Below are positions 1 to 64,000 of a stretch of 64,000 nt of DNA, one piece after another. Source of the DNA: an uncultured Gemmatimonadales bacterium. Its GTDB lineage: Bacteria; Gemmatimonadota; Gemmatimonadetes; Longimicrobiales; Gaopeijiaceae. Where the stretch lies: contig CAWELD010000003.1 of NCBI GenBank assembly GCA_963809895.1, positions 1,504,001-1,568,000 of the forward strand, in the 5' to 3' direction. Positions within the stretch are counted from its first letter, which is position 1. Each line of letters opens with the position of its first letter. The translations under genes were made by a program, and so were the position numbers. The notes under the pieces are model-generated. The model was not told the origin of the DNA and did not search any database. It was given only the letters and a program-made list of their open reading frames with translations.

Positions 1-960
1 CGGGAAGCCCACGATGACGTCGGTGGACAGCGCGATGTCGGGAATGGCGGTGCGTACCATGTCCACCTTCTCCAGGAAGCTGTCCACGGTGTAGCGGCGG
101 AGCATGCGCTTCAGGGTGCGGTCGTTGCCCGACTGCAGCGGCAGGTGGAGCTGCTCGCAGACCGCCGGCTCCCGGGCCATCACCTCCACCAGATCGGCGG
201 TGACGTCGTTGGGATGCGGCGAGGTGAAGCGGACCCGCCGGATCCCGTCTACCCGGGCTACCGCCGACAGGAGTCGCGAGAAGGACCAGTCCCCGTACCG
301 ATACGAGTTCACGGTCTGGCCCAGCAGGGTCACCTCGGTGACGCCCGACTCGGCGATTCCCCGGATCTCCGCCAGCAGCTCGTCGGGATCCCGGTTCTTC
401 TCGGGCCCCCGCACGTAGGGCACGATGCAGAAGGTGCAGCGGTGGTCGCATCCCCGCTGGATCGGCACCCAGGCCGCCACCGACGACGAGCGCCGCTGCT
501 CCAGGCCCTGGTAGTTCTCGCGCGGATCCAGTTCCAGGACCGTGAGCTGCGGACCACGCCGTCGGGATGCGGGTCGCCCGGACGTGTCGCTCCGGTCGCC
601 GTCCAGCGCTTCCAGGGTGTCCGGGAGGCTCCGGTAACCGTCGGGTCCCATGACGAGATCCACGTAGGGTGCCTGCTCCAGCAGGGTCTCACCCATGCGC
701 TGGGCCATGCAGCCCGTGACCCCGATGACCATCTCCGGCCGTTCCCGCTTCAACCCGTTGAGCTGCGCCACGCGGCCCAGCACGCGCTGCTCGGCGTGCT
801 CGCGGATGGCGCAGGTGTTCACCAGCACCACGTCGGCCTCTTCGGGCGAAGTGGCGATGGCGTAGCCGCGAGCCTCGAGGATGCCTTCCATCAGCTCGCC
901 GTCGCTGATGTTCATCTGGCAACCGTAGGTCTCGACGTAGGCGCGCTTCTTCCGGTTCAT
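1..960 (-). CDS. miaB: tRNA-2-methylthio-N6-dimethylallyladenosine synthase (3' end runs off the window)
   Basis: Manual translation from ATG 960: MNRKKRAYVETYGCQMNISDGELM...NTCAIRE...GCMAQ...QRGCDHRCTFCIVPY (radical SAM CxxxCxxC). Missing from the ORF track because it is truncated by the window edge. Confidence 0.93.
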   Translation of the reverse strand, partial: MNRKKRAYVETYGCQMNISDGELMEGILEARGYAIATSPEEADVVLVNTCAIREHAEQRVLGRVAQLNGLKRERPEMVIGVTGCMAQRMGETLLEQAPYVDLVMGPDGYRSLPDTLEALDGDRSDTSGRPASRRRGPQLTVLELDPRENYQGLEQRRSSSVAAWVPIQRGCDHRCTFCIVPYVRGPEKNRDPDELLAEIRGIAESGVTEVTLLGQTVNSYRYGDWSFSRLLSAVARVDGIRRVRFTSPHPNDVTADLVEVMAREPAVCEQLHLPLQSGNDRTLKRMLRRYTVDSFLEKVDMVRTAIPDIALSTDVIVGFP

Positions 961-2285
961 CAGGTCTGGGGCACGGAGGGGACGCGAGAATCGGACAGGT
1001 CAATATACAGACCGTCGGTGTCTCCCTGCAGCCGTCCCCGGACCAGGCCTTCCGGCAGAGGGGCGGCGGGGGCAGACACGCCCACGTGCAGGTAGTCCCC
1101 GGTCAGCGCCCGGTCGGCGCCCTCCAGGACCACGTCGGCCGCGCCGCCGAGGCGCCGACGTCGATACGCCGCGCCCTTGCCCTCCACAAGCTCGCGGAGG
1201 TCGCGGCTGCGCTCTCCGGCCACGCGCTGCGGCACGGGCATCTCGTGCTGCAACGCAGCGGCCACCGTGTCGTCGCGGGGCGAAAAGGGAAAGACGTGCA
1301 GGTAGGTGTAGGGCAGCTCCTCCACCAGCGATCGGGTGGCGGCGTGATCCTCGTCGGTCTCGCCGGGAAAGCCCGTGATGATGTCGGCCCCCAACCCCAG
1401 CACCGGCAGACGCGCGGCGATCTCCAGCGCCCGTCGCCGATACTGCTCCCGGGTGTGCCAACGGCGCATGCGGCGCAGGACGGGATCGGCGCCCGACTGC
1501 AGGGGCATGTGCAGGTGCGGGGCCAGCCGCCCACCCGAGGTGGCCAGCAGGTCCAGCAGATCGTCGTCGATCTCGGTGGCCTCGACGCTCCCCAGGCGCA
1601 GCCGGACTTCCGGAACGCCGTCGAGGAGCACGGCGACCAGGCGCGCCAGGGTGGTCCGGGGCTCCAGGTCCCGCCCGTAGTGGCCGATGTGGACTCCGGT
1701 GAGCACGAGCTCCGGGTGGCGGCGAGCCAGCAGCCGCGCCTCGGCCAGCACCTCGTCGGGCTCCCGCGAGCGACTGGCGCCCCGGGCCAGGCGCGTGGCG
1801 CAGAACGCGCACTGGCGATCGCACCCGTCCTGGATCTTGAGCCAGCCACGGGTGGCCCCGTCACGCCGGCGCAGGAGCTCGCCCCCCACCGGCTCCGTAT
1901 CCAGGAGATCCAGCTCCCGATGCACCTCGAGCTGGACGAGCCGGTCGCCGGCACGGCCCGCGGTGGCGCCCGCCACCGCGACGGGGTCGTGCCCGGGTAC
2001 CACCGCCGTCACACCGGGCATGCCCCGGTAGGCGTCGGCGTGCAGCGCCGCCGAGCAGCCGGCCACCACCACCTGCAGATCCGGATCCTCGCGGTGCAGG
2101 CGACGGATGAAGCGGCGGGCCTGGGCGTCGGCCTGGTTGGTCACCGTGCACGTGTTCACCACGCACACGTCGACCGGGTCGCCCTCGTCCGCGGTCCGTG
2201 CGCCCCGCGCTTCCAGCTCCTGGCGCATGCGCTCGGTGTCGTACTGGTTGGCCTTGCAGCCGAAGGTGTGGTAGCGGACCCTCAC
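960..2285 (-). CDS. mtaB: Radical SAM methylthiotransferase, MtaB-like
   Basis: TFGCKANQYD, NTCTVT, KIQDGCDRQCAFC and ADIITGFPGET motifs; TGATG overlap with miaB. Confidence 0.85.
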   Translation of the reverse strand: MRVRYHTFGCKANQYDTERMRQELEARGARTADEGDPVDVCVVNTCTVTNQADAQARRFIRRLHREDPDLQVVVAGCSAALHADAYRGMPGVTAVVPGHDPVAVAGATAGRAGDRLVQLEVHRELDLLDTEPVGGELLRRRDGATRGWLKIQDGCDRQCAFCATRLARGASRSREPDEVLAEARLLARRHPELVLTGVHIGHYGRDLEPRTTLARLVAVLLDGVPEVRLRLGSVEATEIDDDLLDLLATSGGRLAPHLHMPLQSGADPVLRRMRRWHTREQYRRRALEIAARLPVLGLGADIITGFPGETDEDHAATRSLVEELPYTYLHVFPFSPRDDTVAAALQHEMPVPQRVAGERSRDLRELVEGKGAAYRRRRLGGAADVVLEGADRALTGDYLHVGVSAPAAPLPEGLVRGRLQGDTDGLYIDLSDSRVPSVPQT

Positions 2286-2286
2286 C

Positions 2287-3477
2287 TCAGAACCCCGAGA
2301 CGCGCAGCGACGTGACCAGACGCCAGAAGCGCTCCTCCAGCGCGCCGGCGTCGCGGCGTCCCCGCTCCAGCGTCATGTCCAGGCGGGCGAGGGTGGCCGG
2401 ACCGCTCACGAGCAGATTCATGCCGATGCCGCCGGTGAAGGCGGACTCGGTGGGGTTCGGAGAGCTCTCGGTGCCGAAGGGCAGGTCGGTGTGACGGTAG
2501 CCCAGCCGTATCGCTCCGGGCTTGCCCAGGATGTTGGCCTGGGACCACTCGAGTCCCGCGCCCAGGCCGAGGACGGACTGCCCCGTCGCCTGCTCGAGCG
2601 CGTCGCCGGTGGCGGACCAGTCGGCACGGTGCAGCCCCGCGCTCAGCGACAGGCCCGGCGCCAGCACCGCCGCGGCCCCCACCCGGACGTCGGAGGGCAT
2701 GGAGTAACGGGCGCCCCCCGCATCGGTGTCCTGGCTGGGATCCGCCTTCAGATCGGCGGACCAGGTCCACGATCCCGCGACGTGCAGGAAGTTGGACACC
2801 TCGGCCGAGGCGCCGAGCGTCGCCGTGAGCCCGCCGTAGGTCCACTCGCCGCCGATCTGATAGGTGGGGATGTTCGTCTCCACCTCGAGCGAGTCGAAGG
2901 TCCTGGTGAAGCTCCGGGTCACCTTGCCCAGATACCGTCCCACGGTCACGCCCACGGCGAAGGAGGGCGAAAGCCTGCGGGCCAGCCCCACGTGGACGGC
3001 CGACACGCCCCCGTCCGACACGAAGGTGTCGGTCACCTTCGCCTCGGTACCGGTGCCTTCGAGGATCAGCGTCTGCGGTCGCTGCACGCGCCAACGCTGA
3101 TCCAGCACGCTGCCGATGTCCATGAAGACCGTCCCCAGGTCCGAAATCGGATACGAGGCCGCCACGGAGGGGAAGCGCGTTCCGTTGAAGGAGTCGGAGA
3201 CGTCGTTCTCGGTGGCGTCCACCCATCCAGTCTGGGTGGTGAAGGAGAGCGAGGGGATGGTCAGATCGGCCGCTCCCGCAGGGTCGGTGGCCAGCAGGTG
3301 ACCTCCGGCGAGTCCGACGCCGATGCCGCCGAGACCCCACGAGCGGGCGTCCAGCGGCGGCAGCGGGAGCCCCAGGCCGGTGGAGCTCAACAGCGACTGC
3401 GCCGCCACCGGCGACGAAGCCCCGGCCGCGCCCATCACGGTCAGGGCCAGGACGGAGAGGATGGCGCGGCGGCTCAT
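2287..3477 (-). CDS. Putative outer-membrane beta-barrel protein (FadL/PorV-like)
   Basis: Signal peptide, DARSWGLGG N-terminal motif, amphipathic beta pattern, C-terminal Phe. Confidence 0.6.
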   Translation of the reverse strand: MSRRAILSVLALTVMGAAGASSPVAAQSLLSSTGLGLPLPPLDARSWGLGGIGVGLAGGHLLATDPAGAADLTIPSLSFTTQTGWVDATENDVSDSFNGTRFPSVAASYPISDLGTVFMDIGSVLDQRWRVQRPQTLILEGTGTEAKVTDTFVSDGGVSAVHVGLARRLSPSFAVGVTVGRYLGKVTRSFTRTFDSLEVETNIPTYQIGGEWTYGGLTATLGASAEVSNFLHVAGSWTWSADLKADPSQDTDAGGARYSMPSDVRVGAAAVLAPGLSLSAGLHRADWSATGDALEQATGQSVLGLGAGLEWSQANILGKPGAIRLGYRHTDLPFGTESSPNPTESAFTGGIGMNLLVSGPATLARLDMTLERGRRDAGALEERFWRLVTSLRVSGF

Positions 3478-4784
3478 GGGACCTCCACCGTGTCGGCGGC
3501 CGTGAGAATCAGGCGCAGGACGGGAGCGTCGGGATCGTCGGGGCCCTGGAATGCCCCGAAGGCCAGCGACAGCGGCTCCAGGAGCGAAAGGAGGGCGATC
3601 TCCGAGGGCGGGCGGGTCACCGAATCGGGCAGCACCAGCCCCCGGACCAGCCCCGTGAGCGGGATGGCCACCTTCTGGCCGGCCTCGTCACCGAAGGCCG
3701 ACGGCGGCACCCCCTGGCCCAGCGTGCCGATGAACGACGATCCCAGGGGTGACTTGGGCAGCCTGTCCGCCGACAACACCGAGCGCACGTCCAGCCGGAT
3801 CGTGTCGGTGGGCTGGAAGGCCGCAGGCTCCACCGCCCGGGTGTGCAGGATCAGCGAGGCCAGGTTCACCCGCGACGGCTCCAGGGTAAAGGGACATCCC
3901 ACGGCCTCGCACAGCGATGCGGGACCGTTCAGGACCCGGGGGATGGCCAGGGTGATGACGGTGCGCCACGAGGGCGTGCCTCCGATGCGGATCCCGTCGG
4001 GCGGCGGAGGCGGCACCGGGTCGTAGATGAAGGTGAGATCGTTCCCCGTAGACGTCAGCGTCACCACCGAGTCCGGGTTCACGTGGGGATGCGTGTCCAG
4101 CCGGAACCGCACCGAGGCCACGTCGACGCGATGGCCCGTGGTCTGGAGCTCCAGCCGTGCACCCCGGGCGGCGTTCAGGGTGTCACCCCAGAGCGCCACC
4201 GTGGCCGAGTCCACGTCGAAGACCACGGAGTCGCTCTCGGCGGGATCCCAGGTGGCGGTGGCCACCGGGGTCACCGGTCCGGCTCCGGGCTCGGGCCAGG
4301 CGCGCTGGTCTCCCACCGTGTCCACGGCCAGGGTCCAGGTCGCCGTCGGGGCGTGCCAGGTGCCCCCGTCCAACGCCGTGAGGGCCAGCGTCACCGGCTC
4401 GTCGCCGTTGGTGCTGGTCAGGGTGTCGAAGCGAGCCACGACACGGCCCTGGTAGTAGACGAAGTTGGAGTCCGACACCAACGTGCCCGTGGAGTCCGCC
4501 ACGGAAGCGCGGAAGGGATAGCGCCCGAACTGCACCAGGGTGCGGGCGTCGAGCGTGCCCTCGAAGTCGTTGGCCACGACCCCCTGCCCCAACTGGGACG
4601 CGGTGCCGTAGCCACCGTACACGGTGAGCCCCTCGGCGAAGTCCGCCCAGGGGAGCACCACCTCCACCGTCTTGGGGTCCACCGGTAGCCCATCGCCGTC
4701 CAGGGCGGTGGGCATGCTCTCCTGACAGGCGAGGATCCCCCACGCCGCCGCCGCCATGGCGGCCATGACCCAGCGTCGCTTCAC
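3474..4784 (-). CDS. Hypothetical lipoprotein
   Basis: MKRR + hydrophobic stretch + ILAC lipobox; overlaps both neighbouring genes by 4 bp. Confidence 0.65.
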   Translation of the reverse strand: MKRRWVMAAMAAAAWGILACQESMPTALDGDGLPVDPKTVEVVLPWADFAEGLTVYGGYGTASQLGQGVVANDFEGTLDARTLVQFGRYPFRASVADSTGTLVSDSNFVYYQGRVVARFDTLTSTNGDEPVTLALTALDGGTWHAPTATWTLAVDTVGDQRAWPEPGAGPVTPVATATWDPAESDSVVFDVDSATVALWGDTLNAARGARLELQTTGHRVDVASVRFRLDTHPHVNPDSVVTLTSTGNDLTFIYDPVPPPPPDGIRIGGTPSWRTVITLAIPRVLNGPASLCEAVGCPFTLEPSRVNLASLILHTRAVEPAAFQPTDTIRLDVRSVLSADRLPKSPLGSSFIGTLGQGVPPSAFGDEAGQKVAIPLTGLVRGLVLPDSVTRPPSEIALLSLLEPLSLAFGAFQGPDDPDAPVLRLILTAADTVEVP

Positions 4785-5218
4785 GTACGCTCCTCTTCGT
4801 CGTCCGCGGGGCCCACTCCGGCCCGGCGAAGATCCTCAAGCGCGAAACGGGCGGGGAGAAGCTCGTCCAGCGTCCAGCTTCGGACGGCGCTCCCCGCCTC
4901 GGATACGATCATCAATTCTGGCGCGAACTCGGCCAGCACCTGCCGGCACGCCCCACAGGGCGAGACCGGCTCCGGTCCCAGCGTGCTCAGCGCCAGCCGG
5001 CGGAATCGCCGCCGGCCCGCCGCCACGGCCGCCATCACCGCGCCCCGTTCGGCGCAGATGGTCAGACCGTACGACGCGTTCTCCACGTTGCAGCCCACAT
5101 GCACGGATCCGTCGACCGCCTCCAGGGCGGCGCCCACCGGGTAGCGGGAATAGGGCACGTAGGCCCGCTCCCGCGCGGCCCGCGCCCGCTCCAGCAGGCC
5201 GTCCGTGTCAGACGTCAT
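4781..5218 (-). CDS. cdd: Cytidine deaminase
   Basis: AYVPYS, GCNVENASYG, CAER, SPCGACRQ motifs. Confidence 0.95.
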   Translation of the reverse strand: MTSDTDGLLERARAARERAYVPYSRYPVGAALEAVDGSVHVGCNVENASYGLTICAERGAVMAAVAAGRRRFRRLALSTLGPEPVSPCGACRQVLAEFAPELMIVSEAGSAVRSWTLDELLPARFALEDLRRAGVGPADDEEERT

Positions 5219-6344
5219 CGTCCATCCATATCCTGGGAAGCCGAGGCCCGAGCCCCGTGAGCACCTCGTAGGAGATCGTCCCCGCCAGCTCCGCCACCTC
5301 GTCCACGGGGATCTCCGCGGGGCCGTCGCGGCCCACCAGCGTGGCGACGTCGCCCGGCTCTACACCGGCCAGCCCCGAAATGTTTGCCACCACCAGATCC
5401 ATGGACACCCGCCCCACCAGGGGAACCCTGCTGCCCTTCACCAGCGCCTGCCCACGGTTGCCCAGGGCCCGGGGGACGCCGTCGGCGTAGCCGATGGCGA
5501 GCGTGGCCCAGCGCTCCGGCGTCCCGGCACTGTAGGTGGCGCCGTAGCCTGCCGTGGTGCCGGCGGGTACGTCCCTGACCAGAACGATCCGCGCCCGCAC
5601 GCTCACCACGGGCTCGGGCGCCGGAAGGTCCTCGCCCACGCGTCCTCCGTAGAGGAAGATTCCCGGGCGCACGCCGCCCACCCCGCCGGTACGTCCGAGC
5701 CTCAGCGCCGCCGCCGAGTTGGCCACGTGGACGAGACAACCGGTCGGCGGATCCAGCCTCTCCAGCACGCCCCGAAACGCCGCGAGCTGCTCGTCGACAC
5801 CCGGCCCGCCCGACTCGTCGGCGGAGTGGAAGTGCGTGAAGCAGCCCTCCAGGCGGACCCGGCCCGCGGCGTGGGCCTCACGCACGGGTCCGGCCCAGCG
5901 TGCGACCTCCGCGGCCGGAAATCCCGCCCGGCCCATGCCCGTGTCCACCTCGACGTGGAACGGTGCGGGGCGGCCCTGTCGCCGTGCGGCCGCCTCGAGA
6001 GCCCGCAGTCCGTCCAGGCTCGACAGGCACACGGTGAGCTCCGCCTCCAGCGCCTCGCCGTAGTCGTCGTGCGCGAGCGGGCTGAAGACGATGATGCGCC
6101 GCCGCACCCCGTGCTCACGAAGCGCCCGCCCCTCGCTCACGGCAGCCACGCCCCAGGCCCAGGGCTCCTCCGGCTCCAGGACGTCGACCGTGCGGAGGGC
6201 ACCGATCCCGTAGGCATCGGCCTTCACCATGGGGATCATCGGCACGTCGGAGCCCACGGCCTCACGGATCCGCCGGAGGTTCCGGCGGAGAGAGGCGGCC
6301 TGCACCTCGATCCAGGCCCGGGCGGTCCGGCGATCCGTTGACAT
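5208..6344 (-). CDS. alr: Alanine racemase
   Basis: VKADAYG PLP lysine, VDTGMGRAG, IGYADG, GRVSMD, GTISYE; start moved to ATG 6344 (MSTDRR). Confidence 0.95.
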   Translation of the reverse strand: MSTDRRTARAWIEVQAASLRRNLRRIREAVGSDVPMIPMVKADAYGIGALRTVDVLEPEEPWAWGVAAVSEGRALREHGVRRRIIVFSPLAHDDYGEALEAELTVCLSSLDGLRALEAAARRQGRPAPFHVEVDTGMGRAGFPAAEVARWAGPVREAHAAGRVRLEGCFTHFHSADESGGPGVDEQLAAFRGVLERLDPPTGCLVHVANSAAALRLGRTGGVGGVRPGIFLYGGRVGEDLPAPEPVVSVRARIVLVRDVPAGTTAGYGATYSAGTPERWATLAIGYADGVPRALGNRGQALVKGSRVPLVGRVSMDLVVANISGLAGVEPGDVATLVGRDGPAEIPVDEVAELAGTISYEVLTGLGPRLPRIWMDDDV

Positions 6345-6417
6345 GGTGGTCGAAAGATGCGAGAGATGCCGGGCCGAGCAAGGCCCCGCGATACGCCATC
6401 CCCCGACCCCTGCGTCC

Positions 6418-7239
6418 ATGCCCCACGACCAGCCCGACTCCGCCGGCCCGGGACCCGCGCCTGGCGCGGACCACGCCGAGACCGCGCCGGGCGAGCTCGA
6501 CCGGGCGCTGGCGCTGGTACGCTTTCTCCGTGCCAACTGCCCCTGGGACGCGGCCCAGACCGCGCGCACGTTGGTGCCCCATCTCCTGGAGGAGACCCAC
6601 GAGGTCGTGGACGCCATTCACGGCGGCGACGCAGACGCGCTGGAAGGGGAGCTCGGCGACCTCCTCTTGAACCTCGCTTTCCAGGTGGTGGTGGCCGAGG
6701 AGACCGGCTCGCTCAGCGCCGACTCGGTGACGCGCCGTCTGGAGGCCAAGATGCGCCGGCGCCACCCCCACCTGTACGGCCTCGGCGACAAGGCCGACTG
6801 GGAGACCCTCAAGGCACGGGAGCGAGACGAAGACGAAGGCGTGCTCGACGGGCTGGCGCCGGGCGTGGACCCTCTCACCAGGGCCCACCGCATGCAGGAG
6901 CGCGTGGCGGGCGTCGGGTTCGACTGGGACGACTACCGGGGCGCGTGGGACAAGGTCGCCGAGGAGATGGAAGAGGTGCGGGAGGCGCTGGAGGGCGGCG
7001 ACGGCGACGCGCTGGAGGAGGAGCTGGGCGACCTGCTCTTCGCGGTCGTGAACCTGGTGCGGCTGGCCGGCAAGCACCCGGTGTCGGCGCTGGACCGGGC
7101 GAACCGCAAGTTCCACCGGCGCTTCGGGCGCCTCGAGGTGCTGGCCCGCGAGCGGGGCGTGCGCCTGGGCGAGGCGTCGCTGGACGAGCTGGACACGCTC
7201 TGGGAGGACCTGAAGGCCGAGGAGCGCGGGGCGGGCTGA
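6418..7239 (+). CDS. mazG: Nucleoside triphosphate pyrophosphohydrolase MazG
   Basis: CPWDAAQT, EETHE, ELGDLL twice, RRHPH, GFDW; start taken at ATG 6418. Confidence 0.93.
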   Translation: MPHDQPDSAGPGPAPGADHAETAPGELDRALALVRFLRANCPWDAAQTARTLVPHLLEETHEVVDAIHGGDADALEGELGDLLLNLAFQVVVAEETGSLSADSVTRRLEAKMRRRHPHLYGLGDKADWETLKARERDEDEGVLDGLAPGVDPLTRAHRMQERVAGVGFDWDDYRGAWDKVAEEMEEVREALEGGDGDALEEELGDLLFAVVNLVRLAGKHPVSALDRANRKFHRRFGRLEVLARERGVRLGEASLDELDTLWEDLKAEERGAG

Positions 7240-7266
7240 GCCGCGGGACCCGCCGGAGGGAGCGCG

Positions 7267-8301
7267 TCAGTACCCCGCGCGCTTGTCCACCACGTTGCGC
7301 ATGTCGTCGGGGCGATCCTCGAGGACACAGCGCAGGTTGTGCAGGATCAGGTCCGCCTCGCGGCGCCAGAACCGGTCCGTGACCGGCGACACGTGAGGGG
7401 TGATCAGCACGCGGTCCATGCGCCAGAGGGGGTGCTCCGGCGGCAGCGGCTCCCGGGCGAACACGTCCAGTCCCGCGCCCCGGAGCTTCCCGGACCGGAG
7501 GGCGTCCAGCAGGGCGTCTTCGTCCACGATACGGCCGCGGGCCACGTTCACCAGCACCGCACCGGGTTTGAGGCGCTGGAAGGCCTCGGCGTCCAGCAGG
7601 CCCCGCGTCGCCGGCGTGTCGGGCAGGCTCACCACCAGGGCGTCGCTCTCCTCGAGGACCCGGTGGAAGCCGGCGTCGCCCACCACCACCTCCACGCCTT
7701 CGGGCCCACCCTGATCGCGGTGGCGCCGCAGCCCGAGCACCCGGGCACCCAGGGCGCGGGCCCGCCGGGCCACTTCCTCGCCGATGCCCCCGAGGCCCAG
7801 GATGCCCACGGTGCTGGCCGACAGCTCGCGCAACGGCGCGTCGGCGCCATAGAAGGGGTCGGTGTCCCACGCCGCCCGGCCCTGGTTGCGCACGGCGAAG
7901 TCGTAGCCGCGGAAGAAGTGGAGGATCATGGCCAGCACGGCCTCGGCCATGGGCGGGCCGTGGATCCCGGCCGAGTTCGTGAAGAGCAGGTCGCGGGCCA
8001 GCATGGTGGGGCTCAGGGAGCTGCCCACGCCCGCCGAGCCCGTGTGCACCCAGACGAGGTCGGGCGCGGCCTCCAGAACGGCCTCGGCGATGCCGAAGCC
8101 CATGTAGATGCGGGCGTCGCGCACCGCCTCCAGCACCTCGGGATGGGCCGCGGTGGATCCGTCGCCGGTGCCCTCCGAGGGGGTGCGCATGACCGCCAGC
8201 GTCCAGTCCCCGGGGAGCGCGGCCCGCACTTCCCGGGCGAACCAGTCCGGCTGCGCCCACACCGAGCGCTGATCGTTGAGGTCGATGACGACGTGGGCCA
8301 C
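7267..8301 (-). CDS. D-2-hydroxyacid dehydrogenase family protein
   Basis: GLGGIG Rossmann motif, VNVARG, AGLDVFAREPL, ITPHVS. Confidence 0.9.
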   Translation of the reverse strand: MAHVVIDLNDQRSVWAQPDWFAREVRAALPGDWTLAVMRTPSEGTGDGSTAAHPEVLEAVRDARIYMGFGIAEAVLEAAPDLVWVHTGSAGVGSSLSPTMLARDLLFTNSAGIHGPPMAEAVLAMILHFFRGYDFAVRNQGRAAWDTDPFYGADAPLRELSASTVGILGLGGIGEEVARRARALGARVLGLRRHRDQGGPEGVEVVVGDAGFHRVLEESDALVVSLPDTPATRGLLDAEAFQRLKPGAVLVNVARGRIVDEDALLDALRSGKLRGAGLDVFAREPLPPEHPLWRMDRVLITPHVSPVTDRFWRREADLILHNLRCVLEDRPDDMRNVVDKRAGY

Positions 8302-8325
8302 GGCTCCGCCTCGCTCGGCCGGGGA

Positions 8326-9621
8326 CTACGGATTCAGGCGGTTCATCAGCCGCGGGAACGGGATCAACTCCCGGATGTGGCGGCGACCGGTGATCCAGGC
8401 CACGGTGCGCTCGATGCCGAGCCCGAAGCCGGAGTGCGTGAAGGAGCCGTAGCGGCGCAGGTCCAGGTACCAGCCGTAGGCCTCCTGGGGAAGCCCCTCC
8501 TCGGCGATGCGCGCCTCGAGGCGCTCCAGGTCGTCTTCGCGCTGGCTGCCCCCGATGATCTCGCCGTAGCCCTCCGGCGCCAGCAGATCGTCGCACAGGA
8601 CGGTGCGCGGGTCGTCGGGGTTCTCCTTCATGTAGAAGGCCTTGGCGGCCTTCGGATAGTCGTGGACGAAGAGCGGCAGCTCGAAGTCCTCGGTGAGGGA
8701 CACCTCGTCGGGCGCGCCCAGGTCGCTGCCCCACTCGATGTCGCTGCCCTTCGCCTGCAGCCGCTCCACCGCCTCGGTGTAGCTGATGCGCGGGAACGGA
8801 GGCCGCACCCCCTCGAGCTTCGAGGTGTCCCGCTCCAGCGTCTCCAGCTCCTCGGCGCAGCGCTCCAGCGCCCGCTCCACCAGGTAGGAGACGTACTCCT
8901 CCTGCAGACGCATGTTGTCGTCGGAGTCGGCGAAGGCCACCTCGGGCTCCACCATCCAGAACTCGGTGAGATGGCGCCGGGTCTTGGACTTCTCGGCCCG
9001 GAAGGTCGGGCCGAAACAGTAGACCCGGTTGAAGGCCGGGCAGGCCGCCTCGACGTAGAGCTGGCCCGTCTGCGCCAGGAAGGCGCGCTCGCCGAAGTAC
9101 TCGGTCTCGAAGAGCGTACCCGCATGCTCGCCGATGGCACCGGTGAGGATGGGCGTGTCGATGCGGGTGAAGCCCCGGTCGTAGAAGAAGTCGTGGGTGG
9201 CCTGCTCGACCTCGGCCCGCACCCTGAGCCCCGCCCGCTGCTGCGAGGAGCGCAGCCAGAGGTGGCGGTGGTCCAGCAGGAACTCGACCCCGTGCTCCTT
9301 GGGCTGGATGGGATAGTCCTCGGAGGGCGCCAGCAACTCCACCGCCGTCACGCCCAGCTCGTAGCCACCGGGCGCCCGGGACTCTTCTCGGACCTCGCCG
9401 GTGAGGGCCACGGTGCACTCCTGGGTCAGGAGGCCGTGGCGCTCCCACATGGCGGGCTCCATCTGCTTCTGCAGGAAGACGCCCTGGACCAGTCCCGTGC
9501 CGTCGCGCACCACGGCGAAGGCCACCTTGCCGTGGGCCCGGGTGGTCTCCACCCAGCCCCGCACCGTGACCTCCCGGCCCACGTGCTCGGCCAGCTCTCC
9601 GATCTCGACGAAGTCCGTCAT
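8326..9621 (-). CDS. asnS: Asparagine--tRNA ligase
   Basis: OB-fold N-terminus, FGPTFRAEKSKTRRHLTEFWM, GEIIGGSQRE, HSGFGLGIER. Confidence 0.95.
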   Translation of the reverse strand: MTDFVEIGELAEHVGREVTVRGWVETTRAHGKVAFAVVRDGTGLVQGVFLQKQMEPAMWERHGLLTQECTVALTGEVREESRAPGGYELGVTAVELLAPSEDYPIQPKEHGVEFLLDHRHLWLRSSQQRAGLRVRAEVEQATHDFFYDRGFTRIDTPILTGAIGEHAGTLFETEYFGERAFLAQTGQLYVEAACPAFNRVYCFGPTFRAEKSKTRRHLTEFWMVEPEVAFADSDDNMRLQEEYVSYLVERALERCAEELETLERDTSKLEGVRPPFPRISYTEAVERLQAKGSDIEWGSDLGAPDEVSLTEDFELPLFVHDYPKAAKAFYMKENPDDPRTVLCDDLLAPEGYGEIIGGSQREDDLERLEARIAEEGLPQEAYGWYLDLRRYGSFTHSGFGLGIERTVAWITGRRHIRELIPFPRLMNRLNP

Positions 9622-9761
9622 TCTCTCACTCGCTCAGCAGCGATCCCTGGATGCCGGCGTGGAGAGGCGACACCTGCGTCTCCGACGCCCGACGTGGTTC
9701 CCCGAAGCGCCGAATGGTGGCCGGAGGCCGGAGGCGTGTCAACGCACCGGGCGTGGCCCGG

Positions 9762-11855
9762 TCAGCCGACGCCGAACATCTTGAGGCGCTCGGCGTAGCG
9801 GGCGTCCAGCACCGCTTTCACCCGGGCGTGGGCCGGGCTCTCCAGCTCGGCGTCGGCATCCACCACGCGGCGAGCGAGCCGCTGGGCCTCCACCAGGAGG
9901 CCTTCGTCGCGGGTGAGATCGGCGTGGGCCAGGATGGGATCGCGCCCGTGCTGCTGCGCGCCGAACAGGTCGCCCTGGCCCCGGATGCGCAGATCCGCCT
10001 TGGCGATGGCGAAGCCGTCGGAGGTGTCGCGGAAGATCTTGAGCCGCTCGGCCGCCACCTCGCCGGGCTCGGCTACCAGGATGCAGTGGCTCTCGTCGGC
10101 ACCACGGCCTACGCGCCCCCGGAGCTGGTGGAGCTGGGACAGCCCGAAGCGCTCGGCGTGCTCCACCACCATGACGGTGGCGTTGGCCACGTCGATCCCC
10201 ACCTCGATGACCGAGGTGGCCACCAGCAGATCCACGTCGCCGGCCAGGAAGGCACGCATGGTCTCGTCCTTCTCCTCGCCGGGCATCTGTCCGTGCAGGA
10301 GCCCCAGGCGACGGTGTGGAAACACCTCTTCGCTCAGGCGCTCGTACTCCTGGGTGGCCGCCCGCAGATCCACCTTCTCCGACTCCTCCACCAGCGGATA
10401 GACCACGTACCCCTGACGGCCCTGGGCCAGCTGCTCGTCGACGAAGCGGTAGACGTCGTCCCGGCGTCCGGGATAGCGCAGATGCGTCTGGATGGGCCGC
10501 CGCCCCGGCGGCAGCTCGTCCAGCACGCTCAGGTCGAGGTCGCCGTACAGCGTGAGCGCCAGCGAGCGCGGGATCGGGGTGGCCGACATCACCAGCACGT
10601 CGGGCGGTGGCTCGCGTTCCGCCAGCGACATGCGTTGGCGGACCCCGAAGCGGTGCTGCTCGTCCACGACCACCAGTCCCAGGTGGGCGAGCTCCACGCT
10701 CTCCTGGATGAGGGCGTGGGTGCCCACCACCAGCTTCGCGCGCCCCGAGGACAGCCCCTCCAGCGCGTGGCGCCGCTCCGCCGCGCCCAACCGTCCGGTG
10801 AGGAGGGTGACCTCCAGTCCCAGCGGCGCCACCAGCTCGCCCAGCCGCCGTGCGTGCTGCTCGGCCAGGATCTCGGTGGGCGCCATGAGGACCGCCTGCC
10901 ATCCCCCCTCCACCGCCACCAGCATGGCGAAGAGCGCCACCAGCGTCTTTCCGGCTCCCACGTCGCCCTGAAGCATGCGGTTCATGCGCCGGTCGGAGAC
11001 CATGTCGGCGGTGATCTCGCGCAGCACCCTGGCCTGGGCCCCGGTGAGCTCGAAGGGAAGCGCGGCGTGCAGGGGCCGCACGAGCTCGTTGCTGCGCTCA
11101 TGCGAGATCCCGGGCCGGAGTCGCGTCTGGCGGTAGCGCACCTGGGCCTGCACGAGCTGCAAGAAGAAGAGCTCGTCGAAGGCGAGGCGCTGGCGGCCCG
11201 TTTCCGCAGCGGCCAGCGAGGTGGGGCGGTGCAGCGCCAGGAACGCCTCCGGCAGCGTGAGCAGGCCCAGCCGCTCGCGCTCCTCGTCGGGCAGGTATTC
11301 CTCGTGCGACGCCAGCCCCACCAGCGCGTCCAGGTTCTTCTCGAAGATGCTGCGCAGCACCCACTGGGGAACCTCTTCGCTGGCCGGATACGCCACGAAG
11401 ATCGTGCCCTCCGCGCCCTCCTCGGCACCGCCCCGGCCCGAGGCCCGGGACAGGACCGTGTGTTCCCGGGGTTGGATCTGGCGCCCGTGGAAGAACTTCA
11501 CGGGACCGGTGACGAGGAGCGTGTCGCCCTCGCGGAGCTTGCGATCGAGCCAGGGCTGTCCCGGCCAGGCCACAGTGATGCGGCCGGACTCGTCTTCGAG
11601 CACCGCCTGGAAGATGCGTAGCCCGGCGCGCGTGGGGATCACGCCCTTGGTCCGGACCCGCCCCACGGCGGTGGCGTCCATTCCCACCTCCAGCGTGGCG
11701 ATGGGGCTCACGGTGGACGCGTCGTCGTAGCGCCGGGGAATGTAGTGCAGGAGGTCGCGAGCCGTGGCCAGCCCCATACGCCCCAGGGCCTCGGCCCGAC
11801 GGGGGCCCACGCCCTTGAGGAACTGCACGGGTTTGTCCAGGAGCGAGAAATCCAT
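9762..11855 (-). CDS. recG: ATP-dependent DNA helicase RecG
   Basis: QGDVGAGKT, DEQHRFG, SATPIPRSL, QLHQLRGRVGRG. Confidence 0.97.
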   Translation of the reverse strand: MDFSLLDKPVQFLKGVGPRRAEALGRMGLATARDLLHYIPRRYDDASTVSPIATLEVGMDATAVGRVRTKGVIPTRAGLRIFQAVLEDESGRITVAWPGQPWLDRKLREGDTLLVTGPVKFFHGRQIQPREHTVLSRASGRGGAEEGAEGTIFVAYPASEEVPQWVLRSIFEKNLDALVGLASHEEYLPDEERERLGLLTLPEAFLALHRPTSLAAAETGRQRLAFDELFFLQLVQAQVRYRQTRLRPGISHERSNELVRPLHAALPFELTGAQARVLREITADMVSDRRMNRMLQGDVGAGKTLVALFAMLVAVEGGWQAVLMAPTEILAEQHARRLGELVAPLGLEVTLLTGRLGAAERRHALEGLSSGRAKLVVGTHALIQESVELAHLGLVVVDEQHRFGVRQRMSLAEREPPPDVLVMSATPIPRSLALTLYGDLDLSVLDELPPGRRPIQTHLRYPGRRDDVYRFVDEQLAQGRQGYVVYPLVEESEKVDLRAATQEYERLSEEVFPHRRLGLLHGQMPGEEKDETMRAFLAGDVDLLVATSVIEVGIDVANATVMVVEHAERFGLSQLHQLRGRVGRGADESHCILVAEPGEVAAERLKIFRDTSDGFAIAKADLRIRGQGDLFGAQQHGRDPILAHADLTRDEGLLVEAQRLARRVVDADAELESPAHARVKAVLDARYAERLKMFGVG

Positions 11856-11874
11856 GCCCCGCCTCGGCGGCCAC

Positions 11875-12798
11875 TCAGCCGGTGAAGATTCCCTGGACGA
11901 AGTCGTCCACGTCGAAGGTCTCCAGGTCGTCCACGCCCTCGCCGCGCCCCACCAGCTTCACGGGCAGGCCGTGCTCCTCCTGCAACGCCACCACGATGCC
12001 GCCCCGGGCCGTGGAATCCATCTTGGTCAGCACGATCCCGCTCAGCTCCACCACCTCCTTGAAGGTGCGGACCTGGCTGAGGGCATTCTGGCCCACCGTG
12101 GCGTCGAGCACCATGAGGGTCTCGTGGGGCGCCCCCTCGATCTTGCGCCGGATGACCCGGTCCACCTTGCGCAGCTCCTCCATCAGGTTGCGGTTCGTGT
12201 GCAGGCGGCCGGCCGTGTCCACCAGCACCACGTCGATGCCTCGGCGCACGGCGGCGTCCATGGCGTCGAAGGCCACGGCCGCCGGATCGCCACCCTGCTG
12301 CCCGCGGACGAAATCCGCGCCCACCTTCTCGGCCCACATGCCGAGCTGCTCCACCGCGCCGGCCCTCCAGGTGTCGGCGGCCGCCACCAGCACCGACCGG
12401 CCTTCCTGGACCAGCCGGCTCGCCAGCTTGGCGATGGAGGTGGTCTTGCCCACGCCGTTGACGCCGACGACGAGGTACACGGTGGGACCGCTGTCCGCCG
12501 CATGAAGATAGGCATCGGCCATGGGCGCCAGAATGCTCCGAAGTTCCTCTTCCAACGAGGCCCGCAGCTCATCGCCCTTCCGCACCTTGCCACGGCGCGC
12601 CTGGCCCTCGACGTGATCCACGAGCCGGAGCGTCGCCTTCACCCCGAAGTCGGCCGCCAGCAGCTTCTCCTCGAGGGATTCCAGCGTCTCCTGGTCCATG
12701 CCCCGGGCCAGGACCCGGACATCGGTGAGCGCCAGGTCCACGGCGCGCCGCCAGAGGGACTTCTTCTTCTCGGCCTTCTTCTTGAACAGGCGAGCCAT
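11875..12798 (-). CDS. ftsY: Signal recognition particle receptor FtsY
   Basis: GVNGVGKTT, DTAGRLH, TKMD; short form lacking an acidic N-domain. Confidence 0.95.
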   Translation of the reverse strand: MARLFKKKAEKKKSLWRRAVDLALTDVRVLARGMDQETLESLEEKLLAADFGVKATLRLVDHVEGQARRGKVRKGDELRASLEEELRSILAPMADAYLHAADSGPTVYLVVGVNGVGKTTSIAKLASRLVQEGRSVLVAAADTWRAGAVEQLGMWAEKVGADFVRGQQGGDPAAVAFDAMDAAVRRGIDVVLVDTAGRLHTNRNLMEELRKVDRVIRRKIEGAPHETLMVLDATVGQNALSQVRTFKEVVELSGIVLTKMDSTARGGIVVALQEEHGLPVKLVGRGEGVDDLETFDVDDFVQGIFTG

Positions 12799-12948
12799 GG
12801 CACACGGGTCTGAGCGATGGGAACCCCGCAGGAGCGGGGGATCTGGGCCCGGGGCCCGCGCGGACCGTCCGCGCAGCCGCCCCGGGTCTCGAAAGATGGG
12901 GATTGGACCGACGCTGTGAACCCTCGACCGGCCGTGGGCGACTCGTCG

Positions 12949-14904
12949 CTAGCGCAGGCCCGACCGGCGCCGCCCGATCCACTCCAGCGACAGCAGACCC
13001 AACAGCAGGAGGAAGGGCCACGGGCTGGTACGCAGAGGCCGCCCGCCGCCGACGTCGCCCGAGCCCGTCGGCGCCGCCACCGACGCGAGCGCCGCCCGCG
13101 GGGGACGCAGCTCGTCGGTCCACGGCTCGCTGACCAGCCTCCCCTCCCAGGAGCGGTCCCCGGCGGCCAGCGAGTCGGGTCGCACCACGCGCGCCCTCCA
13201 GGCCCAGGTCCCGGGCGGGAGCGCCGGCTCCAGGGCCCGCCCGTCGCTCTCCACGGCCAGGGTGTCGGTACGCACCAGGGTGTCGGCCCGGGTGAGCGCG
13301 ATCTCCACGGCGCCCCCCGGTGCCTCGGGTGCGCGCCAGGTCACGGGCGCGCCGGCGGCCACGACCACCGCGTCGGGCGCCACCCCCGCCAGGGCGCGAC
13401 CCTCGCCCAGCTCGAGCAGCCAGCCCGTCGCCCCGGACCAGAGCCGGCGATAGGCCTCGGCGGGCTCGCCGGGACGAAACGCCCAGCGCCAGAATCCCCG
13501 GGCCAACCCCAGCGCGAGGCGCCGGGTGCTCCGGTCCACCAGCCACAGGGCGGGTGTGGTGGCGCCGCCGCCGGGCCGCTGCAGCTCCAGGGCGGGGACT
13601 CCCGGCCCGTCGCCGGTGGGGGCCAGCGGGTCCGACAAGGGGGGCAGCTGAGCCACCGGCAGGCTCGACAGGAGCGAGGCCAGCGGAGACGGGGGCGGCG
13701 GCGCCGTGGCGTACCACTCTCCCGCAGGCGCCGGGCGCGCCGACACCCCCGCCAGCTCCGTGGCCGCGGGGTCGCCGGCGAGGATGAGCACGCGCCTGGC
13801 CCGGGACACCACGTCGGCCAGCCAGGGGGGCGCACCGGCCGCGGGTCCCTGCACCACCAGGATGCGCGCATCGCCGAGCTGGGGACGAAGCTCGTCGCCG
13901 CTCACGACCTCACCGCCCCCGGTGGGGAGGAAGCGATCGGGGCCCACGCGCAACCACCCGCGGGTGGGAAGCCCCGACACCTGGTTCAGTACCGGCAGGA
14001 GGAAGCGGGATTCCCAGTCCGGCGCCAACGCCAGCAGCGCCACCACGCCCACGGAGGGGTCCACCTCCGTCACCACGGTGCGCGCATCGTCGTCGGGGAA
14101 CTCGTCGCCGTCCAGCGCCACGTGGGCGCGCCAGAGCACGGCGCCCGCCTCGTCGGGGAGATCCACGTCCAGGGTGCGCCGCACCACGGTGCCCGGACCC
14201 GGGAGCAGCACCCTCCAGCTCGCGAGCCGCGTTCCGTCGCGATCCAGCGTGAGCGTCGCCGAGTCCCCGGCGGCACCCTCCGTGCCGAAGGCCGACACGG
14301 CCAGCGTCACCGGGGCGCCGGCCCGCTCGGTGGCGGGGGCTTCGACGTCGGCGACGCCGGCGCTGCGGAGGGGCGTGCCCACGTCCTCCACCTCCAGCCC
14401 CAGGCCCAGGCGATCGAGCTCCGCTTGCGTGGCCACCGGGTCGGCCAGGCGCAGGTCGGAGACCAGCCGCACCTCGCGGGCACCGGCCTCGGCGGCCCGA
14501 CGCAGCAGGGGGGCCAGCACGCTGGCGTGGCCCGACGCCCCGAGACCCTGCAGGCTGTCCACCGGTACCGGGGGGTCACCCAGCAGCACGACTCGCTCAC
14601 CCCGGGCCCGCGCCTGGCCGGCCAGCTCCGACGCGCGCTGCCACGGTGTTCGGCCCGAGTCGCCGCCGCCGTTCATGGAGGCCGACGCGTCCAGCGCCAG
14701 CCAGGTGCGCTCCGCCCCACCACCGACGGCAGACGGGAGGCTCGGATTCCAGAGCAGGAGGACGAGGAGCACGAGGATCGCCGCGCGCAGCGCCGCCAGG
14801 AAGCGACGCCCTGCCACGGGGAGCTCGCGCCGCAGGTACATCCAGAAGGCGAATGCGGCCAGCAGGACCGACGCCAGAAGCGCCGGCAGGACGGACGTCA
14901 GCAC
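12949..14904 (-). CDS. Membrane-anchored hypothetical protein with VWA-like motif
   Basis: Two N-terminal TM helices, LDASASM (DxSxS), C-terminal TM + EWIGRRRSGLR typical of VWA/BatA-like membrane proteins. Confidence 0.6.
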   Translation of the reverse strand: MLTSVLPALLASVLLAAFAFWMYLRRELPVAGRRFLAALRAAILVLLVLLLWNPSLPSAVGGGAERTWLALDASASMNGGGDSGRTPWQRASELAGQARARGERVVLLGDPPVPVDSLQGLGASGHASVLAPLLRRAAEAGAREVRLVSDLRLADPVATQAELDRLGLGLEVEDVGTPLRSAGVADVEAPATERAGAPVTLAVSAFGTEGAAGDSATLTLDRDGTRLASWRVLLPGPGTVVRRTLDVDLPDEAGAVLWRAHVALDGDEFPDDDARTVVTEVDPSVGVVALLALAPDWESRFLLPVLNQVSGLPTRGWLRVGPDRFLPTGGGEVVSGDELRPQLGDARILVVQGPAAGAPPWLADVVSRARRVLILAGDPAATELAGVSARPAPAGEWYATAPPPPSPLASLLSSLPVAQLPPLSDPLAPTGDGPGVPALELQRPGGGATTPALWLVDRSTRRLALGLARGFWRWAFRPGEPAEAYRRLWSGATGWLLELGEGRALAGVAPDAVVVAAGAPVTWRAPEAPGGAVEIALTRADTLVRTDTLAVESDGRALEPALPPGTWAWRARVVRPDSLAAGDRSWEGRLVSEPWTDELRPPRAALASVAAPTGSGDVGGGRPLRTSPWPFLLLLGLLSLEWIGRRRSGLR

Positions 14905-14947
14905 TCGATGGCGGAGGTCCGGCGCGGAGCATGCGCCAGCGATCGGC

Positions 14948-16321
14948 TCACCGGCCCGGTCCCTCCCGGGAGCCCGATTCGGCTGCGGCGCCGTCCGAGG
15001 CGCCGGCCTTGGCCGACGCGGCGGCGCGGTCCGCCTCCTCCTTGGCGGCCTCGGCCTGGGCGCGGGCCTGCGCCAGTCGGATGCTGCCCACGGCGGGCAG
15101 GCTCTCCAACAGCGCCATGCGGGGGGTCAGCTCGGCCCGCCAACGTCCCAGGTCGTCGCTCGGGATCGGATCGCCGGCGGGCAGCTCCACGGCCAGGGGA
15201 TCCACGTTGCTGCCGTTGCGGATCATCTCGTAGTGCAGGTGCGGGCCCGTGGCCAGACCCGTCATCCCCACGTAGCCGATGATGTCGCCCTGATGAACCC
15301 GGGTGCCCACGTGCACGCTCGACGCGAAACGGCTCATGTGCCCGTACCGGGTCACGAACCCGTTGGCGTGGCGAATCACCACCGCGTTGCCCAGGCCACC
15401 CAGCGGCCCCCTGTGCTGCACGACACCGTCTGCGGTGGCCATGATGGGCGTGCCCGCATCGGCAGCGTAGTCGACACCCTTGTGGGCGCGCCACTTCTTC
15501 AGGATCGGGTGGTAGCGGCCCGTGGTGAAGCGCGACGAGATGCGCCGGAACTCCAGCGGCTTGGTGAGGAAGGCGCGCCGCACCGAGGTCCCGTCAAGGT
15601 CGTAGTACGAGCCGCGCCCGTCGCCGTTGGGGTCGAACCAGATGGCGTGATAGGCCGTGCCGGCGTTCACGAACTCGGCGGCGATGATGTGCCCGGCACG
15701 CATGGTGCCGTCGGGTCGAACCTGTCGCTCGAAGGCCACCCGGTAGCCGTCTCCGGGCTGCACCTGGCGGGAGAAGTCCAGCTGCCACTGGAAGACCTTG
15801 TCCAGGTGGTCCACCAGGATGCCCCGGTCGTTGTAGGGCACCTTCGACAGAAAGCGATTGCGGATGAGCGAGGTCCACAGGGATGCCTGGATGGTGCCCA
15901 CCACCAGGAGCGTGTCGGTGAAGACCGGCGTCTCCACGGTGGACGAGTGCCACCCGAAACGGTCCCTGGTGAGCCGCACGGTCTCGTCGGCGTTCAGCGA
16001 GACGTCCACGCCGCGGAGCTGCTCGTCGCCGTTGTAGCGCAGCGCGATCTCGGTGCCGACCTTCATGCGCCGCGGGCTGGCCTGCTCGCGGAAGGACAGC
16101 AGGAGCGCCTGCTGCTGCGAGCCGTCGAGGATGCCGTTGAGGACCTCCCCCAGCGTCTCGCCGGCGGCCAGGGCCCGAACCTCGGTGCGCTCGGCCGGGC
16201 GCGCCTCGATGGTGTCCAGGCGACCCACGTCGGGGGTGCGGCCACAGCCGGTGAGCACCACACCCACCACGAGGGCGGTGGCGGTCGGCCGCAAGCGAGA
16301 GCGCGTGGGTGCGACGATCAT
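14948..16321 (-). CDS. M23 family peptidoglycan endopeptidase (MepM-like)
   Basis: HKGVD (HxxxD) and GPHLHYE (HxH); probable lipobox LTGC; start ATG 16321. Confidence 0.9.
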   Translation of the reverse strand: MIVAPTRSRLRPTATALVVGVVLTGCGRTPDVGRLDTIEARPAERTEVRALAAGETLGEVLNGILDGSQQQALLLSFREQASPRRMKVGTEIALRYNGDEQLRGVDVSLNADETVRLTRDRFGWHSSTVETPVFTDTLLVVGTIQASLWTSLIRNRFLSKVPYNDRGILVDHLDKVFQWQLDFSRQVQPGDGYRVAFERQVRPDGTMRAGHIIAAEFVNAGTAYHAIWFDPNGDGRGSYYDLDGTSVRRAFLTKPLEFRRISSRFTTGRYHPILKKWRAHKGVDYAADAGTPIMATADGVVQHRGPLGGLGNAVVIRHANGFVTRYGHMSRFASSVHVGTRVHQGDIIGYVGMTGLATGPHLHYEMIRNGSNVDPLAVELPAGDPIPSDDLGRWRAELTPRMALLESLPAVGSIRLAQARAQAEAAKEEADRAAASAKAGASDGAAAESGSREGPGR

Positions 16322-16382
16322 TGGACGGGGCTCGAGGGTGCGTCTCCGGAGCGGGACCCCGGGGCGCACCCCCGAGTCCGGC

Positions 16383-17600
<1,218 letters not shown>

Positions 17601-17724
17601 TTCTCGGCTCCTGCGTGCGTAGGGTCTTCCATGGGTGACGGTCGGCCATGCTCCCCGGGAGGAGCTCTGAGCCTTCGGGGCGGTGGGTCCGGACCCATGC
17701 CCGCGCCTGGGCGATTCCGGACCA

Positions 17725-18957
17725 TCAGAAGAACTCCTTGATCCAGGCCGCCACCCGGGAGAGGACCCCCGACGCAAGCGTCGATGCGCCCTCGCCCGTT
17801 TCGGCGTAACGTTCCGTGCCCCAAAGCGCAAGTCCGGCGGCGGTGGCGAACCGCGGACGACCCACCTTGTCGGCGAGTCCCGAGAGGCCTTCGCCAGGCA
17901 CGCCCAGGCGCACCGGCGCGGCGAAGACCTGCTGTGCCAGCTCCACCAGGCCGGGCATGGCGGCGGATCCCCCGGTGAGGACGATCCCGGCACCCAGCCT
18001 GTCCGAGTGGCCGTGTTCCTCGAGCTCGTGGCGCACCAGCCCGAAGAGCTCGTCGAGGCGCTGCTCGGCGATGTGGGCGATGAGCTCACGGGCCACCAGG
18101 CGGGTCTGGCCCGGGGCGGTTCCCGGCACCTCGACCGTCTCCTGGGGATCCACGAACTGGGCCGAGGCGGCGCCGTAGAGCTCCTTGACCCGCTGGGCCT
18201 CGGCGAAGGGCAGCGACAGGCCCTTCACCAGGTCGCTGGTCACCGAGACGCCCCCGATGGGGAGCACCCCCACATGGCGGATCTTGCCCTCGTAGTAGAC
18301 CGCCAGGTCGGTGGTGCTGGCCCCCACCTCCACCATGGCCGCGCCCACTTCCTTCTCGTCTTCGGTGAGCACCGCGCGCGCCGTGGCCAACGGCTCCAGG
18401 ACCATCTCCTGGACCGCGTAGCCCGCCCGCGTGATGGCCTTGCGCAGGTTGCCGGCGGCGCTGGCGGAGCAGGTCACCAGGCAGACCTCCGCCTCCAGGC
18501 GCGTGCCGGACATGCCCACGGGATCCTTGATCCCCTGCTGGTGGTCGACGGTGTACTCCACGGGGATGGCGTGCAGGAGCTCCCGGTCCGGCGCCAGCGC
18601 CACCGCCCGGGCCACCTCGTGCACACGGCTGAGATCGCCGGGCGCGATCTCCTCGTCGCTCACCGCCACCACGCCCATGGACGACCACGCCTCGATGTGC
18701 TCACCCGAGAGGCCGGTGTACACGCGATCGACGGTCACGCCCGCCATGAGCTCGGCTTCCTTCATGGCCGCGCGGATGGACTCGGTGGTCTCCTCGAGAT
18801 GGGTGACCCGCTCGCCCCGCATGCCACCGGTGCGCGCCTGGCCCACACCCAGGATCTTGAGACCCGGCTGCCGGCGCGGCTCGCCGATGATCTCGCCGAT
18901 GACCGCACAGGTCTTCGTGGTTCCGATGTCCAGGCCCGCGATGAGGTTGGCTCGCAT
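17725..18957 (-). CDS. ftsA: Cell division protein FtsA
   Basis: [16 protein letters not shown]-terminal WIKEFF amphipathic helix. Confidence 0.96.
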
Positions 18958-18974
18958 TCGTCCGTATCCCAGAG

Positions 18975-19703
18975 TCAGTACCGTACCACGACCTGATCCG
19001 CGTACCGCAGATCCACCGCCCGGGGCACGCCCCGCCGGTCGACCTCCAACGCGTGAGCCAGCACCCGCATCCCCTCGCCCATGCGGCGGGGATCGGCCCC
19101 CTCACTCATGAGGAAGGTGATCTCGGGTTCCGCGCCCCAGCGCACCTGCAGCGAGCCGTCGCGTTGCTGGCTCACCTCCGAGACCCGACCGAAGAAGACC
19201 GGGTCCCGCCGCATGCGCTCCACCGCCCGGGCCAGCGGGCGGACGCGCGCCTCGGTGGGCCGCTCCGGCGCGCCCCGCTCCCGGAGGGGACGCACCACGG
19301 GTAGATCGAGACGGTGCGTCGCCGGGTCCAGGGGCAGGTAGTGGCCTTCGCCGTCCACCGGCTCCAACACCGGGGTCGGCACCAGGGCCACGGGCTCCTC
19401 CTCCTCCACCTCGAAGACCAGGGTGCTCGGGAGGCGGCGGTGGACCTCGGCCCTCCGCACCAGGGGATGCGCCTCGAGACGCGCCTCCCACGCCGACGGG
19501 TCGTCCCATATGCTCGCCCCCGGCTCCACGGCGGCCGTGGTCACCGCCTCGTCCAGGGTGAGGAAGCGGGCGCCCTCGAGGGCGAAGCCGTCCACCTCGA
19601 ACAGCTCGGAGCCCGCCAGCGCCTCCGGCACCTTGCGACCCAGCGTCACCAGGACCACCACCGCGAGGACGGCCACCGACCAGCGCAACACGCGCCTATA
19701 CAT
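18975..19703 (-). CDS. ftsQ: Cell division protein FtsQ/DivIB
   Basis: N-terminal TM, POTRA-like region (VHRRLPSTL), C-terminal VDLRYADQVVVR; dcw position. Confidence 0.88.
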   Translation of the reverse strand: MYRRVLRWSVAVLAVVVLVTLGRKVPEALAGSELFEVDGFALEGARFLTLDEAVTTAAVEPGASIWDDPSAWEARLEAHPLVRRAEVHRRLPSTLVFEVEEEEPVALVPTPVLEPVDGEGHYLPLDPATHRLDLPVVRPLRERGAPERPTEARVRPLARAVERMRRDPVFFGRVSEVSQQRDGSLQVRWGAEPEITFLMSEGADPRRMGEGMRVLAHALEVDRRGVPRAVDLRYADQVVVRY

Positions 19704-21096
19704 GGACGGTCTCCAGCTCCCGCAGCAGCTCGCGGCCCAGGAGCTCGATGGAGCCCGCACCCATGATCAGCACCACGTCACCCGACCCCACCTCACCGGC
19801 CAGCGCCGGGGCCAGCCCTTCCAGGGCGGCGTGGTAGCGCGCCTGGCCACCGGCCTCGGCCACGGCGTCCCGGACCAGACGACCATCCACCCCGGCGATG
19901 GGCGCTTCGCGGGCCGGAAAGACGTCGGTGATCCAGACGACGTCCGCCGCCGCCAGCGACGTACCGAAGGCGGGTGCGAAGTCGCGGGTGCGGGTGAAGA
20001 GATGCGGCTGGAAGACGGCGACGATGCGGCGTCCGGGGTAGGCCTCGCGGGCCGCGGACAGCGTGGCGGCGATCTCCGTGGGATGGTGCGCGTAGTCGTC
20101 GACCACCGTCACGCCCCTCACGGTCCCGAGCCGCTGGAAGCGCCGGCCGACGCCCCCGAAGGAGGACCAGGCACGCCGGATGGCGTCCCAGGACCCTCCC
20201 AGATGGCGCGCCACCGCCGCCGCGGCCAGGGCGTTGCGCACACCGTGGAGGCCGGGGCTCGGCAGGTGCCCCACGCCCCGGTCGTGGCCGTCCTCGAGAA
20301 TCCGGAAGCGGGTGCCCTGGGCGTCCATGTGCACGTCGACGGCCCGGAGCTGCGACCCTGCGGCCAGGCCGTAGGTGTAGCCCGGCTCGGGCAGCCCGGC
20401 CAGCAGGGCCGAGGCGCCGGGGTCGTCGGCGCACACGATGACCCGGCCACCGGGCCGGCGTGCGGCGAGAAAGGCGCGGAAGGCCTCCTGGACGCCGGCG
20501 AGGTCGCCGTAGATGTCCAGGTGGTCCGCCTCCACGTTGGTGACCACCGCCACGTCGGGCTCCAGCGCGTGGAAGGAGCGGTCGAATTCGTCGGCCTCCA
20601 CCACCGACAGGTCCGAGGCTCCCAGGCGCAGGTTCCCCTGCCACGACGGAACCGGGCCGCCCACGAATCCCGTGGGATCCATGCCGGCCGCTTCCAGCAC
20701 CTGCACGGTGAGGGCGGTGGTGCTGGTCTTGCCGTGGGTACCGGCCACGGCCACCACCCGGCCACGGTTCACCAGAGCGCCCAGGGCTTCAGCCCGCTTC
20801 AGGAGCGGCAGGCCCCGAGCCCGGGCCGCCTCCACTTCGGGGTGGCCCATGGGCACCGCGGCCGTCACCACCAGGGCCGTGGCACCCTCCAGATGCGCAG
20901 GATCGTGTCCGGTGTGGATGCGGGCGCCCAGCTCCTCCAGGTGCCCGGTGGCGGCCGAGGTCTTGAGGTCGCAGCCGGTGACCGCGCCACCCTGCCGGAG
21001 CAGGAGCTCGGCCAGGGCGCACATGCCCGCGCCGCCGATCCCCATGAAGTGTACGGGGCCGGTGCGGGCCAGGGCGATGAGGTCCGGCGCGCTCAC
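19696..21096 (-). CDS. murC: UDP-N-acetylmuramate--L-alanine ligase
   Basis: GIGGAGM, GTHGKTST, EADE, DDYAHHPTE, FQPH. Confidence 0.96.
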   Translation of the reverse strand: MSAPDLIALARTGPVHFMGIGGAGMCALAELLLRQGGAVTGCDLKTSAATGHLEELGARIHTGHDPAHLEGATALVVTAAVPMGHPEVEAARARGLPLLKRAEALGALVNRGRVVAVAGTHGKTSTTALTVQVLEAAGMDPTGFVGGPVPSWQGNLRLGASDLSVVEADEFDRSFHALEPDVAVVTNVEADHLDIYGDLAGVQEAFRAFLAARRPGGRVIVCADDPGASALLAGLPEPGYTYGLAAGSQLRAVDVHMDAQGTRFRILEDGHDRGVGHLPSPGLHGVRNALAAAAVARHLGGSWDAIRRAWSSFGGVGRRFQRLGTVRGVTVVDDYAHHPTEIAATLSAAREAYPGRRIVAVFQPHLFTRTRDFAPAFGTSLAAADVVWITDVFPAREAPIAGVDGRLVRDAVAEAGGQARYHAALEGLAPALAGEVGSGDVVLIMGAGSIELLGRELLRELETVHV

Positions 21097-22247
21097 GGGC
21101 GGCCTCCCGCGAGGTGGGCCGGAGGAGGAGGCAGCAACGTGGCCAGTTGGCGCGCGATGTCGGCGGCGGCGGCGGGGTGCGAGCGCTCACGGGCCGCGCG
21201 GGCCATGGCCGCCCTGCGGTCGTCATGGTCCACGAGCCCCCGCACGGCGGCCAGCAGCGACGAGCCGTCCATGGCCGACTCGGCCAGGAAGACCGCCGCC
21301 CCGGCCTCGGCCAGCGCCCGGGCGTTGTGGGTCTGGTGGTCCGCCGCCGCCGTGGGCAGGGGTACCAGGACCGCCGGCAGGCCCCACGCCAGCAGCTCGG
21401 AGGTCATCATGGCGCCGGCCCTGCTCACGGCCACCGTGGCCACCGCCAGCGCCGAGGGCATGTCGTCCAGGTAGCCCACGGGATGGACCCAGGCGGGGTC
21501 GCCGAACTCGGCCAGCCGCGCCCGCACGTCGTTCTCGTGGGCCGGCCCCGTGGACCAGAGCACCTCGAAGCCCGGGTCCTCGCCGCCGCACGCCGCCACG
21601 GCCGCCAACATGCCCCGATTGAGCGCCGCCGAACCCTGGCTCCCACCCACCACCAACACCACCGGGGGCTCGGGGCGCAGCCCGAAGGCGCGCCGGGCTG
21701 CGGCCGCATCGCCGGGCTCCGGCACACGAATCGGGTTTCCGGACATGCGCACGTGCCGGCGCCCCGGGCGCGGGAGCCGCCCAGCCGCCTCCGGAAAGGC
21801 CAGGTGCACCTGGCGGGCGAAGGACGACAGGCCGCGGGTCACGAAGCCCGGCACGCTGTTCTGCTCCTGGAGCGCCAGTGGAACCCCCGTGAGGGCCGCC
21901 ACCAGCCCGGCCGGCGCGCCGGCGTAGCCGCCCGTCACCACGACCAGGCGGGGCCGGAGGGCGTGGACGAGGCGGGCCGTGGCCGCCAGCGAGCGGACCA
22001 GGGCCGGAACGACGTCCAGGTTCTGGCCGAGGCCGACGCCCCGGGCGAAGCCCCGCACGGGCAGCAGCAGGTGCTCGGCGCCACGCCCGGGCAGCACCCG
22101 CGCCTCCACGCCCCGCCGGGCACCCACGAAGAAGGGGCGGACGTCGGGCCGGAGCGCCGTGAGCGCGTCGGCGAGGGCGAGGGCCGGGTAGAGGTGTCCC
22201 CCCGTGCCACCGCCGGCGAACAGCACCACCGTGCGCTCCTCATGCAC
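21093..22247 (-). CDS. murG: Lipid II GlcNAc transferase MurG
   Basis: GGGTGGH, EQN, GGSQG, SRAGA, HQTHNA; GTG start at 22247. Confidence 0.95.
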   Translation of the reverse strand: MHEERTVVLFAGGGTGGHLYPALALADALTALRPDVRPFFVGARRGVEARVLPGRGAEHLLLPVRGFARGVGLGQNLDVVPALVRSLAATARLVHALRPRLVVVTGGYAGAPAGLVAALTGVPLALQEQNSVPGFVTRGLSSFARQVHLAFPEAAGRLPRPGRRHVRMSGNPIRVPEPGDAAAARRAFGLRPEPPVVLVVGGSQGSAALNRGMLAAVAACGGEDPGFEVLWSTGPAHENDVRARLAEFGDPAWVHPVGYLDDMPSALAVATVAVSRAGAMMTSELLAWGLPAVLVPLPTAAADHQTHNARALAEAGAAVFLAESAMDGSSLLAAVRGLVDHDDRRAAMARAARERSHPAAAADIARQLATLLPPPPAHLAGGRP

Positions 22248-23484
22248 GGCTCCTCCCCGCCGTGGCCAGGCGCTCCGTCCGGGCCAGATCCGGCACCTTG
22301 CCACGCTCCACGTGCTCGGGCCGCCAGTCCCGGTCGGTGTCCCGCGCCACGGACATGAGGATGCCCAACGCCATGAGCGTGACCACCAGGTTGGAACGCC
22401 CGTACGACACCAGCGGCAACGCCAGCCCGGTGGTGGGCACCAGACCGAGGCCCACCGCCATGTGCAGGACCGCCTGCAGGGCGATGAGGTTGGTGAAGCC
22501 CACGGCCAGGAGTTGCCCGAAGCGGTCGGGAGCGCGGCGGGCGATGCGGAATCCCAGGAGAATGATCCCCAGGTAGAGGGCCACCAGCAGCACGATGCCG
22601 CGCAGGCCCCACTCCTCACCCACCATGGCGAAGATGAAGTCGTTGTGGGGCTCGGGCAGGAAGCCGAACTTCTGCCGCCCCTGGCCGAAGCCCTGCCCCA
22701 GGAGTCCCCCGGAGCCTACGGAGATGATGGACTGGCGCACCTGGAAGCCGGCGCCCGAGGGATCGGCGGCGGGATCGAGGAAGGCCAACATGCGCTGGGC
22801 GCGGAAGCCCACGTCGAGCTGAAGCTTCAGGAAGGGCAGCCCGAGAATCCCCAGGAAGATGAAGTGCCCGATGCGCGCGCCCCCGGCGAAGACCACCATG
22901 GCGCCCAGCAGACCGATGAGGCAGGCCGTGGACAGGTCCGGCTCGAGCACGATGGGCAGCAGGAGCACGGCCCAGATGAGCAGGAAGGGCCCGAGCCCCC
23001 GGCGCAGGCTCTTGAAGTCGCCCTGCTTGCGCACGGCGAGCATGGCGGTCCAGATGACCATGGACAGCTTGGCCAGCTCCGACGGCTGCAGCGTGACGCC
23101 CGCGATGCGGAGCCAGCGGCGCGCGCCCTTGATCTCCGGCGCGATGGCCTCGGTGCCCGGAAGGATCACCACCACCAGCATGATCACGCTCACCCACAGG
23201 ATGGGCCACGCCATGCGCTGCCACACCCGATAGGGAATGCGGGCGCAGCACACCATGGCCACCAGCCCGACCGCTGCGCCGCCGGCCTGGCGAACCACGA
23301 AGTACCAATCCGGAAGCCCCTGGCGCTGGGCCAGCACCGAGCTGGCGCTGTAGAGGGTGACCAGCCCCGCCGACAGGAGGAGGAGGGTCAGCGTCATGAG
23401 AGCGGCGGGCTCCCAACCCCGGCCCAAGCCCACGTCGGGGAGCGCCACGTCGGCGGGAGCCACGTCCATGGGTCGGCGGGCCAT
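22240..23484 (-). CDS. ftsW: SEDS peptidoglycan polymerase FtsW
   Basis: GARRW, QPSELAK, EPD, LPEPHNDFIF, LPLVSYG; multi-TM. Confidence 0.95.
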   Translation of the reverse strand: MARRPMDVAPADVALPDVGLGRGWEPAALMTLTLLLLSAGLVTLYSASSVLAQRQGLPDWYFVVRQAGGAAVGLVAMVCCARIPYRVWQRMAWPILWVSVIMLVVVILPGTEAIAPEIKGARRWLRIAGVTLQPSELAKLSMVIWTAMLAVRKQGDFKSLRRGLGPFLLIWAVLLLPIVLEPDLSTACLIGLLGAMVVFAGGARIGHFIFLGILGLPFLKLQLDVGFRAQRMLAFLDPAADPSGAGFQVRQSIISVGSGGLLGQGFGQGRQKFGFLPEPHNDFIFAMVGEEWGLRGIVLLVALYLGIILLGFRIARRAPDRFGQLLAVGFTNLIALQAVLHMAVGLGLVPTTGLALPLVSYGRSNLVVTLMALGILMSVARDTDRDWRPEHVERGKVPDLARTERLATAGRSRA

Positions 23485-24839
23485 CAGGACACCCCTCCCC
23501 TGGCCAGCGCGGCGAAGCGCTCGCCCCGTTCCCGGTAGTCGTGGAACTCGTCGAAGGAGGAGCAGGCCGGGGCCAGCAGGACCACGTCACCGGCCCGTGC
23601 CACGCCCCGGGCGAGCGCCACCGCCTCGGCCAGCGCGCCGGCACGGCGCACCTCGACCACGCCCTCCAGGGCGGCGGCGAAGCGGGTGCCGGCGGCCCCG
23701 TAGCAGACGGCCGTGCGCACCCGCCCGGGAAGCGCCCGTGCCAGCGGGGCCAGCTCCTCGCCCTTGTCCTTCCCACCCAGGAGGAGGACCAGAGGCCGCT
23801 CCAGGCTGCGCACGGCGCTCACGGCGGCGGCCACGTTGGTGGCCTTGGAGTCGTTCACCCACAAGACCCCGTCCACCTCGCCCACGGGCTCCAGCCGATG
23901 GGGGAGCGGGCGGGCCGTGGCCAGGCCCCGGGACAGGGCCCCGGCCTCGGCACCCGCCAGGCGGGCGGTGAGGGCGGCGGCCAGGGCGTTGGCCACGTTG
24001 TGCATGCCCAGCAGCGGGAGCTCGGTCCGAGCCAGTAGCGGCTCGGCAGGGCCCCCGGATTCCAGGCGCAGCGTCAGCGTGTCGTCCTGCACGAAGGCCT
24101 CGACGCCCTCGCCGCGTTCGACGCTGAAGGTGTAGCGGCGCCCCGGCGCGCCACCGGCCAACTCGCGGCACTCGGGCTGATCGCCCAGCACCCAGCGGCT
24201 GTCGGCGGTGGCGTTGTCGAACAGGCGCGCCTTGTCGCCCCAGTACGCCTCGACCGACGGGTAGCGGTCCAGGTGATCGGGAGCCAGCGAGGTGAGCACG
24301 CCGATGTCGGGCGCGAAGGTGTCCACGTCGGCCAGCTGGAAGGAGCTGACCTCCAGGACGTACCAGTCCGGCGGCGGCTCCACGAGAGCGAGCGCCGACG
24401 CCGCCGGCGCCAGCCCTCCTCCCACGTTGCCGCCCCAGGCCACGGCCAGCCCCGCCTCTTCCAGGAGGTGGGCCGTGAGCGCCGTGGTGGTGGTCTTCCC
24501 GTTCGTGCCCGTCACGGCGATCAGTGGACCGCGGTAGAACCGAACGGCGAACTCGGGCTCGCTGATCCAGCGCACGCCCCGGTCTCGGAGAGCCGAGAGC
24601 ACCGGAGCGTCCGGGGGGATTCCAGGACTGACCACGACGAGCTCGGCCGCGGCGATGCGGGCCAGGTCGTGTGATCCCAGCTCGACGTCGGCTCCCAGGG
24701 CTCGGAGCTGGGCTCCACGAGCTGCAGTCGGGGCATGAGTGTCGAGATCCGAGACATGAACGTCTCCTCCTTGTTGAAGGGCCAGGCGGGCGGCGGCTTC
24801 GCCGCTGCTGCCGAGCCCCAGGACAGCGATTCGGGTCAC
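23484..24839 (-). CDS. murD: UDP-MurNAc-L-Ala--D-Glu ligase
   Basis: SPG, TGTNGKTTT, EVSSFQL, NDSKATN, PACSSFDEF; GTG start at 24839. Confidence 0.95.
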   Translation of the reverse strand: MTRIAVLGLGSSGEAAARLALQQGGDVHVSDLDTHAPTAARGAQLRALGADVELGSHDLARIAAAELVVVSPGIPPDAPVLSALRDRGVRWISEPEFAVRFYRGPLIAVTGTNGKTTTTALTAHLLEEAGLAVAWGGNVGGGLAPAASALALVEPPPDWYVLEVSSFQLADVDTFAPDIGVLTSLAPDHLDRYPSVEAYWGDKARLFDNATADSRWVLGDQPECRELAGGAPGRRYTFSVERGEGVEAFVQDDTLTLRLESGGPAEPLLARTELPLLGMHNVANALAAALTARLAGAEAGALSRGLATARPLPHRLEPVGEVDGVLWVNDSKATNVAAAVSAVRSLERPLVLLLGGKDKGEELAPLARALPGRVRTAVCYGAAGTRFAAALEGVVEVRRAGALAEAVALARGVARAGDVVLLAPACSSFDEFHDYRERGERFAALARGGVS

Positions 24840-25942
24840 CGGATCTTCAGCGTCGAAACGGCGACCATTGCGAACAGGATTCCCAGGATCCAGAAGCGGA
24901 TGACGACCTTGGTCTCCGGCCACCCGAGCTTCTCGAAGTGGTGGTGGAGCGGCGCCATCCGGAACACGCGGCGGCCCTCGCCGTAGCGGCGGGCCGTGTA
25001 GCGGAACCAACCGACCTGCACCATCACCGACAGGCCTTCCAGAACGAAGACGCCGCCCACGATGAGGAGCAGGAACTCGCTCTTGAGCAGGATGGCCATG
25101 ACGGCCAGCGCCCCCCCGATGGCCAGGGAGCCCGTGTCTCCCATGAAGACCTCGGCGGGGTGCGCGTTGAACCAGAGAAAGCCGATGGCGGCGCCGGTCA
25201 GCGCCAGGCCGAACACCACCATCTCGCCGGAGCCGGGCAGGTAGAACAGGCCCAGGTACGACGACGTGTCGATGCGGCCCGTGACGTAGGCCAGCAGCGC
25301 GAAGGTGGCGGCGGCGATGGCGCCCAGACCCCCGGCGAGCCCGTCGAGCCCGTCGGTGAGGTTCACCGCGTTGGAGGTGAATCCCACCAGGAGCGTGACG
25401 AAGACGACGAAGGCCGACGGCCAGAAGGCGGCCACGTAGTCCGAGAAGAAGGGCACCTGCGTCCAGCTGCCCGGATAGGGCGAGATGGGATGCAGGATCA
25501 GGAACAGCCCCAGGGCCAGCCCGAAGGTGAGCTGGCCGGCGAGCTTGGCCCGTGCCACCAGCCCCTTGGAGGACTTGCGCACCACCTTGAGGTAGTCGTC
25601 CAGGAACCCGATGGCGCCCATCCACACCAATGCCAGCAGACAGAGCGCGGTGTACCAGTTGTCGAGCTGCGCCCACAGCAGGGTGGAGATGACGGCCGAC
25701 GACACGATCAGCGTGCCGCCCATGGTGGGCGTGCCGGCCTTGCCCAGATGCGACTTCGGACCCTCCTCCCGCACCACCTGTCCCACCTTGAGACGCGTGA
25801 GCCAGCGGATGGTGGCGGGCCCCAGGAAGAATGCGATCAACAGTGCCGTCACCACCGCGCCCGCCGCCCGGAAGGTCAGGTAGCGGAAGAGGTTGAAGAC
25901 GATGTGCACGTCGGCCAGAGGCGGAAGGAGGTGGTAGAGCAT
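24836..25942 (-). CDS. mraY: Phospho-N-acetylmuramoyl-pentapeptide transferase
   Basis: KAGTPTMGG, DDYLK, NAVNLTDGLDGL, FMGDTGSL, APLHHHFE. Confidence 0.97.
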   Translation of the reverse strand: MLYHLLPPLADVHIVFNLFRYLTFRAAGAVVTALLIAFFLGPATIRWLTRLKVGQVVREEGPKSHLGKAGTPTMGGTLIVSSAVISTLLWAQLDNWYTALCLLALVWMGAIGFLDDYLKVVRKSSKGLVARAKLAGQLTFGLALGLFLILHPISPYPGSWTQVPFFSDYVAAFWPSAFVVFVTLLVGFTSNAVNLTDGLDGLAGGLGAIAAATFALLAYVTGRIDTSSYLGLFYLPGSGEMVVFGLALTGAAIGFLWFNAHPAEVFMGDTGSLAIGGALAVMAILLKSEFLLLIVGGVFVLEGLSVMVQVGWFRYTARRYGEGRRVFRMAPLHHHFEKLGWPETKVVIRFWILGILFAMVAVSTLKIR

Positions 25943-27348
25943 CAGTCCTCCTCCCCTTCCCCGAAGTCGGCCTCGAAGCGGGGCACCAGGCGCTCCATCT
26001 TCACGCCGCGCGAGGCCTTGAGGAGCACGACCTCGCTTCCGGTGAGGCGGTCCCGGAGCTCCGCGTACGCCAGCTCCGGATCTTCCTGCGCCAGCAGGCG
26101 CTCGCCACCCTCGCCACCCTCGCCGCGCTGGGCCGCCGCCCGCGCGAAGGCGCCGGTGGCCACCACCAGATCCAGGTCCCGGCCCAGGGCGTCGCCGAGG
26201 ACGTCACGGTGGAGCGCTTCGGAGCGGGAGCCCAGCTCCAGCATGGTGCCCAGGACCGCCACCCGTCCGGAGCCGATGGAGCGGGCTTCCAGCAGGTCCA
26301 GGGCGGCACGCACGCTCTGGGGATTGGCGTTGTAGCAATCCACCACCAGCGTGAGATCGCCGATGCGGCGGATCTCGCCACGGAGGGCACCGGGCTTCAC
26401 CGAGGCCAATCCCTCGGCGGCCCTGGCCGGACGGACGCCCAGCTCGTCGGCGAGGGCGAGGGCGAGGAGGGCGTTCTGCACGGCGTGCCGGCCCGCCACC
26501 GCCAGCCGCACCCGGACGCCCTTCCAGGTGAAGCTGTGGTAGCCCCAGGCGTCCACTTCCACCGCCTCGGGGCGCAGGTCCGGATCGGCGCCCTCGGTCC
26601 AGCCCGCCACCCGCACGCCAGGCACGATGTCACGGGCCCGCTCGGCCAGGACCGGCGGCACGTCGCCCACCACGGCCCGGCCACCCTCGGCCAGCCCTCG
26701 CAGGAGGTCGAGCTTCTCCTCCAGCACGCCCTCCAGCGAGCCCAGCTTCTCCAGGTGGCTCTCGGACACCGTGGTGACGACCCCGAGGTTCGGCCGCGCG
26801 ATCGCCGCCAGGGTGGCGATCTCGCCGGGCTCGTTGGTGCCCATCTCCAGCACCACCACCTGCACGTCGTCGGGGGTGCCCAGGAGGGTCAGGGGGAGTC
26901 CGATGCGGTTGTTCAGGTTCCCGGGCGTGGCGTGCACGCGCAGGCTACCCGACAGCGCGGCCCGCGCCATCTCCTTGGTGGAGGTCTTGCCCGAGGATCC
27001 GGTGAGCCCGACCACCGTGGCGCCCAGCGCCGACCTGCGGTGCGCCGCCAGACGTCCCAGCGCATCCAGGGTGTCCTCCACGGGATAGAGCGTGGCGCGG
27101 GCGGCACCCGCCACGGGGTGCGAGACCACCACGCCGGTGGCACCGGCTCCCACGGCGTCACCCACGAACTCGTGGCCGTCGAAGCGCTCGCCCACCAGCG
27201 CCACGTACAGCTCGCCGGGGTGCACGCTACGCGAGTCGGTGGACACGCCCTGGTAGGTCCGCTCGTCGTCGGCCTCGTCGGTCCTGAGGCCCAGGGCGAC
27301 GCGGACCTGACGGTCGGTCCAGATGAAGGGAGCGGCGGCCACGGTCAC
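25942..27348 (-). CDS. murF: UDP-MurNAc-tripeptide--D-Ala-D-Ala ligase
   Basis: TGSSGKTSTK, NNRIGLP, EMG, DCYNANP, KASRG; GTG start at 27348. Confidence 0.95.
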   Translation of the reverse strand: MTVAAAPFIWTDRQVRVALGLRTDEADDERTYQGVSTDSRSVHPGELYVALVGERFDGHEFVGDAVGAGATGVVVSHPVAGAARATLYPVEDTLDALGRLAAHRRSALGATVVGLTGSSGKTSTKEMARAALSGSLRVHATPGNLNNRIGLPLTLLGTPDDVQVVVLEMGTNEPGEIATLAAIARPNLGVVTTVSESHLEKLGSLEGVLEEKLDLLRGLAEGGRAVVGDVPPVLAERARDIVPGVRVAGWTEGADPDLRPEAVEVDAWGYHSFTWKGVRVRLAVAGRHAVQNALLALALADELGVRPARAAEGLASVKPGALRGEIRRIGDLTLVVDCYNANPQSVRAALDLLEARSIGSGRVAVLGTMLELGSRSEALHRDVLGDALGRDLDLVVATGAFARAAAQRGEGGEGGERLLAQEDPELAYAELRDRLTGSEVVLLKASRGVKMERLVPRFEADFGEGEED

Positions 27349-28820
27349 GCGGCCCCCCGGGCCGCCAGGGCGTCCCGCACCACGACCCGCTCGTCCAGCG
27401 GGCGCTTCTCGGTGCCCACGATCTGGTAGCGCTCGTGTCCCTTGCCGGCCAGCACCAGCAGGTCGCCCGGCCCGGCCTCCGCCACGGCCTCGTGGATGGC
27501 CCGCACGCGGTCCACCTGCCGGCGATAGGCGACCCCGGCCAGGCCCGGCTCCAGATCGTCGAGGATGGCCTCGGGATCCTCGGTCCGGGGATTGTCGGAG
27601 GTCAGCCACACCCGGTCCGCCCAGCGCGCCACGGCGGCGGCCATGGGACGCCGCTTGGCCGCGTCCCGGTCTCCCCCGGCGCCGAACAGGACCACCAGCC
27701 GCTTCTCGGCCAGCGGGCGCAGGGTGGAGAGGACGTTCTCCAGCGCGTCGGGGGTGTGGGCGAAGTCGATGATGACGGTGAAGGGCTCCCGCACCACGAC
27801 CTCGAGGCGCCCCGGGATCTGCGGGGCCGCGTCCAGATGGGTGGCGATCACCGGGAGCTCCATGCCCAGAACCAGCGCCACCGCCGCGGCGGCCAGGGCG
27901 TTCTCCACGTTGAAGCGCCCCACCAGCGGCAGCCGCACCGGCGCCCGCTCGCCCCGGAAGGAGAGCTCGAAGCGGCAGCCTCCGGCATCGGTGCGCACGT
28001 CGTGGGCTTCGAGGTCCGCGTCCCCGTCCAGGGCGAAGGTCGTGACGCGTGCGGCGGACACACCCTTCCAGGCCTCTTCGGCGCCGTTGATCACCGCGGT
28101 GCCCGCCTCGTCCAGCAGCCCGGCCAGGCGCAGCTTGGCGGACCGGTAGGCGGCCAGGTCGCCGTGGTAGTCCAGGTGGTCCTGGGTGAGGTTGGTGAAC
28201 ACCGCCACGCCGAAGCGCACCCCGTCGAGCCGGTGCTGCTCCAGCGCGTGGGAGGACGCTTCCAGCGCCACCACCGCGACGCCCTCGTCGGCCAGCTCCC
28301 GGAGCCAGCGCGCCACCGCCACCGGCCCGGGCGTGGTGAGCCCTTCGGTGCCGGGGCGGACGGAGCCGTCGGGGTTCACCACCCCCAGCGTGCCCAGCGC
28401 CGCCGCCGGAGCCGCCACGCCCATCAGATGGCGCACGAGGAGCGTGGTGGTGGTCTTGCCGTTGGTGCCGGTCACGCCCACCACCGTCAGCTCACGCCAG
28501 GGGGAGCCCATGACGGCGTCGGCGGCCAACGCCGCGGCCCGGCGGCCGTCGCGCACCACCAGCTGGGGCACGTCGATGCCCGCCACCGGGTGCTCCACGA
28601 CCGCCGCTACCGCCCCGGCGGCCACGGCGTCGCCCAGGTAGTCGTGCCCGTCGGCGTCGACCCCCCGCCAGGCGAGGAAGAGATCGCCCGCCTCCACCTG
28701 CCGCGAGTCCTGGGCGACCCCCAGAACGGGCGCGTCCTCCCGGCCCGAACCTCCGGTGAGGAGGTCCGCGGCCCGGAGGACCGACGCCACCTGGGCGAGA
28801 GAGACGGGCGCTCGGGTCAC
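27345..28820 (-). CDS. murE: UDP-MurNAc-dipeptide--meso-DAP ligase
   Basis: TGTNGKTT, EASSH, DHLDYH, DFAHTPD, DNPR (meso-DAP specificity motif), AGKGHE; GTG start at 28820. Confidence 0.95.
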   Translation of the reverse strand: MTRAPVSLAQVASVLRAADLLTGGSGREDAPVLGVAQDSRQVEAGDLFLAWRGVDADGHDYLGDAVAAGAVAAVVEHPVAGIDVPQLVVRDGRRAAALAADAVMGSPWRELTVVGVTGTNGKTTTTLLVRHLMGVAAPAAALGTLGVVNPDGSVRPGTEGLTTPGPVAVARWLRELADEGVAVVALEASSHALEQHRLDGVRFGVAVFTNLTQDHLDYHGDLAAYRSAKLRLAGLLDEAGTAVINGAEEAWKGVSAARVTTFALDGDADLEAHDVRTDAGGCRFELSFRGERAPVRLPLVGRFNVENALAAAAVALVLGMELPVIATHLDAAPQIPGRLEVVVREPFTVIIDFAHTPDALENVLSTLRPLAEKRLVVLFGAGGDRDAAKRRPMAAAVARWADRVWLTSDNPRTEDPEAILDDLEPGLAGVAYRRQVDRVRAIHEAVAEAGPGDLLVLAGKGHERYQIVGTEKRPLDERVVVRDALAARGAA

Positions 28821-30805
28821 CGCTCGCTCCGTCCGGTTCGCAGGCGGATGGTGTCGCCGGCGGCCAACCGGGACCCGGCCCGCGGGGCGGTCCCGATGAT
28901 GGGCCCGGGATCGTCCCACACGACGCGGAGGCCCAGCGCGTGCAGTCTGCGGACCGCCACCCGCGGAGGCAGCCCGCGCACGTCGGGCACCGGCACGGGT
29001 TGGCCCGAGGCCACCTCGACCGGTGCGTCGTCACCCGACGCGGGCTCGGCGGCGGCCTCCCAACGCGCGTCCAGCGACGCGAAGCGGACCGGGGGCGCGT
29101 CGGCGGCGGAGGCCTGGCTTTGGGGACGGCGCACCGAACGCAGCAGCGCACTCCGGTTGAGCGGGGTCTGGCGGGCGGCCAGCGCCGCCTCCATGGTGGC
29201 CCGCGTCACCGGCGCCGCGGTGCTGCCGCCGTAGTAGCTGCCCTTGGGGCTGTCCAGCTTGACGAAGATGACGAGCTGCGGATTGTCGGCCGGAAAGTAG
29301 CCCACGAACGAGGCGAAGTAGCGACCGCGAGCGTATCCGCCCCCGTTTGGGGCGTAGGCCCGGGCCGTGCCGCTCTTGCCCGCCACGTTGAAGGTCTCGA
29401 GCTGCGCCCGGGTCCCGGTGCCGTCCTCCACCACCTCTTGCAGCACGCGACCGATGCGCCGACTGATGTCCTCCTCCACGACCTGGCGCAGCACCCGCGG
29501 CTGGATGCGGCGGAGCGGCGCTCCCCGGGGATCCACCTCGCGGACCAGGTGAGCCTCCATGAGCCGGCCGCCGTTGGCCAGCGCCCCGTAGGCCAGCGCC
29601 ATCTGCAGCGGGGTCACGCCGATCTCGTAGCCCACGGCCAGCGACTGGGGCGACTGCAGGGACCAGTCGCTGGGATTGCGCAACGTGCCCCCCACCTCGC
29701 CGGGGAGCGGAAGCCCGGTCTGCATGCCGAAGCCGAAGTCCCGCAGGTTCTCGTACTGCTCCCGCGGCGTGAGGGGCTCGGCGGCCTTGGCCACGCCGAC
29801 GTTGGACGACACCCGGAGCGCATCGGCGAGGGTCATGGTGCCCGAGTGGTGCACGTCGTGGAGCACGCGGCCGTGGATGGACCACGTTCCGTTGCCCACG
29901 TCGATGCTGTCGCCCAGGCTGCCCCTCTGGTTCTTGAGAATGGCGGCCACGGTGAAGGGCTTGAGCGTGGAGCCCGGCTCGTAGGGCGTGTTGATGGCCG
30001 ACAGCCCGTCGCTGCGGCCGTCCTGCATGGAGACCAGCGCCAGGATCTCGCCGGTGCGCGGGTCGGTGACCACCAGATCGCCCCCGCGGGCTTCGTGCTC
30101 CTCGATGGCTTCGGCCAGCGCCTGGTGGGCGATCTCCTGCAGCGCCAGGTCGATGGTGAGGGTGACGTCTCCACCGGCCACCGGGGGCTCCATCTGGAAC
30201 ACCTGTCCCGGGATGGCCTGACCGCGGGAATCCTTGGCCACCACCTCACGCCCCGGTTGGCCGGCCAGCACCGAGTCGAAGGCCTCTTCGATCCCGCCCC
30301 GGCCCGTCCCGTCCAGCACGCGCCCCAGGACGCCCATGGCCAGGTCGCCGTGGGGGTGGTCACGGCGGAGCTCCCGGTCCAGGTAGATCCCCTGCACGTC
30401 CGAGAGGACCTCGCGCACCTCGGGCTCGTAGACCCCGCTCACCACGGCCCAGTTGCGCTTTGGGTCGGTGACCCGGGCCGCCGTCGACGCCGAGATGTCC
30501 AGCGCCTCGCGCAGCAGCCGACGGGCCTCGGCGCGGTCCTTCAGCTCCCGGGGGGCGACGCTCACCTTGACGGTCTCGCGCGAATAGACGAGCGGCACGC
30601 CGTTGCGGTCGCGGATGGTGCCCCGGGGCGCCGGAATGACGGTGGTCTTCCGGTGCTGCTCCCGGGCCATGGCCTCCCACTCGGCGCCTTCCAGGACCTC
30701 GAGTTGCGCGGATCGGGCCAGCACCACGGCGCCGGCCAACAACCAACCACCCAGAAGCATCTTGCGCCTGAGGGCCAGGCGCCGCTCGGTCTTCGACGGG
30801 GACAT
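28817..30805 (-). CDS. ftsI: Class B penicillin-binding protein FtsI/PBP3 with C-terminal PASTA domain
   Basis: EPGSTLK (SxxK), SSN, KSGTA; C-terminal VPDVRGL PASTA-like segment; ATG 30805. Confidence 0.93.
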   Translation of the reverse strand: MSPSKTERRLALRRKMLLGGWLLAGAVVLARSAQLEVLEGAEWEAMAREQHRKTTVIPAPRGTIRDRNGVPLVYSRETVKVSVAPRELKDRAEARRLLREALDISASTAARVTDPKRNWAVVSGVYEPEVREVLSDVQGIYLDRELRRDHPHGDLAMGVLGRVLDGTGRGGIEEAFDSVLAGQPGREVVAKDSRGQAIPGQVFQMEPPVAGGDVTLTIDLALQEIAHQALAEAIEEHEARGGDLVVTDPRTGEILALVSMQDGRSDGLSAINTPYEPGSTLKPFTVAAILKNQRGSLGDSIDVGNGTWSIHGRVLHDVHHSGTMTLADALRVSSNVGVAKAAEPLTPREQYENLRDFGFGMQTGLPLPGEVGGTLRNPSDWSLQSPQSLAVGYEIGVTPLQMALAYGALANGGRLMEAHLVREVDPRGAPLRRIQPRVLRQVVEEDISRRIGRVLQEVVEDGTGTRAQLETFNVAGKSGTARAYAPNGGGYARGRYFASFVGYFPADNPQLVIFVKLDSPKGSYYGGSTAAPVTRATMEAALAARQTPLNRSALLRSVRRPQSQASAADAPPVRFASLDARWEAAAEPASGDDAPVEVASGQPVPVPDVRGLPPRVAVRRLHALGLRVVWDDPGPIIGTAPRAGSRLAAGDTIRLRTGRSER

Positions 30806-31089
30806 CAGTGGGACTCTCCGGACAGTAGAACCTGTTCCGATGCGACGGGGTTGTGCAGGCCGAGGCGTTCTGCGGCTTCCGGCACCACCCGTCCGCGGCT
30901 CTCCAGGTACTGGATGCGCCGCACGAGGGCAGCTTGTTCGGCCCGGGCCAGGGAGATCTCGTTGCGGATACGCTCGAGCTCGGTGAGCTCCTGCAGCGCG
31001 CGGCCCTGACGCCACGCCACGAAGCTCAGCGACGCGAGGAGCGCCGCCACCGACAGCGCCGCGCGCAGCGGCGTGGACAGCCGGCTCAC
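30805..31089 (-). CDS. ftsL: Cell division protein FtsL-like
   Basis: 94 aa, one TM then coiled coil, AAERLGL; lies between rsmH and ftsI. Confidence 0.75.
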   Translation of the reverse strand: MSRLSTPLRAALSVAALLASLSFVAWRQGRALQELTELERIRNEISLARAEQAALVRRIQYLESRGRVVPEAAERLGLHNPVASEQVLLSGESH

Positions 31090-32015
31090 GCGGCCTTTCT
31101 CCAAGCGCGCAGCAGGGCGCTGCGGGCGCGGGGATTGCGCTCCACCTCGGCGTCGTCGGCCCGCAACGGCCGGCGTGTGAGCGTCACCCCCAGCGCGCGC
31201 CCGCGGCACACGCACACCGGCAGCTCCGGCGGACACACGCAGTCGCGGCTCCACTCGCGGAACGAGTGCTTGACCAGGCGATCTTCCAGGGAGTGATAGG
31301 CGATCACCGCCATCACGGCCCCGGCGGTGAGCGCGTCGCGGAGCGCCGGCAGTGCCCGCTCCAGCGCCTCGAGCTCGCCGTTCACGGCGATGCGCAGCGC
31401 CTGGAAGATGCGCGCCTTGTCCTGCATGGTGACGGGCTTCTTGAGGACCCGGCTGACCGCGGCCATCAGGTCGTCGGAGGTGGCGAAGGGCGCGTCCTGG
31501 CGCCGGTGCACGACCTCCCGGGCCAGTGCCCGCCAACGCCGCTCCTCGCCGTAGTCGCGGAAGATCCCCGCCAACTCGTCTTCGGAGAGCCCGTTCAGGA
31601 GGTCGGCGGCGGTGGGACCCGCGGGCGTCATGCGCATGTCCAGCGGCGCGCCCTGGCGGAAGGTGAACCCCCGGCGGTCCTCGTCCACCTGATGCGAGCT
31701 GATGCCCAGGTCCAGGAGCGCGCCGTCCAGGCCCCGGTCCCGGACCTCGAGGTCGTCGGTGACCTCGTCGAAGCGCGCCTGCAGGAAGCGCACGCGCTGC
31801 TTCCACGGGGCCAGGACGCGCCGAGCCTCGTCGAGGGCCTCCGGGTCGCGATCCACCGCCAGGAGGCGGCAGCCGCCACAGTGCTCCAGGAGGAGACGAG
31901 CATGGCCGCCCCCGCCCACGGTGCCGTCGAGCCAAAGACCTTCGCCCCGGGGATCCAGCAGCTCCACGACGCGACGCGCCATGACCGGCTCGTGGTACGA
32001 GTCGGCGCCCGTCAT
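31086..32015 (-). CDS. rsmH: 16S rRNA m4C1402 methyltransferase
   Basis: HEPVM, DGTVGGGGH, DLGISS, LDMRM, FQALRIAVN, HSLEDR, NPRARSA. Confidence 0.97.
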   Translation of the reverse strand: MTGADSYHEPVMARRVVELLDPRGEGLWLDGTVGGGGHARLLLEHCGGCRLLAVDRDPEALDEARRVLAPWKQRVRFLQARFDEVTDDLEVRDRGLDGALLDLGISSHQVDEDRRGFTFRQGAPLDMRMTPAGPTAADLLNGLSEDELAGIFRDYGEERRWRALAREVVHRRQDAPFATSDDLMAAVSRVLKKPVTMQDKARIFQALRIAVNGELEALERALPALRDALTAGAVMAVIAYHSLEDRLVKHSFREWSRDCVCPPELPVCVCRGRALGVTLTRRPLRADDAEVERNPRARSALLRAWRKAA

Positions 32016-32446
32016 CCGAAGATCTTGTGCGCGAATTTCGAGACACCCTCGCCCGCCGGCACCTGCACCGTGCTCCGGTACACCTGGGGATTCCAGAGCT
32101 CCACCCGGTCCAGGTTCCCGTTCAGCATCACCACGCCCTCCAGCTCCGCCGCCTCCTTGAGCCAGGCGGGGATCAGGATGCGGCCCTGCTTGTCCGGCGA
32201 CACCTCCACCGCGTTGGAGACGATCTCGCGCACGTGGTGCCAGGCAGCCGGCTCCGACTTCCTGAAGTCCATCAGCCGCTGCTGTACCTCTTGCCAGACC
32301 TGGGCCGGGAAGAGGGTCAGGTAGGGCGGCTCCCACTGCAGGAGGACGAAGCGGTCTCCGTCGGCCTCACGACGGAAGGCCGACGGGAGCGAGACGCGCC
32401 CCTTCTCGTCCAGCTGGTGCTCGTAGCGACCGAGGAATCCGTTCAC
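32012..32446 (-). CDS. mraZ: Division/cell-wall cluster transcriptional repressor MraZ
   Basis: LDEKGRVSLP and DKQGRILIP duplicated SpoVT/AbrB motifs. Confidence 0.95.
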   Translation of the reverse strand: MNGFLGRYEHQLDEKGRVSLPSAFRREADGDRFVLLQWEPPYLTLFPAQVWQEVQQRLMDFRKSEPAAWHHVREIVSNAVEVSPDKQGRILIPAWLKEAAELEGVVMLNGNLDRVELWNPQVYRSTVQVPAGEGVSKFAHKIFG

Positions 32447-32450
32447 CGGT

Positions 32451-32494
32451 GTGGCACGGAGTGGGATGGAGTGGGATTAAGTGGAGGGTGATGG
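32451..32494. promoter_or_regulatory. Putative MraZ operator: GTGG boxes at exact 10-bp period
   Basis: GTGGC/GTGGG/GTGGG/GTGGA/ATGG start at 32451, 32461, 32471, 32481, 32491 on the + strand, directly upstream of mraZ. Confidence 0.8.
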
Positions 32495-32498
32495 TGCC

Positions 32499-32527
32499 AA
32501 GATATGGCTCGTTCCCATGGGGCGCAA
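32499..32527 (-). promoter_or_regulatory. Putative sigma70 promoter of the dcw operon
   Basis: TTGCGC (32527-32522) - 17 bp - TATCTT (32504-32499) on the minus strand. Confidence 0.6.
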
Positions 32528-32702
32528 GGCTCCCATTTCGGGTGAAATCACAAGGGGCGCAGCGAAGCCGTCGAGGTCGGGAACGTGGCGTATTCTCGCG
32601 CCAAGACGCTCGCTGACGGCAGGGGCGCCCGAGCGGGTGTTTCCGAATAAATACCGAAGTGATCTTCGGTTCTTTTTCGGTATTCTCGGAGAGGGCGGAC
32701 GT

Positions 32703-32901
32703 TGGACTTCGCAGCCAGCGACGGGGGCTCGGTGGGGCGATGGCTGCGGACTCCAGGATTATCCTGGACTTTGCAGCCGGCGCCTTCGGCTCACCGGCCG
32801 ATGGCTGCGTTCTCCAGGACTATCCTGGACTTTGCAGCCAGGCGACCGCGCCGCGCCGGACTGTGGCTGCGTTCTCCAGGATCATTCCGGAGTCCGCAGC
32901 C
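32703..32901. repeat. Array of 37-bp palindromic repeats (3 full copies + 1 half) with 24-25 bp unique spacers
   Basis: Copies at 32742-32778, 32803-32839 and 32865-32901 (GGCTGCGkwCTCCAGGA-N3-TCCTGGACTTTGCAGCC type); half copy TGGACTTCGCAGCC at 32703-32716. Confidence 0.9.
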
Positions 32902-32972
32902 GATGGGCGGAGCGGGGCCGGAGAGGTGCGCCGCGGATCCGCGGCGTGGGTCCTGTCGGACCGGGTGGTACC

Positions 32973-33011
32973 AACGAAAGCGGCGCCGCGGGGCGAACCC
33001 CGCGGCGCCGC
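32973..33011 (-). terminator. Rho-independent terminator of the TPR gene
   Basis: Perfect 14-bp stem GCGGCGCCGCGGGG, TTCG loop, followed by TTTCGTT on the minus strand. Confidence 0.85.
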
Positions 33012-33039
33012 AGCGCCGGATCAGCGGCTCAGCGTGGCG

Positions 33040-34797
33040 TCAGCCGCCCCGCTTGATGATGAGCTGCTGGATCTCGATGTACTGATCCGTGGCGTTCAGG
33101 ATCTGGTTGATGTTCACGCTGGGCTGCGTGTTCGCGTACGGCGTGCCCGACTGGAAGAGGGTCTTCGCCTGCTGGAAGAGCGGCAGCGTCTTCTTCGCCG
33201 TGTCCAGCGTCTCGGGCTTCTCCAGGTCGATGGCCTGCGAGTAGAGCACCCAGCCGTGCCAGAAGTCCAGCATCTGCTTGGTCTCGGCGTTGACGTCGAA
33301 GGTCTTCGCCATCTGGATGCCCTGGAGGGCGTAGTTCCAGTTCTTGTTCTGCACGCCCTTCTGGTAGGCGTCGGAGAAGATCACCTTGGACACCACCGAC
33401 GGATCCTGTCCCCGCTCCACGGCCTTGTGGAAGAGGGGCTCGGCCTTGTCCCGGTCGCCCGCGGCCATGTAGAGGTTCGCCTGGCGCACGTACAGGTTCT
33501 CGAAGTCCGGATCGATGCTCTCGATCTTGGCCAGCTCCTGCACGGCCTGGTCCGTCTTGTCCTCGCGCTCGAGGACGGTGGAGTACACCGACAGCAGCAC
33601 GGGCTCCTGCGGATGGGTCTGCAGGACGCGCTGGGCGAACTGCTCGGCCTGCTGCAACTCGTCGAGCTGAATGTACGCCACCACGACGCTCCGGAGCTGA
33701 CTGACACCCATGGAGTCGGCCCGCTGATCGTACATCTTGGTGTAGGCGTCGATGGCGGTGCGGTAGAGCTCGGCCACCTGAGGCGGAACCTCCTGGTCTT
33801 CACCGCCCTGCTGGCCGGCACCCTCGGGAAGCGCGTTGCGCGCCGCGGCGAAGGCGTAGTTCCCCAGGTCGCCCAGGAGCTCGGGGCTCTGGTCCTGGCC
33901 CTGGAGGCCTTCCTGGATCAGGAGCATGGCGCCTTCAGGGTCGCCGGCCTTGAACATGTCGTAGGCGATGTTGCGGCGGACGTCCACGGCGCCCGGGTTC
34001 AGTTCGAGGTAACGGCCGTAGAACGTGCGACCCTCGTCTTTCTGACCCAGGGTCGTGGCCAGATACCCGGCCAACTGAAGGCCCTCGTCGTGGTAGGGGG
34101 CCTGCTCCAGGAGCGTCTCGAGCTGGGAGAGCGCGTCCTCGAGGCGGTCCATCTTCCAGAGGGTCACCGCCCGCTGGTACATGACGCCTTCGTCCTTGGG
34201 GTTGAGCTCGAGCGCGTCGTCGCAGTTGCGCAGCGAGCTCTCCCAATCGGAGCTGTTGGCGTAGTCGGAGCAGAACTGCTTGAAGCGGATCTGCTGCACG
34301 TAGGTGTCGAAGGCGTCGACGATGCGCTGCGCGGCCTCTTCCTTCTGGTCCTTGTTGGACTGGAAGGGCTCCACATCGAACTCCTGCGAGCTTCCGAGAT
34401 CGATGAACTTGATCTCCTGGAAGTCGCGCTCGTCACCACTCTCGGTGTACGACGCGCACAGAGCCACCTGCGCGTTGATCTGGGCGCCGAGCTGCCGGGT
34501 CTTGGTGCAGTCGAGCTCGTCCATCTTGAGCTTGAACCGCCGCAGCTGGTCCTTGATCTCGTCTTCCTCGATGGGCTGATGCGTCGGAAGCTTGTTGATG
34601 GCCTTCCTCAGCTCCTTCGCCACGTCCTTGCCGAAGTCGTCGTCGGCACCTTCGAGCGGGAACAGATTCGGAATGAGTACGCGGAACCGCCCACCCACCT
34701 CCTGCTGGGCCGAAAGATGCCCCGCAGGGGTCAAAGCAGGCGCTACGAAGAGGGCGGCCGCGAACGCTACTACTCCCAGCCTCAGCCGTCCGATCAT
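33040..34797 (-). CDS. Secreted tetratricopeptide-repeat protein
   Basis: Signal peptide from ATG 34797 (MIGRLRLG...SAQ); repeated TPR-like ALELNP / LELNPG / ESIDPD helices. Confidence 0.8.
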   Translation of the reverse strand: MIGRLRLGVVAFAAALFVAPALTPAGHLSAQQEVGGRFRVLIPNLFPLEGADDDFGKDVAKELRKAINKLPTHQPIEEDEIKDQLRRFKLKMDELDCTKTRQLGAQINAQVALCASYTESGDERDFQEIKFIDLGSSQEFDVEPFQSNKDQKEEAAQRIVDAFDTYVQQIRFKQFCSDYANSSDWESSLRNCDDALELNPKDEGVMYQRAVTLWKMDRLEDALSQLETLLEQAPYHDEGLQLAGYLATTLGQKDEGRTFYGRYLELNPGAVDVRRNIAYDMFKAGDPEGAMLLIQEGLQGQDQSPELLGDLGNYAFAAARNALPEGAGQQGGEDQEVPPQVAELYRTAIDAYTKMYDQRADSMGVSQLRSVVVAYIQLDELQQAEQFAQRVLQTHPQEPVLLSVYSTVLEREDKTDQAVQELAKIESIDPDFENLYVRQANLYMAAGDRDKAEPLFHKAVERGQDPSVVSKVIFSDAYQKGVQNKNWNYALQGIQMAKTFDVNAETKQMLDFWHGWVLYSQAIDLEKPETLDTAKKTLPLFQQAKTLFQSGTPYANTQPSVNINQILNATDQYIEIQQLIIKRGG

Positions 34798-35034
34798 GAG
34801 GTGTCTCCTGGGCTTTTCGCCCGGTGCAGTTCCTTTCCGGCCCCGCAGGGGGACCTCCGACTTCGTTTCGGCGATCTCTACCGCCGTTGAACCTTGAAAG
34901 GTTCCAATGTTCCGCCGGCGGGGGCGGAAAGCCCGGCAATCTATCCCCGGGTGCCGAACCGGGTCAACGGTTCGGGCGCGTATGTGTTCCACTGATCATA
35001 CTCCGTGCCAGCGTCGATCTTACAGTCGTGGCGG

Positions 35035-35499
35035 TCACGGTTCGTCGGGCTCCTCGCTGCCCTGCGGACGGCCACCCGGGCCGAAGGGCCCGTCCTGCGC
35101 TTCGATGGCTCGCCGGATCTCCGGCGGCATCGACTTGGTGGCGCCGACATCGTAGTCGTACATGACCTGCAGTGTGCTGCCACTGACCAACAACTCTCCG
35201 TTCTCGCCACGCACCTCGTAGTCCATTTCGAAGTGACGTTTGCCCAGGCGAGACACCCGGACACCGACGCGGAGGCGCTGAGGATACAGCACCCGGCGAT
35301 GATACCGGAGTCGCGCCTCGGCGAGGATATAGTCGACGTCGGCCAGATCGGAGCGGCCAACGACCTCGCGCCAGTAGGCCGCCCGTGCTTCTTCCATATA
35401 CACCAGAGCGTGCGAATGGTGTACGTGACCACCGATGTCCACGTCCTTGAAGCGCACGTCTACGCCGTGCGCGAAGCCGAAGGGGGCGTCGTCGGACAA
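35035..35499 (-). CDS. Acyl-CoA thioesterase (4HBT/YbgC hot-dog fold)
   Basis: VRFKDVDIGGHVHH...YMEEAR; start uncertain (TTG 35499 assumed). Confidence 0.85.
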   Translation of the reverse strand: MSDDAPFGFAHGVDVRFKDVDIGGHVHHSHALVYMEEARAAYWREVVGRSDLADVDYILAEARLRYHRRVLYPQRLRVGVRVSRLGKRHFEMDYEVRGENGELLVSGSTLQVMYDYDVGATKSMPPEIRRAIEAQDGPFGPGGRPQGSEEPDEP

Positions 35500-35547
35500 G
35501 GTGTCGTGGGGTCGAGGGAGCGGCGCGGGCGCCCTACCTTCTAAGGC

Positions 35548-36675
35548 ATGAGCACGAGATCCACAAGGCAGGCGGTGGCGGTGGTGGGCGGTGGGGTCAT
35601 CGGTCTGGCGGTCGCCGAGGCCCTGGCGCGGCGCGACCACCGCGTCATCCTGGCCGAGCGCGGGCGGGTGGCCGAGGAGGCCACGTGGGCCGCCGGCGGC
35701 ATGCTGGCGCCGCTGAGCGAAGCCCGCCATCCGGGACCGTTCCTGGCCCTGGCGCTGGAGAGTCTGTCCCTGTACCCGGAGTTCGTCGCGCGCGCCGAAG
35801 CCGCGTGGGGTGCGCCGGTGGGATTCCGGCGCTGCGGCAAGCTCCTGGTGGCCTTCGACGACGGTGACGCCCAGCGGCTCCGTGCCCGCTGGCGATGGCA
35901 ACACCAGGAGGGCCATGACGTCCGGCTCCTGGCGCCCGACGAGGCTCGGGAGGTAGAGCCGTCGATCTCGTTCGCCGTCGAGTCGGCCCTGCATCTGCGC
36001 GCCGACGCCCAGGTCGACAACCGTCGGCTCGGCACCGCGCTCGCGGCGCTGGCCCGGGGCGCGGGCGTCGAGATCCGGGAGGGCGCACCCGTTCGGGGGC
36101 TCACGGCCCGGGGCGGGCGCGTCACCGGGCTGGAGCTGGCCTCGGGCGAGCATCTCGACGCCGACCGCGTCCTGCTGGCAGCCGGGGCCTGGTCCGGCGG
36201 CCTGGAGGGTCTCCCCCGCCCCATTCCCGTGCGGCCCGTCCGCGGACAGATGCTCGCTCTGGCGGTCGAAGACCCACTCCCCGCGGGCCTGGTCGGCGCC
36301 CCCGGTGCCTACCTCATTCCCCGCGAAGGGGTCGCGGGCCCGTTGGTGGTGGTGGGTGCGAGCGAAGAAGACGTGGGATTCCAGCGCGGTACCGATGCGG
36401 CCACGTTGGGCGCGCTGCGCGCCGCGGCAGTCCGCGCCCTGCCCGCGCTGGCCGCCGCGCCGGTGGTGGAGCGCTGGTGCGGGTTCCGGCCCGGTACGCC
36501 CGACAACCTTCCGGTGCTGGGTCGGGATCCGGACCTACCCGGGCTCGTGTACGCCACCGGCCACTTCCGGAACGGGATCCTGCTGGCGCCGGTCACCGCC
36601 GAGCGCATCGCGCGGCTGGTGACCGACGACGAAGCGGCCGGGCTGGAGGCGTTCCGGCCCGACCGCTTCGCGTAG
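35548..36675 (+). CDS. thiO: Glycine oxidase ThiO / FAD-dependent oxidoreductase
   Basis: GGGVIG, AAGGMLAP, PVRGQM, GFRPGTPD, TGHFRNGILLAP. Confidence 0.88.
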   Translation: MSTRSTRQAVAVVGGGVIGLAVAEALARRDHRVILAERGRVAEEATWAAGGMLAPLSEARHPGPFLALALESLSLYPEFVARAEAAWGAPVGFRRCGKLLVAFDDGDAQRLRARWRWQHQEGHDVRLLAPDEAREVEPSISFAVESALHLRADAQVDNRRLGTALAALARGAGVEIREGAPVRGLTARGGRVTGLELASGEHLDADRVLLAAGAWSGGLEGLPRPIPVRPVRGQMLALAVEDPLPAGLVGAPGAYLIPREGVAGPLVVVGASEEDVGFQRGTDAATLGALRAAAVRALPALAAAPVVERWCGFRPGTPDNLPVLGRDPDLPGLVYATGHFRNGILLAPVTAERIARLVTDDEAAGLEAFRPDRFA

Positions 36676-36729
36676 ACGAGTCCCGGGCCCGGCCGGAGAA
36701 CCGGCGCGGGCCGCGACCTCAAACGGCCA

Positions 36730-37761
36730 TCAGTTGCGGCGCAGGCGGATCGACCCCGAACCGGTGTCGATCTTGATGAGGCCCCTGCCGTTGCCGATGC
36801 GGCCCTCGATCTTGTCCCGGCGCATGGTGGTGACCTCCACCGCGAAGTCGAGGTCGATGCCGCCGGACCCACTGTCCAGATCCACCTCGGCGTTGATGTC
36901 GTCGGGCAGCGAGACCGTGACGCTTCCCGACCCTGTGTCCACGATGAGCCGTTCCACCGAGCCGTGCAGGTCGGTGGTGACCGACCCGGAGCCCGTGTCC
37001 AACTCCACGTCGGGTGCGGTGACGTCGCGCAGCCGGATGCCGCCCGATCCCGTGTCCACCACCAGGCGGTCGGTGGAGATGGATCCACCCTCGACCCCGC
37101 CGGAGCCCGTGTCCACGCTGACCCGTGGGCCCGACACACGGTCGAGGGTGACCGATCCGGACCCGGTGTCCACGCTGAGCTCACCCTGGATGTCGGCGAC
37201 CTCCACGGAGCCCGATCCCGTATCCACCCGGAGCGCCCCGGTGATGCCGCGAGCGCTCGCGCGCCCGGACCCCAGGTCCAGGAGGAGGTCGCTACGGATC
37301 CCCTCGGCCTCCGCTTCGCCCGCCGCCACGTAGACCGCGACGTCGTGGCCGGGCGGCACCGCGATGACGAGATCGGCGTGGGCATCCAGACCTCGCCCGC
37401 TTCCTCGCACCCGCACCCGGTCACCACCGTCGCCGAAGGTGCCGTCGTCTCGCACGCGCACCGTGGTGGACCAGTTTCCCCGGCCCGGCGCCGAATAGAC
37501 GACCTGATCCGAGGGATAGATCACCCGGAGCGTGTTGCGGCCACGGATGTCGTCCGTCTCCACCCGTAGCTGAGCGCCGTCGTCGCCGCCCCGCGTCATG
37601 CGCACCGTGACGTCGTTGCCGGTGCCGGCCACGACCTGCACGTGGCCCGCCAGGTTGTAGACTGCCACCCGGCTCCCGCTCACCGTGAAGGACTCCTGCC
37701 CGCTGACGGGCATCGCCACGGCCAGGGCAAGCGTGGCTACCCATGCAGATCGAATGTGCAC
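36730..37761 (-). CDS. DUF4097-type beta-strand repeat secreted protein
   Basis: Signal peptide from GTG 37761; nine D-x-GSG repeats (VDTGSG). Confidence 0.8.
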   Translation of the reverse strand: MHIRSAWVATLALAVAMPVSGQESFTVSGSRVAVYNLAGHVQVVAGTGNDVTVRMTRGGDDGAQLRVETDDIRGRNTLRVIYPSDQVVYSAPGRGNWSTTVRVRDDGTFGDGGDRVRVRGSGRGLDAHADLVIAVPPGHDVAVYVAAGEAEAEGIRSDLLLDLGSGRASARGITGALRVDTGSGSVEVADIQGELSVDTGSGSVTLDRVSGPRVSVDTGSGGVEGGSISTDRLVVDTGSGGIRLRDVTAPDVELDTGSGSVTTDLHGSVERLIVDTGSGSVTVSLPDDINAEVDLDSGSGGIDLDFAVEVTTMRRDKIEGRIGNGRGLIKIDTGSGSIRLRRN

Positions 37762-37775
37762 GTCGGATCTCCCGG

Positions 37776-38675
37776 TCAACGAATGCGAATGGAACCGTTT
37801 ACGGTTTCGAGCCGAAGGGTCGGCCCGCCCTCTCCGAGCATGCCCGAAGCGCTGTGCCGGCTGATGCGCCCCTGCAGCTTGAGCGGGAGCGACGAATCGA
37901 GCCGGCCGTTGAGCCAACGGGCCTCCAGGTCGGCGTTCACCGCATCGGGCACGTCGAGCTCGATGCTGCCGTTCACGGTCTTGAACTCCACGCCCTGGTC
38001 GGAGAACCGGCCCATGGAGGCTTCGATGGAGCCGTTCACCGTGGCGGCGCGAGCGAATCCAGTGGTGGAGACCTCCACGTCACCGTTGACGGTGGCCGCG
38101 TCGACGTCGCTCTCCAGCGAGATCGCCTCGACCTCGCCGTTCACCGTGCGCGCCTCGAAGCGCACGCCACGAGGCACTTCGATGTGGAAGGCCACCTTGA
38201 CGTCGTTGTTGCGCGTGTTGTTGCGGCCTCGATCACCCGAATCGCAACGGTTGGAGTCGTCGCGGGAAGGATAGACGGCGCACACCGTCACATCGCCCCC
38301 GTGCTCGACCACCTCGATCCTCACCTCGGACGGATCGCTGCGGCGCGCGCGCTTCTCCGCCGTCACCACCACCTCGTCGCCATCCGCCAGCACGGCTTCG
38401 ATGGGACCGTTCACGCCCTTGATCTCCAGCGTGCGACCGGCCTCCACGCGCCCCGACCATCGGAACTCGTCGCCCTGATCGTCAGAAGCCTGGCGGGCCT
38501 GGACGGTGCGCACCTCCACGACCCGGCTCTCGCTGCCGTGGCCCGTGACCCAACCTACCATGTCGCTCAGGAACGCCAGTCCCGCTTCCCGTGCTCCGGC
38601 CAGGCGGGGGGTCACCACCACACCTGCCACCATCGCCACGGCCAACGCCCAGCCCGCTCCATTCCAACGCCGCAT
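37776..38675 (-). CDS. DUF4097-type beta-strand repeat protein
   Basis: Repeated TVNG motifs; hydrophobic N-terminus; GGAGG RBS before ATG 38675. Confidence 0.8.
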   Translation of the reverse strand: MRRWNGAGWALAVAMVAGVVVTPRLAGAREAGLAFLSDMVGWVTGHGSESRVVEVRTVQARQASDDQGDEFRWSGRVEAGRTLEIKGVNGPIEAVLADGDEVVVTAEKRARRSDPSEVRIEVVEHGGDVTVCAVYPSRDDSNRCDSGDRGRNNTRNNDVKVAFHIEVPRGVRFEARTVNGEVEAISLESDVDAATVNGDVEVSTTGFARAATVNGSIEASMGRFSDQGVEFKTVNGSIELDVPDAVNADLEARWLNGRLDSSLPLKLQGRISRHSASGMLGEGGPTLRLETVNGSIRIR

Positions 38676-38768
38676 GATTCCTCCTCCTCGTCTTCTTCGA
38701 GACTCGTCTTCCCGCAGCAACTCCGTCCTGCCTGTCCCGCTCGCCGGTCGCCAGCCGCCCTAGCCGCG

Positions 38769-39593
38769 CTAGCCGCCGTGACGCAACCGGATGTCGCCAT
38801 CGAACGCCTGCAACTCCAGAACCGCACCTCCCACACCCATCACGAAGCTCAGCGGCTCACCGGCGTGCAGGCTCCTCACCTGCACCGGGAAGCCCGGCTC
38901 GAACTCCCCGTCGAACGTCGAAACGGAGACCGCGGCACCGGTGCCCTCGGGCACCGTGACCGAGATGTCCCCGTCGTGAGTGGCCAGACGCATCCGGGAT
39001 CCCCGGAGCACCCGCCCCTGAAAGACGATGTCGCCGTCCAGCGTCTCCGCCGACAGGGTGTCCACGGCGATGTCGTGGAGCGTCAGGTCGCCGTCGGTGC
39101 TCTGCACCGCCAGGCGCCCACGAGCGCCCCGCACGTCCACCTCACCTTCCACCGTGCCCAGCTGTACGTCGCCGGACAGGTCCTCGACGGTGATGGTGCC
39201 CGAGACGCTGCGGACGTCGACCGCCCCGGACAGGCGTTCCAACGACACGTCGCCTTCCAGCGTGCGCACCGTCAGATCTCCTCCCAACCCCTGCACGTCC
39301 ACGTCGAGCTCCCGACCGGCGATGCGCACGTTCATCCATGCGGGCACCGAGAGCCGCACGTCTTCCCGTCGCGCGCGTCGACCGATGTTGCCGCTCAGGA
39401 CGATGCGGTCGCCGTCACGACGCAGCTCGATCCGGTCGGCAGATTCCAGGGCCACCTCGCTCCGGTCCCATACCCGTACGGTGATGGACCCCGACCGGGT
39501 TTCGACCTGGAGCCTGTCGCCCCTCGAGGCGGCCATCACGGTGTCGGCCGGTGGGGAGACCAGAAGCCCCGCGGCGAGGAGCAGCGTCATCAT
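38769..39593 (-). CDS. DUF4097-type beta-strand repeat protein
   Basis: Repeated T-x-(D/E)-GD motifs; short signal peptide. Confidence 0.78.
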   Translation of the reverse strand: MMTLLLAAGLLVSPPADTVMAASRGDRLQVETRSGSITVRVWDRSEVALESADRIELRRDGDRIVLSGNIGRRARREDVRLSVPAWMNVRIAGRELDVDVQGLGGDLTVRTLEGDVSLERLSGAVDVRSVSGTITVEDLSGDVQLGTVEGEVDVRGARGRLAVQSTDGDLTLHDIAVDTLSAETLDGDIVFQGRVLRGSRMRLATHDGDISVTVPEGTGAAVSVSTFDGEFEPGFPVQVRSLHAGEPLSFVMGVGGAVLELQAFDGDIRLRHGG

Positions 39594-39594
39594 G

Positions 39595-40296
39595 TCACGA
39601 GCTCCAGTCCACCAGGTCGGCGGCCTGCTTCAGGTAGTCGCGCTTCCGCTCCATGGCGCTGCGCAGATGCCCCTGGACGTACGCGTTGCCCGGGTCGACC
39701 TCCAGCGCCGCCCGCGACTCGGCGATGGCGCGCTCGATGACGGCCAGGTTCTTCTCCAGGATGCGCAGCGTGTTGGGATCCAACCGGTCACGACCCGCGT
39801 CCAGCACGCCTTCCAGCTCCTCCACCTGCGCCGACAGGTCCTCCCCGTGTCCCTCCTCCTCGGCGGAGACGTTGGAGGCCATCGTGGACGGCACCGCCGA
39901 CGTGGCGGCCACGCCGGGTCCCGCCGGGGCCGTCATCGGGCGGAGCGCCCAACCCGCCGCCCCCGTCGCCAACGCCAGCGCGACACCGGCGGCAGCGAGC
40001 TGCCCCAGGGACAGACGGAAGGTGCGACGCCCGAAGGCCCGGGCCGGCTCCACGGGAAGCGGCACCACCTCGGCCTCGTTCAACCGACCGCGGATGTCCG
40101 GCCACAGGTCGCGGGGGGGCGCCACCGGCCCCATCTCCCGGGCGAGGCCGCGTACGTCCTCGAGCTCCGCCGCCACCTGCGCGCACTCGGTGCAGGCGCC
40201 CAGGTGATCCGACACCGCCCTTCGCTCGTCCCGTGGCAGGGAGCCGTCCAGGTACTCGGAGAGCCTGGCCAGGTAGTAGTCGTGTGATGCGTTCAT
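39595..40296 (-). CDS. Zinc-finger (zf-HC2/ZAS) anti-sigma factor
   Basis: LSEYLDGSL...HLGACTEC (HxxxCxxC), one TM; follows the ECF sigma gene. Confidence 0.88.
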   Translation of the reverse strand: MNASHDYYLARLSEYLDGSLPRDERRAVSDHLGACTECAQVAAELEDVRGLAREMGPVAPPRDLWPDIRGRLNEAEVVPLPVEPARAFGRRTFRLSLGQLAAAGVALALATGAAGWALRPMTAPAGPGVAATSAVPSTMASNVSAEEEGHGEDLSAQVEELEGVLDAGRDRLDPNTLRILEKNLAVIERAIAESRAALEVDPGNAYVQGHLRSAMERKRDYLKQAADLVDWSS

Positions 40297-40316
40297 ATCC
40301 GTCTCGTGCGTTCCGT

Positions 40317-40844
40317 TCAATTCAGGTGTCCACGCAGCAGCATGCGAGCCCGGTGAAGTTGGGACTTGGAGGTCCCCACGCTGATCCCCATCAGACCCGA
40401 GATCTCCTCGTGGCTGTAGCCCTCCACATCGAAGAGCACGAACACCTGGCGGGCACCCTCCGGGAGTTGTCCCATCGCCGCCTCCATGTCCATGCGTAGC
40501 CCCGGTGTGCGGGCGCGGGCCGTGAGGGATTCAACCAGCCCTTCCGCCGGCACGTGGCGCGCCTCCCGACGCCGGAGCGTCTCCCGCCTGGAGAGGATCA
40601 GGTTCACCGCCAGGCGATGGAGCCAGGTGGAGAAGCTCGCATCGCCCCGAAACGTCGCCAGCTTCCGCCACGCCCGCAGATAGACCTCCTGCGTCAGGTC
40701 ATCGGCCGCGTCGACGCCGGCCATGCGGCGAGCCAGCGCGTAGATGCGATCGACCGTGGACCGGTACAGGCGCTCGAAGGCTTCGGCATCGCCCGCGGCG
40801 GCGCGATCCACGTCCCGTCGTTCGGGCGACATGTCTGCGTGCAC
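40317..40844 (-). CDS. ECF RNA polymerase sigma factor
   Basis: AFERLY, DDLTQEVYLRAW, FSTWLHR, EGYSHEEI, GTSKSQLHRAR. Confidence 0.93.
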   Translation of the reverse strand: MHADMSPERRDVDRAAAGDAEAFERLYRSTVDRIYALARRMAGVDAADDLTQEVYLRAWRKLATFRGDASFSTWLHRLAVNLILSRRETLRRREARHVPAEGLVESLTARARTPGLRMDMEAAMGQLPEGARQVFVLFDVEGYSHEEISGLMGISVGTSKSQLHRARMLLRGHLN

Positions 40845-40911
40845 GGCTGCGGGCTTCGGGTTCGGAGTCAGGGTTCGCTGTCCCGGTGCGTCTCTGTCAC
40901 GTTACGCCCTC

Positions 40912-40941
40912 TTGGACGGGTGCTCGAGGCCCGGGGTTGGA
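40912..40941 (-). promoter_or_regulatory. Putative ECF-type (autoregulatory) promoter
   Basis: Minus strand TCCAACC...CGTCCAA: AAC - 17 bp - CGTC, about 70 bp upstream of the sigma gene. Confidence 0.45.
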
Positions 40942-41082
40942 ACCGGGCTTCGCGCGCTCGAGGCCCTTCGGCCGCCTCGCGCCTTGCGTTGCCGGGCGCG
41001 GCGTGACAGCCTGGACACGATCGTCCACGACACGGCCGTCACGCCAGCGTCGCGCACTCCAACGCCCGGACACGAGGGCCCC

Positions 41083-41412
41083 ATGCAGATACTCCCCATC
41101 GACCTCACGTCCATCGTGGCCACCGTGATGGGCATCTCCATCGTGCTGATCCCGGTGATGGGGCTCACGGCCCGCTTCGCGCTGAAGCCGTTGGTGGACT
41201 CGCTGGCCCGGGGGTGGGAGCACAAGGGCCTGGAGGAGAACCTCGCCATGTCCGAGCGCCGCATCGCGCTGCTGGAGCATCAGGTGGAGCACCTGGAAGG
41301 CTCGGTGCGCCACCTGGAAGAGGCCCAGGCCTTCGATCGCCAGCTCGGTGCGGGGACCGCAGCCGAGGAAGGCGCCCGCAGCCTCCCCGGAGATCGGGAG
41401 AGCACGGGGTGA
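41083..41412 (+). CDS. Small membrane protein with coiled coil
   Basis: ATG 41083 with GAGG RBS, one TM, coiled coil; GTGA overlap with the next gene. Confidence 0.7.
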   Translation: MQILPIDLTSIVATVMGISIVLIPVMGLTARFALKPLVDSLARGWEHKGLEENLAMSERRIALLEHQVEHLEGSVRHLEEAQAFDRQLGAGTAAEEGARSLPGDRESTG

Positions 41413-42143
41413 CGCTGGAGATCATCGGCCACCGCGGCTTCAGCGCCCGGGCTCCGGAAAACACGCTGGCGTCGGTGGAGGCGGCGCTCCGCGCCGGGGC
41501 CGACGCGGTGGAGTGGGACGTGCACGTGGCGGCCGACGGCACGCCGGTCGTCATCCACGACGCCACCCTGGGCCGCACCACGAACGGCGTGGGCCCGGTG
41601 CGGCGGCGCACGCTGGCACAGCTCCAGGGCCTGGACGCCGGAAGCTGGTTCGACCCTTCCTTCGCCGGCGAGCGCATCCCGTCGCTGGCACAGGCGCTGG
41701 ATCGGGTCAAGGGCCGCGTGGGCAGGGTGTACACCGAGGTCAAGGGGTACCGCGAGCTGGAGGACCTGGATCGCATGGCCCGCATCACGCGCGACGCCGA
41801 CATGGCCTACGACACGGTGTTCATCTCCATGGACTGGGGAACCCTGGACCGCATCGCGGGCCAGGACGACGAGGTGGGGATCGGCTTCATCGTCGACCAG
41901 CGCAGCCGCTACGAAGAGGCGCTGGAACGGGCCACCGGCTCCCCGCGGGCGATCCTGGACCTGGACTACCGCCTCGTCCTCCTGGAGCCGGAGCTGGCGG
42001 CGCGGGCCGTGGACCGCGGCGTCGACGTGGCCGTCTGGACCGTGGACTCGGCGGATGACGCGGAGACGCTTCGGGCCGCGGGTGTGACGCGCTTCACCAC
42101 CAACCAGGTGGAGCGACTGATGGAGTGGCGCCGAGGCTTGTGA
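41409..42143 (+). CDS. Glycerophosphodiester phosphodiesterase
   Basis: IGHRG, APENT, EWDV, HDATLGRTT, WTVD. Confidence 0.92.
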   Translation: MTLEIIGHRGFSARAPENTLASVEAALRAGADAVEWDVHVAADGTPVVIHDATLGRTTNGVGPVRRRTLAQLQGLDAGSWFDPSFAGERIPSLAQALDRVKGRVGRVYTEVKGYRELEDLDRMARITRDADMAYDTVFISMDWGTLDRIAGQDDEVGIGFIVDQRSRYEEALERATGSPRAILDLDYRLVLLEPELAARAVDRGVDVAVWTVDSADDAETLRAAGVTRFTTNQVERLMEWRRGL

Positions 42144-42152
42144 CCGGAGGCC

Positions 42153-43934
42153 TCAGCCGGCCATGGGCAGGGTGAAGCGGAAGGTGCTCCCCCGCCCCAC
42201 CTCGCTGTCCACCCCCACTTCGCCGCCGTGGGCCTCCACGATGCCCCGGACGATGGCAAGGCCCAGTCCCGCTCCACCCCGCTCGCCGTGCTCCGGCTGC
42301 CAGAAGCGGTCGAAGAGGTGGGCGCGGTCTTCCTCGGGAATCCCCGATCCGTTGTCCGATACCCGGAGCGTCACGGTGCCGGCGTCGGGGTCGGCGACCG
42401 CGCCGAGCTCGATGACCCCGTGTTGGCCCGTGTGGCGCAGTGCGTTGGCCACGAGGTTGGAGAGCACCTGGAGGATGCGGTCCCGGTCGGCCTCGACGGG
42501 CGGCAGCTCACCCACACCGTCCTCGATGCACAGGGAGAGATCCTTCTCGACGGCACGCGGCTCGAAGAGCTCCGCCACCTCCACCAGCAGACCCTGAACC
42601 TCACAGGGTCCCGGCCGCACCGACAGCGCCCCGGCATCGATGCGCGCCACGTCCAGCAGGTCCTGGATGAGGCGGTTCATGCGCTCGGCGGCCCGCTGCA
42701 CGATCTCCAGCTGCTGGCGGCGTCGGTCCTCGGGCAGCGGAACGTCGAGCAGAAGCTCGGCGGCCGCCGACACCGATCCCAGGGGATTGCGGAGGTCGTG
42801 ACTCACGACCGCGAGGGTCTGCTCCCGGGCCTTCACGGCGTCCTGCAACGCCTTCTCGGCTTCCCGCACCTGGGTCATGTCCGTGAGCGTGAGTACCGCC
42901 CCCCGATGCCGGCGACCGTCCATCATGGGCCGCAGGGACCAGCGGATGGGGAACGCCCTTCCCCGTCGGTGGCGCGCCACATCGTCGCGTGCGGCCTCCA
43001 CCACACCCAGATGGACCGCCTCCATGAGGGGGCACTCGTCCTCGCCGTGATCGGCGACCCCCGTGGCTCCGCCGTGCACGAGCTCGTGGACCGAGCGGCC
43101 CCGGGCCTCCTCTTCCGTGAAGCCGAGCAGCCTCGTGCCGGTGGCGTTCAGCGAGATCGCGCGCCCGGCCAGGTCGACGCTCAGGACCCCGTCGCCCGTG
43201 GCCTCGAGCACGGCGTCGCTTTCGCGCCGCGCCCGTACAGCCTCTCTGCCTCGGACCTGCGCTTCGTGGACCAGGGTGCGCAGGCGGCGGCCCAGGAATC
43301 CCACCGCCACCGTCGCCCCCAGGGCCAGCGCCACCAACGCCACCGTCAGCCGCATCTGGAGCGAACGGGCCCCGTCCATGCGCTGGCGAGCGCGATCCAT
43401 GTCTTCGGCGAGGGTCTCCCGCAGGCGTTGGGCTCCGTTCAGGACCGCGTCGTAGCTCTGCTGGTCTTCGTCCACGCGGTCGAGAAACGCCTCCCGTCCC
43501 TGTTCGCTGGCGATGGCGTCGCGGTGGGCCAGGTGCCAGCTGCTGGACGTCGTGAACCAGGGCAGCACCTGCTCCCGTGTGCGCTGGTCGGCACGGCGCA
43601 GCAGGCTCTCCAGGCTGTCGGAGATCTCACCTTCGCGCACCACCAGGGCCTCGTAGCGGCGCCTCGACTCCGCGTCGCCCGTGAGCAGATACCGCTGGAA
43701 CCGCGTCATGGCCCGGGCCTGGGTGAGGGCCAGCTCGGTGGCCTGGTTCCGCGCCGGCTCCAGGACCTGGGAAATCTCGTCGTCGACCCGGGCCACCTGC
43801 TGACCGACCCAGAAGGGGATCCCCGCCAGCGCCAGCAGCGCCACCGCGATGAAGAGGAGGGTCCAGGTGCCCGCCTCCACCGGAGGCCGCTCGGCTGCGA
43901 CATCTGCCATGGGAGGGGTCTCGAAGGCGTTCAT
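42153..43934 (-). CDS. PAS-domain sensor histidine kinase
   Basis: Two TMs, PAS, SHDLRNPL H-box, NLVANA, DNGSGI, GLGLAI. Confidence 0.93.
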   Translation of the reverse strand: MNAFETPPMADVAAERPPVEAGTWTLLFIAVALLALAGIPFWVGQQVARVDDEISQVLEPARNQATELALTQARAMTRFQRYLLTGDAESRRRYEALVVREGEISDSLESLLRRADQRTREQVLPWFTTSSSWHLAHRDAIASEQGREAFLDRVDEDQQSYDAVLNGAQRLRETLAEDMDRARQRMDGARSLQMRLTVALVALALGATVAVGFLGRRLRTLVHEAQVRGREAVRARRESDAVLEATGDGVLSVDLAGRAISLNATGTRLLGFTEEEARGRSVHELVHGGATGVADHGEDECPLMEAVHLGVVEAARDDVARHRRGRAFPIRWSLRPMMDGRRHRGAVLTLTDMTQVREAEKALQDAVKAREQTLAVVSHDLRNPLGSVSAAAELLLDVPLPEDRRRQQLEIVQRAAERMNRLIQDLLDVARIDAGALSVRPGPCEVQGLLVEVAELFEPRAVEKDLSLCIEDGVGELPPVEADRDRILQVLSNLVANALRHTGQHGVIELGAVADPDAGTVTLRVSDNGSGIPEEDRAHLFDRFWQPEHGERGGAGLGLAIVRGIVEAHGGEVGVDSEVGRGSTFRFTLPMAG

Positions 43935-43999
43935 GATTCAGCTTAGCCGGGCCCGCGGTCCTGCGACAGTGGCGCCAGAACCCCCGGGGCGGGTCTCCC

Positions 44000-45169
44000 T
44001 CACTCCCCGACCGAGGCCGTGTGCGGGCGCAGCCTGGACATCATCACCGCGGCCAGCCGCTCGGACAGATCGGGTAGCCCGCGGGACAGGTGCGGCGGGG
44101 CGTCGGCCGGCGCGGACTGGTCGGTGACCACTGCCAGGAACCGCCCCGCGTCCGGATCGTCGGGCCGCCACATCGCCGGGCGATCCCCGGAAGCAGGGCC
44201 GGGAGCCCGGACCTCGACGGCCGGCACGGACTCGCGCTTCCAACCCTCCGCCACCACGATGTCCGCGTCGCGGGCGTAGCGGCGCACCAGCTCCGTCAAT
44301 CCCGGCTCACCGTCCGGCCCCCAATCCCCCATGACCACACCGTCCTGGGGCCCCGCCAGGACCACCCGCGCGGCGCCACCTTCGTGTCGGAGCCTCCACG
44401 AGTCGGTGCCCGGCGTGTCGATGTCGAAACCGTGCCCGTGCTTCACCGCCACGACGCGCAGACCTCGAGCCGTGAGCGCCTCCACGAGGCCCACGGCCAC
44501 CGTGGTCTTGCCCGCGTCCTTCCATCCCACCACCGACACCACGGGGGGCAGATCGTCCACCAACGACTCCGCCAGCGCGCGGTCGTCCGGGCGATTCACG
44601 TTCAGGAGGAGGAGCTCGGGCTCCAGGGACCGTCCCTCCGCCAGCTCCGCCGGGGCCAGCATGATGCGTCGCCCCACACCCTGGACCCAGCGGCGAGCCG
44701 AGCGGTCGCCGGCCCGGTCCAGATGCTCGGACAGACCCGGGAGCAGGCCCACGCCGTACACGCCGAGCAGCGGCTGCACCCGATCGGGCTCACCGGCCAC
44801 GGCAGCGGTATCCCGAGGCCGGGTCGAGGCGCGCCAGGCGCGCACCAGGCGGGCCACGGCCGCGGTGTCCACCAGGGGGAGATCGCAGGCGAGGACCACC
44901 GCCCCGTCCAGGCCCTCGTCGCCGGCCCAGGCCAGCGCGGCCTCCAACCCGGCCAGGGGACCGGCGCCCGGGCGTTGGTCGTCACGCCGGGGCACGTCCG
45001 GCGGAACGTGCGCCGACGCGCCCACCACGCCCAGGCGATCCACCGAGGGCGCCAGGGCGGCGAGGGCGCGCGCCAACAGCGAGCGCCCGCCGACGGTGGC
45101 CGCTTCCTTGGGGGATCCGTAGCGGCGGCTGTCCCCTCCGGCCAGCACCGCACCCAGCAGTCGGCTCAA
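44000..45169 (-). CDS. mobAB: MobA-MobB fusion (molybdenum cofactor guanylyltransferase + MobB)
   Basis: VLAGGDSRRYG, GPLAG, LACDLP, NVN, then GWKDAGKTT, KHGHGFDIDTPGTDS, EGWK; TTG start at 45169. Confidence 0.85.
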   Translation of the reverse strand: MSRLLGAVLAGGDSRRYGSPKEAATVGGRSLLARALAALAPSVDRLGVVGASAHVPPDVPRRDDQRPGAGPLAGLEAALAWAGDEGLDGAVVLACDLPLVDTAAVARLVRAWRASTRPRDTAAVAGEPDRVQPLLGVYGVGLLPGLSEHLDRAGDRSARRWVQGVGRRIMLAPAELAEGRSLEPELLLLNVNRPDDRALAESLVDDLPPVVSVVGWKDAGKTTVAVGLVEALTARGLRVVAVKHGHGFDIDTPGTDSWRLRHEGGAARVVLAGPQDGVVMGDWGPDGEPGLTELVRRYARDADIVVAEGWKRESVPAVEVRAPGPASGDRPAMWRPDDPDAGRFLAVVTDQSAPADAPPHLSRGLPDLSERLAAVMMSRLRPHTASVGE

Positions 45170-46068
45170 GCTCCGGCTCCGTCCTCGCGGGCTGCAGCAT
45201 CGACGTCGTCGGATGCCACCACACGCTCCTCGCCCGTGTAGAGGTTGAACCCCCCCTTCCGGACGAAGCCGGCCAGCGTCATGCCGAACCGACGGGCCAG
45301 GTCCACGGCGAGGCTGGAGGGCGCGCTCACGGCCACGACCATGGGCACACCCGCCGCCAACGCCTTCTGGACGATCTCGAAGGACGAACGCCCGCTCACC
45401 ACCAGCGCGTGCTGGAGGAGTGGCAGACGCCCCTTGAGGAACGCTTCGCCCAGCACCTTGTCCACGGCGTTGTGGCGGCCCACGTCCTCCCGGGCCAGCC
45501 ACACCTCGCCCGACTGGTCCACCAGCCCCGCTGCGTGCAGCCCACCGGTGCGGTCGAAGTCACGCTGGGCGGCCCGCAGCCGGTTCGGAAGATCCGCCAC
45601 GGTGTCGGCGTCCAGCCGGATGCTCCCCTCCAGCGGGAGCGGCGCGCAGCCCTGGAGCTCCACCGCCTCCAGCGAGGCCTTGCCGCACACCCCGCACGAC
45701 GACGTCGTGTAGACGTTGCGGCTCAGGCGGTCCAGGTCCACGCCCTCGGCCCGCGCCAGGCGCACCTCGACGATGTTGTACTCCTGGTGGCCCTGCCCCG
45801 AGCGACAGTAGGTGAGCTCGCGGACGTCGCGCCGGTCGTGGAGGACGCCCTCGGTGAGCAGGAAGCCCGCCGCCAGCTCGAAGTCGTGGCCCGGCGTGCG
45901 CATGGTGACGGCCACGCTGGTGGAGGCCCATCCCGAGGGCGCCGGGAGCGCGACGCGCACCTCCAGCGGCTCCTCCACCGTCAACTCGTCCCGCACACTC
46001 CGGTCGTCGCGCCCGGGCCGGTGGCGGCGGACGGGAACCCTGACGACGCTACGACGGGGACGAGCCAC
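45166..46068 (-). CDS. fdhD: Formate dehydrogenase accessory sulfurtransferase FdhD
   Basis: EEPL, MRTPG, SSCGVCG, TGGLHAA, EDVGRHNAVDK. Confidence 0.95.
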   Translation of the reverse strand: MARPRRSVVRVPVRRHRPGRDDRSVRDELTVEEPLEVRVALPAPSGWASTSVAVTMRTPGHDFELAAGFLLTEGVLHDRRDVRELTYCRSGQGHQEYNIVEVRLARAEGVDLDRLSRNVYTTSSCGVCGKASLEAVELQGCAPLPLEGSIRLDADTVADLPNRLRAAQRDFDRTGGLHAAGLVDQSGEVWLAREDVGRHNAVDKVLGEAFLKGRLPLLQHALVVSGRSSFEIVQKALAAGVPMVVAVSAPSSLAVDLARRFGMTLAGFVRKGGFNLYTGEERVVASDDVDAAAREDGAGA

Positions 46069-46083
46069 GGCGAACCTCGAAGC

Positions 46084-46575
46084 CTACAGGAAGATGGCTC
46101 GCACGACCCAGATCACCAGCCAACCGAGGAGCGCCGTGAAGACGGCCTTGCCGGTGCTGAAATCCAGGGCCTGGCGAATCCCCACGACGCCCGCCACCAG
46201 CATCCACACGGCGACGACGGGCAGGATGAGCCAGCCGAGCAGCGGCACGATGGCCAGAAGCGCGAGGACGCCGGGCGCCTGGGCGAAGCCGAGGGTCCGG
46301 AGTAGCTCGCCCCAGGTCGCGGTCCCCCGGAACAGCCGGGTGCCGATGAAGTAGGTGACCCCCGCCCACACCACCCAGCCCACGAGCTGGGTGACCCCGA
46401 CGCCGACGATGCGCAGGGGTCCGAGCCCCAGCGCGCCCACGGCCTGGCAGGCGGCGACGATGACCACCACCGCCGCGGCCTGCCCCGTGGCGGTTTCGTC
46501 GTGCTCCACCTCCTCGTACACCGAGAGGTCGAGGGTGGCGGCGCCCATCATGCGGTCGGTGAGGCTGCGTGCCAT
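46084..46575 (-). CDS. YIP1-like membrane protein
   Basis: YEEVEHD...ATGQA, LGFAQAPG, multi-TM; GGAGGAG RBS before ATG 46575. Confidence 0.75.
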   Translation of the reverse strand: MARSLTDRMMGAATLDLSVYEEVEHDETATGQAAAVVVIVAACQAVGALGLGPLRIVGVGVTQLVGWVVWAGVTYFIGTRLFRGTATWGELLRTLGFAQAPGVLALLAIVPLLGWLILPVVAVWMLVAGVVGIRQALDFSTGKAVFTALLGWLVIWVVRAIFL

Positions 46576-46970
46576 GGCGTCTCCTCCGGAAGTGGGGATT
46601 GGGGGCCGAGCTCTGCGGGACGCCCCACACCTCCGGCGCCCCCTCCCGATGATGGCGCAGGGCCGCCGCCCGGCGCCAGGGTCCGCGCCCGCAGCCAGCT
46701 CCACCGCCAGGAGCACCGCGGCTTGTACGCGTGGGTCTTCATCTGCGTTCCCGGGGGACTGCACGAGCGGCGTCAGGAAGGGCGGACCGAGGGGATTGCG
46801 CTCACCGACGCGCAGGGGACCGACGGTCGCGCGGCGGCAGCGTCTCGCTCCGCAGGCGCCGAGGCGGAGGCCGCGTCTCCGTCGACATGGACACAGGGGC
46901 CCGGACATGCAAGAATGGGAGTCTGGAACAAGCGCGCGCACCGACCAAGGTCTCTCCAAGAAGAGCTCCG

Positions 46971-47966
46971 ATGATCTCGACCTCCACGCCCACGGCTGGG
47001 CCCCACGCCGACCCTCTCCGCACCCACGCCAAGGCCGACACCTGGTTCCGGCTGCGGAGTCCGCAGGAGCTGCCCGATCAGCTCCGCGATCTGGCGCACC
47101 GGGAGCTCGACCTGGCGGCGGAAGGTCTGTGGGTGTCGCCGGGGCCGGCGCTGGACGCGGGCGTGCTCTATGCCCGCAGCGCGGTGGAGAAGGTGCGCAC
47201 GTTGCTGCGTCTGGTACGGGCGGGAATCCCCAAGAAGGTCAGGAAGGACCACAACGGCCGCCTCAAGGCGCTGGTGCGCCAACTGGCCGAAGCCCGCGAC
47301 ACCGGGACGCTGGAAGACGTGGTCGAGCGTCTGCGCCAGGCCACCCGCGAGCCCGAGCTTCGCGACGGCCTCATGGTCCTCGGGGGTCGCCTGGCCGAGC
47401 GCCGTTACCGGGACAGCGCCGCCCACCGGGACGGGCACCTGCTGTCGCCCATCCGGGAGGAGCTGGAGCGCCTGGATGCGGAGGTTCTGACGTGGCCGCT
47501 GGAGGGTGACGGATTCGCCCTGCTCGCCCCGGGTCTGGCCCGGGTGCAGCGCCGCGCCGCCAAGGCCATGCAGAAGGTGGCCGACGGCAAGACCTCGGCC
47601 AAGCGCCACCGCAAGTGGATGCGCCGCTCCCGGGAGCTGGGATACGCCGTGCGCTTGCTGGAGCCCACCTGGCCCTGCCCCCTCAATGCGCTGGGTCACG
47701 AGATCGATCGCATGTCCGGACGGCTGCAGGAGGCCGACGAGCTCGACCGCCTGCTGCGGCTTGCCAAGGCCGACGAGACCCTGTTCGCGGCCCTCCCCGA
47801 CGACGCCCTCGTGGAGCGCGTGGGACGGCTTCGGGACCGCTTCCGCACCGAGGCCCTTCTCACTGGACGCCGGATCTTCGCCGATTCCCCCGACGGATTC
47901 CGGAATCGTGTGGGCTGCTGGTACTCGGCCTGGTCCGACGAGGCCGGACACGCCACCGAGAACTGA
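46971..47966 (+). CDS. CHAD-domain-like protein
   Basis: All-helical, RTLLRLVR, EARD, WPL..DGF..LAPGL pattern of CHAD proteins; start uncertain. Confidence 0.7.
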   Translation: MISTSTPTAGPHADPLRTHAKADTWFRLRSPQELPDQLRDLAHRELDLAAEGLWVSPGPALDAGVLYARSAVEKVRTLLRLVRAGIPKKVRKDHNGRLKALVRQLAEARDTGTLEDVVERLRQATREPELRDGLMVLGGRLAERRYRDSAAHRDGHLLSPIREELERLDAEVLTWPLEGDGFALLAPGLARVQRRAAKAMQKVADGKTSAKRHRKWMRRSRELGYAVRLLEPTWPCPLNALGHEIDRMSGRLQEADELDRLLRLAKADETLFAALPDDALVERVGRLRDRFRTEALLTGRRIFADSPDGFRNRVGCWYSAWSDEAGHATEN

Positions 47967-48045
47967 TCGTCGCGTTTCCCCGCGAGGAACCCATTCTGCC
48001 GATCGGCGCACACCTCGCCGCGAGCACGTCCCCGGAGCGTCGCGC

Positions 48046-48098
48046 TTGACATCCGCGCTGAGTGCTACAAAAATAGCATGGTGCTAATTTCGTAGCAC
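48046..48098 (+). promoter_or_regulatory. Promoter and double palindromic operator upstream of the blaI-like gene
   Basis: TTGACA at 48046; TGCTA-N6-TAGCA at 48063-48078 and again at 48082-48097. Confidence 0.75.
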
Positions 48099-48140
48099 GT
48101 GAAGGACAGCGACGTGAACCGGCCCGATTCCGGGGGACCC

Positions 48141-48530
48141 ATGCAGGACCGACCATACACCGATCTGAGTCGCCGCGAGCGCCAGATCATGGACATCCTC
48201 TATCGGCTGGGCTCCGCGGCGGTGGCGGAGGTCCAGGCCGAGCTTCCCGATCCCCCGAGCTATTCGGCGGTGCGCGCCATGCTCGGGAAGCTGGAGGACA
48301 AGGGCCATCTGAAACACACGCAGGACGGCGCCCGGTACGTGTATCATCCGAGCCATCCCAGAGAAGAGGCCCGAGAGTCGGCCGTGCGGCGCCTGCTGCG
48401 CACCTTCTTCGACGGGTCACCGACCCGGGCGGTGGCGGCGGTGCTGGACCTGTCGGACGAGGCGATGGACGAGGCGGAGCTGGATCGGTTGGCCGAGATG
48501 ATCGACGAAGCGCGAGCGAGGGGGCGGTGA
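48141..48530 (+). CDS. BlaI/MecI/CopY family transcriptional repressor
   Basis: LSRRERQIMDIL, SYSAVRAML, LEDKG, FFDGS. Confidence 0.92.
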   Translation: MQDRPYTDLSRRERQIMDILYRLGSAAVAEVQAELPDPPSYSAVRAMLGKLEDKGHLKHTQDGARYVYHPSHPREEARESAVRRLLRTFFDGSPTRAVAAVLDLSDEAMDEAELDRLAEMIDEARARGR

Positions 48531-51080
48531 TGAACGTGACGATGACGTGGAATCCGACGGGACTGAGCGGCCTGCTTCTGGAGACGGGGCTCAGGAGCCT
48601 CCTGCTGCTCTCTCTGGTGGCGGGCGTGGCGTTGCTGCTCCGCCGGGAGTCGGCGGCCAGCCGGCACCTGGCGTGGTTCGCGGGATTGGCGGGCGTGCTC
48701 CTCCTCCCCTTGGCGACCCTGGGGCTGCCACGATGGCACCTGCCGGTACCGGCTTCGGCGTCGGAGCATGCGGCGTCGGTGATGGGCTCACTGGCGCCGG
48801 CGCGCGGACCGGCCCCCCGAGGCGCGGCGGTGGACGCCCCGGCATCGCGGTTGGAGGCCGGGCCCCCGGTGAGCGCGGTGGCTCCGACGGCTTCCGCGCA
48901 GCGCGAATCGTCGGCGCCGCGCCCCCTCGACGCGTCGGTGGCCGCCGGCGAGGAGACGCCGCCGAGCCTCCCCCTCCCCACCCTGCTGCGCACTGGTATG
49001 GGCGATCGGCGCGGGGCTGCTCCTGGTGCGGCTCGCCGCCAACCATGTCGCGACCCGCCGCCTCGAGCGGGGCACCGTGGCCTTTCCCGACGGTCGCGTG
49101 ACCCGCGAGACGGCGGCCATGGCCACCCTCCTGGGCCTGGACCGCCCGGTGCGCATGCTGCGGGGTGCGGAAGGCACCATGCCGGTGAGCTGGGGCCTGG
49201 TGCGCGCGACGGTGCTCCTGCCTGCGGGTGCGGAACGCTGGCATCCCTCGCGCCTGAGGGCGGTGCTCCTGCATGAGCTGGCGCACGTGGCGCGCCACGA
49301 CTGCGCCACGCAGGCCCTGGCCGACGCGGCCCAGGCCCTGTACTGGCCAAACCCCCTGGCCTGGGTCGCCGCGTGGCGGCTCCGGGTCGAGCGCGAGCAT
49401 GCCTGCGACGACCGCGTGCTGGAAGCCGGTGCCCGGGCGTCGGAGTACGCCCGCGAGCTCCTGTCGCTGGCCCGGGGATTCCAGGCGGGCCCCGCGCTGT
49501 CCACGGCGGCGGTGGCCATGGCACGGCCGGGCCGCCTGGCGAGCCGGCTCCGGGCCGTGCTGGCCGAAGGGCGCCGGCGCTCGTTGTCCCGCACTGCCGC
49601 GCTGGCCGTGACGGCGGGTGCGGTGCTGCTCACCGGGGCGGCCTCGGCGGCCACGCCGGCGGTGGCGGCTCCCGCGGCCGGGCCTGCAGAGACGACCGCG
49701 GCAGCCTCCCGGACGACGCCCAGCGCTCCCGCCGCCGACCAGGCCTCGGGGCCCGCCCCGCTGGCGCTTCCGCCGCAGGCGATGACCTGCGGCATGGAAG
49801 CCACCGGGTGGCAGAGCATGTCCCACCACTCCGACGACGGCCGTGAGCGCCTGCAGTGGTCCAAGCCCGGGTGCGAGGTCGACGTGCGCGTCGAGGGTGA
49901 GGTCCGCTTCAGCGACGACTTCATGGACGTGGCGAGCCTCGGCCGCAACGCCCTGTTCCGCATCGAGGAGAACGAGGGCCGCACCGAGCGCCGTCTCGAC
50001 GTCACGCCGGGATCCGGCGGCGACCCGACCTACGAGTACCGTGTGGACGGCCGCACGGAGCCCTTCGACGCCCAGGCGCGCGCCTGGTACCAGGGCATGC
50101 TCCTGCAGGTCTTCCGGCGGGGCGGCTACATGGCCGAAGAGCGCGTCGCCGCCCTGCTCAGGACCGGCGGCGTGGACGCCGTCCTCCAGGAGCTCGACCT
50201 CATCCCCTCGGACTACGTGTCGGCGCGCTACGTCGAAGAGCTCATGCGCCAGGCCGACCTCAGCGAGGGCCAGGTCGTGCAACTGGTGGACGAGGCGAGA
50301 GACCGGGTGGACTCCGACCACTACCTGGCCGGGATCCTGACGGCGCTGGCCGAGAACCACGATCTGACCAGTCCGGTCATGGACGCCTTCCTGAGGGCGT
50401 CACGCTCGCTGGACTCCGACCACTACCGGGCCCAGGTCCTCACCACGGCGCTGGACAAGGGCACGCTGCAGACGGGACAGGTGGAGGCGCTGCTGGCGTC
50501 GGCCTCGGAGATCGACTCCGATCACTACCTGGCCCAGATCCTGGACTCGGTCGCCGAGCGCTACGCGCTGAACCCGTCCATGCGCGGCGCGTACCTGCGG
50601 GCCGTGGAGTCCATCGAGTCCGACCACTACCGCACCCAGGTGCTGTCCGGGCTCCTGGACCGCGGTGACCTGGACGCGGGCGAGCTGTCCGAGGTGCTAC
50701 GCGCCGCCGGGTCCATCGAATCCGATCACTACGTCACCGAGATCCTCAGGAAGGCCTCGACCCGGGAGCTGTCGGGCCCGCTCCAGGACGCCTACCTCGA
50801 CGTGGCCCGGGGCATCGAATCCGACCACTACAAGGCGGAGGCGCTGACCCTGCTGGTGCGGCGCGACCAGGTTTCGAGCGGGTTGTTGGCAGGCGTGCTG
50901 GACGCCACGAGCTCCATCGCGAGCGACCACTACAAGGCCGGCCTCCTGGTGGAGATCGCCCAGCGTCACACGCTGAGCGGCGACCTGCGCGACGCCTACA
51001 TGCGAGCCATGGACAGCGTCGGATCCAAGACCTACCGGGGCCGGGTGGCCGAAGCGCTCCTGGATCAGGGGGGCGACTAG
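48527..51080 (+). pseudogene. BlaR1-like M56 metallopeptidase with C-terminal SDHY repeats; one frameshift near 48990
   Basis: N-terminal SAASRHLAW in frame 48527; HELAH, YWPNPL and EREHACDD in frame 49026; removing one base at CTGCTGcGCACTGGTATGG restores LLALVWAIG. Could be a sequencing error. Confidence 0.85.
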
Positions 51081-51088
51081 CGTCGGCT

Positions 51089-51105
51089 CCGGGGGTCGTC
51101 CCCGG
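51089..51105. terminator. GC hairpin between the convergent M56 gene and tRNA
   Basis: CCGGGG-gtcgt-CCCCGG; no clear U-tract. Confidence 0.4.
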
Positions 51106-51119
51106 CGAAGTGGTAGGAA

Positions 51120-51195
51120 TGGGCGCTGAGGGATTCGAACCCCCGACCTCCTGCTTGTAAGGCAGGCGCTCTAAACCAAGCTGAGCTAAGCGCCC
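51120..51195 (-). tRNA. tRNA-Val(TAC); CCA not encoded
   Basis: Reverse complement GGGCGCT TA GCTC AGCTTGGTTTA GAGC G CCTGC CTTACAA GCAGG AGGTC GGGGG TTCGAAT CCCTC AGCGCCC A folds as a full cloverleaf. Confidence 0.97.
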
Positions 51196-51260
51196 TCGGG
51201 GTGTTTGCCGCTAATCCACGCGACAAACGGGGCTGACAAACCTAGCGGAAGTACGGGCGG

Positions 51261-51281
51261 TGTGCACGTAGCTGTGCACGT
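51261..51281. repeat. Tandem direct repeat, putative integrase arm-type sites
   Basis: TGTGCACGT-AGC-TGTGCACGT immediately after the integrase stop codon. Confidence 0.6.
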
Positions 51282-52526
51282 TCACGCCCGCTCCCGAAGC
51301 TCACCGCCGCCGAGCACGACGTTGAGCATCGTCTCGGGGTCGGCCTGCTGGTACGAGTCCTTGAGCGCCTTCGTGCTCTTCCAGCCGCCGGCCGCCGCAA
51401 CATCCACGTCGGGTAGGTGCTTCCGCTCCGTGGCCCACTTCCTTCGGTAGGCGTGCCAGAGGGAGCCGTTTTGCGGTTCGACGCCGGCCAGCTTCTCACC
51501 GGCCCTCAGCCACTTATCTGCGAGGTGGCGGGTCATGGGCTGTTCCCGGTCCTCCGGCGACGGGAACAAGGGCGCCGCGCCGATGCCCGGCCGGTCCTTG
51601 CGGATACGGTCGAGCGCAGCCCGCACCGCCGGTCCGATCGGGACGACGGTCTCGCGGTTCGTCTTGTCGGTCTCCGCTGGCCAGCGGATCGCTCCGTGGG
51701 GTCCTTCGTCCAGCAGGAGGTCTCGGTACCGCAGGGCGCACACGGCGGAGATTCGCCGGCCAGTGCCGTTCACGATGTCGAGCAGCTCGCTCAGGTAGCT
51801 CCGTTGCGCCTTTCGCTGGTCCGTCCAGCGCGCCTCCATCTCGACTTGGTCCGACACTGCCCGGATGGCTTCGTATCGGTCCTGCGTCGCCACAGGGCGC
51901 CGAGGGTTCTCTTCGTGCGGTGCGTCGAAGCCTCGGACGGGGTTCTCGCGCATGAGGTAGTGGCCCTCGGGCATGCGCCACTTCGAGGCCCAATTGAACA
52001 CCCACCGCAGCCACTTGCAGTCGGCCTCCACGGTCCGGGCGCGCACCGGCCGGGGCTTGGTGTCACCCTTGGGACGTCGGCCTCGCGCGTCGATCATGCC
52101 GGACGCCCGAGCGTCGATGAACCGCTCCCAGTCCCGCAGGGCCACGTCGTGCGGGTCCAGATCACTTCCGAGGACCCGAAGCCACATCTCGAACCGTCGC
52201 TCGTCGGCGCGCTGCTCGCGCTGGCTCTTGCGCGGCGTCCTGTGGCGCCTGTAAAGGCCGAAGACTTCACCGAGGGTGGTCTCCCCCTTCGAGTGCCGTT
52301 CATCGGCGTCAGCGACGCATGCAGCCTGCTTCAGGGCGTAGGCCTTCGCACGGTCCCGGTCCCGGTAGCCCAATGAGCGCCGAACGTGTGCTCCGGCGTC
52401 CCCTTTGTTGGGGTCCCAGTACCGGACGTACAGCGGTCCCCCCGGGGTGCGCTCGTAGACGGTGATGGTGTTCGGGCGGTCCCCCGCCGAGAACGACCAT
52501 CGCTTCCGCTTCTTCCGCTTCACCAC
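51282..52526 (-). CDS. Tyrosine integrase
   Basis: Catalytic R (GTGRRISAV), K (TDKT), HxxR (WHAYRR), W (GGWKS), Y (DSYQ). Confidence 0.92.
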   Translation of the reverse strand: MVKRKKRKRWSFSAGDRPNTITVYERTPGGPLYVRYWDPNKGDAGAHVRRSLGYRDRDRAKAYALKQAACVADADERHSKGETTLGEVFGLYRRHRTPRKSQREQRADERRFEMWLRVLGSDLDPHDVALRDWERFIDARASGMIDARGRRPKGDTKPRPVRARTVEADCKWLRWVFNWASKWRMPEGHYLMRENPVRGFDAPHEENPRRPVATQDRYEAIRAVSDQVEMEARWTDQRKAQRSYLSELLDIVNGTGRRISAVCALRYRDLLLDEGPHGAIRWPAETDKTNRETVVPIGPAVRAALDRIRKDRPGIGAAPLFPSPEDREQPMTRHLADKWLRAGEKLAGVEPQNGSLWHAYRRKWATERKHLPDVDVAAAGGWKSTKALKDSYQQADPETMLNVVLGGGELRERA

Positions 52527-52599
52527 GATCCCTCCTGATGCTGTAGGCGAGTGGCGAGAGCCTCATGCCCCCGCTCACGCCTATCCTGCGGTCCATCCT

Positions 52600-52971
52600 T
52601 CATGACGCAAGCCTCGTCTCGCGAAGCTCGGCGGCGATGTCGGGGCCGTCCTGACTCGCGGCGCCGGGGAATGAGGGGTGGTTCGGGCGGGTGGGTAGGT
52701 CGCAGCGCCGGATGCGTGGGCTCCCCGACTCGCCGGCGTTGGGGATCTTGCCTTCGGCGACTCTCTGCTGGAGCGTCGAGTACGCGTAGCCGGACTCCTC
52801 GGCGGCCTCCTGGAGCGTGAGTGACTGCGTCCGCCACGCGTGGATGGCATCGTCCAACTCGCCAGCGTAGCTGCGGGCCATGGATGCAGCGTCGTCCAGC
52901 CCCCTTCGGTCGAACGTCTCCGCCTCGTCGAGCCAGCGCTCGCATAGGTCGTGCAGGGGCTCCACGTTCAC
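52600..52971 (-). CDS. Excisionase-like helix-turn-helix protein
   Basis: LTLQEAAEESGYAYSTLQQRVAEGKIP; directly upstream of int. Confidence 0.75.
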   Translation of the reverse strand: MNVEPLHDLCERWLDEAETFDRRGLDDAASMARSYAGELDDAIHAWRTQSLTLQEAAEESGYAYSTLQQRVAEGKIPNAGESGSPRIRRCDLPTRPNHPSFPGAASQDGPDIAAELRETRLAS

Positions 52972-53186
52972 GGCGCGGGCACCGCCTCGGGCTCGGGGCT
53001 GCTATCCACTTCGGCGTCGTGACGTTGACGACGGCACCACTTTCGCGACCCGAACTGCGCCGCGCCGACTAGGTTTGCTTGAGCCTGAATGGAATCAACA
53101 TCATGGACGCGGACGCCAATCCACCTCGGTGGATCGAGGGCCTGGCGTCGCTCGCAGGGCGAATTCAACGAACCGGGTGCACTCAT
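52968..53186 (-). CDS. Small hypothetical protein
   Basis: ATGA overlap upstream and GTGA overlap downstream suggest translational coupling. Confidence 0.35.
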   Translation of the reverse strand: MSAPGSLNSPCERRQALDPPRWIGVRVHDVDSIQAQANLVGAAQFGSRKWCRRQRHDAEVDSSPEPEAVPAP

Positions 53187-53989
53187 GACTGCACCTTCGA
53201 GGCTTCGCACCTGGCACAGAGCGTGGCGGTTGGGCCGACTCTCGCACCGCACATGTCACAAACTGATCGCCCTCCTCTAGATGGCACCCGGAACGAGTCG
53301 TTGCGCCTCCCTTCAACGGCGCCACTGACTTCCGGCCGGCTCGCCCGCGCGCCTGCGCTAACCACACCAGTATTCCCACGATAGCGGCTGTTCTTGCCTT
53401 CATTGTCTTGGGTCTGATGCCTATGTTGCTTGGGGGTGTCGGCAAGGGGCTCCGCGGACTCCGAGCGGGGGCCGGCGCCCTGGGCTTCCTTGGGCGCCGT
53501 GGGGGGGGGTCGCTCGGACCCATCGGTATGGGTATCGGAGCATCGACGTCCGATTCGCTCGTCATTGCAGTGCGGGCACACCCCCGACTTCTTCCATCGG
53601 CCGCAATTGCCACAGGTCGGCGGCTCCACTTGGAATCGTGGTAGCCGGCGATGCGGATCAGGGTGGGGCGCCCGGTACCGGGGAAGGTCTTCCGATCAAT
53701 TTCACCGTGTTTCTCGAGCTTCTTGAGGAAGCGCGATACCTTCGATTGGGTCCAGCCCCACCTTTCTTCGAAGAAGCTGCGGGGACCCGTGGCAGGCACC
53801 TCGCGGGGTAGAGTAGCCTCCCTGCTCGCTACCGTCAGGCGCCCATACGGCCGGCGTTCGGAGGTCGACCCACGCCTCACGATAAGACACCTCATGACGA
53901 GTGGTCGACGGGTGTAATGGATGCTCTCGGTCCGAGAAGGGAGCGCGCGGAACTTTGATCCATCCGTTCTTGCCGGCGAAGCTCGTCAT
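53183..53989 (-). pseudogene. Frameshifted phage-type replication initiator (wHTH) with possible C-terminal CxxC motifs
   Basis: GWIKVPR...SYREAWVDL in one frame; RWGWTQSKVSRFLKKLE...TLIRIAGY in a second; CGNC/CPHC/CDMC/CARC in ORF 53183-53629. Confidence 0.65.
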
Positions 53990-54730
53990 GACCTTCTCCG
54001 ACTCGGGAATTCTCGTCGACATTGCTCCCGTTCACGTTGTCCTCGGTGTTGCACAGTAGACACTGCGTCGTCACTTGTCCTTCCTAATCTGAGTTTCTTG
54101 CTCCGAAAGCAGGTGAGGCACCGAGGGCCTCACTCTCCGCTCTTAGGCCTGTCCGTCGGCGCGCAGGCACCCCCGCGAGTATTCCAGAGTCCTCTTCGAC
54201 AGCCTGCCACGTTGCTGATGCATCTTGGTCCTGGGCTTGAGTCGTGGTCGGCGCGCCAACAGAGGGTTGGCGTCAGACGGATCGTAGGGACGAGTCCTCC
54301 GATTCCTCAAGGTCTTGCTGTTATACTGTGAAATCGCCTCATCTCTTACGTTGGGGTAGGGTCCCAGCAGTCCTCCGACGCCACGCTCGGCTCGGCGCGT
54401 GGGGTACCCATGACAGAAGGGGTAGCCTCGTCAGCGACTCCACCATAGAAGGGTGCGGAGCCCTCTGTTTGTCGGAGCGACTTGGGCCTTACGTTGGGCT
54501 ATGCCGGTTGACCACGATCGGTCTCTTGGTGGCGAACCACTGGCGATGAACACCGATCCCGGCTCGGATTCCTCCTTGACGTGCGTCGCAGGGGAGCGGT
54601 CCTCGAACACGCGCCTTCGTCCGCGGGGGCTGCCGATGCCGTGGTGGCGGCGTGGCCCTGCAGGTTGACATGGCCCGTGATCGGGTCAGTCTCACGAGCA
54701 CCCCTCTTCACCTCAGGAGCCTCCTCGAAC

Positions 54731-55141
54731 ATGCGACTTCTCTCCACCGCCCTGCTTGCCGCCTGCCTCTTCGCCCTCGCCTGCCGCACCACCTTCTCTC
54801 CGGGGGCGATCAACGCGCCTATGCCGGCACAGCTCGTGTCCACGGGGCTGGCCCGCGACTGGGGGTGCACGAAGCCCCAGGTTGAGAACCGAGCAAGGTT
54901 CTTGGCCGACAGCTTGGAGTACGGCCTGTACTACATTCCCGAGGTGGGCTGGGACGCGTGCGAGCTGCTCGCGCGTGATGGCCTGTGGGATGAGATCGAG
55001 GAATCAGACTCCCTGGCCGTCTGGCACTACTACGTGGCCGGGCGAGACCGGACCGTGACCCTGCGAGCCGACGAATACGGGCGATGGACGGTGGATGAAG
55101 TCGACTGGGAGGAAGGCAGAGGCCCGAACCGACGCCGCTGA
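54731..55141 (+). CDS. Hypothetical lipoprotein
   Basis: AGGAG upstream of ATG 54731; MRLLSTALLAACLFALAC lipobox. Confidence 0.7.
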   Translation: MRLLSTALLAACLFALACRTTFSPGAINAPMPAQLVSTGLARDWGCTKPQVENRARFLADSLEYGLYYIPEVGWDACELLARDGLWDEIEESDSLAVWHYYVAGRDRTVTLRADEYGRWTVDEVDWEEGRGPNRRR

Positions 55142-55238
55142 CGTCCCACATGGCGGGGGGCAAGGCCAATGAGCGGTTGGCTTCCGTCAGGGCGCCGGCC
55201 GGACCTGCCATCGAACCCTCGCGGGCCTCCCGAACTCA

Positions 55239-56036
55239 TCACCAAACCACCCGTTCCCATTCGCCGCCCGCCCGAGCACGACGCGCCGCGGCCACGATCG
55301 CCATTCGTTCAGCCACGGTAAGGTCATCAGAGACAACGTTCGCGGTATTCGCTGGATCGACCAGACGAGCAGTTCGGAACTCGTCCCCGAGGTAGCGAAG
55401 CACCTCTCCGAAGTTGTCAGCCACGGCCCCCGTGCGCCGTCCCCGAGTCGCGTTGAGTACCGCCAGTTCGAGTGCAAGCGACGGGAACTCGAGTCCGTGA
55501 AGTGCACGCCATATCTTCGTGAGCCGTACCTCCTCCAGCCGGCCGGAATCACGCACGAGGTTGATGTGCTTCGCCACGTCGGTCTGTGTCCAGCTATCTG
55601 CCTTTCGCCGGTACAGAGAGTGTCGGTTCACGAACCCACTCTGAATCCGGGCGGGCACGAGATCGATCTTGTGGTCCAAGACTTCCACACCGATCGAGAC
55701 GTTCTGCGCCCTGGGGCTCCAGCCCGAAAAGCCCGCCCGCTGGAACAGGGTCCAGTAGATCTGGGAAAGCGTCTCCGGGACGTCGTGTCGGACGGAGATG
55801 AACAGGTCGAGGTCCGTTTGACCTCCCACGGCGGTTCCCTTGGCGTTCGATCCGGAGACTTCGATCCCTCGTAGGTACTGTCCGCCCCACTCGCGCACCA
55901 CAGGATCGATCCATGCACGGAGCATGGCGATCGTGATCGGGCCTGCGCCGGTCGGGTAGCGCCGGAGCACCTGGCGGAGGTAGCGGTCTCCCTCAGACTC
56001 GAGCAGCAGCCCGAGGAGGCCCGAGTGCGTCGTCAT
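55239..56036 (-). CDS. CD-NTase (cGAS/DncV-like nucleotidyltransferase) B, short form
   Basis: SGSNAKGTAVGGQTDLDLF (GS...DxD), QNVSIG, KIDLVPA (third Asp), VRLTKIWR, FPSLALEL, DPANTAN. Confidence 0.88.
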   Translation of the reverse strand: MTTHSGLLGLLLESEGDRYLRQVLRRYPTGAGPITIAMLRAWIDPVVREWGGQYLRGIEVSGSNAKGTAVGGQTDLDLFISVRHDVPETLSQIYWTLFQRAGFSGWSPRAQNVSIGVEVLDHKIDLVPARIQSGFVNRHSLYRRKADSWTQTDVAKHINLVRDSGRLEEVRLTKIWRALHGLEFPSLALELAVLNATRGRRTGAVADNFGEVLRYLGDEFRTARLVDPANTANVVSDDLTVAERMAIVAAARRARAGGEWERVVW

Positions 56037-56791
56037 CAGCCGTTTCGGAGCTCCTCGCTCCAGATATCGAGGTCCATCGCGAGCGCAGTCCCAAGGCGCT
56101 GGAGTTCACGCATTAGTGCTGTGAAGAAGCCCACGAGCGCGGTGTCCTGATCGTACACGACCATCTCTCCGCCGTCCGTCGGCAGTTCAAACGCGCCGGC
56201 CTGTAGGGCTACCCCCAGCTGCAGCTCATCCTGTCCGTGGAGCTCCTCAAGGACGTTGCGGAACGTCTCCCCGAACGGATCGGCGTAGCTGGAGTCTACG
56301 GCCAAGATGCCACCAAGGATCAACTGGTCCGCCGGGTCCTTCCCCTTCTTCGGCTCGCCCTCGTAGGTGTAAATCGGTCCCGAAGTCCGGGCCAACGCTC
56401 GCACTGACGCCACTTTTTCCGCCGTCTCCCGAAGGGTGGCGCTGGAGATCTCCTGCTTGGCGTCGAACACAGCGTAGACACTCTCCGCTGGAACGAAGCA
56501 GGCCGTGCCCGCTTGGAAGAGAAACGGGGAGTACTGAGCGTCGTGGATGATGACGTCGAGCTGTCCAGAGACTCCACCCGCGTGATCTACGACGAACCCG
56601 CTCTGGACGGAGTACCTTCGCGGGAGGTAGGACGCGAGCATGTCTCGCCACCGCAGCTCGGCAGCAGCACCCTTCTCACCCTGATGAGGCATGATCCGAC
56701 GGTTGGCCGACAGTGCGGCCTCCATCTCGTCCTGCTTGGCCCGCATCAACTCGGCCACCGTAGGGGCCCGATCAAGGCGCTCAAGCGTCAT
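56036..56791 (-). CDS. nucC: NucC-like cyclic-oligoadenylate-activated endonuclease
   Basis: HQGEKG..AE..W..ML..YLPRRY, FVVD, QLDVIIHD.QYSPF, VPAESVYAVFDAKQ, KVASVR.L.RTS, ILGGIL, LQ..GT: end-to-end match to recalled NucC motifs. Confidence 0.88.
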   Translation of the reverse strand: MTLERLDRAPTVAELMRAKQDEMEAALSANRRIMPHQGEKGAAAELRWRDMLASYLPRRYSVQSGFVVDHAGGVSGQLDVIIHDAQYSPFLFQAGTACFVPAESVYAVFDAKQEISSATLRETAEKVASVRALARTSGPIYTYEGEPKKGKDPADQLILGGILAVDSSYADPFGETFRNVLEELHGQDELQLGVALQAGAFELPTDGGEMVVYDQDTALVGFFTALMRELQRLGTALAMDLDIWSEELRNG

Positions 56792-57239
56792 CCTCGTCTC
56801 CGTCCTTGCTGGGAAACTCCTGGTGAGAGCTCGGCCCGAGCCAGGCGCCGACCTGCTTCCAGACCTCGTAGTACTGCAGCCACAGTGCGGCCCACATCAC
56901 GACTGTGCCGGCAAGCGACTCAACGTCCTTCCAACGCCACTCCTTGGGCCAGTGGAGGCACAGGCTGCCGTCAGGCCATCGATGCGGCGCATCCGGATCG
57001 AGCCGTGGGCAGTCCACAAATACGCTCGGTGGTCCCCGCCGTTCGTACACGACCCGAATCCTGTACGAGTCGGAGTGGGGGCTGGGCTGTAGGTCTCCCG
57101 TCCACGTCACACGCCGGTCCCTACCCACCCCCGCTTCCAAACCCGGGAAGTCCCGCGCCATCGCCGCGATTTGCCCCCGCGGGTCCCGCGGCCGGCGATA
57201 CTGGCCCGGGCCGTGCCCGAGACTACTTCTCCGGCCCAT
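56781..57239 (-). CDS. Stand-alone E2-like protein of type II (short) CBASS
   Basis: W.G.LQP.P.S..Y, PHRWPDGSLCLHWP (catalytic Cys), WLQYYEVWKQVGAWLG; overlaps the cyclase A stop. Confidence 0.82.
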   Translation of the reverse strand: MGRRSSLGHGPGQYRRPRDPRGQIAAMARDFPGLEAGVGRDRRVTWTGDLQPSPHSDSYRIRVVYERRGPPSVFVDCPRLDPDAPHRWPDGSLCLHWPKEWRWKDVESLAGTVVMWAALWLQYYEVWKQVGAWLGPSSHQEFPSKDGDEDDA

Positions 57240-58269
57240 GGAAGGTCGTCGGCCTGCTTTGAGACGATCCAGAGGTCGCCGTCGCCGAGATGGCACCGGA
57301 CGACGAGACGAATGCCTTTCCGGGCGTGGCGGCTACAGCGGCTGCGAGCGCTTCGTTCTCCACTTCGGCCTCCGACGGCCAGAGCGTCGGGTAGACCTTC
57401 CGCCAGACCGCATGCGCGTCCTCGTCGCAGTCCGCGTCGACTGCCTTCCGCGCGGCCGCCGCCGCTTCACGAACCCTCCGCATGAACGCCTCGAACTCGT
57501 CTCGTCTCCAGCCAGAGGAGATCACTGTGTGGAGCTGGGGGTCCAGCACGCGTGGCACACCATCCCCATCATCCATCAGCTTCTCCCACTTCGACGCCAC
57601 ATGCTCGAAGAAGTGGCAGACGTTCTGCGCGGTGGACCGCCCTTCGAGGACCACGTTCCCCCCGACGACCGAGTGGTAGACGATCACCTCCAGGAGGTAG
57701 CTCTTCGGGCGCCGGTACACCATCTGCTCGTCCCGCCACGCCTTCACCAGCTTGATCAGCGGGATGAGCTTCTTGGCGTGATCCGCGTTGGCGGCCGAGA
57801 GACTCTTCCCGTAGCCGAGGGGGTCGGAGTTGATCCACTCCTGCTTGCTGCGATCCGGTATCCGCAGGGGAGCCTCAAGGCCCTCGTCCGCGACGGCCCC
57901 GACGATATCCAGGCAGAGGTCGTGAGCCGGGAAGTCAAGCCGGATCGAGCGCCGCTGCGGCGAGGCCTCTGCGGAGGCATCCGGATACTCGCTGAGGACG
58001 GTCTTCAGCTCACGGAGAACGCTCTCCGGGGTCCGGTCGAGGGCCTCATCCGGCAGGAACACCAGCGTATCGACGTCCTTGATCTCGCCGATCGCCGTGT
58101 GTCGTCCATACGACCCGATCAAACGTGAGTGTGGCGACGCCGTCTCGAAGTCGTGTTCCTTGAGCCACTCCCGAACCTCTCCGGGCAACCGCTGAGCGGC
58201 CGTGAGCCGGTCGTCAGATGGATTGACCTTCTTGAGCAGGGCCGAGAACGCGAAACGGGATGAAGCCAC
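57223..58269 (-). CDS. CD-NTase (SMODS) cyclase A with C-terminal FHG tail
   Basis: IGSYGRHTAIGEIKDVD, QRRSI, LDIV, NSDPLGY, LIKLVKAWR, KSYLLE; flexible tail ending RPTTFHG-PEK; GGAGG RBS before GTG. Confidence 0.9.
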   Translation of the reverse strand: MASSRFAFSALLKKVNPSDDRLTAAQRLPGEVREWLKEHDFETASPHSRLIGSYGRHTAIGEIKDVDTLVFLPDEALDRTPESVLRELKTVLSEYPDASAEASPQRRSIRLDFPAHDLCLDIVGAVADEGLEAPLRIPDRSKQEWINSDPLGYGKSLSAANADHAKKLIPLIKLVKAWRDEQMVYRRPKSYLLEVIVYHSVVGGNVVLEGRSTAQNVCHFFEHVASKWEKLMDDGDGVPRVLDPQLHTVISSGWRRDEFEAFMRRVREAAAAARKAVDADCDEDAHAVWRKVYPTLWPSEAEVENEALAAAVAATPGKAFVSSSGAISATATSGSSQSRPTTFHGPEK

Positions 58270-58398
58270 GGCGAACCTCCAGCGGGATCGAAGACACCCA
58301 GAACTGGAGATCTGCCCGCGTGCTGGGGAGAGGCTCCGCAGCGCAGGCCGCTACCGTCGAGTGTCGAAATGGTCTGTGGGCACACTCGTACCCTTCGC

Positions 58399-58471
58399 AA
58401 TGTGGCGTGAAAGCCGCGCGAGGTCAACCCTATGCAGTGGTATGAACTTAGGAGGCCACAATATGTTGTGG
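58399..58471 (-). promoter_or_regulatory. Putative CBASS promoter with tandem NrdR-box-like palindromes
   Basis: TTGACC (58427-58422) - 17 bp - CACATT (58404-58399); boxes CAACCCTATGCAGTGG (58425-58440) and CCACAATATGTTGTGG (58456-58471). Confidence 0.6.
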
Positions 58472-58547
58472 TACTTCGGCCCCTGTTCGGGAGCGCGGCA
58501 TCGTCGTCAAGGCCAGGAGATTCGCGAACACCGTTTCAAGGACTTTC

Positions 58548-58736
58548 TCAACGGGCGGGGTTCAAGAACTTTCCCGTCCCGGCATCCGCCTTGGGCTTGA
58601 TGAGGTCTCTTTCGTGCGCCAGCTCGTCGAGGTCCCGTTGCGTGGCCGAGAGGGCCTTGTCGGCCTGGACCATTTCCCGGTAAAGCTGCTCGCCGGGCCG
58701 AACCACGTCGATCGGCAGGAAGTAGGTGCGGGCCAT
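58548..58736 (-). CDS. Small hypothetical protein
   Basis: ATG immediately after the upstream TAG; GGAGG RBS; coiled-coil-like. Confidence 0.45.
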   Translation of the reverse strand: MARTYFLPIDVVRPGEQLYREMVQADKALSATQRDLDELAHERDLIKPKADAGTGKFLNPAR

Positions 58737-59000
58737 CTAGGCCACCTCCCCGTCGGGTCCAAACGCAATGTCCAAGAACCTGGCGGCCTGCCGAAATCCC
58801 CGAGAGATGGCATCGTCTTGAGCCTGTTTCTCCCGTTCGAGCATCTCGGCCTGGTGCTCGACATGCGCCGCACCGTTCTCCAACAGCTCGCGCACCCATT
58901 CCGACGTCCACTTCCCGAGCAGGGACGCCGCATGATGAACGCGGTCGTACATCTCGGGGGTCATCCTGACCGTCAAGGTCTCTGACTTCGTTCTCGCCAT
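58737..59000 (-). CDS. Ribbon-helix-helix DNA-binding protein
   Basis: MARTKSETLTVRMTPEMYDRVHHAA...TSEWVRELL; AGGAGG RBS. Confidence 0.7.
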   Translation of the reverse strand: MARTKSETLTVRMTPEMYDRVHHAASLLGKWTSEWVRELLENGAAHVEHQAEMLEREKQAQDDAISRGFRQAARFLDIAFGPDGEVA

Positions 59001-59174
59001 CTGTGGTGGCCCTCCTGTCTGCAATGCGAGTCGCGGACGCCGCACCTCGTGTGCGACTCGTCACGGCGACCCGCCCAGGTCGTTCGCCTCCCAATCTGAA
59101 GATCCGACCGGAATGGGCAACGCAGATGTCGGCACATCCGAAATACGTTGCGCGCACCTGCGCGTCAGGCCGGG

Positions 59175-59217
59175 TTGCTTCGATGTTGAAGCGTACGTAT
59201 AATTCATTATACTACGC
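59175..59217 (+). promoter_or_regulatory. Promoter of the second recombinase overlapped by an inverted repeat (putative recombination/operator site)
   Basis: TTGCTT - 17 bp - TATAAT (59198-59203); IR GCGTAcGTATAAT-TC-ATTATACTACGC (59191-59217). Confidence 0.7.
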
Positions 59218-59246
59218 ACCGACACTGCGACGAGGGGCCCCCTAGC

Positions 59247-60257
59247 ATGTCCGGGAAGCAACTGGAGATCGGCAACCTTCTGACCGACGCCAAGACGCCC
59301 TCGCTGGCGAGCGACGGAGGCTCGTTGGAGCAGCTCGCGAAGACCTTCAAAGATGGCCTCAGCGAGAACACGCGGCGCGCCTACGCACAGGATCTCCGGG
59401 ACTGCGCTCACTTCCTGGCGCGCCATTCCGGCGAGGTCGACCCGGACGTCTCCGAGCTGCCCGAGGGTGCGGCGTACGTGGCCCGGAAGCTTCTGCCCAA
59501 TGGCCAGGGCATGGCCAACGCCCTTGTAATCGGGTACCGGAGCTATCTTGGGGAGAAAGGCCGGGCCCCCGCCACGGTCAACCGCCGCCTCGCGGCAGTG
59601 CGCTCGCTGGTGAAGGCGGCCCGGTTGTTCGGGATCGTGACGTGGAAGCTGGAGGTCTCCAGCGTGAGGTCGCGGTCCTACCGGGACACGTCGGGTCCAG
59701 GGCTCAAGGGCTTCAAGAGAATGATGGCCAAGGCCAGGGCCGACGACACAGCCAAGGGTGTGCGCGACCGCGCAATCCTCCGGCTGCTATGGGACCTGGC
59801 CCTCCGCCGGTCCGAGGTCGTGGGGCTCGATGTCGAGGACGTCGACCTGGAGCGCGGGCGCCTCATGGTCCACGGGAAGGGGCGAGGCGAGCCTGAATTG
59901 ATGACACTACCGGACGGGACGAAGGCCGCGCTCGGGCGGTGGCTGGAGGTCCGAGGCGAGCACGATGGGGCCCTCTTCACGAACTTCGACCGGGCCAGTA
60001 AGGGCGACGGGCGCCTGAGCGGCACCTCGGTCTACCGGATGGTATGCCAGCGCGGAGAAGATGCGGACGTGAAGGACGTGCGCCCCCATGGCATCCGGCA
60101 CGCTGCCATCACGCACGCGCTGGACAAGTTCGACGGCGACGTTCGGACGGTATCGAAGTTCAGCCGACACCGGGACGTGCGCGTGCTCATGACCTACGAT
60201 GACAACCGCGAAGACCTCGGCGGCGAGGTCGCGTGTACGGTGGCGGCTGCGGTGTAG
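59247..60257 (+). CDS. Xer-like tyrosine recombinase/resolvase
   Basis: SENTRRAY, APATVNRRL, RDRAILRLL..ALRRSEV, HGKG, RPHGIRH, SRH, TYDD. Confidence 0.92.
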   Translation: MSGKQLEIGNLLTDAKTPSLASDGGSLEQLAKTFKDGLSENTRRAYAQDLRDCAHFLARHSGEVDPDVSELPEGAAYVARKLLPNGQGMANALVIGYRSYLGEKGRAPATVNRRLAAVRSLVKAARLFGIVTWKLEVSSVRSRSYRDTSGPGLKGFKRMMAKARADDTAKGVRDRAILRLLWDLALRRSEVVGLDVEDVDLERGRLMVHGKGRGEPELMTLPDGTKAALGRWLEVRGEHDGALFTNFDRASKGDGRLSGTSVYRMVCQRGEDADVKDVRPHGIRHAAITHALDKFDGDVRTVSKFSRHRDVRVLMTYDDNREDLGGEVACTVAAAV

Positions 60258-60299
60258 GAGGAGGATGTCGAGCGTGCGGCTCGCTCCAAAGCTGAACAG

Positions 60300-61850
60300 G
60301 GCGGCCAGCTCCTGCTACGTCTCGGAATGTTCTCTCCGTGCATGCCGCCAAGAACAGCCCCCCCAATTCGGTGAGGATGGAGTCTTCATCCGAGAGCGAG
60401 CGCATGCGAAAGGGGGCGCGAGTCGGGATGTTGTCTGAGGTCACCACGCGTCCGGCCTTCCAGCGTCGGAAGAACACGGGCTCTCCACCCCACCCAAGGA
60501 AGGAGGCCGGGCCGGCAGAGAACCGCTCCCAGAGCACATCGCCTTCTCTTCGAGACGGTTCCGTAGCCATGTCGCGATGGGACATGCTGCATGAAGCCGT
60601 TGACGACGCCGGCGACCGCTCTGGTGGTCGGCGAGCTAGCCATGTGAGATCCACGGTCGCCAGGCCCTCATCATCTATCCACGGTCTGATCGGGGGTGAC
60701 GCGTCCTGCACAGCCTCGGCTAGTTCCTCGACCGCCTTTCGTGGCACTGCCAATACGCTTGGCAGTCTTGCGGACCGCGATGATGCCATGGCCACCGTGT
60801 ACGGAAACTCCCTGTGCTGGAGGGCGTCCCTAATCGGATAGAAGCTCTCGATGGCTTTCGTAGTCCGGTCACTCGACACGAACTCCGCTAGGCTTGAGTT
60901 GTGTTGACCGATCAGCTTCATTGCCCGTGATTCGCCCTTCCTGGGAAGGCGAAGGGTCCGCTCATGCTTCCTGAGATTCAGGGAGTACACATCGTCGGCG
61001 AGAGCGGCCAAGTCGTCAAACGCCCCGGTGGCCAGCATGTACTGGAATGCCAGATGGAAGAGCGCGCGAGCCTCCGTGTCGTTGTTCGCGGTCTTGAGCG
61101 AGGCGATTTCGGCTGCATCCGTGGTGCGACACAGGAAGTCCAATCGCCTTGCGAGCCCCGAAAGCCGCCTCTCGCGTCTGCCTCCCCCAAAGAACCATGC
61201 CCGCCTGAAATCGGGGAACACGAGGTCCTTTCGGAAGAGGTAGTAGAAACCTTCGTTACCCCAAACCCCGGGTTGGCCTCGAAGTGTTCACGCGCGACGC
61301 ATAGGAGGCGAAGATGGTTCAACAGTTCAGGCCAGGTGCAATAGATGGCGTACCTCCGGCCCGACCTCGGTAATGACGACACGGCCGCATGAGACCCCAC
61401 GACGAGATCCACATGGCGCCTCAGGAGGACCGCGAGGTATTCGATTGCCGCACCCTCCGATCCCTCGCCCTCAAGGCTACGAAAGTGCTCATAGGTCCGG
61501 TGCGGACCTAGCAAGGAGCGCGACGTGGGCCGGTGCAACACCACATGGCCCTCGTCGACATGAACCTCCCCGATCGTGGCTTGATTCCCTGCCAAGGGCC
61601 TTGGGAGGTCTTGGTGCCCCGGTATGAGGCAAAGGTCGATGAAGTCGTAGTCGGCCAACTCCGCCAACCGACCGATGGCATCGTCGGACATGCCGACGAG
61701 GGCGGTGGGCCCGACGATCACCGACACCTCGGGTTCGACCCATCGCACCCGATCGTATGGATTACCTGTATCAGTACTGAAGCGGGTCATTCCTCTCGAA
61801 CGGGTCGAAGGTGGTTTCAGGTGACTTCCGATAGCCGACATCCGGTCCAA
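60300..61850 (-). pseudogene. Frameshifted gene with HEPN-like RxxxxH motif
   Basis: ORFs 60978-61850 and 60187-61221 join by a single-base shift near 61255 (FGV/NEGFYYLFR); RDALQH motif; further shifts near 60620. Ends approximate. Confidence 0.5.
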
Positions 61851-61989
61851 GCATCGCAGCCCGCGCCCTCCGCTGTCGAGCAGTTCCCGCGTTGCCCTGA
61901 CCCTCAGCAGCCCTACCCTAGAGTGCGTAAAGACGCATTATCGTACCCAAAGATAAGCCGAATCTGGCAAATTACAAGCACATTCGAGG

Positions 61990-62800
61990 TGATCCCCATC
62001 GGTGGCAATCTGACCCGCGGGGAACGCGCCGCCCGGCGTGACGCATGGGCCAAGGAAGACGGGTTCCCCACCTGGCACGAATACGAGGGCTACGCGGAGG
62101 GACTTCAGGGCCACGAGGTCTGCGGCTCCCCGAAGACCAAGGAGGAAGCGCCAGGACTTCCCGGGACCGGGTCCGAAACGACCCTGTCTCCGCTATCCGG
62201 TCACAGGAATGACGCGCTGCAAGCTCCATGGCGGCGCTTCCTTGGTCGGATCCGCCAACCCGCACTTCCGGCACGGGAAGCGAGAGTCGCTTCGTCGGGC
62301 TCCCTGACAAGATCCGGGAACGGGCCGAACAGCTCTTCGAGGACCCCAACCTCATCTCGCTCCGCGACCGGATCGCCGTGAACGACGCCCGCGAGCGCGA
62401 GCTCTGGGAGACGCTGGACAACGGAACGTCCGTGGAGTACTGGGAGAGGGCGCGGAACGCCCTCGAGGACATGCGGCGAGCCAGGGCCAACCGGGATGCG
62501 GGGCCGCCTCGCCGAAGCGTTAGACGCGGCTGGACGCGGTCGACGGATCAAGCGCTGCGACAGGAAAGCCATCTGGAGCCAGATTCGCGAGGTCCAGGAG
62601 CACGGGCGGAAGCTTCGTCGGGAGGAACGGCAGCTCATGGAGGCCGCCAGTCACTACCTCAGGGCCGACGAAGCTAAGCTGTTCGCGATCCGGATTCTGG
62701 ATATGGCCATCGAGAGCATCCGGCAGGTCGCTACCGTCGGCGAGCAAGAAGGCGATCTCGGACCTACTCGAAGCGCGTGGAGAGCGCTACTGGAGTCAAG
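61990..62800 (+). pseudogene. HGGxSTG-domain / terminase-small-subunit-like gene, several frameshifts
   Basis: VCGSPKT...PCLRYPVTGMTRCKLHGGASLVGSANPHFRHGK, then helical DPNLISLRDRIA; split over four ORFs. Ends approximate. Confidence 0.65.
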
Positions 62801-63318
62801 CCGGGGGCTGACCCCTTCATGGGCTTCGTCGAGATCCAGGGGTCCCTCGGCGGGTTATGCCGTATGGTGCTCCGATCCGGCGCGCGGTCATATCGGAATT
62901 GGCAAACGGCCGAACCCGAACCCACAGAGGTAGCGGCACGGCTCTTCGGCCGGGTGGATGTCGCCGCAGGTCTCGCAGATGGCGAGCCCGAGGCGCTCCG
63001 CAAGGTCCGAGTCCTTCTCAAGAGCGTCGGCAACGCGGCCCCACGCCTCGACGCCTATCTCCATGATTCCAACGCCGCCGTCACTGACACCGTTCTGCAT
63101 GATGCTCCTCGGTAGGGGGAGGAAGGTCACTACCTTCCATCCATAGCAGCCGAGGTATCAGGTCTACAAGGTGTAGCCCGTGAAGGCTGGGCCGCCCCCG
63201 CAATTCCCGAAGACCCCAACTCTTGAGCGTATGGGATCATGAACAAGATGAAGAGATACCACGGCAGAGACGCTCATGGGTGCGGTAGGCGGCGCGTGAC
63301 AGCGGTAGCCGATCCTTC

Positions 63319-63501
63319 TTCGAGGCGGTCGAGTTCGGTACCCTTCGCTGGCTTCCGTGGTTGAGTCGCCACCGCCTGTTCGAACCCATCGGTGACATGC
63401 CGCCCACTAAGTACGAAGAGGCATTCGTTCGCGCTCAATACGCTCCCGCAGAGCTATTGAGACCCAACCGAAACTGTCTCCGGTGAACCCGGAGGGATTC
63501 A
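63319..63501 (+). mobile_element. IS3-family remnant: OrfB C-terminus and right inverted repeat
   Basis: Manual translation FEAVEFGTLRWLPWLSRHRLFEPIGDMPPTKYEEAF; ends TCTCCGGTGAACCCGGAGGGATTCA, resembling an IS3-family IRR. Confidence 0.8.
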
Positions 63502-63559
63502 TCTTCGCTGATTATGGGACGCTTGCCCCGCCCAGTAGCGGACGCCATGCCCCCATGAT

Positions 63560-63776
63560 GCCTATCCCTACCCTGGTCCAGGTCGGCCTGCTTGATCAAG
63601 CTGCGGATCGTCTGGGCCGAGGGCTCGAACCCTAGACAACTCCTCAGGTGTACGACCTGCTCGGACCAGCTCGACCATCTGCTCCCGAAACTCGGGAGGG
63701 TACGGCGATCTCGATCTCGCATGATGAACTCCTTTCTCCGTAGAGATCTGGTGTCCACCAAACCGGGTCAACTCCA
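63560..63776 (-). mobile_element. IS3-family remnant: left inverted repeat and frameshifted OrfA
   Basis: TGGAGTTGACCCGGTTTGGTGGACACC end; YPPEFREQMVELVRAGRTPEELS / FEPSAQTIR...KQADLD split across frames. Confidence 0.85.
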
Positions 63777-63803
63777 CTCTTCGCCCTCCGGCTCTCCACC
63801 CAC

Positions 63804-64000
63804 TCACCTAAGAGTGAACCGCACCAGCGCAGCCACACCCACCTCATCGACTTGGTACCCCCAGCCAGTCCCATTATTGATGTATCTCGGATAGAGCCCC
63901 GGCGGCGCCTTGAAACGCGCCAGTAGGACCCCGTCAGGAGCCAGAAGGTCAAACGTCGTACTGTCCCCGCGGGCAAACGGATGGGGGTCCAAGTCGGCAC
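63804..64000 (-). CDS. 3' end of a probable 6-bladed beta-propeller-type protein (partial)
   Basis: FDLLAPDGVLLARF...GYQVDEVGVAALVRFTLR resembles the C-terminus of this family; runs off the window. Confidence 0.5.
   Translation of the reverse strand, partial: ADLDPHPFARGDSTTFDLLAPDGVLLARFKAPPGLYPRYINNGTGWGYQVDEVGVAALVRFTLR

Follow-up and report, generated by a model that had tools for sequence, protein, structure and literature searches.

A CBASS operon of a Gemmatimonadota bacterium in which two dissimilar CD-NTases flank one E2 protein and one NucC nuclease

In the window, a stretch of 64,000 nucleotides from an uncultured Gemmatimonadales bacterium, we find a CBASS operon in which two dissimilar CD-NTases surround a single effector, the endonuclease NucC. 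Our leading interpretation, held with roughly even confidence, is that the locus represents a composite CBASS, in which an E2-regulated cyclase (CdnA) and a minimal cyclase without a known regulator (CdnB) would both signal to one NucC. Four intact, overlapping open reading frames on the minus strand span positions 55239-58269 in the order CdnA-E2-NucC-CdnB. As read from the sequence, the stop of CdnA and the ATG of the E2 gene overlap by 17 nt, the E2/NucC junction is an 11 nt overlap (ATGACGCTTGA), and the NucC stop meets the CdnB start in a TGATG with a 1-nt overlap. The presence of stop/start overlaps at all junctions argues for a single transcription unit, and the TGATG indicates that CdnB is translationally coupled to NucC. 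A consensus scan of positions 54700-58900 returned no promoter-like and no terminator-like sites, which is not above shuffles. The preliminary description had reported four intact overlapping minus-strand genes with these coordinates and junctions, encoding a CD-NTase, an E2, NucC and a second CD-NTase, and is borne out on both counts, the identities agreeing with PADLOC, Pfam and PDB matches. Likewise, its view of the two CD-NTases as dissimilar enzymes carrying GS and DxD..D motifs holds, as the GS...DxD...D residues are intact in both and the proteins share 22% identity over 121 aa. The CBASS classification places one cyclase in each operon together with its effector; here, two CD-NTases flank E2 and NucC, and NucC overlaps both neighbouring genes.

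Judged by its sequence features, the CdnA-E2-NucC backbone of the operon is an E2-CBASS (type II short). CdnA (57223..58269, minus strand), a 348-aa CD-NTase encoded by the first gene, starts with GTG, with a GGAGG 6 nt upstream, and matches the PADLOC cyclase model PDLC00822 (4.7e-59) and Pfam SMODS (1.8e-16). Its catalytic residues are G52 S53, D65xD67 and D121, the GS/DxD/D positions being invariant in 46 relatives. Across the homologues listed, the C-terminus reads PT.(F/Y)HG followed by a tail of 0-10 residues, and the glycine of this motif, G345, is invariant in 46 sequences. Such a C-terminus appears suited to E2 linkage, and E2 most likely controls CdnA through this conserved glycine motif. 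The second gene (56781..57239, minus strand) encodes an E2-only Cap2-like protein. Its longest open reading frame covers 56781-57296 with a GTG start at 57296, and the ATG at 57239 yields a protein of 152 aa that fits the E2 models (PADLOC PDLC00876, 6.8e-39). The protein aligns with SmE2 from Serratia marcescens (8hsb_B, 1.6e-9), and the Cys in its SLCLHW segment falls on C101 of SmE2, a residue named in PMC12948482, as expected for a stand-alone E2 with a conserved catalytic Cys. PADLOC models for E1-E2 or JAB had no match in the four operon proteins and 23 flanking ORFs (51282-64000), in keeping with the lack of an E1 domain and JAB peptidase that marks E2-CBASS. As far as the accessible text of PMC12948482 describes SmCdnG-SmE2 (8hsb), the present locus shares with it a CD-NTase followed by a stand-alone E2 without E1/JAB, and shares with E2-CBASS a cyclase bearing a conserved C-terminal glycine motif and a short variable tail. 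The same text describes the E2 of E2-CBASS as a protease of the cognate cyclase, a description that the glycine motif and short tail of CdnA would fit. It also assigns 73.65% of E2-CBASS cyclases to clade G. Judged by matches to solved chains, CdnA appears nearest to CdnC/CdnD-type trinucleotide synthases rather than to clade G: the best of these matches is the CD-NTase 9sa4 (9.5e-20), along with two CdnD enzymes, 6p8u from P. aeruginosa and the cAAG synthase 7ljl/7d48. The locus further differs from SmCdnG-SmE2, as presented there, in having a NucC effector and a second cyclase after it.

NucC (56036..56791, minus strand) is the sole effector of the operon, recognized by PADLOC PDLC00745 (6.2e-75), by Pfam DUF6602 (4.6e-27) and by similarity to E. 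coli MS115-1 NucC (6p7o, 4.7e-37 over residues 13-249). Its active site reads LDx30DAK (D79, D110, A111 and K112), corresponding to the nuclease motif IDx30EAK given in the available part of 10.1101/694703, and all four residues are invariant in 24 close relatives. CdnB (55239..56036, minus strand), a minimal CD-NTase of 265 aa encoded by the last gene, belongs to the PADLOC family PDLC00803 (1e-75, profile positions 3-253 of 253), while Pfam SMODS reports it only at 0.0032, under the Pfam cut-off. In this family, which comprises at least 1507 homologues, residues S61 G62 S63, D75xD77 and D125 are invariant among 27 members; the 15 closest relatives (55-74% identity) show no variation at the catalytic residues, except that S61 is conserved in at least 90% of them. 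The protein ends in W and lacks a glycine motif for E2. Its AlphaFold model has a pLDDT of 91.7, and the best matches in both fold and sequence are E. coli MS115-1 CdnC and P. aeruginosa CdnD, enzymes that are partnered with NucC. By sequence, and for CdnB also by predicted fold, both cyclases are thus closest to solved cyclic-trinucleotide synthases. Indicative dN/dS values are about 0.09-0.10 for NucC versus 0.15-0.24 for CdnB, with dS saturated. Scans of viral contigs with the NucC alignment and with the CdnB alignment revealed no relatives of either protein. Among sequencing runs, three metagenomes matched just 0.05-0.13 of the sampled words, and no RNA run was listed among the matches.

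The CdnB family is itself a regular partner of NucC. Scans of genome contigs with the single protein as query gave no matches; the alignment query gave 408, from which 80 loci were retained. At 68 of these 80, the cyclase lies upstream of NucC in a two-gene type I CBASS, and a CdnB-family cyclase is followed by NucC at 12 of 23 metagenome loci. In this respect the family forms operons like the type I minimal cyclase plus NucC pair XpCdnC03-NucC, as outlined in the available part of 10.1101/2023.05.21.541620. Unlike that two-gene arrangement, the order here is reversed, NucC preceding CdnB, and the pair stands behind CdnA-E2. With the type III systems treated in the accessible portion of 10.1101/694703 (E. 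coli MS115-1 CdnC-HORMA-TRIP13-NucC and P. aeruginosa CdnD) the operon shares a NucC effector with the same active-site motif, and the nearest solved relatives of CdnB are their cA3-making CdnC/CdnD cyclases. In contrast to type III, HORMA and TRIP13 are absent, and CdnB falls about 50 residues short of CdnC in length.

The gene order is not confined to the window. E2-NucC-CdnB recurs at 61-72% identity in three further loci: an Acidobacteriota MAG (L003) has the four-gene order in degenerate form, with CdnA frameshifted and CdnB lacking the GS motif, and two metagenome contigs (L088, L103) show the same order with truncated ends. In addition, close relatives of CdnA and CdnB appear to occur together on three more contigs (7519, 7297 and 351140 bp), as judged by matching contig sizes, a proxy. 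The four-gene form is nevertheless rare but recurring: a NucC query of 401 genomes of the Acidobacteriota returned one close relative, in the genome of that same MAG, and a query of five same-genus genomes returned none. An earlier suggestion that the operon could be a fusion of modules gains from the finding that both parts exist separately. L111 and L112, from two genomes of this bacterial class, carry CdnA-E2-NucC without CdnB, accompanied in L111 by a different extra cyclase, and NucC-CdnB without CdnA-E2 occurs in L089. Among 50 close NucC relatives, 18 have a size-matched contig with a CdnA relative and none with CdnB, a proxy rather than direct context, and in the NucC tree relatives without CdnB interleave with CdnB-linked ones, linkage again being taken from contig size. 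Contigs with CdnA and NucC relatives but without a CdnB match include those of 22136, 22499, 24365, 15456, 12450, 10750, 93725, 75617, 19298, 8537 and 8050 bp. We also considered a common extra gene 3' of NucC in the distant relatives and rejected it, the 249-aa ORF of L111 (a 4-HFC-P synthase-like protein) and the 216-aa ORF of L112 being unrelated; no gene like them was found beside L003 or L089. The same small cyclase is found, independently, with a shared NucC in two further contexts. In a type III locus (L107), TRIP13-HORMA-cyclase-CdnB-NucC, a single NucC stands beside two cyclases and the CdnB motifs are intact, and in a type II locus (L104), CdnB-CdnB'-E1E2-JAB-NucC, the motifs are intact in the second CdnB copy. 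Elsewhere, two complete systems stand in tandem and keep separate effectors (L022, cyclase-E1E2-JAB-SAVED peptidase and then CdnB-NucC), or an orphan CdnB without NucC adjoins unrelated systems (L065, L091, L015). A two-cyclase CBASS operon is not described in the literature that we searched, Creative Commons PMC papers and bioRxiv, and to this extent the architecture, now seen to recur, can still be called undescribed, as first proposed.

The operon sits on a mobile island. Rightwards of about 51 kb, the GC content drops from 0.70-0.77 to 0.60-0.69. The operon lies within this lower-GC island, at whose left edge are a tRNA-Val (51120-51195, minus strand; ARAGORN) and a tyrosine integrase (51282-52526, minus strand; Pfam Phage_integrase, 9.5e-10). 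Just upstream of the operon lie a NikA-like mobilisation ORF (58737-59045, minus strand; Pfam NikA-like, 4.5e-05, under the curated cut-off) and, on the plus strand, another integrase (59247-60257; Phage_integrase, 7.6e-20). The flanking ORFs had no informative matches to Pfam, PHROGs or PADLOC by which split genes could be recognized, and the earlier argument for selection, drawn from an intact operon among frameshifted island genes, is not supported by these scans.

From these features we infer the products of the cyclases, the activity of both enzymes and their convergence on NucC. Each cyclase would sense infection separately, CdnA under E2 control and CdnB without a known regulator, and the product of each would be a cyclic trinucleotide, with cyclic tri-AMP the most likely candidate. 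This ligand is predicted to join NucC trimers into active hexamers, which would degrade DNA and thereby abort the infection. That both cyclases feed NucC is suggested by several observations: each family has NucC as its sole effector elsewhere, both proteins are nearest to solved cyclic-trinucleotide synthases, both retain their catalytic residues, the indicative dN/dS of CdnB is low, and the order recurs, with the small cyclase sharing one NucC in the type II and type III loci as well. The two-input reading is weakened by the rarity of the four-gene form, by the decay of both cyclases in the Acidobacteriota copy and by the apparent dispensability of CdnB, given the many close CdnA/NucC relatives that, by the contig-size proxy, lack it. 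Moreover, because CBASS systems also occur in plain tandem, adjacency by itself is no proof of design, and orphan CdnB genes beside unrelated systems imply that such juxtaposition may simply arise as defence islands are shuffled.

The main rival, which we regard as rather unlikely, takes up these weaknesses and treats CdnB as a remnant: an E2-CBASS would have gained a CdnB/NucC cassette of type I as its neighbour, one NucC copy would have been lost, and the operon would be an ordinary E2-CBASS with a CdnB that is redundant or being lost. Tandem complete systems, orphan CdnB genes without NucC, the degenerate Acidobacteriota copy and the CdnB-free relatives interleaved in the NucC tree (by the contig-size proxy) would all be expected from such a history. 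It accords poorly with the state of CdnB in the window, which is intact, has a translationally coupled start and catalytic residues that are invariant in its 15 closest relatives, and shows a dN/dS well under 1, indicative as this value is with dS saturated; the NucC-to-CdnB order, too, has been kept over roughly 30-40% protein divergence.

CdnB could also be active without being a second trigger of NucC. Its product might be another nucleotide, one that modulates CdnA, E2 or NucC; or CdnB might serve as a guard or backup against phage blocks or sponges of the CdnA signal, or address an unlinked receptor. Taken jointly, we consider these variants improbable. CdnB indeed lacks a regulator of its own, its C-terminus ends in W with no glycine motif for E2, and guard systems with minimal constitutive cyclases adjoining CBASS are described in the available part of PMC13640721, which places about 50% of PanDA/Panoptes within 10 genes of a CBASS. 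Yet the near-constant partner of the CdnB family is NucC, and no other receptor gene was found in the operon or the PADLOC-scanned flanks. Since the ligand turns NucC on, not off, as stated in the accessible part of 10.1101/694703, a constitutive cA3 maker would moreover be lethal. Finally, CdnA and CdnB might form a heteromeric cyclase, one subunit regulating or completing the other. Co-operonic position and translational coupling are all that points this way, each family works with NucC alone in other genomes, and many close CdnA relatives appear without CdnB by the contig-size proxy, making a heteromer highly improbable.

A parallel concerns a CdaG diadenylate cyclase and a CD-NTase with a shared 2TM-beta effector, likewise two synthases next to one effector, whose authors ask whether the shared effector answers to both cyclases (available part of PMC13640721). 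As presented there, that case differs in that the two enzymes have distinct folds, the signals are dinucleotides and the effector is a membrane protein; here, both enzymes are CD-NTases and the effector is a nuclease. How CBASS cyclases sense infection is largely open, and two dissimilar cyclases around one well-understood effector offer a compact natural test case. The locus could reveal whether each arm responds to distinct phages, whether the arms converge on NucC and which cue a minimal type I cyclase follows, and it bears on how annotation tools treat two-cyclase operons. Should CdnB prove dispensable, the locus would record the merging and erosion of systems through defence-island shuffling. 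More tentatively, and with some doubt, we propose that PDLC00803 cyclases are plug-in second sensors, repeatedly wired beside the NucC of a regulated CBASS, be it the E2-only operon, the type II locus or the type III locus. If so, one nuclease would answer two differently triggered cyclases, which may widen the range of phage cues or, alternatively, provide a safeguard against phages that block the regulated arm.

The four minus-strand genes proposed in the preliminary description, in the order CdnA-E2-NucC-CdnB (55239–58269), were borne out, as were their overlapping junctions (17 nt, 11 nt and TGATG), which can be read directly from the sequence. CdnA (57223–58269, 348 aa) starts with a GTG codon, 6 nt behind a GGAGG, and matches the PADLOC cyclase family PDLC00822 (4.7e-59) and Pfam SMODS (1.8e-16). 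For E2 (PDLC00876, 6.8e-39), the open reading frame spans 56781–57296, and initiation at the ATG at 57239 yields 152 aa, a length in keeping with the E2 models (148–158 positions); the overlap with the CdnA stop is then 17 nt. NucC (56036–56791) overlaps the end of E2 by 11 nt, and its stop has one base in common with the CdnB start (TGATG). CdnB (55239–56036, 265 aa) fits PDLC00803 along the whole length (1e-75), its match to Pfam SMODS being sub-threshold. The two CD-NTases are indeed dissimilar and carry the GS and DxD..D motifs ascribed to them: they share 22% identity across 121 residues, are therefore not recent duplicates, and both have their catalytic residues (G52 S53, D65xD67 and D121 in CdnA; G62 S63, D75xD77 and D125 in CdnB). 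The cysteine of E2 (SLCLHW) aligns to C101 of S. marcescens SmE2, and NucC has the motif LDx30DAK, as compared to the published IDx30EAK.

CdnA is closest to the CD-NTase 9sa4 and to CdnD-type trinucleotide synthases, and its relatives have in common a C-terminal PT.(F/Y)HG motif followed by 0–10 variable residues. According to a study on E2-CBASS (PMC12948482), the stand-alone E2 processes the C-terminus of its cyclase and links to it, a view that the motif fits. CdnA-E2-NucC, at 43–48% identity, is present in two genomes of the same class, standing without a second cyclase in one (L112) and followed by an unrelated gene and a different cyclase (PDLC00823) in the other (L111). The unrelated gene, which together with that cyclase occupies 5906–7670 of L111, is 4-HFC-P synthase-like (PF04476, 5.3e-39). 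Separately, the relatives P0150, P0203, P0208, P0210 and P0280 include cyclase-E2 fusions of ~488 aa (PF18144 + PF26395), alongside a single gene call of 375 aa in which PF26395 is joined to the NucC domain.

At E ≤ 0.001 the CdnB family comprises at least 1507 members, usually of ~252 aa. From 408 genome matches, 80 loci were retained and examined. In 68 of these NucC comes immediately after the cyclase in the same orientation, which is two-gene type I CBASS; in nine the fetched flank contains no NucC, and three are special cases (L003, L031, L071). Among 23 metagenome loci, the cyclase-then-NucC pair occurs in 12, NucC-then-CdnB in three and a NucC further downstream in one, the remaining seven being truncated or without NucC. 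Both the family profile and the CdnB AlphaFold model (pLDDT 91.7) are nearest to E. coli MS115-1 CdnC and P. aeruginosa CdnD, NucC-partnered cyclases of type III CBASS. In a Scytonema genome (L076, 2846–6744), Cas10/Cmr2 of a type III-B CRISPR locus is encoded ~750 bp away from a PDLC00803 cyclase, on the other strand, and the flank of this cyclase contains no NucC.

The sole genome-collection copy of the four-gene operon, in the same order on a 4268-bp contig of an Acidobacteriota MAG (L003, 206–3183, 50–75% identity), has a CdnA frameshifted over two frames and a CdnB with an in-frame deletion of ~37 residues that removes the GS motif; this degeneracy could be genuine or an artefact of the MAG assembly. 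Two further loci (L088 and the frameshift-containing L103) show E2-NucC-CdnB as far as the contig end, and L089 has NucC-CdnB alone, with upstream ORFs on the opposite strand. For relatives from protein searches, contigs of equal size in bp were taken as shared, an indirect proxy for co-occurrence, using the best 120 of at least 1507 CdnB relatives. By this proxy, close CdnA, NucC and CdnB relatives coincide on contigs of 7297 bp and 351140 bp, and CdnA and CdnB on one of 7519 bp. Of 50 close NucC relatives, four (the window counted) are accompanied by CdnA and CdnB, 18 by CdnA only, 22 by neither and six by CdnB only; in this last group five contigs fall below 3 kb and the sixth measures 5440 bp. 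Entries with and without CdnB, assigned by the same proxy, are interleaved in the NucC tree, a pattern suggesting that CdnB was lost, or gained, repeatedly.

A second cyclase was found in the fetched flank of 9 of 103 CdnB-seeded loci (L003, L015, L022, L031, L061, L065, L091, L104, L107), and these are mixed: in some a single NucC is shared, others are simple tandems, and there are orphans as well. In L107 (3875–6514), a type III CBASS, PADLOC showed TRIP13-HORMA-cyclase (PDLC00809)-CdnB-NucC, with an intact PDLC00803 minimal cyclase between the type III cyclase and the single NucC. L104 (4992–9830), a type II CBASS, reads CdnB-CdnB'-E1E2-JAB-NucC, with two PDLC00803-type cyclases in tandem, the upstream 253-aa copy reading SGA for SGS and the 346-aa copy having the standard GS motif. 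L022 has a complete type II system, which includes a SAVED-peptidase effector of its own, then CdnB-NucC, and L065 a 1TM effector, a cyclase and then CdnB, without NucC. Because the CdnB copies of such loci are scattered across the family tree, two-cyclase juxtapositions arose several times.

As to the origin of the composite, the five NucC-then-CdnB loci form one clade in a tree of 86 NucC sequences (SH-aLRT 100). Its sister group (94) is the NucC of L111 and L112, and the type I CdnB-then-NucC loci fall into separate clades. The CdnB tree unites the window with L088 and L089 in a single clade (100) inside the type I family. Both trees were midpoint-rooted only, with sampling biased to CdnB-seeded loci. 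These results are most simply explained by capture of a type I cyclase behind an E2-CBASS NucC, with a later loss of CdnA-E2 in L089.

The operon is located on a horizontally acquired island. GC content is 0.70–0.77 left of ~51 kb and 0.60–0.69 rightwards, with a tRNA-Val (51120–51195) and an adjoining tyrosine integrase (51282–52526) at the edge and a NikA-like ORF with a second integrase (58737–60257) directly upstream of the operon. These genes bracket the lower-GC stretch, which probably represents an integrative mobile island; the right end was not found inside the window. PADLOC found no other defence proteins in the operon flanks. The NucC query matched 5 of 401 genomes of the phylum, including the window's own, and none of five same-genus genomes. 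Just left of the tRNA, the high-GC core encodes, at 48099–51080, a BlaI-like repressor (Penicillinase_R, 9.3e-27) together with a BlaR1-type M56 peptidase protein (1.7e-22).

Every part of the operon belongs to a known family, and the two parent architectures have already been catalogued. In the openly licensed PMC papers and bioRxiv preprints searched, we found no description of a second CD-NTase sharing one NucC; a 2026 preprint poses an analogous question for a diadenylate cyclase adjoining a CD-NTase (PMC13640721). NucC, as described in 10.1101/694703, is a cA3-activated nuclease whose trimers become hexamers and which cleaves DNA non-specifically. The main rival to a shared effector, less likely in our estimate, regards CdnB as dispensable, a remnant left by a merged tandem system; CdnB is seemingly often absent, the L003 copy is degenerate and plain CBASS tandems exist. 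The catalytic residues of CdnB are nevertheless kept across its 15 closest relatives, and its dN/dS is 0.15–0.24, at saturated dS. A regulatory or guard role of CdnB seems less likely than a remnant, and a heteromeric CdnA-CdnB enzyme very improbable. Given that each cyclase family pairs with NucC separately, that both resemble trinucleotide synthases, and that CdnB retains its catalytic residues at such dN/dS values, we favour, with about even confidence, a system in which both cyclases would feed one NucC.

What the first reader, a model, noticed from the sequence alone, without database searches (positions are those of the whole stretch)
56781..57330. Cyclase A has a capped FHG tail next to a lone E2, with no E1 or JAB
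Seen: cyclase A ends in a Ser/Ala/Thr-rich linker and RPTTFHG-PEK; the next gene has PHRWPDGSLCLHWP; there is no E1 (Cap2) or JAB (Cap3) gene in the window. Established: type II CBASS cyclases are conjugated through a C-terminal Gly, and in type II (short) systems a single E2 processes and conjugates the cyclase. Inference: E2 removes PEK and forms a thioester with cyclase A. Cyclase B or NucC could be the conjugation target, which would link the two modules.
Basis: partly seen in the sequence, partly recalled or inferred. Interest (0 to 1): 0.7.

Follow-up and report, generated by a model that had tools for sequence, protein, structure and literature searches.

The report
E2-CBASS operon with second cyclase
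This is a four-gene bacterial anti-phage operon of a known kind, in which a lone ubiquitin-type E2 enzyme likely clips and tags its signal-making enzyme; its unusual part is a second signal-making enzyme that likely switches on the same DNA-cutting nuclease by a separate route rather than being tagged itself.

Summary
Cyclase A ends ...RPTTFHG-PEK, the next gene is a lone E2, and the window has no E1 or JAB. This is the published E2-CBASS (type II short) design. The E2 matches Serratia SmE2 by sequence and fold and keeps the catalytic His86/Cys94 (52 of 52). Gly345 is invariant (98 of 98) and aligns structurally to SmCdnG Gly406. The cap is hypervariable. The 'linker' is a predicted folded E2-binding motif. 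Processing and thioester formation are therefore likely but already known. The idea that cyclase B or NucC is the conjugation target is not supported. A-E2 pairs use four effector types and often lack a second cyclase. B-type cyclases usually stand alone with NucC, or join operons that have no conjugation enzyme. What is less ordinary: A is clade-D-like rather than clade G, and a tail-less second cyclase follows NucC in two separate lineages, from two unrelated cyclase families. Best reading: two cyclases, one NucC, two inputs (untested). I found no paper on two-CD-NTase operons. Earlier notes of this scan report similar dual-cyclase CBASS loci on other DNA.

The parts
57223..58269 (-). Cyclase A: CD-NTase (SMODS), clade-D-like fold, intact G52-S53, D65, D67, D121; lid residues S148/Y153
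57235..57372 (-). Residues 300-345 of A: predicted helix plus small beta-sheet (E2-binding motif) ending in F343-H344-G345
   Evidence: (alignment range ends at A345 / SmCdnG406)
57226..57234 (-). Cap P346-E347-K348; non-conserved; encoded in the overlap with the start of the E2 gene
56781..57239 (-). Stand-alone E2 (152 aa); His86, Cys94, His139, Lys145; its ATG lies inside A's His344-Gly345 codons
56036..56791 (-). NucC endonuclease effector (D79...D110-A-K112); overlaps the E2 gene by 11 nt
55239..56036 (-). Cyclase B: short, tail-less, CdnC-like CD-NTase (PDLC00803), intact D75/D77/D125, lid T152/H157; TGATG-coupled to NucC
51153..51202 (.). 50-bp att core overlapping tRNA-Val (51120-51195); repeated with 1 mismatch at C3:1572817-1572866 (window-equivalent 68817-68866), bounding a 17.7-kb integrated element that carries the operon
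51282..52526 (-). Tyrosine integrase of the element, next to the tRNA

Best explanation
The four overlapping genes form an E2-CBASS anti-phage operon in which the lone E2 likely cuts PEK off cyclase A and conjugates A, while cyclase B likely acts as a second, untagged signal source for the same NucC nuclease. Steps: (1) Shown in sequence: tail, E2 active site, gene coupling. (2) Inferred from SmE2/SmCdnG, about 0.9: the E2 docks on A's helix/sheet motif, His86/Cys94 attack the Gly345-Pro346 bond without ATP or E1, and a Cys94 thioester forms. (3) Inferred, about 0.7: the thioester passes to Lys145 of the E2, parking A in an inhibited A-E2 adduct; on infection His139-dependent reversal and A-A chains would activate A. 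(4) Inferred, about 0.75: A makes a cyclic trinucleotide that activates NucC, which degrades DNA (abortive infection). (5) Inferred, about 0.55: B makes cA3 on a different phage cue, giving an OR gate on one effector; B is dispensable for the core.
For: E2: PADLOC E2 6.8e-39; 8HSB_B E=1e-9 with H87/C101/H152 aligned to H86/C94/H139; top Foldseek hits 8YJY_B and 8HSB_B, then eukaryotic E2s; H86 and C94 in 52 of 52. Mechanism shown for the Serratia pair. A's closest structures are CdnD trinucleotide synthases, and A-E2 alone pairs with NucC in 7 clusters spread over the tree. B: best PDB match E. coli CdnC 3e-13; Thr/His lid, which PMC13424991 links to cAAA in clade C/D enzymes; stand-alone B-NucC in 13 of 17 plasmid loci. 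The window's NucC groups with A-E2-NucC nucleases, not B-NucC ones. The same A-E2-NucC-B order is present in G914 (L124). A different tail-less cyclase family fills the same slot in 11 of 18 scorable clusters.
Against: No activity was measured. A's lid (Ser/Tyr) is that of the dinucleotide-making SmCdnG rather than Thr/His or Thr/Gln, so A's product is uncertain. The residue after Gly345 is Pro; Gly-Pro bonds resist many proteases (recalled), although 8 of 106 caps begin with Pro. 9 of 49 scorable E2 tails have no lysine after the His. In L124 both cyclase genes are frameshifted, so the one direct second copy may be decayed or mis-assembled. The closest A-E2-NucC loci that could be read past NucC (L014, L015) lack B. 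The 11 clusters with the other second cyclase probably stem from one gain, so the independent events number about two. B-like genes also sit beside Cap5/SAVED effectors (L110, L120) that need not read cA3.
Confidence: 0.58

Rival explanations
1. Relay: A (E2-gated) does not make NucC's ligand; its product or its conjugated form switches on B, which makes cA3 for NucC.
For: A has a Ser/Tyr lid like SmCdnG, whereas B (Thr/His) and the other second cyclase (Asn-Gly-Ser-Tyr, Thr/Gln) carry trinucleotide-type signatures. An adjacent second cyclase was seen only with NucC: 11 of 18 NucC clusters, against 0 of 13 scorable SAVED clusters (one of which has cyclases 1 kb away).
Against: 7 of 18 A-E2-NucC clusters lack an adjacent second cyclase and lie in several branches of the A and NucC trees. 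A's fold is closest to CdnD. The clusters are kin, not independent.
Confidence: 0.13
2. B makes a decoy or modulating nucleotide that soaks up phage sponges or nucleases or tunes NucC, loosely like Panoptes OptS.
For: B-like genes are added to CBASS operons with unrelated effectors and regulators (L050, L099, L110, L120). The window's B clade has Asn in place of Tyr/Phe after Gly-Ser in 13 of 15. Decoy signalling is established for Panoptes (PMC12657218).
Against: B's predicted product (cA3) activates NucC (10.1101/694703), so constitutive synthesis would be toxic. No nucleotide-repressed effector is encoded in the operon.
Confidence: 0.12
3. B is a passenger left from a merger of an A-E2-NucC system with a B-NucC system and adds nothing.
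For: B is absent from L014 and L015. The operon lies on a mobile element. The G914 copy is frameshifted.
Against: B is translationally coupled to NucC, keeps all catalytic residues in its 15-member clade, and that clade spans 55-74% identity while 9 of 15 members share a contig length with an A or NucC hit (control mean 0.27).
Confidence: 0.1
4. One reading: the E2 transfers A onto a lysine of B or of NucC, physically linking the modules.
For: The genes are coupled in one operon. Cap2-type systems do conjugate cyclases to other proteins, such as PspA (PMC11153139; the paper appeared, the PspA detail is recalled).
Against: SmE2's acceptors are its own Lys159 and the cyclase. Effectors vary freely among A-E2 pairs. 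B has only 5 lysines, the conserved ones being equally conserved in the rest of the B family. B-type genes join operons in which no E2 was found (L099, L120). The second-cyclase slot is filled by unrelated families (22-26% identity over short stretches).
Confidence: 0.07

Closest known systems
E2-CBASS / type II (short) CBASS of Serratia marcescens (SmCdnG-SmE2; PDB 8HSB, 8YJY, 9KKB; 10.1101/2022.05.25.493364; PMC12948482)
   Same: Lone E2 with His/Cys/His/Lys, cyclase with helix-sheet E2-binding motif, C-terminal Gly with a removable cap, no E1 or JAB.
   Different: Cyclase is clade-D-like (SmCdnG 18% identical in the structural alignment; PMC12948482 says 73.65% of E2-CBASS cyclases are clade G); effector is NucC, not 2TM-SAVED; no exonuclease gene; three-residue cap starting with Pro; a second CD-NTase closes the operon.
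CdnC/CdnD-NucC systems (E. coli MS115-1 CdnC, P. aeruginosa CdnD; type I XpCdnC03-NucC)
   Same: NucC effector (E=5e-37 to 6P7O); cyclase B is CdnC-like with a Thr/His lid, and its family is usually a two-gene cyclase-NucC unit.
   Different: No HORMA or TRIP13 gene in the operon; B lies after NucC and shares it with an E2-controlled cyclase. Assignment of B to subclade C03 is recalled, not tested.
CBASS-DAC / DS-2 (PMC13069673)
   Same: Two nucleotide cyclases and one effector in one CBASS operon.
   Different: There the second enzyme is a DAC-family diadenylate cyclase and is the essential one; here both are CD-NTases and one is E2-gated.
Type II (long) CBASS (Cap2 E1-E2, Cap3 JAB)
   Same: Conjugation through the cyclase's C-terminal Gly.
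   Different: No E1 or JAB here; the E2 is of the SmE2 type (Cap2 ranks 19th, E=0.05).

Membership tests
E2-CBASS (type II short) | CD-NTase with intact catalytic motifs | tested here: met
   SMODS above cut-off; G52, S53, D65, D67 in 98 of 98, D121 in 97 of 98
E2-CBASS (type II short) | Stand-alone E2 next to the cyclase, no E1-E2 fusion or JAB | tested here: met
   no ThiF or Prok-JAB match in the window
E2-CBASS (type II short) | E2 catalytic His and Cys (SmE2 H87, C101) | tested here: met
   H86 and C94 align with them and are invariant in 52 of 52
E2-CBASS (type II short) | C-terminal loop His and Lys (SmE2 H152, K159) | tested here: met
   H139 aligns with H152; K145 lies 6 residues on (7 in SmE2), matched by spacing only; Lys present in 40 of 49 scorable tails
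E2-CBASS (type II short) | Conserved C-terminal Gly behind a helix plus beta-sheet motif | tested here: met
   VIA-align range 1..345 against 8HSB_A 14..406, Z 22.6, rmsd 6.1, 325 aligned
E2-CBASS (type II short) | Effector gene in the operon | tested here: met
   NucC
E2-CBASS (type II short) | Processing, thioester/isopeptide formation, cyclase chains and phage defence | not testable with these tools
   shown only for the Serratia pair
Clade G CD-NTase (typical of E2-CBASS, not defining) | Closest relatives are CdnG enzymes | tested here: not met
   best sequence and structure matches are CdnD, though the Ser/Tyr lid is CdnG-like; no formal clade tree was built
Type II (long) CBASS | Cap2 (E1-E2) and Cap3 (JAB) genes | tested here: not met
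NucC | ID-x30-EAK active-site motif and full-length similarity to solved NucC | tested here: met
   D79-x30-D110-A-K112; Asp for Glu in 52 of 54 homologues; E=5e-37 to 6P7O
Clade C CD-NTase (cyclase B) | CdnC-like sequence with Thr/His lid | tested here: met
Clade C CD-NTase (cyclase B) | Membership of subclade C03 | not tested
   no reference sequence was available

The most novel reading that the evidence does not exclude
A two-cyclase cascade: the E2-gated cyclase A acts as the sensor and switches on a second, untagged CD-NTase (B here, an unrelated family in a sister lineage), which makes the trinucleotide for NucC. CBASS would then have a signal-amplifying relay that evolved at least twice.
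Probability: 0.13. Interest if true: 0.78.

Novelty: new variant of a known kind. Interest (0 to 1): 0.4.

Why it matters
The capped tail and lone E2 are a textbook E2-CBASS, so the finding as written adds a member, not a mechanism. It does give a compact non-clade-G test case with an easy nuclease read-out for whether the Serratia chemistry is general, including a Gly-Pro scissile bond and natural A-E2 fusions. The open point is why two CD-NTases share one NucC. If each responds to a different phage cue, CBASS operons widen their range by stacking sensors on one effector. If one drives the other, that is a new signalling layer. Either is directly testable with four single mutants.

Tried and rejected
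Co-folding of A, E2 and B was not available, so no complex was predicted. The viral-contig scan with B found nothing. No RNA holder was listed for the operon; two low-coverage DNA runs gave eight short contigs with no differences, which is uninformative. No sigma-70 promoter or intrinsic terminator consensus was found in 54900-58800. B alone had no PDB hit; the profile did. B was found in 2 of 401 (own phylum), 3 of 401 (own order) and 6 of 401 (phylum of G721) genomes; the E2 in 4 of 401; own genome included where applicable. P0059, a truncated copy of A, clusters with the full-length protein, which is on record, so I treat it as a frameshifted record from elsewhere. The apparent E2-NucC fusion P0282 reads out of frame in the E2 part and was rejected as an artefact or broken gene. 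The P0034 fusion has unfused cluster members and may be an indel artefact; L021/P0094, P0087 and P0092 come from other sources. L121, L126 and L127 are distant, mostly tail-bearing relatives of B and were not counted as B. Searches for two-CD-NTase operons returned no description. Millman 2020 and Burroughs 2015 are not held, and the supplements of PMC12948482 could not be read; any of these may list such operons or non-G E2-CBASS clades. The careful NucC tree did not finish; quick trees were used.

Full report
Anatomy. Four minus-strand genes overlap head to tail: cyclase A (57223-58269), E2 (56781-57239), NucC (56036-56791) and cyclase B (55239-56036). The overlaps are 17, 11 and 1 nt, and a GGAGG lies six bases before A's GTG. 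PADLOC calls them Cyclase (4.7e-59), E2 (6.8e-39), NucC (6.2e-75) and Cyclase PDLC00803 (1e-75). The operon is cargo of a 17.7-kb element (GC 0.63 against 0.70 for the contig) bounded by a 50-bp repeat that overlaps tRNA-Val and recurs 4.8 kb past the window's end. No other copy of these genes was found in the genome. The only ThiF match is about 383 kb away and the only JAB-like match is below cut-off and far off. The host is likely Gemmatimonadota; this is inferred because a same-class genome's locus (L097) clusters with L003, titled Gemmatimonadaceae.

The E2. Its one significant PDB sequence hit is SmE2 (8HSB_B, E=1e-9), aligning PHRWP...LCL with PHLYP...LCL and SSH with GKH. The AlphaFold model (mean pLDDT 85) has 8YJY_B and 8HSB_B as its only hits under E=0.001, followed by eukaryotic E2s. 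His86 and Cys94 are invariant in 52 of 52 sequences. A His ends the W-x-G-P-S-(S/P)-H loop, and a Lys follows it in 40 of 49 tails that my pattern could score. In the Serratia work (10.1101/2022.05.25.493364, parts 1-3 of 6 read), H87 and C101 cut off the residue after G406 and form the thioester, K159 takes the stable, inhibitory isopeptide, H152 reverses it, and cyclase chains are the active form.

The tail. Of 120 listed homologues, 110 matched my tail pattern; the other 10 are mostly fragments or frameshifted. Gly345 is invariant in the 98-row alignment. The cap is therefore disposable. In the window, and in 27 of 58 scorable clusters, the E2 start codon lies inside the His/Tyr-Gly codons, so the cap is simply the other reading frame of the E2's N-terminus. 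The 'linker' is predicted as a helix and short strands, the motif that PMC12948482 (parts 1-3 of 4 read) describes as the E2-binding element. Of 50 entries shown, only SmCdnG aligns through it, ending at 345 against 406 (rmsd 6.1). One caveat: the residue after Gly is Pro, which from recall slows many proteases; 8 of 106 caps start with Pro.

Cyclase A's class. Its best matches are CdnD enzymes by sequence (9SA4, 1e-19) and structure (Z about 29); PMC13424991 (passages) describes B. cereus CdnD as a cA3 synthase. Its lid is Ser/Tyr, as in SmCdnG, so the product cannot be read from the clade C/D rule. The effector partners argue for a trinucleotide: NucC, which cAAA activates (10.1101/694703, passages), occurs in 21 of 61 clusters, SAVED effectors in 19, a 1TM effector in 1, and 20 are cut or have none recognised.

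Neighbourhoods of A. 84 loci (4 genomes; best 80 of 99 metagenome hits) fell into 61 clusters at 90% identity. An E2 follows in 58 of 58 with room. Of the 21 NucC clusters, 11 have a second cyclase within 200 bases of NucC, 7 have none adjacent (L029 has another about 1 kb on, past an unrelated gene), 2 are cut and 1 has NucC on the other strand. Of the 19 SAVED clusters, 12 have none, 6 are cut and 1 (L050) has two cyclases 1 kb downstream. That second cyclase is not B: it is a 310-aa tail-less family about 29% identical to A, with intact motifs and an Asn-Gly-Ser-Tyr, Thr/Gln signature. On quick trees these loci and the window's lineage are separate starred clades for both NucC and A, each also holding loci without a second cyclase. 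I read this as two gains and several losses. The 11 clusters are kin.

Cyclase B. Its family profile hits E. coli CdnC best. All three aspartates and lid Thr152 are invariant in 46 rows; His157 is in 43. I fetched 17 of 23 plasmid records: 13 have NucC directly downstream (2 of these broken), 3 are solitary, and 1 follows a cyclase-Cap2-Cap3 operon. Genome searches gave two more B-NucC pairs (L122, L123), a solitary B (L125), B before a longer cyclase and Cap4 (L099), a B-like gene after Cap5 and a cyclase (L120), three distant relatives not counted, and one exact A-E2-NucC-B copy in G914, with both cyclases frameshifted. The window's B lies in a 15-member clade (support 97). 9 of these 15 share a contig length with an A or NucC hit, against 1 of the other 104 and a shifted-length control mean of 0.27; this is indirect evidence of the same operon. 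The window's NucC belongs to the A lineage, not to the B-NucC plasmids.

Reading. The core is E2-CBASS and very likely works as in Serratia. B is an old, dispensable addition that looks catalytically intact. The simplest link is chemical, with two cyclases feeding one NucC; type I defence is reported to be cyclase-clade-specific (10.1101/2023.05.21.541620, passages), so a second cyclase would plausibly widen coverage. A relay, a decoy role (Panoptes, PMC12657218, passages) and a passenger role remain open. Conjugation onto B or NucC has the least support. No complex could be predicted.

Novelty. The mechanism in the finding is published. The published two-cyclase CBASS that I found pairs a CD-NTase with a DAC enzyme (PMC13069673, abstract and section 21). 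Full-text searches for two-CD-NTase operons found no description, but two key surveys and one paper's supplements were unavailable. Unchecked notes from this scan report dual-CD-NTase CBASS loci in other genomes; they are leads, not support. Verdict: new variant of a known kind, interest 0.4.

Noticed in passing
L021:5001-6464; P0034, P0087, P0092, P0094: Natural A-E2 fusions join directly after FHG, and all four fused E2s lack a lysine after the C-terminal His. The peptide bond may stand in for the inhibitory isopeptide, with the E2 cutting itself free. P0034 may be an indel artefact.
   Followed up: partly
L041:293-3412: An A-E2 pair lies directly upstream of a type III CRISPR cas10 gene, with a SAVED fragment upstream of A; possibly a CBASS-CRISPR hybrid sharing an effector.
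   Followed up: no
L050:64-5794: Three CD-NTases in one locus: A-E2-Cap4, a 1-kb gap, then the 310-aa cyclase and a B-type cyclase; the contig ends 328 bases later.
   Followed up: partly
L126:6591-8285: A clade-C-like (PDLC00803) cyclase with its own Phe-Gly-capped tail is followed by a 265-aa gene with a weak E2 score; E2-type conjugation may also have been grafted onto the B family.
   Followed up: no
L021, L023: A-E2 without a recognised effector, followed by what looks like a VapBC-type pair (label recalled, not tested).
   Followed up: no
window 55998-56036 (minus): B has a 13-residue N-terminal extension (TTHSGLLGLLLE) created by coupling to NucC's stop codon; similar extensions occur in its seven closest hits by length (P0125-P0130, P0134) but not in most of the family.
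   Followed up: partly
window 58548-59045 (minus), 59247-60257 (plus): A NikA-like ribbon-helix-helix gene, a 62-aa ORF and a second tyrosine recombinase lie upstream of the operon inside the element; none of those scanned matched a PADLOC model.
   Followed up: no
window 60187-61850 (minus): Two overlapping long ORFs (344 and 290 aa) without Pfam or PADLOC matches; possibly one frameshifted cargo gene.
   Followed up: no
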